Below the pieces are notes generated by a model, which searched no databases, was not told the DNA's origin, and saw nothing but the letters and a program-made list of their open reading frames with translations. A stretch of 63,965 nucleotides of DNA, the filler included, from Basidioascus undulatus (Eukaryota): NCBI GenBank assembly GCA_000826855.1. It is 3 parts of 3 records of this genome, joined end to end, with 100 filler letters (N's around TTAATTAATTAA, not from the genome) between each part and the next. Parts side by side here need not be neighbours in the genome. Positions count along the whole stretch, not along the records: positions 42,767 to 63,965 come from JTLS01000340.1; 2 more parts are not named here. One strand, written 5' to 3'. Position numbers and translations under genes: made by a program. Within the stretch, counting starts at the first letter, position 1, and each line of letters starts with the position of its first letter. This document shows positions 1-63,965 of the stretch, in pieces.

Positions 1-727
1 TACCATAAATCCATCAGAAGGCATTTACTGGCATGTGGGAGTGCTCCTGGGCGAGGAAGGGTGCTTTCGGGGCACGCGACGAGCACGCGTTTCTCCGAGG
101 AGGTGGGGCTTCAAGCCGAGTCGCGCACTGTCTTCAGAATGGGCAAGCAAAGAGCAAGCTGGAAATGTAGGCATGATGCTGGTGTTTTGGTAGAAACGAA
201 AAAAGAGATTTTATACACAATTTGACTCTCGAAGCAGAGGCCTATACAGCCGATAGTCGGTAGACGGCGGGAACCAATGAGATACCATTATCGAGTCTAC
301 GGTTACGCAGGACTGCAGTGTGAAATGGAGCTTGTCTCTTTAGATGTAGACAAAGGGAGATGGCTTCTTTGAGTTCCAAAGCCAACTGTACCATAGCCGT
401 TGCCGGCACTACCACAGGAACTTGACAGAAACGGATCATATCAACGCAGCTCATGGGTGGCTGTCTGAACGAGATTATACAATGTCCGTATGGGCAAAGA
501 CATGAAAGCAAATGTAATCAGTAGCAGGAATCTTCCTTCAAAACAGGCCAAATAGTTCTCCAGTTTCCGGACCGAAGATGCCTCGACAGACTCCCGCATG
601 CAGATCACTTCCGAAATTGACTGTGATCAATCGCAGTAACACCACTCCCCCAGTCCGCCAGTCAACAACCCTCGAGCCAGCACACTGACACGGTTGACTC
701 GTGCCCTGATGGTGGTCGCCCACCCGC

Positions 728-2718
<1,991 letters not shown>

Positions 2719-3456
2719 GGAGAGGTCCTCGTGCCGTCGAATGAGCTCTTATATGGCCATTTGGACTATATTGAACCAGGAGGGCCGTCCTCATATTCAA
2801 GGATGAGTAAACACAAATGAGCGCGGAGAGCGGAGCCTCATATGACGGAGTTCCCGCCCCAGACCTGCGACCCCATCAGTTCGGCTCTTCGAAATTTATC
2901 CAATTAAACTAGGTACGCATGCGATTTCCATTCCTCAGTGTATATAGCGATGCTTGCTTTTGCTCACACCAGGCCGGGGCGGTGAGCGCTCCGCTGCCGC
3001 TCGTTCCCGCTCCTGCAAAGTCCCGCAAGGGTCGAAACGTCAGCCGTGCTTCAGGTGGTTCCCAACAGGAGGTGAGGGACCTTGGAAGGGCAGGTCGGGG
3101 AGTAGCATGCCTCTCCGGGTACGCATTCACGGAGGTAGCAGGTCAAGTCGCCGGGACAACGCGGAGCGTAACAAGGAAGAAATGTCTTGGGGAGGTCGCC
3201 CGTTCCGTCGAGCGGTTTCGCGTAGAGAGAGGCGTCAACCGTTTCCGTTACTTCAACTTGCATGGACATCGTTTTATTTGCCCTTGGTTTCGCAGGTCTG
3301 GAAGGAGTAGCAAAGTGGCAAAGGCGAATACTGAGCGAGCGCGTGCGCTGTTCGGATGAGGCAACGCTTTCCTTCCCATTGACTTCAGCCTTAGCCTTTG
3401 CGGCCCACACCTCTAAATGGCAGGGTGGGCAGAAACCCGGGTATCAATTGCTTCAT

Positions 3457-5065
3457 TCAGATAACGGGCTCAGGTTCAGTGCACCTCTCCAGAAACGCGG
3501 CAACCCGGTCCGTGACCTTTCTGGCGTGTGTAGAGGAGAGGAAGTTCGGCGCGCCCTTGACGACCTCCGTCTCGAGAAAGTTGGCCGAGGTAAGAATGTT
3601 TCGATACACCTGATAGGAGGGTGAAGGTCAGTGGACAGTGTGAGGCACAAAAGGAAACGCCAGTCGTCTCACGTCGATGGTGCGTTCCGGCGGATGCGCA
3701 AAGTCACCACCTACAAAATGGACGTCAGAAGAGAGGCAGAGGATAATGAAACGGAAGCTGTGCGTACTCCCTTGCATGAGAAGGATCGGCATCGTCAACG
3801 CTGCAGCTTGGGCCTTGTTCAGCGGTACGCGGGCTGTGAATTGCGAGAACTGTTTCGACTCTGGCATGAGCCAACCGTAGCAGATAAAAGATGCCCCAAT
3901 CGGCATCTTACATGTTTGTCGAGAACTTCACGCCAGTCCCCTCCGCCACTATACTTCTGCTCCCACTTGGCGCTCATGTCGGCGACCAGCTGTGATTGTC
4001 ACTGTCAGTCGCCACAAAGTTTTGAGGTCCAAGAAGTTGAAAAAGCACCTTTTCGTCAATGAATGCGCCGTAGTTGTGATGCAGAAGACCTGCGATAACG
4101 TCGATCGGGAACTTCTTGGAGGACATGCTTTCGTCTATAGAGTACCATTCAGCAACGGCAGCATGTGAGACAGGATCAAAAAGGCGGACTGCGCATGTGC
4201 ATCATGGGCTCCATCTCCTCCGGAGTCTGGCAATACAAGAGTCAATTAAATCTCGCTGTGAGCTGCTCAGCTGTTATACTCACGTTTGACGGACAGTACA
4301 TTCCGACGAGAATGAGCGAGGCGACGAGCTCCGATCGCGCCGCTGCGAGCCACAAGGCGATGTTCGCGCCTTGAGCGGCCCCCCAGAGGTGAAACTTGCA
4401 AATAGAGACCGTGAAGCCAGATGAATGCTTTTCAGCTGAGTGAATCCTGCACTCACGCGCTTCAGGCCGATTTGATCCAGTGCTCTTGCGATGTCTTCCG
4501 CCGCTACCGCGTAGTCATAGTCTTCCTGAAGCACGGGGGTCCTCGTCCGACCGTGCTGCAAATCCAAGTGTTCACGTGAGTATATTATGAAATTCCACAG
4601 TATGATGGTCACAAGGTGACCTACGTAGCGATGGTCAAAAGCGACCTGGCGCACAAGCGTTAGCACTCGACAATATGCGGATAAACACTTACGCGAAGGT
4701 CGCACCAAGTTGTACTTCGTATTCAGCGCAGGATCAGCGAACTGCTTCATACTGAAAAGTGGATGTCAGTTCCTGCATCGGACGCTTTTGAAGAGCAGAA
4801 AGTCTCACAAGCTGGGGGAGTAATTATAAATGCGCAAGCCCATCAGCGTTATGAAACAGTGATCTGCCGCCCATTCATTCCTCACAAGCTGGTATCAGTC
4901 GCTGTGGGACTGCTCAGATGGCGTATCATTAGAGGTTCATCGCAACGCTATCGAGGTAAGACGACGGGCGCACTGCAAGAAGACGATCGTGGGCTTCGAT
5001 GGGTCCTCGGCGAACGGGTATCGTGTGTAAAATACGTGCACATCGCCGTCCAAGTGAGCGTACAT
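3457..5065 (-). CDS. alpha/beta-hydrolase-fold protein with non-canonical catalytic residues (paralog 1, intact spliced ORF)
   Basis: Spliced GT-AG exons give MYAHLDGDVHVFYTRYPFAEDPSKPTIVFLHP..KQFADPALNTKYNLVAFDHRYHGRT..FHLWGAAQGANIALWLAAARSELVASLILVG..MPILLMQGSGD..VVKGAPNFLSSTHARKVTDRVAAFL..*, which is the standard ABH-fold motif order. Confidence 0.8.
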
Positions 5066-6883
5066 GGTTGGCGTTTGGACGGTAAAGATGATGGTTGAAG
5101 AGGAAGATCAGCGAGGATGATGTCCAGGCATTTCAACACCTCAGGAAACAGAGTCCTAGGGGCCCGAGGCCCAGGGATTAGGGCGGGAGAGACAGGGTCC
5201 TGCATACGGGTCCGTCCATTCTCGCGGTAGCAAACCGTGCGTGAACGCTATTTCAATGAACACTTTCCGCCCAGTATTCTCCGAATGATTGGGCATTATG
5301 AGGCTGCAAACCAATGAATTCAACTCCGGTACGGCATGCGTACTTCGGCGGCCAGTGGCGCTCGAGCTCTCCATCTGCACACTGGGAGACCTGCTGCGAA
5401 GAGGTCGGATGGCCCGCCTCAGGCTGTAGGGTCTACCTTCAGTAAAAGTATCGTCTGTAAGATGTCATCCCTGGCAGATTACGTTGGTCCGCGCCGCGAT
5501 CGGTGCAAGTGAGAATGTTTGAGCGAATCCCGGTCGTTCGTGGTCCCTGCGAGGCCTGCGCCTGAAATAAAGCCTTAAGCTCGTAGATTCCTAGAGACCG
5601 ACATTCCATGAAGCTTACATTCTATTCTCATGGTCCAAGGAGCTCCTTCGCACGGCGCGCACTGGTAAATTTGCGTGTGCAGCAACGCGTTTTTGAAACG
5701 TTCCACGCCCTGCCCTTTTCACACCGACAAGCCTCACGAGTGCAGGATCCCTTACGAAAACTGAAGGGAGGTGCCTGATGATTATTTTAGGGTAACTTCG
5801 CAGGTATTTACACCCTTCACGTGGAATCCAGCGGGCCCGATGGGCTTGAGAGGCGCAGTTCTGCCTCTCATTCCATGTTACCCATTTGCTGTTCTCCTTT
5901 TGACTGGTGCTTTGATCAACAGACATTCAAGTGCTACTCCCTATCTATCGACCGCTCTCATCCACGTTTGATCCCGAATGCCACCTTCGAACCTCCGTTC
6001 CGACGAACGCGGCCACAACTTCAGCCCGCCGCGGCGGATGTGCGGCTCCTCACGTTTCGCTCCTCGCCTAACCGCATTTCATTCTCCGAGGCATACAGGA
6101 GAGGCTTCTTGCCTTTCGACCACCATACTCTGGCTACTTTCCGGTCGGCACAATGTTCAGCTCACTGCCTTTCTCGCTCGTTTTGCTGCTTTCCGATGCT
6201 CTCTGCACCGGTGTCCAGGGCAACACAGGTTCTGGCACGCTTGAGGAGCTTGGTGGGGCGCTCACGTAAAAACTTGATAGGAGAGGAGCTGACCAGGTTC
6301 GACGGTAGGCTCGCTCGACCTTCTTTCTCCTGGCGAAAAGGAGGCTGTCTTCGCTGGATCTCGTGGGCCTCCACCTTCGTGCACATGTTGGAAGAGTTTT
6401 CACCTATAAGAGTTCCTCAAGACGCTCTCGCCATGTATCGAACCCGCCCCGACTGCTTTCGCTCCGTCGCATCGACTATTTCCTCGCAGTGCAGCACGCT
6501 TGAGCTCGGGTCATCGGAGCGCGTCAAAGGCATCTCCTCATATCCTATGTCCTCCAGTCCGACTCCAAACTAAAAAAAAAACCATTTGATGTCCACTTGC
6601 AGCGGCTGTGCGCCTGACCCTATGCGAGATCGGGACTGCGCGCGGACTGGGGCCGCCGATGGAGTGTCGGGCGTTCGAGGGTGGCAAGGAGGGCAAAGAG
6701 GCGCAGCTGGGGGAATGCGTGGAGTGAACCATCTTTCCTGTTATCCCAGCTGTTTCCAAGCTGACACCTCCGAATCCTTAGGGCGCTATCGCACTCCTCC
6801 CAGTTCTGGTCGTCCTACAGCGGGTACCTTCGTGAAGTCGGTTCGTCCGCTCTCCCTGTTCCGATTCTCTCTCCGCTGAACTT

Positions 6884-7349
6884 GTGTTCTTCTGCCCAGT
6901 GCACATCTGTTACGCCCTCCGCCAGTCCGCGAGCATTACCACCGCGTACTCCCTTTACGCAAACGCAACGAGCGAGAAGATCGCGCTGCTGCTCGCGCTG
7001 CAGCGGACGGAGCGCGCGAGGCAGCAGAGGGAGGAGGAGATGGAACATGTCTTGAAACAGAGTGAGAAGGTGCGAGTGATTTTGGGCCAATGGGAGGGAT
7101 GAGAGGCTCACTCTGAAAAGGCGGAAGCAGAGAGTGGGCGCTATCTTTGACGGTCTGAAGGGCATTGCAGGGGAGGTGAAAGGCGTGCTCGAGGCTGCGC
7201 GAGCGGCGGAGCATAAGCAGGGTATGGATGGGATCATGGAGATGGGAAGAGCGATACAGGCGCTTGACGCTCAGCTTGAGGAGGTACGTCCGCCTACTCA
7301 TGGATCAGACGCCCAGCCCTTTCGCTTGCACCTGAAGCTGCTTGCATGA
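6884..7349 (+). CDS. hypothetical coiled-coil protein exons (boundaries uncertain, possibly decayed)
   Basis: Heptad-like E/R/Q/A-rich segments (SEKIALLLALQRTERARQQREEEMEHVLKQSEK; MEMGRAIQALDAQLEE), each ending at a GTGCG/GTACG donor. No family recognised. Confidence 0.3.
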
Positions 7350-8741
7350 TTAGATCCCTCACGCGCTCAAGTCCCACCTCCTCTCCGCTCTCGCACCCGT
7401 CCTGGCATCGCTGTCTTCCAAGCTTGACACAGCCGCTGCTACGCAAGCTGATGCCCTTGCACTTTCGACGGCCGAGGTGCGCCACAGCACCTATGACGTT
7501 CGTGCGAGATCCCAGCAGCTGACAACCGAGGCGGTACCCAGCACGACGCCGCCCTCCGCGATGTCGCTCGGGCTATGGAAACGAAAGTTGGGGATGTACT
7601 GGTGGCTCTACAAAGGGGCTGGGGGGATGACGTTGTGCGTTCACGTCATTTCCTTCGCGCGGAACAGCCAGCTGAGAAAGAAGACGGTCGTATAGGCTGC
7701 GCTGCATACAGAGGTTTCGGCGGTTCAGACTGCACTTCGTTCGATAACTTCCGTGCGTTTTGCTGCCTTTTGTTCTCGAAAGACTGCGCTGAGAAATGAG
7801 AAATATAGGACCTCGTCTCACTCGCCACCGTCAGCACCGGCCTATCCGACGCGCTAAACGCCCTATTCTCGAACATCCATGCCGCTCAAGTCCGTGCGCC
7901 CTCTTCCGTGCTTCCGCTTCGTCTTTAATCCTTTCATTCGAACACAGAACGAGCATCTGTCCAGGACACAGTCCGACATGTCGCAGCTCTCCCTCGCGCT
8001 GAGCGAGCTCGTCAGCCTCGTGCGGTCCGAGATGAACGCAACGTTCACGCTGCGCGAGGAGCTCGAGCACCGCCGCGGGTCAGCGAGAGGAAGGGACTGG
8101 GACGGCCTGTGGCTGCTTGGGTGGGTAGCGCAAGCGGTCTTCAAAAGTACGCTGCCCACCTTACACAATTTACCGCGGTCGCAGCCATGCAAGGTTCTGA
8201 AGTCCAGCCAATTGCACAGCCAGGCTCGAGACGGGCAGCTCCGTCGCAGTAGCGCTGAAGCTCGCTGGGTGGGTCGTGGACACAGCACTCGCTCTGGCGC
8301 GGATGGCGGTGTCTTCCCTGACGGTGCGTCCGGAGCCCATAGCATACAGCGTCCGCAGCGCCACTGAAACGAGCGAATACCGCAGGCAGCCTTGCTTTTC
8401 CTGCTCGCCGCGTCCTCACGCTCGCTTGTGCGCATGTTCACAAGAACGTAAGTTTCATAAACCTGAGTCGAAACGCACGCCTTTCACTTACAGGGCCAAC
8501 GTTGTTGCGCGATCAGGCCCCAGGTTCACCAACACCAGCCGAGCCGCAGACGCAGGCTTAGCCCTCGTATCGTCCTCACGAGCCTGCCTGACGAAGGGGG
8601 AAGCTGTGACGACCTCGGGAAGAGGGGCTGGAGAACTAGGAGAGCGCCTCCGGGATTCTGAGTGTCGACCGATAATGTATCTGTATTTCTGTATGAGAGC
8701 CGCACACGCAGCCTGATTATTTTCCAACTCGACGGCATCCT

Positions 8742-11700
8742 TCACATAGCCGAGGTTGCTATACCATACGCCGAGCCGTCCATACCCTGGACATCGACGG
8801 AGCGCGGTCAAGGTCTCGTCGAAGTGGCCGCGGCAAAGGCATCCTCTTACCCGACAGATCAATCCGAACGTTTCTGAAGCCTCCTTCACCTTCCGGAGCG
8901 AACGCGAGCTGCGGCGAAATAGTCAGCAGATGAGCAGCCTTCCCGGTTCGGATGGAGGCAAACGTACCCAACGACCGCCTTGATGAACTTGTCCTTCGCT
9001 TCGCGCGTTGCCCGCGGCACAGGGAAGCCGTCCTGAGTAGTTCACTCGGTTCAGCATCACGACTGCCTGCGAGAAAATAATGACGTACCGGTTGCAGCAC
9101 GCCTTCGAGCCACGCCTTGCCCTCGCCCTGCAGCTTGACGAGGACGTTGTAGAGCAGCTCGGCGAGGACGGGGACCTGGCTGCGTGGAGAATGGCCGGCG
9201 ATGCCGACGACGACCGCTTGCAGGATCTGCGGACCCCGCGCCTGAAGGAGGTTGTCAAGCGGCGGCAGGACTTCCGGTGCAAGAGCGCGGGTGTTGCAGA
9301 TGGTCACAGTCTGCGGGTGTAAATTGTCAGCCTGCTGCGGGGTCCGGACAAGCGAGTGAGATGTACGGACCAGGAAGTCGGCGGCCGCTTTGAGCGAGAA
9401 ACGCTCTTGGACGCTGAGCGCGGTAGTGGCGAAGAGGAAGAGGTTGTCCAGTAAAGTCTGCGGTAGCGCGACGAGAGCGAGCGGGAAGTGCCGGGCGACC
9501 ATCGAAGCGAAAGGGAAGAAGTTTTGGACGATGTCCGGATTCTGACCTCCCCATAAATTGAAAACATGAGCAATGATACGCGATGAGAAGTATCGGAAGG
9601 CGCACCTCCTCCATGGCAGGCAGCCCCGTCAGCACGCTGGCAGCGCCCGTCCACACCCGATCCACGGCCGACCCGACCATCTCCGCCACGGCAGTCTCCT
9701 GCGTGGCAGCGGCACCGGCCGGCCCGGACCTCGCTAGGACGCCAAGTCGGTTAATGAGAGATGCAGCGAGACTGAGCCAGATAGCTGTGGGCGAACGAGC
9801 GATGGCGGAGCAGACGGCGTCGAGCAAAGGCGGTACGGTGAGAGTGAGAAGGGTAGGCTCGAGTGGGGATACCGTGAGCGATCTGAGCAGGTCGCTGAGG
9901 GCCTGTTTGTAAAAAAGACGTCAGTATAAGCCAACCCATAACGTTGAACACTTCCACGGACCAAGGAGACTTCGACGTCGGCCGGCCAGACCTCCGCGAT
10001 CCTCGCGCTAGCCGCGACAATGGCTTCGCGGACTGAAGACAATTGCGGATCAGCCCGAGCGGCTTCCACAGCGGCGTCTGCACCGTCGGAGGGCTCGAGG
10101 TCGTCATCGTCGACAGCCGCCAAGCCCTTCGATACAGCGAAGAGGTCGGTGAGGGCTTGTATCGTCGCGAGCCGCGCGACTTCCGGATTCTGCAAAAAAA
10201 CACATGTGAGCTTTTGTGGAATGCCGGTTTGTTCGACGAGCGACGAACTTGACCGGGATGTCGAAGCGCGTTGATAAGCTGACTGACGACGGGCTCGACG
10301 ATCGTGAGCAGCGGACTGACGGCGTCGGCGACTGGCAGCGCCTGCACGACGCTGACGATGCTCTGGAGGACCTTGCCGCGCTCTTCCGGCGGCACGTTAC
10401 CGCCGAGATTCGCGTGAAGCTCGCCAAAGGCGGCTATGTGCTGCGTGAGGTGCGTCCGGCATTCGTTACAGAGCGCGCGCAGGGCGGATGCTGCGGCAGA
10501 GGCGAGGCGGGTGGAGAGCGCGGGGACGACGTAGGAGAGGGTTGGCATGAGGAGCGAGGGGTGGTTCCGTAGTTGAGGGGAGTAGGAGTCTGCGAGAAAT
10601 GGACGCAAAAATTTGTGAGCAGAGTAGCGAGGTAGATCTTCGAAGCGAAGCGATGTACCAATGAGGAGAAGGGACGTCAGGCGGACGCGGGTATCGCCCG
10701 TCGCCGGCAGCTTGCCGAGGATATCTGCGCCGAGCAAGCGGGGAATGTACACGCTCTCGTCCTCGGGTATAGCTTCCTGGATGCTTCGGAGACATTGCAG
10801 CGTCGCCTCGACATCCTACCGCGACACGCACTAGTCAGAAATGCTGGACGCCTTCCTGTACAGGTAGACTTTAACGCACCTCCCAAGAAGATCCGGAGCC
10901 GACCGTGGCGAGCTCTTGCTCAAGAGTCGAGATGAGAGAGCTGAGCATCTCTTCCCGGAGGAGGTAGTACGCGGCGATGAGCGTGTCCGCGACAACGGTC
11001 CGGTAGCTCTTGAACGCGCTCTTTGAGGCTGGAGGGAGTAATTGAGCTTTCATCAGCATCCTTCAGTGCCAGAGGGGCGGACAAAACCTACACGCGGTCC
11101 ACGAGCTGAGCACGGTTGCCTCGGGCCACTTGATCTTAGCCCTCAACCGCACGACCAGGTCGGCGAAGACCTCGCGCGCGATCGCCCAGCCGGGACTGTA
11201 CTTGTCGCCGATGATCTCGGGCGAGTCGCACAGCGCTTCTTGAAGAAGATACCACAGCTCGAGGGAGATCTAGCGTCGGTACGAAGTGTCGGCCAGAAGT
11301 TCAGGACTACACTCCACGGCGTGTTTTCCGGACGTACCTCGCTGACGTCCTCATCCTGACCAGGATAGCCGGGGAAGCCAGTGAGGCTGAGAGCCAGCCG
11401 AAGGAGGTGTTGTACGGCTGGAGAGGTGAGGTTGGTGGCAATGTAAGGAGCAGAGTGGTCCCCGATAGCCGTGATGAGCTTGACGAGCGCCTGCGTGTTG
11501 TCGTCGGTAAGCTCCGCTGCAGGCGAAGCATGTCAGCCTGCCGCGGGGAAGCTGGAGTACAGAAAAGCGGGCAGCGTCTTACCCTCAAGCGAGTTCTGAA
11601 TGACGCTCATCACGAGCGGCCCCTCGCAGATGCCAAGCATGGCGCGGCTAATCTCGGTTGCTTTCAAGCCGGAGGTTGCCCATCCGCGACCGAGGACGTC

Positions 11701-12818
11701 GGTAACGGCGCTTGACACGGCGGGAAACAGCGGTAAAGCCTCAAGATCGGTGAGGAGGGTAAGGAAGACGGGGAAGAGAGTGCCGATCGTCCTGATGGCA
11801 GGAGCAGCAGCGTAAGTCGAGTGATGTTGCGCCGAGCGAATGGTCTACCCACGAATCGGGAAGCCCGAAGGCTAGCCAAGATTCGAAGCACTTGAGCGCG
11901 GCTAACCGTTCGCGCTCGTTCGCGTCCGGGCGGGTAAGGGACGTATGAACCGAGCGAACGACGAGGTCGGTCGAGTCCGTCATGGACTGCTGCATCTGCG
12001 ACCTGCGTTGCTCTTCAGCTGCATCGCCGGTGAGTATGGCACGGAGAAAGACCCACTTTCGCGACCCCGTCAGATCCGCCCTAGACACCTCCTCCACGGC
12101 AATGGTGAGCAGCTCGAGGGTCATGTCCGGCGCCAATCCGCGTCCGACGAGGTGCATTGACAGGCTGAGGAGCCAGTCAGGCCATCGAACGCGGAGGGCG
12201 AAGGATGTGAGCTGGGATACGGCTGTTAGTACTGAAGATATATTTTCCAAGTATCAAAATATCCACTCACAGCAGTAAAGAGTTTGCGGAGAACAACATT
12301 CGCCGTTGCGGGGGGCCGCGAAGAGATTTCACCCGTCCAGGCGATGAGCGAGTCCCGCAGAGCGTCCTGCATGTTCTCCGGAAGAGAATCCCTATCGCAC
12401 ATCGTCGTGAGCACCTGCCCGAAATTGACCTAACGTCATGACACACCAATCCCTCGAGATCTTGACCTGAGCCGTATGGGCGCCGAAGAAGCTGCAGTTC
12501 ACGTCCTATTTACAACCGAGATTCCTCAGCACCGCGACGCCTGCCCAACCTATCCCTCTGCGTGACCATACGCACATCACTAGGCAGCAAGCCTCCAATC
12601 AAACCCCACGCCTCATCCCGCTTCTGCGCCTCAAACAATTGTGCCTGCAGCGCCTGCTGGTCGGCTACGCTGGTCGTGGGGGAGTACAGCGCTTGGATGA
12701 TCTGAGGGAGAGGCTCGTCAGCAAGCCTGTCACGAGAGGCTACGGGATTATTGAGAGGCACGTTTGTAACCGCCTGCGAATCCTGCGATGAACAGGATGG
12801 AAACTTTGCAGTAGCCAT
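8742..12818 (-). CDS. importin-13/transportin-SR-like karyopherin (HEAT/ARM repeats), multi-exon
   Basis: N-terminal importin-beta-like segment IIQALYSP..QAQLFEAQKRDEAWGLIGGLL..FFGAHTAQVKISRDW. Helical repeats LELLTIAVEEV, ALKCFESWL, VVADTLIAAYYLLRE. C-terminus GMDGSAYGIATSAM* (TGA 8742-8744). Confidence 0.85.
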
Positions 12819-13162
12819 TCCGGCTTCTGAGATGGTGGTGGGGTGAGCGAGGAAGCCAGAGCGACGCGTCGGCAATCGTCACGCGTCCGGATTCCGCAGG
12901 CTGCCGGTTCGACTCGCGCAATGTGATTGGGAAACAAGCTTGTATGAAGGAACGAGCGCCTCCAGTCGTCTTGTATCCCATTACGGAGAAAACGTTCATT
13001 TTCTGAAGTAATATTATTTACTAGAACAAGCGTCAAGATAATGAAAGTTTGCAGGGTCACATTGAGGACGTGTTTTGCGGGGTATCTGCATTTGATACAG
13101 CCAACATTAGCTAAGGAAACAAGGGGACACTCGAGGTTGTGGGGATCTATATGTAAGACTGG

Positions 13163-14785
13163 TCAAGATCTCTCCACTTTGGCGAGGAACTCGAGTGCGA
13201 TGGTCGTGCACAAATGTGCGTGTGTTTGGCTCGAACTCCGGCGCATCGGAAGACGAGTTGAATTTCGGGCTTGGTCTTCGTGAAAGTGTTTAGGTAGATC
13301 TGTTCGTTGGCAGTAATGAGAACTCCGTCCGAAAACAATTGACGAAAGAAACGCGAACATCGGTGGACAGCTGCCTGCGGGTGTATGGTGTCGGCGGTTG
13401 CGATCGTCCATCTCGTCAATACGGAAACTTCTTGGGACGCTTATGAGGAAAGGTTCTTGAGGAGACATGACGCACTGCCTTTGATCATGGACACAGGCAT
13501 CGTGATCCGCTCGCACTGTTCGCGGGTGAGGGGCTTTTTGTCGACCACTTGACCCCATCGCTTGTCGAGCTGTTTCCGTCGTCAGCGCTCTAGTTTGAGA
13601 ATCACTAAGACCTGCGTACTACCGCAGCTCTGCGAAAAAAGTAAATTCAGCCACTAAACTTTTTCATGAAACCCTGAATCAACACTTACCGCCATCGGCC
13701 TCCGGGGTTGAACAACGCTTCAAACCTGGCAGTCCCTTCATCTATAACCTTCGCATCGGCGTAGGCACCGTAGAAGATGTGGAGACTGTAGGTATGTACA
13801 CACACGACTCTCATCACCTAAAGGGTCTAAGCGCGCTGAAATTAGTAACTCACAGGTTCCCCAGCACCTCCAGAGGAAACGTCATCTGGCGCAAACTCTC
13901 GTCCCTCATCGCCGTCACTTTCTCCAGCTACTGATCCGTCTGACCGTGATATCCATTTTCATTAGGTAAATGCTAAATCTAATGCCTAATAATGCTACCC
14001 ATATGACCCATCGCGTAAACACCCGGGAGGATCAAGCTTTTAGCTAGGTCCGGCCGGCTCGAAGCGATCCACAGCGCAATGAAGCTGCCTTCCGATGCAG
14101 CCCAGATATGACACTACGGGTTCGAGGGTCAATTTAGCATGAATCACCAGATCCAGTTTTCAAACGCACCTTTTTGATTCCCAGCTTGTCCAACGCTTGT
14201 ATGATGTCGGACGAACTGTCCGCGTACGAATAAAGGCAATTAGTGACGGGTGCCCGCGTCCGACCATTCTAAAGGGGAAAATGATAAGCTTGGAACTTCA
14301 GATACAGCGATGTCCTCTTACGTATCGAGTATCGAAGGCTATCTTCCGCATAGTCCACTGTAAGTTCCTTTCCTGACTCGTGCCGCTGCGAGATCAAGGA
14401 AGATGGCGCACCAGATTGTAACGCTTGTTGAGCCGCTCATCGGCAAACTGCTTCTGGCTAAAAACGACCCGGAGGTTATATATATGTAGTACATGTTGAA
14501 GATGGGGAGATTTACAAGCTGTTTACCCCATCCGAACCCACCATTCCTCAGCAACATGCCTCCTCCTGTCTCCACACCACCTTGGAGGGCTCACAAGCTT
14601 GCATCCGTGACAACCGCGCTGGTGGAGAAACCCCTAGAAATTAGGTCTTGGTGCTAGGTTGCGATAAACATATGATGACCCACGGAAGGAACGATGGTCG
14701 GTTTCGTCTTGTCCTCTTGAAAGGGGCAGCGGGTGTACCAGACGCTGAGCAGATCTTATTCCGAACCGCTGAGGGGGAGATACAT
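13163..14785 (-). pseudogene. alpha/beta-hydrolase-fold paralog 2, disrupted
   Basis: Colinear with 3457-5065: MYLPLSGSE*DLLSVWYTRCPFQEDKTKPTIV, KQFADERLNKRYNL, IAFDTRY, HGRTRAPV, CHIWAASEGSFIALWIASSRPDL, ITMPVSMIKG, THAHLCTTIALEFL. In-frame TAA at 14756-14758 plus apparent frameshifts. Confidence 0.8.
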
Positions 14786-15335
14786 GCTGGGTGTGCTGTG
14801 GACGTGAGTGAGGAGATGGAAATGGGTCGTGATGATGTATAGAACGAAAGGAAGAGGCGGAGGCTCGGGTCGACGGCGACTTGAAGAAGGCCATAGTGAA
14901 CGAGGGAGTGCGTCAGGCGGCGACAGCTTGGACAGCACAGGGCCCCAACGGAGTGAGTGAGGCCCCGGCGGAGTGAGCGAAGAAGCGACAGATTGGCCAG
15001 ACGTGTGCTAAAGTTTGCATATAAGGGGACTTCTTTGACAAGTACTACCTACTGAAAATATATGTGTCCGCCTGGCTTCCGAAGGAATAAAGGCGAAGTT
15101 CCCGCCGGTCACGCTAGCATCTAGGGAAAGAAAAGAGTCCATATGGTGAGCGGCCTTCCTTTGCAACAGCCTTCCACACTCTCAAAGACGTGTACAACAA
15201 ATACAACAAAGTGTTCGGACGCCACAGCAGGAATTTGGCTTTACGGTGTCACTGCAGTGGCGTCGATTGGGCTTCGATAGCTAACTCGGGCACAGTCATT
15301 CAAAGCTCCCGACGGTGAGTTCCCTTTGAACCCTC

Positions 15336-17230
15336 ATGCCTGCCTCTCGTCTTGCCCTCTTCTCTTTCGCTCAACACATCAAGCACACACACTCTCAACC
15401 CCCTTTCTCCCTCCTTACCAAATACTCCATACGGCACCGGACCTCTTCCTGCGCGTTCTTTCGATCGTTGTCGATTGATCCCGAGAGCCGCAGGATCACG
15501 GCACCGTCGGTTCGAGCACCATCGACCTAGTCCCGCTCCTGTTCGTCAGCCGAGACACGTATCGTGTTGTCAAGCTGTCGGTCTACTCGATCAGAAATTT
15601 TCGTCCCGAGGAGCCTATCGAGTGGCATCCAAAGGCAGAGTAGCTCCTAAGCGGGACGCTGGTAGAAGCACCGCTGCTCGTCCGGTGCGTAACGCTGTCC
15701 TCGCAGGAAATACTGTAGAGCTGACATTATGTCATCCGAAGCACTTTGACAATTGATGTCCGCAACGGTCAACTCGACAAAGCGTTCACGGCAATGCACA
15801 TCGACGAACGCCCGTTGTCCTCCCGGCCATCGACGTGCCGCTTCTTTCGCTCTTCCTCGGCGCTCTGCCCTACCTGCACACCCTCGATCTTTCCATAACC
15901 AACGTATCGTGACTTTCGCGGGACCTTTGTTACTTCCCTCCGCCCGAGGCACTTCTTTCCTACCTGCTTTCGCTTCCTTTGAGGCATCTCGCCCTCTCAC
16001 GGGAGGTAGTCGAGCTTGTCGCCCTTCTCCCCCACTGGGCTCTCGCCGCGCTCTCGCTCTCGAGTCTTTCGCCTGGCGTGCGGACGATCTTGGCCAAGAC
16101 CATCCCGATGTTTTCCGAGCGTTAGCTGCAGCATCCTTTTCCACACTCGATACCATCTCGATCACGGTGCCCAGTTCGAGGCCTCGCGGAGCTGACAGAC
16201 AAGCCGAAGACCGTCTGCGCACGGCGGAGGACTATCTCCCTCCGACACTGGTTCTAACTCACCTCAGGCCCTTAAATGACATCGGGACCATCTGTCCCAG
16301 TCCCGCTTGGGCGTCCGCCTTCCTCGTGAGCCATCCATCGCTCTTGTCTTTCACGCCGGGCTGTGCATCGGCGAATCGTTTGTACAGTTCGGAAAGGCCT
16401 CTTCCTCGATCGACTCCTTGTCTGGTCTACAGCTACACTGCCCCACATCTCTATCCGTCACCTCGACCTGCACAACCTGCCGGACCGGTCGGAGCGTCTT
16501 CTGGAGGCCTGTTCGCAGCGCGACCGCCTCGACATCCTCGCCACGCCGCAGGCCATCCGGTCTCGGAATCCATTGATGCTCGATCCGCTTGCGCAACATG
16601 TGGCAAACACGCTCCGCATAGCGAGTGTCAACATCGACGTCGTCCTGAGTCCCCAAACGCTTCGGACAATCTGCGAAGCCATGCCGCAGGTGGAGCAGCT
16701 GCAGCTGTGGGCCCGTTGTCCTGGTCGGACAGTAGGGCAAGCCCCTTTTCGGGACGAGACCCTTAATATTGTACAGACTTCCTTCGCTTCTTATCGTGCT
16801 CTACTATGAGAGCCCAATTCGCTCATCCCCGTTATTCTCACAGTCCACCTACATCTCTGCCCTCGCCCCTCTTCAGCGTGTCCACTCCCTCTCCTTCCTC
16901 AACGTTCTCCCCTTCCCACCCAACGTCGACACTCCTAAGATCTACAGCCGTGATGATCCCCCAAACACTCCTCCCGACAGCCTCTCCGCCATGGGACGCA
17001 GCGTGCGCCGGCAAGTCGCCTCGTGGGCCATGGCAGGTCGGCCTCAGTTCAGGCGCGCCGTGGAGGAGATGGGCGGCTTGCTTCCTCCTTTAAGAAAGCT
17101 GAGGTGGGACGGTAGTGAGGGGAATCAGCGAGGGTGGTGGGAGGCTTGGACGCGGATGAGACGGGGCATGGGCGGTACAGTGGTTCGTGACACGCGGATA
17201 TGTGGAAGAGGGGAATGTCGTAGAAATATG
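15336..17230 (+). pseudogene. F-box/LRR (RNI-like) protein, probably decayed
   Basis: F-box-tail-like LVPLLFVSRDTYRVVKLSVYSIRNF followed by in-frame TAG (15641-15643). LRR-like motifs FLGALPYLHTLDLS, IRHLDLHNL, ICEAMPQVEQLQLW, LAPLQRVHSLSF, LPPLRKLRW. Ends approximate. Confidence 0.5.
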
Positions 17231-18013
17231 AAGCATCCTACAGACTATGCAGTTGCTGCGTATCCTGCTTTTGCATTTGACCGGTGTAACTATCTGTTTT
17301 ACCCTGATGTAGGTTGCCTTCAGGCTCTCGAAGACTAACTATGGGGTCCTTCAGCAAGCATATTTTGCATGTTGCGACTACTCGTGGTTCTTTCTGTCCT
17401 CGCATGTCATGTGATGGAAAGCCAACGCGAGAGCCGTTTGCCCACCGGCCAGCCCCAGGTTCTCCAACAGGGAGGGCGTACGTGGAACCAAGCTGCTGTA
17501 CTTTTTCTCCAAATAATTCTGATACTGTGTGCGGGCAGCCCTACTTGCAAGCTTCAACGCCTCCTTCGCCGGCACCGACAGTGTTCTTGTTTGGCTTTCC
17601 TAAGCCCTGTCTCCTGGCAGGACCCGATGAGCCAGCTTGCGCAAAATAGAAGCCATCCCATAGGAGTTGAGCCCCGGAAAAGAGGGCTCCAGCGGAAGCT
17701 CTCTGGGTAGTTACAGGTGTGGACTGTGTGCCTTTGTTCTATAAAATCCAAGAAAGGCATCGCCTCATGGGAGTATCATTGAAGGAAGGCAAGAACAAGC
17801 GTGTGACGGAAAGACCTGCCAGTGCCAGGCGTGCTGCAAATGCCGCTGGCGGCTGGCCAACCTGGAGCAATAGGCCCGAAAGAAGTTGCACGCCGCCTTA
17901 CGCCCACGCTCTTCATGAAATTTGTTTTCCGTCTCTATGGGGGAACATGCAGCAATTCGTGACATTGATAAGCAGATTGAGGGCGATTGCAGGAGGCAGT
18001 CAAGCGGGAAGCG

Positions 18014-18766
18014 TCAGCGGCCGTCCACCCTCTCCTTCAGCTTCTGCGACCAGTCCACCCCGATGATCTGCGCGCGGAACCCGTCCTCTCCCGGAACGTT
18101 GACGAGGTTGTTAACGAAGATGTTGCTCTCATTTCAGCATCAGCAGTGCCTTGCCCTCTCCACCGCTTGCCAACTCTGTTTGCGCGTCGATATGGTCAGC
18201 CATTCCTTCTACAGCTACAGAGGGATAAGCCCACCTTTCTGGTGAAGTTTCTCAAAGTCCAGCATGTACAATACGCCCTTGATATTGTCCTTGATCTTGT
18301 CGAATGGGGCGAGTCCGTGCTCGACCAACGTGAAGCGCGGCGGGTCGAGGCTAACCGGCTGGACGACGATGACGAGCGCCTGCTGAGTGCACCTGGAAGG
18401 GTCGAGGTGGAGTCCGAGGGCAACACAGGTGCAGATCGCGAAAGGCTGGGAGTGAACGACTACTTGCCACGCCCGTAGAGCACCAGCGATGGGTAGCTGG
18501 GGCGAGTTTCGAGCGCGAACTGCCGCATTGTTGCCGCACGTCCCTTTGTGGAGCGTCCAGTGCAGTTTCTGGCATGCCTCGGAGCAATAGGCCACTGAAG
18601 TGAATGGAGAGGAGAATCAGGCCGTGCTGCTCCTTCCGCTTGTGGACGCGTCGCCCAACGCACCTTCCCGGCAGCGTTCGGGCCATCGGGCTGCGCCGGC
18701 ATCTTGCAGGAGTGACTTGATGTTCTGAAAGCGAGATACGCTGAGCTGTTTGTTGATAGAAGCCAT
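18014..18766 (-). pseudogene. MYND zinc-finger protein, copy A (N-terminal half of finger damaged)
   Basis: AYCSEACQKLHWTLHKGTC is the MYND C-terminal half. The upstream HSCKMPAQPDGP..RCRE segment is split across frames. C-terminus DWSQKLKERVDGR*. Confidence 0.7.
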
Positions 18767-19445
18767 GGTGTACTCGAGAAGAGCCGGCGGGGGAGTTGCG
18801 TGCGAGCACGCGGGCGGGGATGGTGACTGTCAGAAAGCAAGGCGTTCCGGTGATCCGCACAGCTGATCTGAGAAACGCCGGCGAAGCTGTGCCCATCGAC
18901 GGTGTTCAATCCAAAACGTACATATTTGAAAGATGTTTCCCTGGACCTGGGAACTCTGCAGTTGACTTCTCTCCTCAGATGAAATCAGAAGGCGGCGGCG
19001 TTGCAACCCAAATGGGTATAATTGAGAATGGGAATACAATGCAAAAGTTTCCCAAGAGGAAATCTAGAAAACAGCACATCAAGAACAAGGACACCTTGAT
19101 GTAGCGCAATCTTCGCCAGCCGTGACACTCGTCGAGCCTACAACATTCAACCCGCGGTGATTCACCTACTAACTCTGTGTCGATATCCATACAGTCGGTG
19201 TTGAGGTGGCTTCGGAGTAAAATCACTATGTTTTGCAGGGGCTGGGAATCTGCGCCAGGAATGAATAACGAAGCTGACCCGTTGGGCTGCGGCATGCTTT
19301 GAGCTTCGCCAGGTTGCTCTTGCCGTCCCAGGCGCCGAAATCTTTCCAACCTTGATGTGATGCCTTTTCATGTGCCTCACACTCATGCCTAGCAATGCCC
19401 GTACAAGCGATATTCATGAGCCGGGGCAACTGCAGTCGCAACTTT

Positions 19446-20216
19446 CTAGTTTCCCTCAACCAAGTACTTCAGCTTCTTCCACCAACCGTCCCTGGGCTCA
19501 GATCGTATATCTTCGAGGATCTCGGCGAGGGTGGTGGGGGAGAATATGTAAAGGTGCAGCCCCGCGTCATTCACTCGCAGTACCAGCACGTGCCCAGTCA
19601 CCCGTTCGCAAGCACTACCAACGCCTGTCAGCCGCCTTCTCTCAGCTCCCTCGACAGGCACGACGGACCGTGTTCATCAGACTGCGCAATGTGCTGCAGG
19701 GCTTGGTCTCCTACCCATAGCTGTGAAAGGGTCTTCGGCCCCGTTGATTGGGATGAACTCGTATTCGAGCAGAGCGCAGCGCGGTGGCTCGAGGCTGACC
19801 GGGCTAGGGTGATCATGAGCGCCTGCCGGGTGCAGTTGCTCTTGTCGAAGGGTAGGCCGAGAGGAAGGCAGGTGGTGATGGATGAATTCCCGCCATGGAG
19901 GGCGTGCCACACCTTCAGGGCGAGAAATAGCGAACGCTGCCTGGACGGGCTCTGAGCGCGAAGAGCCGCATCGGAAGTGCAGGTGGCCTTGTGCAGCGCC
20001 CAATCCTTGCGCTGGCAACTCCTCGGAGCAATAGGCGACTGCAGCAAGGTGAGATCAGAGTCAGTACTCGTTCGCGAAAGTCGCGGTAACGTCACATCGC
20101 ACCTTCTCGGCAACGCCCGGCACACGCGATGCTTTGGGCCTCTAGGCAGCGCTGGCTCCTCGCAGTGGTGGCAGGTATTGACGAGAGTAACTGAGCTGCT
20201 TTGCGGCTGTAGGCAC
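19446..20216 (-). pseudogene. MYND zinc-finger protein, copy B (tandem paralog, frameshifted)
   Basis: NTCHHCEEPALPRGPKHRVC..VAYCSEE/CQRKDWALHKATC with a +1 shift. Downstream CLPLGLPFDKSNCTRQALMI aligns with copy A CVALGLHLDPSRCTQQALVI. Ends WWKKLKYLVEGN*. Confidence 0.7.
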
Positions 20217-20563
20217 CTTCGCCCAAAGTGGAAAGTTTCGCGGTTTTAGCGACTGCCACAGTTAGGAGATATTTCCGTTTTGTGATCATGCCCTTGATAA
20301 GACGCGGCGTCATTGGAACCAGACGAGCGAGTACTCGATAGCGAGGGGCAGCGCTTTCTCGTAGGTATGCTCGATCATCCCGGACCGTGAAACGCTGCAC
20401 ACGAACGGAAGTATAACAAACAGTGTTCAATAAAGCCTCCCTCCTCCCTCCGTCCCTCGAACAAAAAAGACAATATACACAATCAACAACAGCATACAAG
20501 CACCCCAGCCCCCTCTGCCCTCTGCACGCCAACGTCTCTGGGCCGAATCCTTCGCCGCTCAGC

Positions 20564-21291
20564 TCAGCTCGCCGCCTCCCCCTCAAGGCGCATCGCAACG
20601 TTAATCTTGTGCTGCTTGTTGCGCAGGTGCTTCTCAAAGTTCTCGAGCGTCTCGCCCGGGCCGGGAGTGTACATCTTTCCCTGTCGTCCCAGCATCACAC
20701 CCATAGTCAGCTTCCCTCATCTCGCCTCCAACGGGGCCCGCGCGCCGGGCGACAAACAAAGAGTGGGAAAAGGAAGCAGAAACAGGTGAGGAGGTGAAGA
20801 AGTGAAGAGGGGGGCAGTGGGAGAGTAGAGCTGGGAGAAAGGGAAGAGAGAAGGGAAGCGCAACGCACCGGGCAATCCGCGCACTTGACGCGCCACTCAA
20901 CGTCCGCCCCCGCAGATGCGTCCGCCGGCCGGGGCTTCTCGATCGCGTGGAAGCGGTCGTTGACGTACGCGTCCTGGGCGTTGAGCGCTTCTATCGCGCG
21001 CGTGAGCCACTCGGGCGGGGCGGGGGGTGCGGGCTCCTGCGCGTCCACCACCAACCGTCTCATCAGCTTCCTGCTCCCCACGACCTCATCCTCTCTTCCC
21101 CTCTTCCCCGTATTCCCCGCTTTTTTCCCTCCGCATCCTCCGGGACAGCTACTTAAAGTGGACAAGAACGCGAACGCACCTCCGCCTCCGCCTCGCTCCC
21201 GTCCTCGCTGCTCCCCGGGCTCCCAACACCCGCGCCCTCGCCCTCGCCCTCGCCCTCGCCCTCGCCCTCGCCCTCGCCCTCTCCCTGGGTC
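20564..21291 (-). CDS. 3' end of a gene truncated by the contig edge; C-terminal Zn-finger like that of basidiomycete Snf5-type proteins
   Basis: Spliced: ..GEGEGEG..|EPAPPAPPEWLTRAIEALN..DRF..EWRVKCADCP|GKMYTPGPGETLENFEKHLRNKQHKINV..* (CxxC..HxxxxxH). The family assignment is from recall of this motif, not from a search. Confidence 0.6.
21233..21280. repeat. (CGCCCT)n microsatellite encoding EG dipeptide repeat on the minus strand
   Basis: About 8 perfect hexamer units right at the contig end. Confidence 0.9.
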
Positions 21292-21391
21292 NNNNNNNNN
21301 NNNNNNNNNNNNNNNNNNNNNNNNNNNNNNNNNNNTTAATTAATTAANNNNNNNNNNNNNNNNNNNNNNNNNNNNNNNNNNNNNNNNNNNN
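21292..21391. other. artificial contig linker N44-TTAATTAATTAA-N44
   Basis: Six-frame stop linker embedded in N runs, exactly 100 nt. Confidence 0.97.
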
Positions 21392-22479
21392 CCACCGCAG
21401 CAACAGCGGGCCCCGCAGCAGTCCAACTTCCCGCCCCTCCCCTCCTCCGCCATAGCCCCGCGCAGACACTCCAACCCGCCTGCGCCCGCGGACGACGCGG
21501 GGCCGCAGTGCGCGCTGGGCGTGAGTATGGGGCCGGCGGCGGGGATGGCGAGCAGGAGAAGGGCTGGCAGCGGCGCGGCTGCGGGAGGGAACGTGTGGAA
21601 GGTGTAGTGTCGGAGGAGAGGACGCAGGCGGCTCGCTCGCTCGCTCATGCACATTCGCTCACGGACATGTCGCGAGACCAGTCGGCAGGCACGCTCATCT
21701 TGTGCTTCTTTCCTGCTGCAGTCGCGCAGCTCGTCGTGGACCCCTTCGGTGGGACTCGCTCGATCGATTACCTAACCACGTCAATATCGGTCGTTTCTGA
21801 TCTGCGGTACTCGCAATGGCCGGGCTCGCGGGGCCGGTAATGTACGCAGGACCTTTGGTCCGTAGCACCTTCGTCCCGGAGCATGCTCCTATTTCTGCCC
21901 AGGTTACGTGCGAAACTACGAGTCTCTCCCATCGCACCTTCCAGAGCAGTCTTTCACCTCGACTCACATTTCCACTTATCTTCAACACCACTGAACAAGC
22001 TCTCATGCTTTCCCTTCATGTCTGTGCACTCTTCGCCAGGGTTCGGGGTTTCGTCGCGGGAAGCCGGGAGGATGTGTTCAGAACGGCCAGGAGGCTGGGA
22101 GACGCATGGGAGGCGCAGAGTCGAGCGCGGATGTTCCCTTATTACGCTCGTACACAGACTTGTGGTGGTTCCTCAAGCCCTGGCAGGAACGTTCGGCGGA
22201 GGTGGGCAGACCCGCAACGCTTCCCAGTCTCTGTTCCCATGTTCCCAGCAGCGCTGCGCCCTCATCGTCTCGAATTCTTTCCCCGCTGACAGTCGATCTC
22301 ATACCCATTGGGAACTAGACGCAATGCTACGATACTACTCGCTCATGCTCTCCCGTTGATGGTCATGTCGCGCTCAAGCTGCAGCGGCAGCAGCCCTTGC
22401 GCCTTCGCCAAAGCCAACTGTAAGGCAGGCACTCGCTCTGCCATGATGTGGACCCCCGACATGAGTACACTCCTCCGTC

Positions 22480-23345
22480 AAATACTACTGGTGCCACTCT
22501 TTCAATTAGGTGGGTGTGACTCCGAGAAGTTCGATGCCTTGTGCAACGATCTGCACGAAGGGCCCACCTATGGACGTCCACTGACCTGCGTCCCGGAATA
22601 GCGAAGGGCGCGGCCGCTCTCGTCAATGCCGCAGGGTGCATTGCCAGCCGCCAGCAGTCGTGCCATTGGCCCTCCAATGGTCGTCCATGATGAGGACCCT
22701 GATAGGAGCGACAGTATGGTTTGGCCGTCTGTGGAGATGGCGAAGCAGAAGTGGTCGTTCGCGTCGACCGTGCAGAATGGGCCGCCGATTCTCGTCCATG
22801 AGTTGGGAGTGCCGCTGTACATCCACACGACGCCGTCGGGGTCGACGCCATGGAGGAGGTGCCTCCCCGTCACGAGCTTTTCCATCCTCCCACCGATCGG
22901 GCTCACTCATTCGAAAGCTGGTTCCAATGGAACACGCGGTCCTTGGCAGGCGTGATTGCGTAAAGCCCCTCGTCGTTCCCAATGAACTGGTGCGCAGGGT
23001 CACCAATCTTCGACCACTGGTTCAGAAAAGGGCGAAATGGTGCTTGATTGCTTATAGACGGAAAACAGCATGTTGCTATATGTCAGCAGCGTGACGGCAC
23101 CCGTCCGGATGGTCGTCCAGCCTTCCTTGGCAACGGAGCCCGTCAGCTTGAGATTATTGTAGGCGATGTAGTTGTCTCCATCCGGAATGCGGGACGTGGC
23201 ACGGAGGCGGATGTAGGTTATGCCGCGCGGCAGAAGCACATTTATAGAGATGGTGCTGGTGAGGGTTGAAATGGTCCCAAGCACAACCACGTCATGAAAG
23301 TCGTCGCTCGAGGACGCTTCCACGGCGACGGTGACTGTGTTGGCC
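22480..23345 (-). pseudogene. intronless tectonin/tachylectin-like beta-propeller repeat protein with upstream beta-rich domain, disrupted
   Basis: Repeats of about 37-38 aa: GWTTIRTG, NQWSKIGDP, (W)SPIGGR, YSGTPNSWTRIGGP, SSWTTIGGP, YSGT..GQWTSIGGP. Frameshifts and stops lie between repeats, and the 5' part is interrupted by a LINE relic. Confidence 0.65.
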
Positions 23346-24310
23346 GTAGAATGCCCGCGCGCGTTAGATCCCCTCATCGAGTACGCTGGCCCTGTTGTCT
23401 GGCTCTGGGCAGGCACCGTCCGCGAGCGCCAGCCACTCCTCGACAGCGCGGACCAGGTATGGACACGGGCAGTCACTTGGGTCATTGCTGGCTTACCGCG
23501 CGAGGCCAAGATCGCAGCTGCCATCACCGGATGCCTCCCCCCCAGACAGCGTCTTCTTGCCCATCTCGCCCTGGGCCTCTTTGCCCACGCCCTCGTCCGT
23601 GCCGCCCCGGCCAGCCCCATCCACCGCCTTGTGTACCACCATCCCCCATTCTCCGACGATCCCATCCGCCGCCTCCTCGCTCTTCCCCTTGCGCGGACAG
23701 CGCGCACACAGCTCGAAGCCCTCACTGCGCCGGGTCTAGACCCCCTCGCCTCCCGCGACGACCTGACCCAGTTCCTCTTGGGTGAGCGCCGGCGCTGGCT
23801 TCGAGATGAGACTCATGTTGGCACCCTAGGCGGCTACATTCGCCCTGTTCCCTCTCTTGTCGACCGAGCGCTCTACGTCCATCGTGCAGACGCCGAGCTG
23901 GCGCTCCGCTGGCGCCGCGGCAAGAACAGGCCAGGGCAGAGTCTGTAAGTGCGGAAGCCCCTTCCGCCGCACTCAACCAACCAGTCTAGACAGCGAAATC
24001 TCTCAGTCTCCCCTTCAATACCAACATCGCCCTCGGTGACGACCACACCATCCCCGACACCACCTTTTTCGATCGTCTCCTGAATGCCTCCCCGCCCACC
24101 GCCTGTATCGTCCTCGGCGCCATCGAGTCCGCCGTCCGTCAAGAGAGCGAGCACCGTCAAGCCCCAGACCCTCCGCCCTAAGACGGCCCCGCTGCCGCCT
24201 GTCCCCGCCGTCGCCGCTGGATCCCCACCTAGCCCTGACCCCTCCCCGCCTCGAAGACTATCACCATCCCCGGACCCCCTAGCTAGTTGCCCCCCTCCTT
24301 GTAGTATAGC
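23346..24310 (+). mobile_element. 5'-truncated non-LTR (LINE-like) retrotransposon relic, ORF2 C-terminal part
   Basis: Post-RT motif PLIEYAGPV; LRWRRG followed after a frameshift by zinc-knuckle-like CKCGSPFRRT; FFDRLLNASP. No RT core present. Ends approximate. Confidence 0.6.
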
Positions 24311-24430
24311 CAACCTGTACCCTTCTTGTGCCCACTAGGGGCTTTGCATGCAGAGCTCTTCATTCCTAACTAATGGTAGCATCAGGGTGTCGCAACAGAA
24401 TGAAGCGTCCCATGTCGCATCCCCCATCCC

Positions 24431-26303
24431 TCAATCCGCCAGTCTCACACTCTGCTGCCACCGGAATAAATTCCCGGGGTCTACCTGACTCTTGATCTCC
24501 CTCAGTCGCAGGTAGTTGTGGCCGAAGTACTGCGTCTCCCATTGCTCCTGGCTGAGGCGCGGGTCGACATAGTTGGCGTACGCAGCCTGCGCATCGGTCG
24601 TGATGCTGCTGAGCAGGCCGTCGAGGAAGGAGAAGCCTTCGTCAGACGGGTACGGCGGGGAGTAGTTTGGGGAAGACGCGTAGAGCTGGAAGGAGAGGAG
24701 GGCGGAGCGGTGCGGGAAGGCGGTCGCGTTGGAGCGAATGGTGGAGATGGCGCCGTTGTAGACTGTTGGGGTGGAATCGAGACAAGTTAGTGAGGGGCCG
24801 GTCAGTAGAAGGTAGTACTGATCGAAAATGCTACCATCAGACATCGCAAACCAGCCGAGGGTAGAATTGGCGCCCTTGTCAAAAAGATAGGAGAAGTACG
24901 CGTCGAGTGCGTCAGATGGTAAGGTCTCGTTGATGAACAGAGACTGCAGCAAAGCTCGGCTCAGCTCGCTTGCAAAGCGATTGAGTGGACGGTGCGGGGA
25001 TAACGGGCACCCTGCGCACCTTTACGTAAAATGTATCATGCGGCGGAGGGCCAGACGTGCTCAACGACCCGGAAGTCGCCACGACGCCGTCGATCCAGCC
25101 ATAGTTGTTCACCTGCTGGTCGTACCCCTGCGGCAGGGCGTCCAGCAGTGGCTGCGCTGTCGAGCGGAAGTCGACCTCCGAACCGTAGTAGTTGCCCTCA
25201 ATCTGTGAGAAGGTGTGTAAGTTGCTGCCTGGCCGGGGCGCGGGAATGTTTCACAGCGCACCTTAAGGGAGATACCCGAACGACGATCAGGACGGAGGAC
25301 GAGCACGGCATTTAGCTCGCCGGCAGGGTCGCCCGCGAAGAAGGTCTGGAAAGCGTCGAAGCTGAATGTTGGGGAGATGCGGGTAGGGGATCTTAACGAA
25401 GCTTCGGTAGCAGAACACCTGAATATCAAACACACGCTAAAACCAAGTCCTCCTTCGAATGACCGCTATAATTGAGAGTGAACGAGACAGTGTTGTTGGG
25501 TGCAGGAAGCGTGTCGAAGGTCCAGGAGGTAACGATTCCGAAGGACGGTCCAGCGCCGCGAAGCGCCTGAACAGACGGTGTGTTCGGGTCAGTGGCTGTA
25601 ACTCGCTTAGGGCACATGAGATGCGTACCCAGAACAGTTCAGGATGCTCGGTTTCCGATGCACTGGAGATAGTGCCATTGGCGAGGACGACTTCGGCTCC
25701 CACGATGCGATCTAGGAGAATACCGGCCTTGCGAGAGAAAGGTCCGTACCCGCCGAACGACGCGTGTCCTCCGATTCCAATACTGTTTAAAAGGCTTCAG
25801 ATTACTTCCGAAGGTGATTGACATACATCATGACGGTGAACGTACTATGGGCAGGTACCGGTTGGCAATGCGCGTCCTCCCTGTTCCCACACCCCCTGAA
25901 TCACGTCGCCTAGCCTGTTTCCCGTTTGGACAGTCGCCTTCCCCCTCTCATCCACATTGATCGCTTTCAGGTTATCCACGGAAATAACGAGAGCCTCTTC
26001 GTCGGTCCCCCCAAGCCCGTATGCTGCGTAGGAGTGACCCCCCGAGCGCGCAACTACAGGGACGTCTGCCTCTGCTGCACAGCGGATAGCAGAGGCGATA
26101 TCGTCGGAAGATAAAGGGTAAACGAGAGCGAGAGGAGATGGGTCGAGCCGTTGATTGTAGGCAGCGGACTTTGCTGCGAAAGTAGGGGAAGAAGGGAGGA
26201 TGAGGGTCGGGGAGAGAGCGGAGAGGCAGGAGGTCAGGTTCGACTTTGCGGCGACGAAGCCGAGCAATGCTGATAGAAGGATGAGATTTGCTGCGCGCGC
26301 CAT
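24431..26303 (-). CDS. secreted FAD-linked oxidase, BBE-like / AA7 gluco-oligosaccharide oxidase family
   Basis: Signal peptide MARAANLILLSALLGFVAA; ARSGGHSY (His-FAD); GTCP (Cys-FAD); GIGGHASFGGYG; ALRGAGPSFGIVT; YANYVDP; YFGHNYLRLREIKSQVDPGNLF. Confidence 0.93.
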
Positions 26304-27503
26304 GGTGGCGTTGAAGAGGGGAAATGGAGCTGGAACATGCGAGGTTCAGAGCTCTCATATACTGTATCACTGATTGCATGCAGACGGAGCGGGCTGTCCA
26401 GGGAACGGCTACGAAACCTCTGTGGTCCGCCTCTGCAGATCACATTGCGTGATCCACACACTGTGGTTATGCGTAGGATTTGAGGCTGGCTGTGGCGCAC
26501 CTGCAACCGCGTCAGCCGATGATCACTTCTGTGATCGCTTGGCATAGAAAGGAAGTTAAGCGACTTTCCCTTCCATAGAGGAACAGTTGCGGATCAAGTG
26601 ATCATCATACATCGAAAGCAGGTGAGTGCGAAGTGACCGTCTTGGTCCCGTGTCTCGCTACGGAACTGGCAGCTATGTCTTCGCGACCACCTCCCGACGG
26701 ACCTACTTCCTATCAGATTCCGCACCAGAAATACATTGGAGCCAGACTCGAAGTGAATCTGAGCCGCCTTTACCACCATTCACGCTTCCTTTCCCGCTCT
26801 GTGCCGTTACAATCACGGCCTTGCACCTTGCAAGACATCTCTCCTCCCAACTTACCATCAGCACCCACATGTCTGCTTTCCAACGGGGTAGCTCTACCTT
26901 GGCGGGTTGGATTTCCGCATCACAGAATGCCGTGGTGGAGGGAGTGTACATCCGGGGCGCCCTGTAGGAGGCTCATTAAGGGCGAAAGGGCTGTGTGCGC
27001 AGCGTGGCACTGCATTGCGCTTCGCCCGGGCCCTCCCACTTTGCTTTTATTGAGTCAACGACGCTTGTACAACAGCCTGCAGCATGTGTTCATAATTATG
27101 TTCGGTAAAACTGAAGCTTGGACTCTGATTAAGAGCTTGGAGACAGTCGCAGTACTGCAGGCACGAGAAGGTCAGACTCTTCTGCAGAGGACCAGCTAAG
27201 CAACGCAAGGACGCTGACTTGCGTGCAGACTTCACGTGGCCAACTCCGAGGTTACCCACAAGTATTTGTCTATTTTTGATCAGTATGACTCGAATTGTCT
27301 ATCCGAAGCCCTTGTGATGCTGGACGAGTTTGGCTCAACTTCACCGCAGATTGTTCTCGACACCTGCTGCCTGTATGACTTGATCGCTTTTGACCAGACC
27401 CACAACACGCCACAAGCAGAAACACAGTCTTTTCCACTATTTACATACCTAATCTGATCAGGAAGCCCCATTTCTTCCTTCTTGGTCTCCCCTTTCATTC
27501 TAG

Positions 27504-28060
27504 ATGACGGCAATGGCGACAGCCACACTCTCGCCTTTTTCGCTTGTCGATCCCTTCGCCGCCAACGCCGTGTAGCAGCACGTCCATCCCGCTCGCATTC
27601 CCCTAGCTATGTGTAACGCGATGCTCTTATCCCAACTCACTGGTGTCTCGTGGCATGATGTTACCGGCGACGAATCGCCTCTCAGCAAGTCGCCATCACG
27701 GTTCTTTTTCTCGCCGGATGTCGACAGTCTACCTCAGGCAAGCTTCGTTACAAGCGGTGCGGCGCCGAAGAAAGGTCAGCGGGTATCGCAGGTGCAGTTC
27801 TTGCTTGACTTGCGAGTTGGACGCACAGTGAGCTGAGAAGGATTCCCAGACAGGCTTGCGACTCCTGTCATACATGCAAAGCCAAAATTAGTATCAATTC
27901 TCCGCGCATCTTCCTTGAACATGCTCACATCCGCTTCCAACTCACAGTGCAACGGCAAGCATGCCTGCTGTGCACACTGCATCGCTGGCAATCTCAACTG
28001 CGTCTACGCCTTGAGCAGCGTACCCGCGGTCCCGGCAAGCTCTCACTGCGAGGTTTAAAA
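27504..28060 (+). pseudogene. Zn(II)2Cys6 transcription factor relic
   Basis: KKGQRVSQ|ACDSCHTCKAK|CNGKHACCAHCIAGNLNCVY fits the Gal4-type cluster. There is an early in-frame TAG after MTAMATATLSPFSLVDPFAANAV and a damaged donor near 27888. Confidence 0.65.
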
Positions 28061-29170
28061 GCCGAAAGGAGCCATCCATCGCAGAATCTTCGCCCATACC
28101 CAAGCTGACCGGTCATAAAGGTAGCACTAAATTGCCGAAAGTTCATCTAGTGTTGCAAGAACCCAGTGGCAACGAGGCATGATCGATGTTCACACGCTTC
28201 ACTGTGACAGTCTGGTGGCGAAGAAAATGACATCGATAGGGTCATTACACTTTGTTTGGGCAAAGTAGATAGCGTATCGAACAGGAAGGCCATGTTTGAC
28301 TAAAATAAGCATGCGACCACTCTCTCCCTGTTGAGGAGATCATCCCATGAGTGAGACAAGAAGAGGCCTCCAATCAACAGACTAGCCGCTGCATGGACAA
28401 AGGTAGGCCGTATTTATGGCTTGGCTTCTGCAATACGCATCTGGAAATAGGCGGGGAAGGAGTGGCAGTCTAAGGTTGCCTTTCTGAATCCCTGACTTTA
28501 ACCAGAAGCAATACAACGTGTCTTTTTTTTTAATCCATCTTCCCAAATATCGACCTGCTCGCCACAGCCTCATGACATTCCGAATGGACTCCCACAAACA
28601 GGGAAACAGCAGACTGAAGCAGACTGACTTGTTGGTCCATGCGCGATGACGGGTTCGGTTAACGCCTCAACGGCTTGTCTGTCCAGCATGCGAGAGAGCA
28701 ACCCAAAAATAAAGGCTTTTACGAGAAAGGCAGAAATGGTGTAGCTATTTTGTATCCACTCACGGCGAGCGGAAGGACAGGCCATCTTTCAGTACACAGA
28801 TTGTCGCTTAGCTCGACCCTCGGTATGTAACGGCGGCACCTATGGGTCCCGCTGGAGACGCGTTCCTCCAAAGGAGGAGCCAAAGCATATCCGACCGGTA
28901 TGGGCCTCCCTGATCTGTGTAAGCCAGACGCCCTGAGAACGAGCCGCCGCGCGACGTTGACGATAGACTTAAAAAACAGCCTGTATCTTTCTTACACAGC
29001 CGAGGGCCAGTTCGCGAAGCGCAACGCTCTCCATCCCTTTTTAAGCTTTTACCCTCCTTTTTCAGATGTCCTGGTTTTGTAGCCTCGTCCTTTGGAGCTT
29101 GCTGTTAGACTGTAGTGCATGGTGGATAACGCAAGCGTATCTTCAGTTCGCAGTCACTTCCAAGCTAGAC

Positions 29171-29690
29171 TCAAACTCCATGTCCGGTGAAGAGGCAAGA
29201 AAGGCGAGGCGAGCAGGAGAAGTCCAGGCTAGCGTGAACATGGATAGAGCGCAGACCCGCGAGGTAATTGCGGGCCGCGCTGTGCACGACGTGCTCGATA
29301 GCGGTCAAGTACGCAACCCAATTGCAAAGGCTCGCAGGACGAATGGGGTAATTCCTGAATACAGCGCGCACCCCGGGCCCTAGTGATCGAAGCTCGGCTT
29401 GGCGGTAGCGTAGCCTTCACGCCTGTTGAGTCCGAGGCCAAGCCGGAGGAAATGGGCCGCATCAGGCGAGAGGTCGGGGACGAGCGCAGTAAAGTCAGGA
29501 GGGGTATAGATGCCGAGGGGACCAGGGAATGGGAAGCAGGAGAGGAGGTGCAAGCGCGGATGCCGGCAGAGGGAGCCACAAGTGGCAGAGGGTGAAGACG
29601 CCGATGACCGCGAGAAGCCAGAGTCTGCGAAGTAACAACTGCGCCGACGGCTGGTCGAGAGAGCCCAACCAACTTTTCAACCATGCGTTT
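29171..29690 (-). mobile_element. DIRS/Ngaro-like tyrosine-recombinase retrotransposon relic (RNase H end plus YR N-terminal domain)
   Basis: GSLDQPSAQLLLRRLWLLAVIGVFTLCHLWLP resembles the DIRS RNase H C-terminus. It is followed by YPIRPASLCNWVAYL..AARNYLAGLRSIHVHASLD..PRLSCLFTG, resembling the YR N-terminal domain. Confidence 0.6.
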
Positions 29691-31046
29691 GACGTCCTGT
29701 CAATCATGACCCTAAGGAGGTTCCGGATTTGGGACCGCCCCAGAAGACGGTAGAAGCATACATACAAAGGAGAATAAAAAGAGCAGCAAGCGAGAGTACC
29801 TTATATCTCGTGCCCGACTGGCCCCCTCCGTTTGAACAATAGACAGGCTGTCTTTTCAGTGGATCGTGCTTCCTCAGAAGACCAAATCCTAGACCCAAAC
29901 AATGATATGCTGCTGCAGACCAAACATCAAAGCACATCCATGCAGTATGCTACCACTGGGGGATATCACTGCCCAGGTCTACAAGGTGCCTGTGGATCAG
30001 CCTACCGGCCTAGAGGTCGATGGACTATATGAACTTGCCCCATGACCGCCGAATCAAAATTAAACCCAAGTGAAAAGGGGGAACGAGAGATATTCTGTGT
30101 GTTACAGCTTTCGGCCTCTCCGGTATCAGCTCGTTCAGGCATACACTTGCCATCTTTTGCGTGCTTGTCGCTGTTCTTTTGCTTGCTTGTTGCTGTTCTT
30201 TTGCTGCTTTACAGTATATACAGACGTGAATCCCCTAAACAAAGGCAGCTTTGGCTTTTGGCGTGCTCGCGGGACAGCCAAAAGGCAAGGCGCTGTTGAC
30301 TCTCGAGCTCCTTTGTAATCTCCCACATTCTGTTCATCCCGATTTGGCAGTGAATCCTCCGGCATGTGGGACTATATCTCGAGATCTTGGAGGACTAATT
30401 ATCGCTGCAAAGCAGTGGCTGTCACTGGCAGAGCAGGGACACCAGCCATTGCTGGCCTCTGCTCGTAGTCTGTGCCATGGTCTGCCCGCCTCCGCCGAGT
30501 CTGTGTTGTCTTCTGCTGGCCCCAAACTCGCACGGGGAAGAAAAAGGTTTTGAGCAGACTCAAAATAGACAAAACCGGAACTGAACCGGCGACCTCCTCA
30601 AAACAAGTGAAGATGCTAAGAAGACGTGATAAGCCACCACACCATACGCCCGTTGAGGACGCCCCGACTTTTTACCATAGTGATCTTCCAAAACACCGAA
30701 CGGAGGACGGGTATAACTGACTGCGAGAACTGGAAGAGAAGCAATTACAGCTCGAGAGAGTGTCGGGGCCTTTTTCAAACGGGCCTTCAAACGGTTTCGC
30801 AGTGACTGTCAGGGCTTTGATGTGTCAAGCCTATCCACTAGTTGGTTGCTTGCAAACCCGCTGTGTAATCCAATTGGTCAAGCTTTCCAATGCTCTCTTG
30901 AAAGATACAGTGTGTGCGCTGTGAAAGTCGGAAAGCTGACTTCCTGCTCACGGCAGCACAAATTGTCAGCGGCGATCAGTCAGGCACATGACGCAATCGC
31001 CGCCTCAACCTCTTTCCCCTTTGCCTTCCCCTTCGCATCAACCCAT

Positions 31047-32957
31047 ATGCTCAGCGCCTTCCGCCCTTTCGCCAAAAACACCTCAATCACCACCGCACGC
31101 AATACAGCCTTTAATATCAGCGTCATGTCGCAGCAGAAGCAGGACAACCACATCACCAAGTGGGCAAGCGAGGATGGGCAGTTCCGGAGGCAGGTGTCGA
31201 GCTTCAGGGATGAGGTGCGCGGGAGAAGCTGGAGATCGATTACCAAGTTCATTTGGGACTGAATGGGGAACATTACATGCGGTAGATCAAGAAGGCGGGG
31301 AAGTTCGAGCCAGAGAAGGGTACGATCAGCCAGCAACATACCTATCAGCGAGTCGCAAAGCTCATCGCCCTTCTGTTTCCCAGACCGCTACGCTCTAGTT
31401 GTGTCGCTGGCTTGCCCGTGGGCCCACCGCACGCTGATTGTGCGCCAGCTCAAGGGGCTCGAGGAGGTGCTCCGTGCGTCCGCCGTTCCACACCGCCGCG
31501 TCCCGGCTGCTGACACTCGCTCCCGCCAGCCGTGTCCATTGTCCACCCGTTCATGGGCGAGAAGGGGTGGTCGTTCGACAAGGACTTCCCTGGTGCTACA
31601 GGCGACCTGATCTACGGCACTGTGTGTTCGCTCCGGTGTCCCTTGCGAAGGCGTTGTACTGAGCGAGCGACTCGCCATAGTCCCAGCACGTCCGTGACCT
31701 GTACTTCAAGGCGCACCCCGACTACAATGCGCGCTTCACTGTGTATGTCTTTCCTGCATCCCTGGTACCTCGCCCGTTTCCGCCAACGCGCTCACACCCG
31801 CTTCGCTACTCTCCACAGCCCCATCATCTGGGACAAGAAGACCGAGACGATCGTGAACAACGAGTCGTCAGAGATCATTCGCTTCCTCAACCACGCGTTC
31901 GACGATCTTGTCCCCGAGGACAAAAAGTCGCTCGACTTCTACCCGGAGGAGCTGAGGGGGGAAATCGACAGCTTGAACGAGTGGGTTTATGACAAGGTCA
32001 ACAACGGGTTTGTCTCATCTCGCTCTTGCCCTTTCCCTCAACGTGTCGGAGCGGTTCCAGCTGATAATGATATAAATAACCCAGCGTGTATAAGTCCGGC
32101 TTTGCCACGACGCAAGAAGCGTACGAGTCCAACGTCAAGCCGCTCTTGTGCGTCTCTTATAACCCGTCGACCCTGCGACCGTTTCCTTCTACAATATGGC
32201 TGACCATACCTTCCTCGATATTCCTTGGGGATACAGCGAGTCCCTCGACCGCCTCGAGAAGATCCTCTCCGATGGGCGCGACTACCTCGTGGGCGGCCGC
32301 CTGACCGAGGCCGACATCCGGTTGTACACCACTATCGTTCGTCTTTTTTCCTGCGAAGTGAAGACTCCCATACTCTATACTAACCTTCCATTGTGCACCA
32401 CAGGTCCGGTTCGGTGAGCTATCCTGCGCAGCGTGGCCCTGTGCGGTTGGTTAACTGACGTTGCCGCTTGACAAGACCCCGTATACGTCGGGCACTTCAA
32501 GTGCGTTACCTATCTCTCCCACTTTTCTTCTCGAAGCGTGAAATAGCACACCTCGCTGGTGCTGATGCTGACTATTTCTACCCTCGCGCAGGTGCAACCT
32601 CGGCACGATCCGGCACGACTACCCGCACCTCAACCGCTGGCAGAAGAAGCTCTACTGGACCGAGCCCGCGTTCAATGACACGACTGACTTTGCGCGTTCG
32701 TCCTCCCGTCTCCTCACTCACACGGGCACCCAGACTGACACGATCGGGATGGACACAGATATCAAGCATCACTACTACCGCTCGCACCCACAGAGTACGT
32801 TTCGCTGCACTCATCCTTCCTTCTTCGAAGAAGAAAGAAGATCAGACAGGGCAGACAAAAATGGGGCTGACGGTAGGGGCGCGCCGGCCGCACAGTCAAC
32901 CCGACCCGCATTGTTCCCGCTGGGCCTGTGCCGGACATCGAGCCGCTGCAGAAGTGA
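31047..32957 (+). CDS. ECM4: glutathionyl-hydroquinone reductase / omega-like (Xi class) glutathione transferase
   Basis: [111 protein letters not shown]. Confidence 0.93.
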
Positions 32958-33608
32958 GGGTGGGAGCGAGCGCGAGAAACGGGGATATGCGACCAGGCAT
33001 GAGAGGAATAGTGAGACGTTAAGTCATGAACAACCGGGAGGGAGGGGTTTGTATGAGTGATCGAATGAATTGGTAAGAGCCATTGCGCCTCGGTTACTCG
33101 GTTCACTCCCTCTCAATGCACCAGATGGAGAAGTCGATTGTTCATGCAGGGAAAAGCATGTAGGTAGAGTCTTTGATCACAAGTAGCTACGTGATGAGTT
33201 ATTGGACCGTCGTCGTGCACCGTACTTTTCTTATTGGACCGTTCACTCATGAGCCCAAGGCCAAACAGTAGCTCACTGACCATGCTACAAGTGTCATTTC
33301 ATATCTTCCCCTAGCTACTACGAACGCCAGGCTTCTGCGGACGGAACCATTCGCATCCGGTTCCCCTCCGAATCAGCCAGCGCGACGCCCACCTTCTGGT
33401 GCTTCCTAAGCGCCAACGCCAAGAACTCTCCATCTCTTTTCTGCTCCTCGCCGACGAGGCGATCGAGGAACTCTTCGACCCCGGTGCGGACAGCGAGAGA
33501 GAATTAGGGTAGGCCGATGTCAAGCGTTTGAGAGTCTGCGGAAGGGAGCTCATGAAATCCAATTGAGCAGGGTCTAAACAACCATAATCCTACACCACGC
33601 CACTCCCG

Positions 33609-33830
33609 ATGATTCCCAGCCAAGCTGACTACTATGTCTCCATTGACCATGCCGCTCGACAGGCGGTATACGATATCTTGCGAACCATCCGCCCAGACTT
33701 CGCGCAGCTCACCTGGACCGTCCAGCAAGAGGCGGCCTTCCTGCGTATGAACGCTCGCCTCGAGGGGCTCCGCAGCTCGTGGAACGGCATTTATCGTGCC
33801 TAGACGGACGGGCTTGAGCGGCTTAGGCAG
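33609..33830 (+). other. orphan small-domain ORF, copy 1
   Basis: RPDFAQLTWTVQQEAAFLRMNARLEGLRSSWNGIYRA, clearly homologous to the 41628-41977 minus-strand copy. Confidence 0.55.
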
Positions 33831-35097
33831 ACTAAAGATGAGCTTTGGGGGTGCTATGGAAGCCGTTCTGGAGGGCACGGATGAGGGAGGAGCGCTGCAG
33901 GATGAGAGAGGAGGTTAAGGTGGTTGGAAGGGTCGTTGTGGAAGAGATGGAAGGAAGGTTTGGGTGGGTTGGGTTTGATATCTATCCTCTTTTACAGGTG
34001 AGGTCGATACTCATGCCTCCGGTTGCAGAGCTCGACGGTGTCCGCGCGCACTGGGCTACGCAAGAACGCAAGCTTCTGCATGAGGTCCCCGCTATGTTCG
34101 GTGTGGCTTCGCATTCCTTTCCCGAGGCCTCTGAAAGCTGCGTGTGCTGAAATGAGTGTATCTAAATCTCATAGGCTTATCCGCAAACCTCCTGGACAAC
34201 ACTGTCCCCGACACTTTCGACAGCACCACCGCCTCTTCCTCCTCCGCATTCTTCACCTTCTGCGTCCAGCCCAACAGAACCCCCCGCCTATACCAAGGTA
34301 GCCACTCATCATGGGAGAGGGCTGCCTCTACTCAAAGAGGCGTCGATCTCTTTCGGACCTCGTACAGACAGAAAGGTACACAGCGAGAACGAGAGTCTGC
34401 TGCGCGGGCGGGGTCGCTGCACCCACTGCGGTGCTGGATCGTGAGACATACTTGCGGGGCTTTAGTTTCATGAACCTTGGTTCGTCTCCACCGAGCCTAA
34501 GGTGGTGTGGTGTACATGGGGAGGCTGCAATGCAGCACTGCTCGAGGTCTCGGCAGGCTATTACTGTCGACACCATCGCACAGCCCGTCTGTGACAACTA
34601 ACTCCCACCAATTTAGCCATAGTGCAGAAGGAAACCCTTATGCACCACCCAACTGATTTTTTGCATCGGAGGACGCAAGACCTGTGATCAAGGAGGTCCT
34701 TCGTTCAAAGTTGACACCCACGTGTCTCTGCCCATGAGGATGCGGCTGTCCATAGGTGGACTGTCAACTGATAGTCCGTCAGCAAGTGTTTTTTACCGTC
34801 TAAAAAAAAAAGTGCCTCCGCATCGTAACACCTAAGGCCATCGAGACTTGAGCCTTACAGACAGCGTGGGATGTATATCTCATTCGCCCGAGCTACTTCC
34901 CGGGGTATTTGATCCGACATATATCATCGTCGAACGATGAGGAGGCACAAATGAAAATTGACTGGATGTGCGTTGCTGTTAGCGCTATCAGCGATGCCAT
35001 TTCCTGATGTAGCAATTGCCGCGCTGAGCCCGGAATCGTGCCCTCTCGACCCTCCTGCTTGATCCTGCACCATCATCACTTCCTTCTCCTCGCCATT

Positions 35098-38000
35098 ATG
35101 GCGGCTCCCTCGGCGAACCCACCGCCGCTATCGCTCCCGCTTACGCTCCCCTGCGATTCAACCTCGACATCGTCGTTCTCGCCGGGCCCCTCACGCGCAA
35201 CGGCCGTGCTTGCTGCGCGCCTCCCCTCCTCGACGCGGGCGCACCCGTCCGCGCTGCTGATCGACAAGCGCACAGGGTCGTCCGTACGGCGTACACGGCG
35301 CATAGTTGCTGTTGCGCAGTCTACAGGCGGGATCTGGATCCTGCACGAGCAGCCGGGGGATCGTCCCAAGTCTCAGCCCCCGCCATCTTCTTCCTCCCGG
35401 CCTCGACCGACCCACCTGAGCACCCACAGACACCACTCTTCCTCCTTCCTCTCGCTCTCTCATCCACCCTCTCCATCGACGTTGCCCACCTCCCCCTCCG
35501 TCCGCTCAGCCTCCATCGGCCGCGGCCCACCGTCCACCATCGCCGGCCCCGCGCCTGTACGCGCAACGGCACGCGTGAGCCTCGAGGTCGCTCATGGGCG
35601 CGTGCTTACCGAGCACATGCTCCCTGCCCAGGAGTGGAAGGTGGAGCCCGTGCGTGCCGAGAGGGAGGCGCGCGTCGTGCCTCCCACCGAGGAGGAGGAT
35701 GATGACCCGGAGTGGGGAGAGCTCAGGCCGGCCATGCAGCTCTTTCCGCCGAGGGAGAGGGGCGCGTGGGGGAGCGAGGTCGTGGGGATGGAGATGCTGG
35801 AGGAGGGCGAGAGGACGGGTCTGGGTGGGCTCGTTGTGCTGCAACGTGGAGGGTGCGTCTTCTCTCTCATCAATCGCCCTTTTGCGCCTCCAACTGACCC
35901 TGTTCGCCTTCTTAGGCGTATAGCACTCTTCTGTGTCCACTCTGGCCAGGCGCTGGGCTCGCTGTCCCTCACTCCCCCGAAGGCAGACGACGGCCTCGGA
36001 TACTGCAAGCTTGAGATCGTAGATACGCCCGAGGTACATCTACCCTCTCTTTTGCCCTTCCACCCTTTTGGATGACATCTGACATTTGTTTCACTTTGTG
36101 CCCCATGGCAGGGCTTCTTCGCGCTCTGCCACGCCTCGCACGCCTCCCTCCCAGCCGCACACCTCTCCATCGTCTCCCTCCCCACACTCTCCGTACATCC
36201 CTTCCCCTCTCCTCCTCTCTTAACTACCCACTAACCCTCATCCAACAGTTCACAGCCTCCCACGGGCTGCCTTCCTACCCCGGCCTCCCATCAACGCTCC
36301 TCTCCCTCCCCTCCGGGAACTTCCTCCTGACGCTCTCCTCTCCCTCCTCCGCCTCCTCCTCCGCCTCCTCCTCCCCCTCCACACCGCACCTCCTCATCCG
36401 CCCCCTCCCGCTCTCCTCCTCCCCGCTGCCGGAGGCCTCAGACGCCGGGTCCCTCGCGCCCCTATGCGGGCGCCCCACAGGCCTTGCGCAAGTCGACCCG
36501 GCCGGCGAGTGCGTCGCGTGGAGCACGGCGGGGGAGGTCCTCCGCTTTGCGATCCGAGACCAGGCGGTTCGCGTTCTGGGGTCGCTGGAGATCGGCCGGG
36601 TGGTGCGGGATGTGAAGCCTCTGGGAGAGGGGGCGGTGCTGGTCCTGCTTGAGGGGCGAGCGGAGGTATGGGCCCTCGAGAAAGCCGAGCGCATCGCTAC
36701 CCTTCCTCTCCCCTCGTCCCACACCCAACTCCCGCATATTGCCTTCCTCCTCCCCCGCACCCCTACCTCCGTACGAAAACCCCTCCACGCTCTCCTCTGC
36801 GTCTCCACCTCCCCCGACGCAGAGCGCCCTACCCCACTCGAGCTCCGCGCACTCGACCTCCCGCGCGCCGGGGGAGACCCGAAGAACGAGGGCGTGGAGG
36901 ACCGAAGGGTGTGGGTGGGCGCTCCGCCGCGCGAGGAGGGCGAGCAAGTGAGCACTGTGCTTGGGTTCGAGGAAAAGATCATTTTCGCTCATGGTCTGTC
37001 CCTCTCACACCTCTTCCGGTAGCTCACTTTCCCACTAACTCGCCCCGCAGCGTCCGGCATCCTCACCGCCCGCCCGTTCGCCGCTCAAGGCACGCAAGTG
37101 TCCCAGTCAGACGTCCCCGTCGACGGCGCACCAATCGTCCTCCACCTGGCTACGACGGCGCGCACGAGCGCACGGTTTGTGGTGGGCGGGACGGACAGGG
37201 GCGGGGTGGGCGTGTGGGAGGCTTCGTGCGTTCCTTTCTTCCTCCTTGCCTGTTCCCTCTCTTTGTCCTTCTCTTCCGTTCTCTCTTCTCTTCCGTTCTC
37301 CTCAACTGAAATACTTACTTTGTGTTCGGGGGGACAACAGGACACTGCGGCTGATCAAGAAGTATACGCCGTTCGACGCGCCCGTCACGAGCATCGCGCC
37401 GGTGCCGAAAGCCGCTGCGTCCGCCTCCGCCCCAGGGCTAAAAGATGCCGTCCTCCTCGTCAGCGAGCGGGGGACCGTGGGCGTCCTAGGGCTCGAGGGT
37501 CCGGAGCTGTGGGTCTTCTTCCTCCCTTCCCTTTCCCCCCGCTCTCGCTGACGCCTGTGAACTTAAAGGCTGTACCTCATCCCCGCCGCCCCCTCGTCCC
37601 TCGCGCGGATCTTCCTCTCAGCGGACTCCGCGGAGAAGGAGCGCGAGCGGGCGGTTCTCCTCGTCTACCGTGCGGGGAACGCGCGCGCGTGGGAGGTCCG
37701 CAGTGGCGAGTTTCGGCGCGCGATGGGGAGGGAGCAGGTGGAGGAGGAGCTGCGCACGAGGGCAGGGGAGTGGGTGGAAGTGTGCGTCGAGAGAGAAGGA
37801 AGAGGAGGAGAGGGAGGAGGGAGAGAGGAAGCTGATGGGGAGGGCTGGGCAGACCGGTGGATGGGAAGGGACACCGCGAGGGGTTTGTGAGCACGCTGAG
37901 GGCGCTGCAGACGGGGGAGGGACCGGCAGGTACATCTGTGATGAGGAGATGAGGACAGAAAGCGGAACAAGCATGTTCTGATAAAGATGTCCTTTTCACC

Positions 38001-40300
38001 TAGCCCGCACCCTTCTCCTCGACATTCGCCGCCTCCACGCAGCCGCGTCCATCTCGCCCCCCTACGTCCCCACACCCACGCTCGCACCAGCTCTCACACC
38101 TCCAAACGCAACTCGAGAAGCGTCCGCCGCGTCTTACACGAATTACAGTTCCGATGCCGCACCCGAGGCCCGGCCGCGCCTTGACGTCGCGCGCGCGGCG
38201 CTCTCTTCGCTCCTCACATGGGGGCTCGACCCGGACATTGACCACGTCTGCGAGGACCATCTGAGGATCCCGCGCGCGGTTGGAGGGGCGAAATCGGGGG
38301 TGGGACTGAAGAGGTGCGTTCCGTCATGCGATGGAAAAAGAATAGGGAAAAGGAGGCAGAGGCTGATGCTAAGGATCGGACGGCAGCACGCAAGATGCGA
38401 TCACGCTTTTCCCGCCTGAGGGGGACGACCCGAGCGAGGTGTGGACGAAGTCGAGCGCGCAGACGGGCGCGCGCCTCCTCGCGATCTGCAGTTTGCTGAG
38501 GGCGTTCTTGGACTCGGCAGGTAAGAGATCGCAGGCTCCCTGCCGATCTTTTTGTGAATCCATCGCTAAAACACGTTGTGCAGAACTTGAACCGCGCGCA
38601 GCGGAGGTCATCACGTTCTACTCGTCCGTCCTCCCTGATAGGCAGGACATCGCGTTCCGCTTGCCGGCGCTGTGGTTCTTGGTCGAGTACTGGCTGGACC
38701 CGTGCCGTATGTCACCTCCCAATCCCCGGTGCTCCTGCGGGTGAGGGTGCTGATGGAGGGGGAAGAGCCAGTCGACATCCAGCAGTCCGCGCGCATGCTA
38801 TTTGGCGCGGTGCTTGGGCGCAAGACGGATGCGGAGGTGCTGCAGCTTGTGCAGGACTGGGATGCGCTGCGTGAGTGGGGGTGCGTGGGGAGGCTCGACT
38901 GCGGCGCGGCTGATGTGCGTGGGGGAGGGGCGGTAGTCCCGTTCAGAGTGTCCAGCGAGGAGAGCGAGTCTGCCGCGTCGGCCAGGGCGCTCCTCGTCCT
39001 CGGCCAAGTTGCGATCGACCGGTTCTCGCTACTCTCCGTCGCGTACGTTTAGCAGTGGCATTCCTCTGCGGGTCTACGCTTACCTTTGAACCGCCACAGC
39101 ACCCTCAAAGACATTTCGTCCTCGATCTCGTACTACCTGCACTCGCCCACATCCTCTCACCGCCCCGTAGCCGTCGAACTCAGCGCGCGCGGGTTCCAGA
39201 TCTGGGCGCACTACACAGACCCGACGGCGATCCTACGCGCGCTCTTCCTCCTTGCGGGCGGCGGGCATAAGAACCAGCGCCCTGACGACGCGACGCACGC
39301 GCGTAACGCAACGCTGGAGATCGCGCGCGTCAACACGCCCCTGTTCATGAGCACGCTGTGTTTGGAGATCCTGCAGGCGAGGGAGACGGACGCACGAAAC
39401 GCAACGATGAAGCTGCTTGCGTTTTTGGTGCGGAAGGTGCGTCGGATGAAGGTTCGCGGTTGACTCGCTGCCATGCTGATGGGGAGGTTGGGACCATCTA
39501 GAAACCCCTCGTGCTCTATCCCAGCCTGCCGCGTATGGCAGAGGCCGTCGTCAGGTCGCTCGACCCCAGCGTCACGTCCATGCGCGAGGCGGTCATCCAG
39601 GCAGCGACAGTCATTTTGCACGAGTTTGTGAAGGCGTGAGTGCTCTGGTTCTGTGGAGTGGCTAACGGTAGCTTATCGGAAAGTCAATCTTGCAGGTACC
39701 CCTCGATCGACTTTGACTCGAAAACGCAGCGTCTGGCAGTAGGCACGCACGAAGGGGCAGTCGGTGCGTCTCAGCTCCGTTCCGCCCCTCGCACGCCAAA
39801 CGCTGACTGAACGTCTCGCGCTGAAAGTCATGTATGATGTGAAGAGCGCCACGCGGTTGTTCGTCCTTGAGGGGCACAAGCACCCCTTGACGGCTCTGAG
39901 CTTCTCGCCCGACGGCCGTCGACTTGTGACCGTCTCGCTCGAAGAGAGCCGCGCCATGGTCTGGAAAGTAGGCGCGAGCCTGAGCAGTCTCTTCTCGAAC
40001 GCGTTCCTGCCGCGCCAATCAGGGAGTGTCATCAATTCCTTCAGCGGCTCCGGCCCTACGGGCGGGGAGAAGACGTCGGAGCCGTTCAAGAGCTACGACT
40101 TCAATGTGGGGGACGAGGGTAAGTCTCCAGAGTCTTAAGGGAGGGAACGGAATTGCGGGACCCTGACGTACTGATGGTGGAATGGTGGTACAGCGCACTT
40201 GACTATCGCTGCGGTGCTGGAGTGGGTGTCGATTGAATGGCCGGCGGAGAGAACGGCGCGGTTGAGAATACGCGAGACGGCGCTCACGTTCGCAACTTGA
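35098..40300 (+). CDS. WDR7: WDR7/rabconnectin-3beta-like WD40 protein, multi-exon
   Basis: C-terminal signatures VELSARGFQIW, ARNATLEIARVNTPLFMSTL, RSLDP..MREAV, QRLAVGTHEG, YDVKSATRLFVLEGHKHPLTALSFSPDGRRLVTVSLEE. Stop TGA at 40298-40300. Confidence 0.82.
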
Positions 40301-41627
40301 TGATATGAATCGACGTACTTGCTGCGATGCCTGACGTTGATACGCGTGCTGTCATAAACGGGATATCAAGCCAAACGGTTATGTTGATCCCCCAGCAGTG
40401 AAAGTGGGCTGCGAATGTGATTTTGTTTCAAGCTTTTCCCGCAATGACGCCAGCTGTATAAAGCACCCCTGAAAGCCTGATCAACAGGCGAACAAAGATA
40501 TTGCGTTGCATACCTTGCATACAGCCCGGATCCTCAACACTGCAGGCCTGTGAAACTTCTAGCTCCAGTCTCTTTGCATGTGCACGCAGAAAGCCACTTG
40601 CAGCGTTTGGGACATAGATGCCCCACGGAGCCTTCCCTAAGTCCTCCCTCCCTCCCTCCCTCCGAGAGCTCACATCCCGTACGTTGTGCGAGTCACGTCC
40701 TCCTCTGCCTCCCCCCGCGGTGCGCTCCCTATCCTCAGCCTTACGAGTCCAACTTTCCTCGTTCCTCTTCTCCACCTGACCGTACGATAGTTTTACATAA
40801 ATAGCGGTACGACTGGCCAGTCATCACTCTGCTCGGCCCTCCTCGTACGCATGACGTTGAATGCAACTTTCAACCCATGGCATCACAGTTTTTCAATGCC
40901 TCAAGGCCAAGCCAATTTAATGTTAAGTAATGTATTTGTGCCAATATCACACATAGGTTTTTTTAGTTCATTTTACTCACACAAGGACTGTGCGAAGTAG
41001 TTCTGTTCGCACTTCAAAGCACCCACGCCGTCCACCACACCACCACATGGCTCGATACAGTCACCCTGATTCCAGAAAAGAAGAGAGGTACATGAGCGAA
41101 GGATCCTCCTTCAAATCTCTTCACGTGACCCAAAGACCCGTAACTGAGCACAATCCAGCACCGTAGTGCCACCGCCCGCGCACAGAAGACTCGCGTTCTC
41201 GCCATGTACCTTACCCTGTGCGCGACATTCAAAAGAGACCATTGTATCCTGGGGGACAGGCCCCATGTGCCTCGCCGCTATGGATTTAGTGGTATAGGCA
41301 GGCGGTTCTGTGAGGGTGGGTAGAGAAAGAGGAGAAGAATATGGCGTAGGAAGAGCCTGGGGTGCGGTCGAAAGTGTCGGGACCGTGTCGTCCACGGGTG
41401 TTGCGGATGAGCCTGTGCGGTTAAATCGCAATAAGCCCCTCATGACAAGGATCTTCCAGAGACTTCAGAGAAAGAATGCCGAAACATACCGAACATTGCG
41501 GGAATTTTACGCAGTGGCTTGCCTTATTGAAACGCCCAATGCGTGTGGACGACATCGAGTCCTGCAAGCCAAGTGTAATGAGAAAACCACTGGTGGCATG
41601 CAAATTGCTTAATATTATGCCAAAATC

Positions 41628-41977
41628 TCACCCAAACCAGCGTCCCACCTCTCCCTCAGTGCCCGTTGAAGCCCATCCACCTCCTCTCACAGCCTCTGAC
41701 GCTCTTCCCGCACCTGGGGCTTCCACCGCATCCAGTACCTCAGTAGTTGGCGCTTGGTCTGCGATCTGCTTGAGTCCGTAGACTGGGGCACGGTATATGG
41801 TGTTCCACGAGCACCGGAGCCCGGCGAGGCGAGCGTTCAGCTGCAAGAACTGCGCCTCTACTCAGTGGTCCAGGTGAGCCGGCCGAAGTCGCGCCGAGTC
41901 GAGCGATAGGCGGCGTAGACGGCCACGAGGGCAGGTTTTTTGAGAGGCTTCCAGTCGAGGGACCTTCTAGGAGGCAT
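41628..41977 (-). pseudogene. orphan small-domain ORF, copy 2 (frameshifted)
   Basis: MPPRRSLDWKPLKKPALVAVYAAYRSTRRDFGRLTWTTE/EAQFLQLNARLAGLRCSWNTIYRAP with a frame break near 41858. Confidence 0.55.
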
Positions 41978-42666
41978 GGTGATTAGGTTTGTGGTGGACG
42001 GGACGAGAACAAGGAACTGAAAGCGGGCAGATGAGGCCCTGTGGATGCGACTCACAAGAGCATTTTAGCCAAAGACAATATCATTTTCCGCATTCTCTGA
42101 CGAGAGAAGCACGCCCAAAACATGGATCTGCGGAAATACCGGCCCCGTTTGGATGCGATTGTCCTGGTACTGCTCTGCCAGGCGTCTGTCTGCTGGCCAT
42201 CCTTGGTGAATCGACCCCTCACAGCATCAACGTCCCTCTGGAGAAGGAAATTCCCTTTCACAAGCTGTATAATGAGGACTTGGTCTGGCTGTTCAGGTTT
42301 AGAATGAATTGCAGGAAATAGTAATCGGCTTGGCTGACACGACGAGTAACGCATGGAACGCCTGGTGAAGTCCTGAGAGGGGGAAAGCGGCCGCGTTCCC
42401 GGCTGCGCCGCCTTGCGGTGCCTATTATTATTATCATTCAATCCGTTTATACTCCAGCATAGTAATCGAGTACATATTAGAGCGTGCGCGGGCAGATGTG
42501 GGGGGCGAAGAGAAGCGGGAGATAATGGTTTCAGAAAATGAAGACGACAAAAGAGAATAGGCCAAAGTCTCGGTGGTGAATGAACATATGATCGTTGGGA
42601 GCATGGACCGTTTACAGCCTGGTGAATACGGGATCGTGATGGGACGCATTTTGGCGAGCCGGTTAA

Positions 42667-42766
42667 NNNNNNNNNNNNNNNNNNNNNNNNNNNNNNNNNN
42701 NNNNNNNNNNTTAATTAATTAANNNNNNNNNNNNNNNNNNNNNNNNNNNNNNNNNNNNNNNNNNNN
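42667..42766. other. artificial contig linker N44-TTAATTAATTAA-N44
   Basis: Identical to the linker at 21292-21391. Confidence 0.97.
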
Positions 42767-43023
42767 TGGGCAGGGAAGGGGGGGCTGCTCGGGCGTTGTT
42801 TACTTCTTTCGCTCCGACCCAGATCCCTTTCCTTCTCCCCAGCTCCACGCCTCGTCACCACCATCTCCTTCGTCATCGCCATCCCTCTTCATCCCTACCG
42901 CACCCATCCTCCTTTTCTTTCACCACCCCTCATCCCACCTTCCTATCCCTCCCCTCTCCCACCTTCTGCTGCTTCTCACACACCTGCGCACCAACTGACA
43001 CCTCCCTCTCTCCCTCCCCGCAG

Positions 43024-43575
43024 CCCCAACCGGCCCCCGCGGCCCCCCTCCGAACGCGCCGACCGGCCCGAAGTCCTCCATTCCGCGCTACCGGGACAAA
43101 GATCGTTCCGGCGCGGACGCGGGCGGGGACGCGGGGCTCGACTACGGCGGCGGGGCGGCAGGGAGTGCTTCGCCTGTGCGGGAGCGGGAGCGGGATCGTG
43201 ACCGCAGGGACGAGCGGGAGAGGCGGAGTAACGGGTGGGAGCGGGAGAGGGAGAGGGAGAGGGAGCGCGACAGGGATAGGAGGAAGGATAGGGAGGGGAG
43301 GGACAGAGATAGGGACAGGGAGAGGAGGAGGAGCCGGAGCCGCGAGCGGGAGAGGAGGGACAGCGCCGGCCCCGGCGGGGGCGGGAGGAGCCGTACGTCG
43401 TCTTGCTTTTTGCTTTCCACTCTACCTTCTCTTCCTCGGGACGTGCGGCTCATCGTGCGATTGTGGTTGCACACAGGCTCCCCGCCCCCGCGCAAACGTG
43501 ACCGCTCGTCCGACCGCGCTGAGCGCGAGCGGAGCGCGCGCCCTGGGGATGAGGAGGACAGGCGGTCGACCAGGT
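43024..43575 (+). CDS. 3' exons of an RE/RD/RS-rich RNA-processing protein, probably Fip1-like; 5' part lost at contig edge
   Basis: PTGPRGPPPNAPTGPKSSIPRYRDKDR..GLDYGGG followed by an RE/RD/RS tract. The PTGP..Y.D.D..GLDYG motif is recalled from basidiomycete Fip1 C-termini. The stop exon is not resolved. Confidence 0.5.
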
Positions 43576-44799
43576 GCGTTGTTCTTCCTTCCCTGCCCTT
43601 CCCGCCTTCTCTCTCCCTTCCCTCCTCGCCTCGCCTTCTATCTCTCCCGGTCCTTTCCGACTCTGTTTTGTTTTGGGGTGACGATGCTGACCTCTCAATG
43701 GTGGTGTGGGTGCGGAAACAGGCGCCGCGGGTCAACAGTGAGTGTTGGGAGGGAGGAGGAGGACGGGGGTGGGAGGGTGCTAAGGCGGCGGTGAAGGAGG
43801 GCGCCGGGCAGGAGGGAGGGAGGGAAGGCGATTCTACGCTGTTGTGCTGTTGTGTGAAAATGTAAATGATGGGTTGTGAGAAAGTGCATGTGTGCGGGCG
43901 GCTGTGAGGGCTAATGGGGACTGGGTAGCGCGGAGAGAGAAGGCAAGACGCTGGGAGTTTGGAAAGCGTTCGAAGAGCGCACTGCCAGGTTGGGCTTGTT
44001 CAAGGAGGAATTGCCGGCTTGGAGCGTCTTGGTTTGATGTCCTTCATTCACATGATGTTGGTGAGAGCGCAGTCGAGGGCCCCAACGCGGGCGGTCCCCG
44101 GTTCTCAGCGAGTGCATGAGCGACACGCGGCACGCACGACGACGAACCTGGCCGGCGGTCGAGCTCGAGCTCACTCATTGCGGGCGTGTGAACAACACGG
44201 AGGCAATGGTGTACGAGCTTGTATACGCCGCACAAGATGCGGCTGCAGAAATACGTCCAAGGAGACACTGGGGGCATTTGCCGCTAGCGTGGGTTGGCAG
44301 CGGCGGATGGAAGGGTCAAGTCGGCCGTGATCTTTGTGAACATGAAACGTTGGATGTAAGAAAAATTGCTTGAATAGACCTTGTATGGTGCTATGAAGAT
44401 TAATGGAGGATGCCAGGCAACGTGGGGGTCCTCATCCAGAAGCCCATCAGCTCATGCATTCTATCCTGTGCTATGTGCTTTGTTTTTTTACACAATTGGT
44501 CTCCACAGTCAGTTGGTACCTTACCAATAATACTCTCGTCTGGGTGCGATACCGGAGTTCTGCGGCGGCTACAAACGAGGCGACAGCTGGGTAGTGCAGC
44601 ACTGGCGTTTCAGGACTGCATGCCAACTTTCCCTGTGCTCAGTCAAGCTTTGAGGGAAAACTGAGCAGGTACCAATGCTTCTCTGTGAAGACATAATGGC
44701 TCATTCTGCAGCAAACTTCTTGCAAGTCAGTGCACACAACAAGAGCCTTCCGTAGGTGTTCCTTGGCTTTCTTGGGCTGTTACAGTCTTGCAATCTATT

Positions 44800-45272
44800 T
44801 AGAGACTCTCCGTGGCGCAGAGGTTGTCCATAAAGAAAAGATAAGCTTCTCCACTCAATGAAGAATTAAAAGGTGGAGGGGGTCTCTGTGCTAGGTACAG
44901 AGTGTCCATCCAGTGGAGAGTGTCTACACACGGCAGTGAGTCTCCGCCGGGCAAATAGGTTTTCCACTGGGAGGAGAACTTCACCCTCTGCTGAGGAAGT
45001 TGTCATATGGCAGAGAGGTTTGTCACATGGCCGAGAGGTTCTCCACTCTGTGGAGCGAACCTCTGTGCTATGGAGAGGTTCTTAATCCGGACAAGGGTGC
45101 CTCTATTGGGTGGTGGAGTGGAGAGGCTCTCCATCTGAAGGAGAGGATGTTCTCCACTAACCGGAGAGGTCCTTCACCCTGCAGAGGAAATCTCCATGCT
45201 GTGGAGAGTGTCTCCACCCGGCGGAGATGGTCTCCACGTGGCAGAGAGGTTCTCCATCCGGCGGAGAGGCTG
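44800..45272. repeat. degenerate tandem array of about 20-nt self-complementary units (consensus ~YGGCRGAGAGGTTCTCCAYC)
   Basis: Example units: tggccgagaggttctccact, ctgtggagagtgtctccacc, cggcggagatggtctccacg, tggcagagaggttctccatc. Confidence 0.8.
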
Positions 45273-45575
45273 AGAAACCAGAATTCTGGTCATCAGAAAA
45301 CCAAAATCCCAGACTGTGGAAAACAGATCTGGTAATGAGACATCAGATTTTTAGACAGCAGAAAGAATTCTACACAAATATAGAAGGCCAAAAGCAGAAT
45401 TATGGAAAGCAGAAAGCAGAATTCTGGCAATAAGAAAACAGCATTCCAACAAGAACCAGAATTCTGGGAATGGGAAACCCAAGTTCTGGATACCGAGAAC
45501 TAGAATTATGTAAGACAGAAATCATGGATATCGGGAACCAGAATTGAGGAAATGAGAAACCAGAGTTGTGGTAAT
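45273..45575. repeat. second degenerate tandem array of about 21-nt units with CCAGAATTCTGG palindromic core
   Basis: Example units: gaaaccagaattctgg, gcagaattatgg, gcagaattctgg, gaaccagaattctgg, gaaccagaattgagg, gaaaccagagttgtgg. Confidence 0.75.
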
Positions 45576-46558
45576 GTTGCTGCAATCAGCCATAATACCT
45601 CAATCTCGCAACACATGCAACAAATTTCTCATTCAATGAAATGCCAAGGTTACGTACCAGTAGTCCATAAGGGAAGCATTCAATCAAACACAACTAGTTC
45701 TCAGTACGCGCACCTCATTAAAGGCAGGGAGTGGACAGTCACTGCTCCTTATTTCGCTTGCTGTTGCCTTAGATACACCCTGGCGGAGGTTTGGAAGGAG
45801 TGCGTACACGCCAAAGAAAAATAAGTGATACCCGTCGATGACCGGCAGGGACACCTCAAACAGGGAGACTGAAACCACATCTGTCATTGTGGGAGATGCC
45901 AACAAAGTGCATTAAACAAAAGATAAGTGAGTAGAGCGCAACAACTTCGTTTGCACCGGTAGGTAGTCCGACTACTACGGTCTTCGCCGCCGGCACACCT
46001 AATCACCCTAGATCACTCACATCAACCTCCCAAGGCAGCGATTCACTCTCACAAACACACGTTTCCAAAGCTCTACATCTTGCTGCACCCGCATTCCCCT
46101 CTTCACGCTAGGAGGCAGGCGAATCAGCGAAGCTCCTCAGCTAGGCAGAATCTCGTCTCACTTTCCCACAAAGCACCGACACCCACTGTTTACCCCGCCG
46201 AAAAGACGCCGAAGGAGGCTACACGCAAAGTTCTGACGGACAGCGACCTGCGCTTGCTCGCGGATTCACTACGTGCGAGTTGGAAAGCGCAAGGGCGCTG
46301 GGGCACTGCTTGACCAGCGCCCAGCGCGCACCACCGCCGCCCCACTCACACCCGCGCCAGACCAGGCACAGCACAGACCAGACCACATGCCCACGACGCA
46401 CGCACGCTCTAGAAAAGCAATGCCTTCCCTTCATCTCTCCCGATCTCCTCCCACCGCATTCCTCCAATCTCTCTCGCTCCCTCCTCGCACCTCAACTCCT
46501 CCTTCCACACACGATCCAACTCCAACGATGCCCCATTTTATGTGCTCTTGACGAGCGT

Positions 46559-48045
46559 CTAGACGAGGCGGGCAAAAATCTTGGGCGCGGCGCAGGCGTC
46601 GACGGCGTGGAGGAGGCTGTGCGGGGCGAGCGAGCGAGCAGGCGGGGGACAGAGCCGGGGTTAGCGATCCCTGCTATTCGCACCCAATAAGGAAGGAAGG
46701 AGGAAAGGAGGGGAACGAGGGGGTAAGGGAGGAGGGGGAGGCCGGAGGACATACTGGACTGTTCGTGCGTCGCGCGGGGTGGGGGAGGGAGTTAGTGGGA
46801 GTTGGAGGGAAAGGGAAGGGGGAAAGGGTGGTCGGGGAACGTACACCTGTTGCGGGGAGGGGAGGGCGGGATGGTCAGTGGCTGATCGTTAAATTGAAGG
46901 AGATCGGGGAAGGGAAAGAAGGAAGGGAAGTAAGAAGGAAGACGGGGATGGGAAGGGGGGAGACAGAAGGTCGGAAAATTCGGGCCGCAGGCAAAAATAA
47001 CGCGAGCAAGGCGGCGTGCGGCGGGCGCAGAAGAGGAGAAGGAAAAGAAACTGCGCAAGCGGAAGGGAAGAAGGAAAATGGAAGGGAAGACGACGCACAT
47101 CTCCTCAACGCAGTCCTCGCCCTTGAAGCCGTTGCCCTCCTCGACGCGCTTCGCGCACTCGAGGTAGTGGTGCTTGAGCGGCGCGATCTTCGGGGAGGCC
47201 TCGCACTCTGCAGCGAGCGCGAGCGAGCCGGCGGGCGGAGCGAGCGGGTGGGGGGGCGAAAAGTGAGTTGGTTGGTTGGTAGGTCGATCGGTCGAACGGG
47301 ACGGGGGCAGGGGGTGGCAGGAAGGCGTCGTTTGGGCGGTCGGGTGAAGGAGGAGTTGGTTCGGCGAGCGGGGTGTCGGTGTCGGTGCGAGTGGTGTAAA
47401 GGTGGGCGGGGAGAGCGGGGTGAGGGGGAAGGACAGGGGCCATGGGAGGGTAATGAGGGGGGAAGGAGGAAGGCGAGGGCGAGGGGTGGAGGAAGAAGGT
47501 CAGTGCGGTGTTCGAGAGCATGGGAGCGGACAAAGGGAAAGAGAAAGATATACCCTCGCGGATGGCGGGGAAGATCTGGCGGGAGAAGAGCGGGAGGGAG
47601 GGCGTCAGTAAGAGTCCTCGGACCGGTGAGTGCGCGCGTGTGCGGATCGATCAACGGGGCTTTTCCACCCGAACATGAAGCACATCGTCGCGCTGCCGAC
47701 GGTGTATCCTCCCCGGCGCTGTGAGACCCATGCGTCGCGTCCAGCTCGCTACCAACCCACCACCCACCGCCTGCCGCCCATCTCCGATCCCCCTTCCCCT
47801 TCCCCCCTTCCCCGCTCGCCGCCTTTCCCGTCCCATCCCACATGCTTACGCCCACGCCCACGCAGACTCACGTCCTCCGGCTCCTCCTCCTCCTCCTCCT
47901 CCTCCTCCTCCTCCTCAGCAGGCTCCTCCGCCTTCTCCTCCTTAGCGGGCGCAGCGTCCTCCGCCTTGTCGTTGGACTCGGGAGCAGCGGGCTTCTCGTC
48001 CGCGTAGACGGTCGAGGGCGCGAAGAGCGAGGCGAGGAAGGACAT
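46559..48045 (-). CDS. QCR6: cytochrome bc1 complex subunit 6 (hinge protein), 6 exons
   Basis: Exons 48045-47872, 47575-47554, 47207-47099, 46846-46845, 46758-46755 and ~46616-46559 give MSFLASLFAPSTVYADE..poly-E..PEDIFPAIREECEASPKIAPLKHHYLECAKRVEEGNGFKGEDCVEEMFHLLHAVDACAAPKIFARLV*. Confidence 0.93.
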
Positions 48046-48282
48046 CGTTCGTAAGTGTGCGATGCGGGAGAGGTTGGGAGGAGAGAGAGAAGACGGTGGT
48101 GCTGACGGGCGGACCGGGCGAATGGGAAGACGGGCGATGCAGGGGAGCAAGGGGAAGGCGCCCGGTGGAGGGGTTACGGTTCAGGGGTGGATCGGGGCGA
48201 GGGCGCTGTGGCTGCTTTCCTACGCTCGCAAGTTGGCATTATACCTTGATACCTTCCGGAATTTGATACCACAATCCATTAA
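48046..48282. promoter_or_regulatory. putative bidirectional promoter between QCR6 and MRX11-like gene
   Basis: Head-to-head ATGs separated by 237 nt, with an AT-richer patch at 48236-48282. Confidence 0.5.
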
Positions 48283-49006
48283 ATGGCTCTCCCAGCGCGG
48301 TCCATCCGCCTCTCCCGAAGCCTGACGCGTCCCTTTCCTGCCATTCCTCTCCTCACGTCCTCCCGCTTCACCCTGTCTCCCTCCCTCGTCCGCCACTCCA
48401 CCACCCCTCCGCAGCCCGCACCTCCCAAAGACACCCCCCTCTCCCGCGCCCTCATCCAGCTCCGCGCCCTCTCCCGCCGCACAGGCACCGACCCCCTCTC
48501 CCTCACCTCCTCCTTCCTCATCCTACACGAGCTCACCGCCCTCCTCCCGCTCCTCCTCATCTTCTACGCGCTCCACCTCCTCGCATTCGGGCAGACGCTG
48601 CTCGACTGGGCGTGGGGGGTGGAGGGGGGATGGATGCACGAGAAGGCCCGCGAGTGGGCGGAGGAGGGCGCAAGGAGAGTGGAGCGCGTGGGGCGGAGGT
48701 ATGGGCTGTTCGGGTATGGGGTGGATGGGGAGGAGGAGGATGAAGGGTGGGTGGGGAGAGGACGCTGGGCAGAGGAGGTGGGGGATGCGGTGGCGGCTTA
48801 TGTGGTGGTGAAGGTGCGCGATCCCTTATTCTTCCTCGCCTGAAGCGGTGCTCACATTCCTGGAGCGCGTTCAGGCACTCCTGCCGGTGAGGATAGCCGC
48901 GTCGCTGTACCTCGCCCCACCCTTTGCGCGGAGGGTGTTCGAGCCTGCGAAGCGCCTGGTACGGACGCTGCGCTCGCGCACCGGGCCGGGCAAGGGGGGC
49001 AGCTAG
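48283..49006 (+). CDS. MRX11: mitochondrial FLILHELTA-domain protein (Mrx11-like)
   Basis: Arg/Ser-rich presequence; literal SFLILHELTALLPL motif; AAYVVVK|ALLPVRIAASLYLAPPFAR. One intron. TAG at 49004-49006. Confidence 0.85.
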
Positions 49007-49071
49007 TCGGGCAAGGGGGCAGCAGTCGGGCAAGGGGGCAGCAGTCGGGCAAGGGGGGCAGCTAGTCGGGC
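48987..49071. repeat. 4 tandem 19-21 nt G-rich units (CGGGCAAGGGGG(G)CAGC(T)AGT)
   Basis: Directly visible; spans the MRX11-like stop codon. Confidence 0.9.
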
Positions 49072-50600
49072 GCTTCATGCATCTCCAACTTGACAATCTC
49101 GAGCGCTCTGAAGTGCGCTGCTGCTCATAGAACTGGAGAGCAGGAAGACGCTTTCGATAGGGGCGTCAGTCCATCACGCATGTGTTCTCTTCCTCTTCCT
49201 GTAGAGCTTCTCCCATCCTCGCCATCGAACTCTTGCATTCATTCATCGTTCATTCCCTCACCCCGCTCACCAAACCCGGACTACAAAAAAGACCTCGCGA
49301 GTACTCGAACGCGCTGACTGTGTGCGGGTCGGGCGACGTATTCGTCTCTACTCGTTACATTCTAGCGTTCTGCCGGGGGGCCTGGACTTGCTCACTTTCT
49401 CATGCCCTCCTTCCTGCCCTCCCTGCATCAGCGTACTTTTCTCAATCGCCCAGTGGCTCGTCCGGACGCTGCGCTCGCGCGGCGCGCCCTCTCAGTTGTT
49501 CATCTTCATCGGGAGGCTTCCGACTGATCGCGCTCAAGTCCGCGCTGTTACTCTTTCCATTCAACTGGAGAAGCCGAAAACCCTTCGATCGGCGGCGCCC
49601 TGGCCTTCCTCTTTCTTTTCCTCTCACGCCTCGCGCGTCGCCCACCACGTCCATCCCGCTCACTCGGCTGGATCAAGGACTCCATGCGACTTTCGAAACG
49701 CGCTCTCGCCCTCGCTTCCGTCCTCACTCGTCCGATCTCTGCCTATCCCCCTCTCTCCAGCAAAGCGCCGCGCTTTCGGTCTGCTCGCGTCTCGTCAACC
49801 CCCACCCCAGGCCGCAGCCCGCATCGCCCCTCCAACAACCCAAGAACCACACGCGGAAGCCGAAAGCCGGAAGCCTGTTGTTTCTGTACATTACCCAGCT
49901 ACTCCCCATGTGCGTTTCTTCTCCCTCCTCGTTTTGCGGGGAGGTTCGGTTAATGCTCACAGGCTCTAGGATGGGCAGGAGGAACAGCAAACTGTCGCGG
50001 CTAGCTAGCTTGGCTAAGCCCGCTCGTGCGCTATCTCTCTTGTTCCCTTGTCTCCACTTGTATGGAAGAAAACCCCGGAGGAAATTTTGCATTGACCTGT
50101 TTGTGTTCCCTTACTCGGCGTCTGAAGCCAGAGAACAGCTTGCAGTCGCTCGCACGCCGCTCAACAAACTGGACGAAAATCTAGATCACCGCACAGGCGT
50201 ACTGCCTCTTTCGCTTGAAATTGGAGTCTTTGCAATGCAGAGTATCGTTCAGACGTGTAATGAGATGATTTACCGGCTCAAGACGAAGGAGAGTCGCAGT
50301 CCTGACAGTACCACCGTCCATTGCCAGCCCCTCCTGCAGTCAGCGTCTTCGACATTCACAGACACAAGCAGCTTAAGCATCGCACATTGTCTTCATCCAG
50401 AAATCAGTGAAAATGTTCACAACGAACCCACCGCGGGTGACGCATAGATTTGCCCCGCTCCGGTGGAGGTGTCAATTGCCTGTTTCTCCACATTGCGCAC
50501 TCCAGCCGTTATCTCATTCGATTCATTCTCGTCGATTCCTCACTTTAACCTCCTCCCTCATCACCTGAATCCACCTACAAACACTCCAGGTCAGCTAGAC

Positions 50601-51333
50601 ATGGCTGCGCACACCGGCCACTGCCTCTGCGGCTCCATCGTCGTCTCCCTTCCCTCTCAGCCGTCCGAATGCGTGCTCTGCTGGTGGTGCGTCCTCCCTC
50701 CCCATCTTCCCATCTCCCCATCTCCCCTTCTCTTCTTCCCCTCACTCACTTTCTCCCCTCGCTGATCTTCCCGAAGCATGAACTGCCGCCGCTCCACCCG
50801 GAGACTGTGGGTGTCCTTGAACCCTTTTTTCTTTCGATGATGAACATGACTAATGTTCGGAGACAGTATACTCCGCCAACTATGCAATCCCGAAAGAGAC
50901 GGTGCAGTCTCTGATACGCGCGGGACGCTGAAGACGTACAGCGATGAGCAGACTTCGAGCGGGCACCCTATGAGCGTGGGCTCATCTCGCAGCCCTCCCC
51001 AATCCCCCCATCCTCCTTCACTTTCTTCTCCCCTAACCTTCTCCTCCTAATCCCAGCGACTATCGTGCGGAGCCTGCGGGAGGCCCGTCTCCCCCTCTCT
51101 TCCCTACCACCTCCCCACGAATGAAAAAGCTGAAGAAAAGAATGGGAATATGAGGACAGCGCCATCGCCTCTTACCCCTCAGCCCCCTCCATGTCCTCCC
51201 AAGTATCCTCAAAGCCTCCCTGTTTAATGGCGAGCTGCCCCATGCGACCGCCGAGCTGTTTTTGGAGCCCAGGCCGGCGTGGGCGGGGCCTGTGAAGGAG
51301 GCGGCGCAGGTCAAGGGCGGGAAGAGGCAGTAA
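50601..51333 (+). pseudogene. GFA/Mss4-like (CENP-V family) zinc protein, copy 1, frameshifted
   Basis: HTGHCLCGSI..CWCMNCRR..LKTYSDEQTSSGHPM..CGACG..LKASLF..AELFLEPRPAW. Frame breaks near 50800 and 50910. Confidence 0.7.
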
Positions 51334-52464
51334 GGTTTAGAGAGGGATGGAGAGGGGAGATAAGTACAAGGAAGAGGATTTCGAGCTTTTTTATACTCAT
51401 GGTTGACGGACTGTGGTCTGCTGTTCGATCAAGGGACGGTTCCTTTCCCTGAGCGTGGGTCTGCACGACGCTGGGTTCGCGACTACCGGTACATTTTGGA
51501 GAACTACCCCTCAGGCAGGTCACCTTTGTAGCAGGCACAGAGTCCTGTTTAACCGCAACTGTTTAAAGGCGCAGACTGGCTCTACTCTGTTATGTCGTAC
51601 TCTGTTATGTCGTCCCTTTCGGAGAAAGCCGGTGCGTGGAGATGCGGGGACGTTGCGGGAGAATCACAGCGTGAGCACTGAGCAGAAGGGAGGCTGCGAA
51701 GGTGTGGAACGGGAACACCCACTCTGTAGCTGGATAGAAAAGCATACTTTTTTGTATTTTCATTCAGGGCTTATTAAAGAGCCGGTCCGAAGAGTATGAA
51801 GAGCCAGCTGATATTCGTTCGGCGTTGCAAGACGGTCCTCGTTCACTCAGCGACATATTGGAGAGCTGAAGATCGCTCGGAGGCTCCTCAAGCGATAGAA
51901 TTTACCGCCATGGGTACCTTGAAGGCTCTTTGTGCATGCTGACTTTAGAGGAGGTGCGCATCGAGCGCGCTGTTGGTTTATTGACTCGAGATGCATCGCA
52001 GTCGCGACGTTCTACTGGTCAACCACAGGCACCGATGGACAGCGTGCACTTAGCGGTTCTCCAAAATGAGCGCAAGTACGTGGATCGCAGGTCTCAAAAA
52101 AAAAAACGATGGGTAACGTTGGTAAGGTGGACAAAAGACCCAGAGACTCGCGTCCGAGTCGCGTTGCGTTTGACGACGCACTTGCGGCGTTCACTGATCC
52201 TGTTGCATTTCGGAATCCGCATCCCCTAGTCGTCCTTCCTGGGCAGGACCGGCCTTCTTCCCCGTTAGTCATCGCTTTACGTGTGTCATGTGCGCGGGTG
52301 ATCTCACTCTCTGTGGGCAGCGTTCCAAAACGTTGTCACCCACATACGCACCACACGTCCCGCCGTTCCCATTCCACCTTGAAAATTCTTCCATAGCTGC
52401 TTTCTGTAGGTCCTGCATCGACCCACCCATCACTGTTCACTCAGGAAAAACTGCTGCGCTCCTA

Positions 52465-53107
52465 ATGGCGTACATAGGTCACTGCCTCTGCGGCTTCATC
52501 TTCGTCTCCCTCCCCTCTCGGCCGGGCGGGTGTCCTCTGCTGGTGGTGCGCCCCATCTCCCTTCTCCCCTCCCCTCCTTCTCCGCTCTGAACCTCCCTCC
52601 TGAAGCACGAACTGCCGCCGGTCCTCCGGCTCCCCTTGATGCAATGATGGCTCACGCTCCGAACGCACACCAACCAGTCTGCTCGTCAAACTTGTCCTCC
52701 CCAAAGAGACGGTGCATATCTCCGACACGCGCGGGACACTGCACACTCACAGCGACGAGCAGACCTCGAGCGGGCATCCAATGAGCGTGGGTCTTCTCCC
52801 ATTGCAACCCTCACACCCCAGCCCTTCCTTCTTCTTTGCTAGTCCACCCTACTAAATCAATCCGAATTCTGGGAAAGCGCATGTCCTGCAGCGCCTAGGA
52901 AGGTCCGTCATCCCCCTCTCCCCGCGAAGGATAGCTTGTCAAAGACAGGGAGACATCCTGCAGTGCCATCGCCTCCTACCCATCGGCCCCTCCATGGCCT
53001 CACAGGTATTCCTCGAGGTCATGCTCTTGATGATATACCGCCGGCCAAGGCGGAAATGTTTGTAGAGCACAGGCCGGCGTGGGCTGAGGGTCAAGGGCGG
53101 GAAGTGA
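52465..53107 (+). pseudogene. GFA/Mss4-like protein, copy 2, more decayed
   Basis: YIGHCLCGFI.., SDEQTSSGHPM, AEMFVEHRPAWA. Same intron positions as copy 1 and high nucleotide similarity; multiple indels. Confidence 0.7.
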
Positions 53108-54935
53108 GAGTGAACGGAGGTGAGGGGAAGCGAGTTTGGTGTGGGAAGTCTCGAGGTTGAGCAGACGATTGGTGGAAAGAGGAGAAGGGCAGCTGCCAAC
53201 GCACGCAGAAAGAAGAACAGGCGACCGACCCACATGACACCCGGACGGGCCGTTGTCTGCCCATACCCGCAGCCTTCCAATCGCCCCAAGAAGCCCCTCA
53301 ACACATATGCGGCATCCCCCAAAGTAGGTTATTCTCTCTTGGGCGGTTGGAAGCGGGGGGCGATGTTTCAGTACTTACAAGGAGCAACGGTGTGCGAAAG
53401 TGCTGCGATGGTCGTATGAAATCAATCGCGGCAGGGCCGGTGGGTCGAAGGGGGCGATCGGAGTGACAGAATGTTACTTCAATATCTCCCAGGTAAAATA
53501 CAGCATCCTTGAATAAAAAAGAGGACTTGCGCCGCCGAGGAAACCGTCCAGCACGGCGGAGGCTGAGGTGAGGCCCTTCTGAGTTTCCAACCAGACGACA
53601 GCAGCCGAAGAGCCCGCTGCTCTCATCAAAGGAGGCCCTCAGTATTAGTCTCCTCCTTGCTCCTTTCAAGGAGCGAGCTGGAAGCAATATCAGTATAGAG
53701 GCGTCGTCTATCCTTGCGCTCGATTCGATCTCGCTCGCTGCCTGAGAGGTGGTCAATTGCTTCCAGTGAACCTCTGCTCGAAAGTCAAGTCCCTAGAGTA
53801 TTTGATTCTTAAAGATTACTTCATACTCGGCCTCAGTCTTTGTTCTGCTGTACGCGCTTACTCCAGGCTCTCGCAACGTCAGGTCCACCTCCCGCTCCTC
53901 CTCGTTCTTGTCAAAGGCACAACTACCTGGCCCCGTAATGAGACTTTGTAATACCTTCCCTGAATTTGAATACACTAAAGGTCATTCATGGGAAGAAGGA
54001 AGGATTTGCTGGCTCCGTGTCAGCCCAACTGTGCACAGTCCGAAGTCGTGAGCATTGCGATTCACAACGCTGAACGAGGAAGACGCACACGCCGGTCTTC
54101 AAGCGTGAGCCACTGCCCAAAAAGTTCCGCACAGACTGCTCAAGCACCGTAATTCTTCATTGCTGATTCTCCCACCCTTCAACGGACCTTCGATCGCCTG
54201 TCTTCGTTCCCCTCGACATTTCGCACATATCATCGCATGTTTGGCCAAGCCATCACACCCGCTGGCCTATGGGCACGAGGATGAAGTCCAAATCACACTT
54301 TGTTCCTTTACTCTCGTCCCGCACAGCCCCAGAGACGCTACGCTCCGCCACCTTTACTCTTCGCTTTCGTTCATTTAGGACATGGCCTTCACGCAGGCAC
54401 TTCGTCACCTAGGGTGCACCTTCTGCATGATCTATCGCTTCGCCGCTCTTACAAATACTGTAAGTTTGGCATACGGCTACGCGCAACTTTTCGGTTTCAC
54501 TTCACCGGCTCCTGACCTCTTCTTCGGTTCGACCAACCATTCCTAGGTATGCTGTGTATCTTGGTATTGCCCAGCATTCTAGAACAGAACAGAGGTCACC
54601 CAACTGCCACTCGCACTTTAGGACGAGGCGTGCCAAGACCGTCTGAGCTGCCAAGTGGGTCATCGCGCAGCGCTCTTCATAGGCCAACTGCTAGTTGGTC
54701 AGAACTTGTTCCCTCCTCAAGTGATCAGTATTCAAGGCGGTGCTAGAGCCCCCATACCTTGTAGGCGCAGGCTGTGCGACAGCGTTGCATTTGCGCCGGT
54801 GGAATTCGGACTGTGAGCAAGGGCTTGGACATATAAACTGACTGTCAGACGTCTTTTGCCTCCTTGGACCGACCTTCCAACGCCCACTCTCAGCACACTC
54901 ATCGGCTGAAACGCAGCTATTCGCGATACATCAAC

Positions 54936-56322
54936 ATGCTGCCCTCCTCCAACCCTCGCCTTCTCCTCCTCGCCTCGCTCTTCTCCCTCTCTGCCCTCAA
55001 CGCCTCCGCCGCTCCACACCGGGACACTTCGCTCGCGCTGCGCCAGCTCGAGAACGTCGACGACGCAATCCCAGACGAGAGTCCTCTTGACAACCTCGCG
55101 GATATTCTCGACGACGTGAATGATGATGGGGACGACAGGGACGATTTCCCGGCATCGTGCCGCGATATCTGCAGTCCATTCGCGAACGCGCTGAGAGTGC
55201 GTCCTCTTTCAGTCTCCTACCTTTACTTCCCTTACCGTCATTAGCCTCACAACCCATCACTCTCGCAGAGCTGCCAAGCGGAAAACTCTGATGATGTCGC
55301 GCGCCGCAACTGCATGTGCGGCGCCGACAACCGCAGCCTCATCGACTCATGCGTCAACTGCCTGGTCGCTGAGCCCGAAACGAGGCACTGGAAAGCAGAC
55401 GACAAGCGGGATGCGGAGGAGAAGCGGCGGGGTAAGCAAGCCTTTTCTTCATTTCCCCTTGCAAAGCGAGCACAACCACTTACATCAGGTGGGGATGGAT
55501 CGGACAGAGTTCTACAACACCTGCCCGGCCGACAACGGGAGCAACTCCACCGGTGCGGCTGCGAGCGCTGGGCTCGGGAACATCGACGACGCCATCCCGG
55601 ATGACAGCCCGCTCGATGACCTGGCTGACATCTTGGACGACGCGGACGACGACAACAATGACGACGACTTCCCTGCTGAGTGCCATGAGACTTGCACGCC
55701 ATTTGCAAATGTGCTGAGGGTACGTCCCCCCTTTTTTTTTCTCACGATATTCATTCCCTGTGTCCTCTTATCCTCTTCGCAATGCGCTCACGCTCCCTTA
55801 CGTCTGCAGAGCTGCCAGTCCGACAACTCCTCCCACTCCGCCCGGCGTAGCTGCATGTGCAGCGCGGGCAACCGCAGCCTCGTCGACCAGTGCGTGCAGT
55901 GCCTCATGTCCACGACGGAGACGGGCGACTGGGACGCGGAGGACAAGCGCGACGTGCAGCAGAAGCAGCGGGGTGCGTGCTGCGTTCCCTTTTTCTCTGC
56001 TTCTTCCTTCCAAATGTTCATGGCCATGTTGGATGGTTAGCGTTCTACAATACCTGCCCTGCCGACTCGACCGCGGGCTCTAACGCGAGCAGCACGTCCA
56101 CTTCAACCGGGGAAGCCGCGAGCGGTACCACTGGCTCTGGATCCGTGCAGACGAACGAGGAGAGCGCCGCCCCGGGCCAGCGCTTCACTTCTACTGGTAA
56201 GCTCTTTTCATCAGGAAAAAGTCTGTCCAAGCCAGCTATCGCTGACCGCATCGCCTTGCTCGTGTGGTACAGGTTTCGCCCTCGCTGCGGGTGTCGTGGC
56301 GCTTGGAAGCGTCCTTGTATGA
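54936..56322 (+). CDS. secreted, probably GPI-anchored protein with two tandem acidic 8-Cys domains
   Basis: Signal peptide; two units of DDAIPD.SPLD.LADILDD..DDFPAxC-x3-C-x9-C-x12-CxC-x10-C-x2-C-x28-C; S/T-rich stalk; hydrophobic tail GFALAAGVVALGSVLV*. Five clean GT-AG introns. TATAAA at about 54832. Confidence 0.85.
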
Positions 56323-56933
56323 TTTCTAGGTCGATACGAAGGTAGAGCTGGCTTCTATACTCCTATTCTTCTGTATTATCAAGTGAAGCTCACCATTCCT
56401 GTAGGAAACGCTCTGCAGCACTGACAATGGTGGGATGGCATGCAAGCAACGGACATTGGCTGCCTTCTCACTTTCTTACGAACTCTGAATGATCTCTGCA
56501 CTATGAACTCCGGACCCTTTTGCAATTTCCTTCGAGCTATGAATGTAACCTTTACAAAGCGTGATAGTGATAGTATGTGCACTTCCGAAGGACATGCACT
56601 TGAAATTGCGGCACCTACTTCATTGGGTAATAGAAGCCCCGATGGGTAGAAGATGGTACCCAAGTAAGAGAAACCCAAATCAGCCTGTCTGCCTTCGCCT
56701 GAGGCTGCCCTCCGCGAGCTTATAGATGACGGCAGAGCCGCAGGGAGACGACACAACCTCTTGCAGAAGGCAGCTGAACGGTTTGCATGGATGCCAGAGT
56801 CACCTGTACGTCTCAACGCGACCATGCAGCATTTACTTCACTCTTCAAGTCACTGGAATTAAATCACAGCGTGCTCGCCGTCATCATGCAATTAAACCAC
56901 CACCCGCAGCGTCCACCCCCGCCCCGCCCCGCC

Positions 56934-58220
56934 TCACTGCCCGCCCTTCCTCGAGTCGCACTGCTTCGCCTCCAGCCGGATCCCCCTTCCCTCCCACACA
57001 TCCTTCGTGCCGTCGCCCTTGGGCGGTGGCTCGGGCATGTACGAGCGCACTTCGGCCTTGCGCTTCCTGTCCACGCCCAAGCGCAGGTCGCGGTCGTCCA
57101 GCAGTCCGGGAGGGGCTTGATCCTCGGATAGGTAAGAGCTCATTAATTTCGGGAGCCTTCGGGGAGCGGGGGTGAGTGGGGTAGACGCGAAGGTGGGGGG
57201 GTGGGGAGAGGTGAGAGGAGACGCACCCGAGGGGAAGCTTGTCGCCCCGGTCGACCTGCCAGAAATGGAACCTGCTCTTGCCACCCTCATCAGCTTCTAG
57301 CACATAGGAAGAATGAAAGCATCCACACACGTCTTGCCGTACCACCTGACAATCTGCTCCATCTCCTTGTTCTCCGCGGCCTCCCACGCGGCCTCGGGCA
57401 CGCCCGCAGGCTTAGGCATGATCAGCATGCCGGTTTTGACCTCCCCGATCTGTGTCCTCCCAGTTCAGCGTCAGTAAGTGAAGAAGAAGTGCAGGGAGGG
57501 GAGGGGAGGGGATGGGACGCGCATGCATGTGCCACAGCTTCTGCTCCTCCGCGTCGAGCGTGTCGAAGTTCCGCTCGGAGATCATGTACTCCACGCCTGC
57601 CCGTAAGAGTACCAAACTATCAGCCTTCCATTTTTTTCGAGAAAGGAAGCGATGGACGTTGGGCGGAAAGCGAGGACGCACCGATAAGTCGAGCGTCCGG
57701 CTTGTCCGAGTCGTAGATGATGCATTGGCGGAGATCCTCGTTAAGATGGCCTTTTATGTGGGAATTTCAGGGCCTGAACAGGAAAAGGAAAATGGAAAAG
57801 GCGGACTGCAGTAGTGGTACGCTGCGCAAACCGAACGCGTTGTCAGCCGTGCGCACTGTCAGCTGCTGGACCAGGGGAACGCACCCTCAACGTGCCGCTT
57901 GATGTCGTCAGCGTACCTGCAAATTTAAAAGGGAAGATAAAGCACAAGCGTAAGCGACAAAGCGCCCGGGATGCGCCTCGAGCGGAATATCCACGCACAC
58001 GTGAAACGCGTTCAGATACGCGCACACCTGCTTGATGGGCGTGAAGGTCTGAGTAGCCCCTTCAGAATCGAGAAATACTCAGAGTCAGATATCGAGTTCA
58101 AGATCTCTGAGCTCGAAAGATATCGAACGGACCAGCAAGTGTGTTCAGCACTTTGTTCTGCGTGGAAAGCTCCTCGCCCTGCGCGCCGTGCGCGCACTTG
58201 TTGCGGATGTCCTCGGTCAT
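56934..58220 (-). CDS. DUF1264 / oil-body-associated-protein-like
   Basis: [60 protein letters not shown](F)[14 protein letters not shown](L)PKLM. Confidence 0.88.
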
Positions 58221-61200
58221 GGCTGTCGTAAGTCTTCGATCGATTGAGCTTGAAAGGAGTCCGAAAGGGTCAGTGAGAGAAGAGGATGAGAGGTGAGGGC
58301 GAAGTAGAGGGATTGGAGGAAGGGAGAAGCGGATGTGGTTGAATGGAGTGCGTCATAGGCCGCTCACCGCTCGGCCGGGAAGAGTGGCTCCAACGGGGAG
58401 GAGGGGAGCGTCGCGGATGAACGGGAAACGGAAAAGTAGCTGTCGGGAGTCTGGTTGGTTGAGGGATTCGGTGCCGGGTGAAAGATGCCGAAACCTGCGT
58501 CGCGGAATACGCGACTCCCGAGCCTCCTATTGCAAAGCTGTGATATGCAGCTTTTGGTAACGAGAGCTCTAGGTTCTACCATTGAATACCCTTTTTATAG
58601 CTTTTGGAAGTTGGAAATCAGGGAGGGAGCAACGGGGATTAGCAACACGCATCGCCACGGCAGCGAAGGCTGTGAGCTCTCACTGTCGCCTTTTACCAAC
58701 GGCTGGAAGAGCTAGGTCCCTACGGAGGGTGTTATGGACAGAATGGGCGAGGAAGGACCTCGGGAAAGTGAGCAAAACGAAATGTAGATTGCTTGCTTGC
58801 GAAGGTCGTCCTGATGAAAGTTTTCGTTACTGCGCCTCCGTTGGGACGTGGAGCAGCGTACGGCTTGCCTTGAAGGCGGGATTCCGTTGTGTAAAGTGTA
58901 AAGAGGTAAATTAGTTGAACTCTTGTGAATCCGTATAGGAAGCACATTGAGAGTATGCTGGAACCCTCAGTTCGACAGAGCAGGCCGGTCGGCCCGCTAA
59001 ACCTCCTCGCGACTGATTCAAGCGTGTTCTTTTGCGATATTTAAAGGAAGATTTTCTGTTCAGGTTGTGCGGGACCGATTAACCTGGTTGGCTTGCTTCG
59101 TCCAGTGTGAGCGCCGCACGGCAGGCCGCAGAACTTGCACCTACCGTCCTCCTGACGATGTTCCTGGCTACGCCAACTGGTGAAGGAGATTTCACTTCTA
59201 GTTTATTCCCACACATAGATTAATCAAATGACTAGGCTTGCGACACTGACCGATACGCCTCGGCAGCTGCAAGGCAGTTGACCCATGCAGTCCGCCGCCC
59301 CTATCGAAAATCAACCCCCTTTCAGCTTGACCTGACAAAGGAGGACCTAATACTCCTTTAAATAGCGTTGTTGCAGGCTATTGGCCGTTGCATGCCACAA
59401 CAATCGCGCGCTCCACCGCCTCGCTGTGCAAGCTTCCCCTGGGCAGTGGTCCGAGTGACCGCTCAATAGCACTGATATACGTGGGGATCTAAAGGAGTAG
59501 AATTCAATTTATGCATTCGAGTGATTCTCCCCTAGAACAGATAGAAGGCTTGGGTGCCGGTGGAAGTGCTCATGACGACAGTGTGCCGCCAGGCCGGGGA
59601 CTCTCAAACATTTTCTGTCGTTGTCTGAGCACCAAGGGCTGCAATTGGTTGGGGTTATACAAGATTATAAAACATAAATCGACTGGTCTGTAGCTTTCCG
59701 ATGAAACCACGTTAAGCACTCTGCATTGTACTGGGCTAAGTCCGTAATGGACAGCTCTGAATCGCCTTTTGCGGAGCTAAGTTTGGTTTACGAGTCTACG
59801 GAATGAGTTGAGAGCTTCATACTTTCAAATTCGTATTTGCTAACCCACCTTACTGTGTATAATCGCGCAGGCGTACCCTATAATCAGCACTGCGCATCGG
59901 ACTTCGCCTCGGAAGGATCTGGATTGCGGTCCTTACCCGTAATAAGATACATATCACCTTTCCATCCATATCTACCCTCAAAACATCGCAGCGAGCGCAA
60001 GAAGTCTTATGGCTCTGGCTCATGCGCCCTGGCTCGCCGACGAGCGTTCGATGCTGAAGTACATGCGGGCATGAAACCCGGACGGGTTCTCTTACTTTCT
60101 GCGCTTTATACCCTGCCGAAAATTCGGCCTCGATGGTTCTGCCACCCATCTAGCTCTTCGTTCCGGCGCCTCACCCCGCAGCGGTCAAAGAAGAGCAAAG
60201 CGCGCCGCGGCACGACTCGGTCGTCGGCCTCCTCAATCATCCCGGCGTTTGGTCGCTTGGTCATTGACTATAAACTTGTGGGATGAAGTGCAGAGTTAAG
60301 GGAGTATCTCCTTACGGGAGTGAGCGTGCCAAATTGACCTGGTAAGAGGCTGCAGCTGACTGGGTTTCACTGAATGCGTACGCTGCCGCGCAGGCGGGCA
60401 TAGCAAGAGCAACGCGGTTTGCACCCATTGATCTGAGGCTTTTTACTGATACTTATGAAACACAGCCGAGCAACCATGCACCAGAACGAGTGGCTATCAG
60501 ACGCTTGAGTTACAAAGGTGCGCTACCACCAAAGCCATTGGCCGATGCGCTCCCCGCCACTGTTTCTGTCGATCTTGAGCCGGAGCTCACCCTTGGATGA
60601 CATTGGGGCACACTAGCCCAGGGATAGAAGCTAACCTATGATGTCGAAGAGTGTGAGTGCAGATGTCGGGCTGCTGAATGTTACGAGACTCAGGAGCGCT
60701 TGCGGGCCTGCATCCCTCGTTTAGCTCGCGGCCACAACGGCTTAACGATTGAGATTAAAAACACCGTTGGCTGTCCTACACTCCACGTCTCCTTCCCAAT
60801 CGTTCTGGGCTTCTGACGCGAGCTTGAACCACAGCCCGTACCAAATTTCGCCTCGGGTTACAGTCTTGTGCCGCATGCGCGCAGTAGGACTTGCCTTTTA
60901 AATATAGCGACTCAAGTGATTTCCCTTGAAAGGCAGCGGACCGGAGTGTCTCTGCGGATAACTAGCATGTGGTGAATCGAGGGACTTGCGGCGGACTTAC
61001 TGCAGTGTTGAGAGGCTTCGGGCCTCGGTCCAGCTCTGAGCGTGAGATTTTGAAATGATCCAGAAACTTCTGTTGCTGCATGCAAGCAGTTTCAGCTTTG
61101 AATCAGCCGATACAAGCGAAAGAGACGTGCAAGAAGGGAAGAGGGAAAGCGAAAAGGCTGCTTGCTGTTCAGGTCGAGCTGTCAGCCCGTCATCCAACCC

Positions 61201-61292
61201 TCTCCAGAAATTCCCGCGCAAGTTCTCCCTTCGCCTCGCCTCGCATTCTGCCTTCGCCATCGCCATCATCATCCGCATTCTCTTCACTCGCC

Positions 61293-63604
<2,312 letters not shown>

Positions 63605-63965
63605 GTGGGCGGGAGGAGGGGAGGCTTGAGTGGGCGGGAGGAGGGGGAGGAAGGGGACTGGGATGCCGGAGCGGGGGCATGGAGCTTCGTTTTTGTTATC
63701 TTTTTAGTCCTTAGCTAATTCTTTTCTATAACAGCTGGGCAAGCCATGTACAGGATGAGGGAGTGTGGACAGAAGGACACAGACCAAGAGGTGAGAGTGC
63801 CTGATGAGTGGAAGTCAGTTTAGGGTTTTAGAAGATATGGGGAACACTCGACACATCATCAGACACATACACCCGTTCACTCACTGGCACGCACGACATG
63901 ACAACAGTGACGTACAGTAAGACTAAAGACGTGCCCAGGGGTGTCAAGGGAACCGGTAAAGACCT

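Follow-up and report, generated by a model that had tools for sequence, protein, structure and literature searches.

We found that the QCR6 gene of Basidioascus undulatus very probably contains three U2-type introns within a stretch of only six coding bases. The introns leave two consecutive coding exons, one of 2 nt (GT) and one of 4 nt (TCCA), and both are most likely constitutive. The gene is on the minus strand of the window, that is, the whole 63,965-nt stretch of DNA (filler included) that was analysed, joined from three records of assembly GCA_000826855.1. An initial annotation, made from the sequence alone, had drawn attention to the consecutive GT and TCCA modules. This observation was confirmed: the sequence, coordinates and splice sites agree to the base.

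The QCR6 gene

We identified the gene as QCR6 because exon 3 alone matches both the Pfam family UCR_hinge (PF02320; 41 bits with a gathering cut-off of 27.2, E = 2e-10, profile positions 10-44 of 65) and the solved bc1 subunit 6 of S. pombe (chain 8q1b_F, E = 0.004). The six exons (Table 1) join to 369 nt, that is, 122 codons and a stop, with no internal stop codon. An acidic N-terminal stretch is present upstream of the hinge domain: exon 1 is rich in Glu and Asp and contains a run of 12 Glu. This acidic N-terminus and the Cys-containing C-terminal domain are common to the window gene and the hinge subunit (QCR6, or UQCRH) represented by S. pombe and Pfam. The protein itself is ordinary, and the structure of the gene is the point of interest.

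The named proteins nearest to exon 3 are all from Ustilaginomycotina (Kalmanozyma, 69% identity; Meira, 66%; Tilletiaria, 63%). When exon 3 was lengthened by 15 nt of intron, to 40 amino acids, a word-based search of proteins gave no candidate.

Table 1. Predicted features of QCR6 and of one other gene in the window (positions count along the whole window)
Feature	Coordinates	Strand	Length (nt)	Details
QCR6 exon 1	47872..48045	-		ATG at 48045-48043; N-terminal and acidic Glu-rich region; donor GTGAGT
QCR6 intron 1	47576..47871	-	296	GTGAGT...CCAG; TACTGAC 29 nt from 3' end
QCR6 exon 2	47554..47575	-	22	IFPAIRE and base 1 of next codon
QCR6 intron 2	47208..47553	-	346	GTATAT...GCAG
QCR6 exon 3	47099..47207	-	109	CEASPK...GEDCVEE and AT of Met codon
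QCR6 intron a	46847..47098	-	252	GTGCGT...ACAG; branch A of CACTGAC at 46875
2-nt microexon GT	46845..46846	-	2	base 3 of Met and base 1 of Phe
QCR6 intron b	46759..46844	-	86	GTACGT...ACAG; branch A of CACTAAC at 46792
4-nt microexon TCCA	46755..46758	-	4	bases 2-3 of Phe and bases 1-2 of His
QCR6 intron c	46617..46754	-	138	GTATGT...ACAG; branch A of CGCTAAC at 46661
QCR6 last coding exon	46559..46616	-		C (His base 3), LLHAVDACAAPKIFARLV and TAG; stop at 46561-46559
Importin-13-like gene	8759..10815	-		two long open frames

Intron 2 has some features of its own. Its donor is weak, and its sole AG is the terminal one. A stretch of 292 nt separates the only YTRAY motif, CACTGAC, from the 3' end, and a weaker CTCAC is found about 55 nt before the 3' end. 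Intron 2 may combine a distant branch point with a long AG-exclusion zone.

Two stop-free frames overlap QCR6, one on the plus strand (46552-47724, 390 codons) and one on the minus strand (46875-47867, 330 codons). We rejected both as genes; they are by-products of pyrimidine-rich introns. Elsewhere in the window, two long open frames match repeat domains of importin-13/transportin-3 (PF18806, PF24140), and this region is a predicted importin-13-like gene. All of the named matches to its exon (14/14) are from Agaricomycetes, at 41-46% identity. Together with the exon 3 matches, this points to a basidiomycete, perhaps closer to Ustilaginomycotina.

Splice signals and reading frame at the microexons

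Exon 3 ends GAGGAGAT at 47099 and is followed by the donor GTGCGT, starting at 47098. From there to the last exon are 482 nt of pyrimidine-rich DNA with eight AG dinucleotides, as counted by eye, two of which carry the microexon modules. The first module is ACAG/GT/GTACGT, with GT at 46846-46845, and the second is ACAG/TCCA/GTATGT, with TCCA at 46758-46755 (slashes mark splice junctions). The last acceptor is ACAG/CCTCCTCCAC, and the last coding exon starts at 46616 with C CTC CTC CAC. The branch motifs CACTGAC, CACTAAC and CGCTAAC are 28, 33 and 44 nt upstream of the acceptor AGs of introns a, b and c, respectively. That is, each microexon has its own AG acceptor, an upstream branch site and its own GT donor. 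The initial annotation had described the sites in this way, and the CTRAC motifs and the comparison with 80 related loci (below) agree with it.

Dinucleotide-preserving shuffles of the 480 nt from the donor to the last exon never generated the pattern AG/NT/GT...AG/TNCA/GT (0/5,000).

Both microexons are needed to keep the frame and the conserved residues. Joining AT, GT, TCCA and C would give ATG TTC CAC, which encodes Met-Phe-His of the conserved EExFH helix. Skipping only GT or only TCCA causes a frameshift and a long aberrant tail. If both are skipped, the product stays in frame, Ile replaces Met-Phe-His and two residues are lost. These translated products bear out what the initial annotation had said about single and double skips.

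Enumeration of splice paths

We enumerated every splice path in which exon 3 closes at a GT or GC near its end, the acceptor is an AG, no intron is shorter than 45 nt and no more than two internal exons, each of 1-30 nt, are included. There were 3,184 such paths, and 139 of them were in frame to the conserved C-terminus. Exactly two gave Met-Phe-His. One path includes both microexons. The other uses a GC donor at 47096 (GCGTCG) and includes the TCCA exon only.

We scored the products with a family HMM made from eight complete relatives, none of which rests on a splice inference made here. The Met-Phe-His product ranked first of 2,475 distinct products with 89.0 bits; the runner-up had 79.6 bits. 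Two other candidates were rejected, each with a poor donor: a 6-nt exon GTGTAC (product MCT, 79.6 bits) and the donor GTCGTC combined with the GT exon (product MCV, 79.0 bits). With both microexons in the mRNA, the spacing between Cys98 and Cys112 is 13 residues, the same as in the related protein P0036 (below). Only with both is the C-terminal part in register with the relatives (EE-x-F/Y-H and the 13-residue Cys spacing). The top family-profile score and the comparison with the 80 loci strongly support the earlier proposal that the two microexons restore Met-Phe-His.

The microexons in 80 related loci

The initial annotation had also pointed to a comparison of gene structure across basidiomycetes. 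We made this comparison on 80 metagenome loci and found that the microexon layout is common to most of them. A HMMER search with exon 3 gave 33 proteins, and the alignment of these was used to fetch the 80 contig loci. (The nominal top protein match, P0003, was treated as spurious: it is a repeat protein of 1,137 aa and has no stretch that aligns.) The loci represent 50 distinct exon-3 peptides with pairwise identities of 46-97% (median 66%) that fall into nine groups at 80%. Loci were sorted by systematic chain searches, and the misses were inspected by hand.

An xT/GT donor was found straight after the EE codons in 79 of the 80 loci (xT being AT, CT or TT), at the same phase-2 position as the window donor at 47098. 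These donors include GTAAGT, GTGAGT, GTACGT and GTGCGT. The 2-nt exon was present in 78 loci, and 66 of the 80 had the 4-nt exon too. The full chain, xT/gt..ag/NT/gt..ag/TCCA or TTCA/gt..ag/Y plus codons, was found in 65 loci. One more locus (L001) has both microexons on a contig that ends ahead of the next exon. Twelve loci have the 2-nt exon and are without intron c; that is, TCCA is fused to the next exon. One locus (L007) is intronless at the junction and reads CTC TTC CAC without interruption, and one contig (L045) is too short for a call. Eight loci were viewed in full, and all eight had AG/NN/GT, then AG/TCCA or TTCA/GT, then AG/C or T, followed by ATG ATG CAC.

The three intron positions are thus conserved in many divergent relatives, and only synonymous or conservative bases vary. 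Among the 50 distinct peptides, the 2-nt exon is AT in 23, GT in 15, CT in 9 and TT in 3; together with the two bases before it, it encodes Leu, Met, Phe or Ile. Of the 4-nt exons, 48 are TCCA and 2 are TTCA, and this difference is synonymous because it lies in the Phe codon. Loci L031 and L032 have the same exon-3 peptide with CT in one and TT in the other, which is also synonymous. The invariant positions are invariant partly by construction, because the search patterns accepted a 2-nt exon only if it ended in T and a 4-nt exon only if it matched TNCA. The variation at the unconstrained positions of the microexons is a genuine observation. In short, the position of the 2-nt exon is conserved (78/80) and its sequence varies only as the codon permits.

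All 50 distinct relatives have G at +5 and T at +6 of the donor that follows the 2-nt exon. Median lengths of introns a, b and c in the relatives are 56, 72 and 56 nt; the introns in the window are longer (252, 86 and 138 nt). In 10,000 dinucleotide-preserving shuffles of the loci, the full chain did not occur, the 2-nt-only chain occurred 4 times and the microexon pair occurred 60 times.

The loci differ in two other ways. In the 12 loci without intron c, the intron before the 2-nt exon is 29 nt (L009 and L011) or 38-39 nt (the other ten: L008, L015, L017-L019, L021, L027 and L031-L033). These short first introns still have GTAYGT, a CTRAC motif and AG, and are very short for fungal spliceosomal introns. 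Separately, 65 of the 80 loci have an additional intron (...CAC TGT GCG GAC/GTACGT...CAG/GCT TGC...) where the last exon of the window is undivided. In L010, for example, this intron is ~190-290 nt downstream of exon 3. It is absent from the window lineage.

Transcript-type proteins and public gene models

Four of the related proteins, P0036 and P0037 (Logan), P0038 (JGI) and P0039 (ENA), are full-length and uninterrupted and read ...GEDCVEELFH[ML]MHCVDNC... through the junction. Gene calls on contigs of this type are simply open reading frames: P0034, for example, is a read-through of DNA like that of L009 and L011, and P0035 is a read-through of L024-like DNA. We infer from the uninterrupted frames, and not from run metadata, that these four proteins (P0036-P0039) derive from spliced RNA. 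The residues of P0005, a read-through of the Ustilaginaceae type, are consistent with a gene that has intron b alone.

Many of the 33 matched proteins end or go astray right past CVEE and one more residue, which suggests that gene callers break at this same junction. Clustering at 90% puts P0036 together with a genome model of Gloeophyllum trabeum, which stops within the intron, at EELC. Among the 14 named public QCR6 models, 4 are intact at the junction and 10 are broken. The intact models are those of Obba rivulosa (EELYHMMHC) and of Kalmanozyma, Meira and Tilletiaria (EEFFHL.HC). The broken ones (P0012, P0016, P0017, P0023, P0025, P0028, P0041, P0042, P0043 and P0059) fail in several ways. 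The model of Phlebopus sp. FC_14 (P0041) is without Phe-His (EEL-MMHC), that of Heliocybe sulcata has a 22-residue insertion at the junction, and that of Pterulicium gracile jumps to the C-terminus. The Tulasnella and Gloeophyllum models are truncated at the junction, and five Mycena models continue into the intron.

Alternative readings of the junction

It is possible to reach Met-Phe-His with the 4-nt exon alone. Exon 3 would then end GAGGAGATGT at the GC donor at 47096, one 338-nt GC-AG intron would extend to the TCCA acceptor, and ACAG/GT/GTACGT would be a coincidence or a relic. The mRNA and protein, and with them the top score, are identical to those of the two-microexon path because the 2-nt exon, GT, is the same as the first two bases of intron a. 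Therefore, cDNA cannot separate the two paths, and the cDNA test that the initial annotation had offered does not prove the 2-nt exon in this gene. Among the relatives, a similar bypass is allowed only in L073, L074 and L075, where exon 3 is followed by AT/GTGTGT and a second, canonical GT donor (ATGT/GTGTTT) 2 nt downstream could give the same mRNA. We nevertheless consider the GC donor very improbable. GCGTCG is without the consensus at +4 to +6, whereas the donor at 47098, GTGCGT, carries the G and T expected at +5 and +6. The donor is at the phase-2 position in 79 of the 80 relatives, and in 35 of the 50 distinct relatives the exon is AT, CT or TT, which a shift of the donor cannot supply. 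In L010, for example, TT/GTAAGT...CAG/AT/GTGAGT has two bases that no donor shift can give. In addition, a branch site with AG, GT and GTACGT at the homologous position did not arise in any of the 5,000 window shuffles. The module at 46875-46839 is the positional homologue of the 2-nt exon modules of the relatives. By homology and by signal strength, the relatives with AT, CT and TT exons settle the question in favor of the predicted 2-nt exon.

If the main mRNA skipped both microexons, the protein would read CVEE-Ile-LLH and be two residues shorter. This product is in frame and corresponds to the public annotation of Phlebopus sp. FC_14. It scored 74.1 bits with the same family HMM, compared to 89.0 bits with both microexons, ranked 18th of 2,475, and leaves 11 instead of 13 residues between the two Cys. 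The residues x-F/Y-H are kept in all four transcript-type relatives and in the intact models, and skipping would leave the coding-type conservation of both microexons over 65 loci unexplained. We think it extremely unlikely that this is the main mRNA. The pair could also be a regulated gate, in which single skips, or zero-length use of AG/GT, produce frameshifted transcripts that tune the output of hinge subunit. This is compatible with two constitutive microexons. A single skip does cause a frameshift and a long aberrant tail, and ACAG/GT does resemble a recursive site. However, the AG/GT look is absent from 35 of the 50 distinct relatives, the 12 loci without intron c and L007, without all three introns, belong to lineages that do without part or all of the arrangement, and the donor regenerated by zero-length use, GTGTAC, is weak compared to GTACGT. 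A gate of this kind seems to us decidedly unlikely. The initial annotation had noted that AG/GT mimics a zero-length recursive site. We take the resemblance to be incidental because most relatives have AT or CT there and because zero-length use shifts the frame; we do not class the site as a recursive (zero-length) splice site. Its further suggestion, a splicing control point for complex III, gained no support: the layout looks constitutive and inherited, and some lineages are without the introns.

A model for splicing of QCR6

We favor two constitutive microexons. QCR6 would be nuclear and would encode the acidic hinge subunit of complex III of the respiratory chain in a GC-rich basidiomycete, and the three introns at the junction are probably ordinary U2-type GT-AG introns that leave the exons GT and TCCA within the six-base span. 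U1 contacts a donor from position -3 of the exon to position +6 of the intron. Only 2 nt separate the acceptor of intron a from the donor of intron b, and U1 bound to donor b would sit over the acceptor AG of intron a. This would prevent the 2 nt from being defined as an exon, and each intron would be recognized across itself. This is intron definition, which fits the short introns of fungi, and introns a and b would probably be removed one after the other. If intron a were removed first, donor b would become ATGT/GTACGT; if intron b were removed first, acceptor a would become ACAG/GTTCCA. Both appear to be usable.

The layout is probably an inherited cluster of introns and not a peculiarity of the window genome, with intron c or all three introns lost in some lineages. 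If the window lineage is indeed closer to Ustilaginomycotina, the cluster would have to be older than the separation of that lineage from the Agaricomycetes. It is possible to go further and suppose that the cluster predates the split between the Ustilaginomycotina-like lineage of the window and the Agaricomycetes and has been retained because the introns matter, for example if the hinge subunit, and with it the assembly of complex III, depended on splicing precise enough for a 2-nt exon to be included. We consider this improbable. If true, no tandem of near-minimal exons known in fungi would be more widely conserved, and the pair would serve as a natural reporter of splicing fidelity.

The pair is useful in other ways. 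The rule xT/gt..ag/NT/gt..ag/TCCA/gt.. would mend QCR6 gene models across basidiomycetes. A 2-nt exon with a 4-nt exon ~70 nt farther on, in dozens of divergent fungi with small introns, makes a compact natural test case that bears on minimum exon length, intron definition and the order of intron removal. There is also a point of method: a 2-nt exon with the sequence GT is beyond proof by cDNA alone, and relatives with AT, CT or TT resolve it.

Comparison with known microexons

A literature search found no paper that ties QCR6 or the hinge protein to microexons, and none of the papers retrieved on basidiomycete microexons and introns was about QCR6 by title or abstract. Very short exons are known from another basidiomycete. 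In the long-read annotation of Coprinopsis cinerea, 50 genes have a total of 57 exons of 2 nt; a further 13 exons measure 1 nt and 27 measure 3 nt, and leaving out the ultra-short exons breaks gene models (PMC12230235). The tandem of 2-nt and 4-nt exons and its conservation across lineages are not in the material examined from that study, and the supplements searched do not mention hinge, UCR_hinge or PF02320.

Plants have conserved 1-nt microexons in APC11 and VPS55, and adjacent microexons of 5 nt and 12 nt have been described in rice (PMC8831610, PMC4674806). The 1-nt plant microexons resemble the predicted 2-nt exon of QCR6 in being constitutive, shorter than 3 nt, long conserved, and flanked by strong donors (GTRAGT). 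Plant microexons are also often unannotated and have been lost by intron loss in some lineages, and the adjacent pair has been validated. They differ in kingdom and in the genes affected, and the QCR6 exons total 6 nt, with three introns within two codons.

Recursive sites and the stwintrons of fungi also have abutting 3' and 5' signals and need consecutive reactions (PMC5639578, PMC5587772). In those cases, either nothing is kept between the signals or a signal is interrupted by an inner intron. In contrast, QCR6 keeps 2 nt, and its predicted primary transcript contains every signal whole. In the genomic DNA, none of the nine signals of introns a, b and c is interrupted, which sets these introns apart from stwintrons. 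Exons of 1-2 nt are already published, and the QCR6 pair is a new and unusually well-conserved case.
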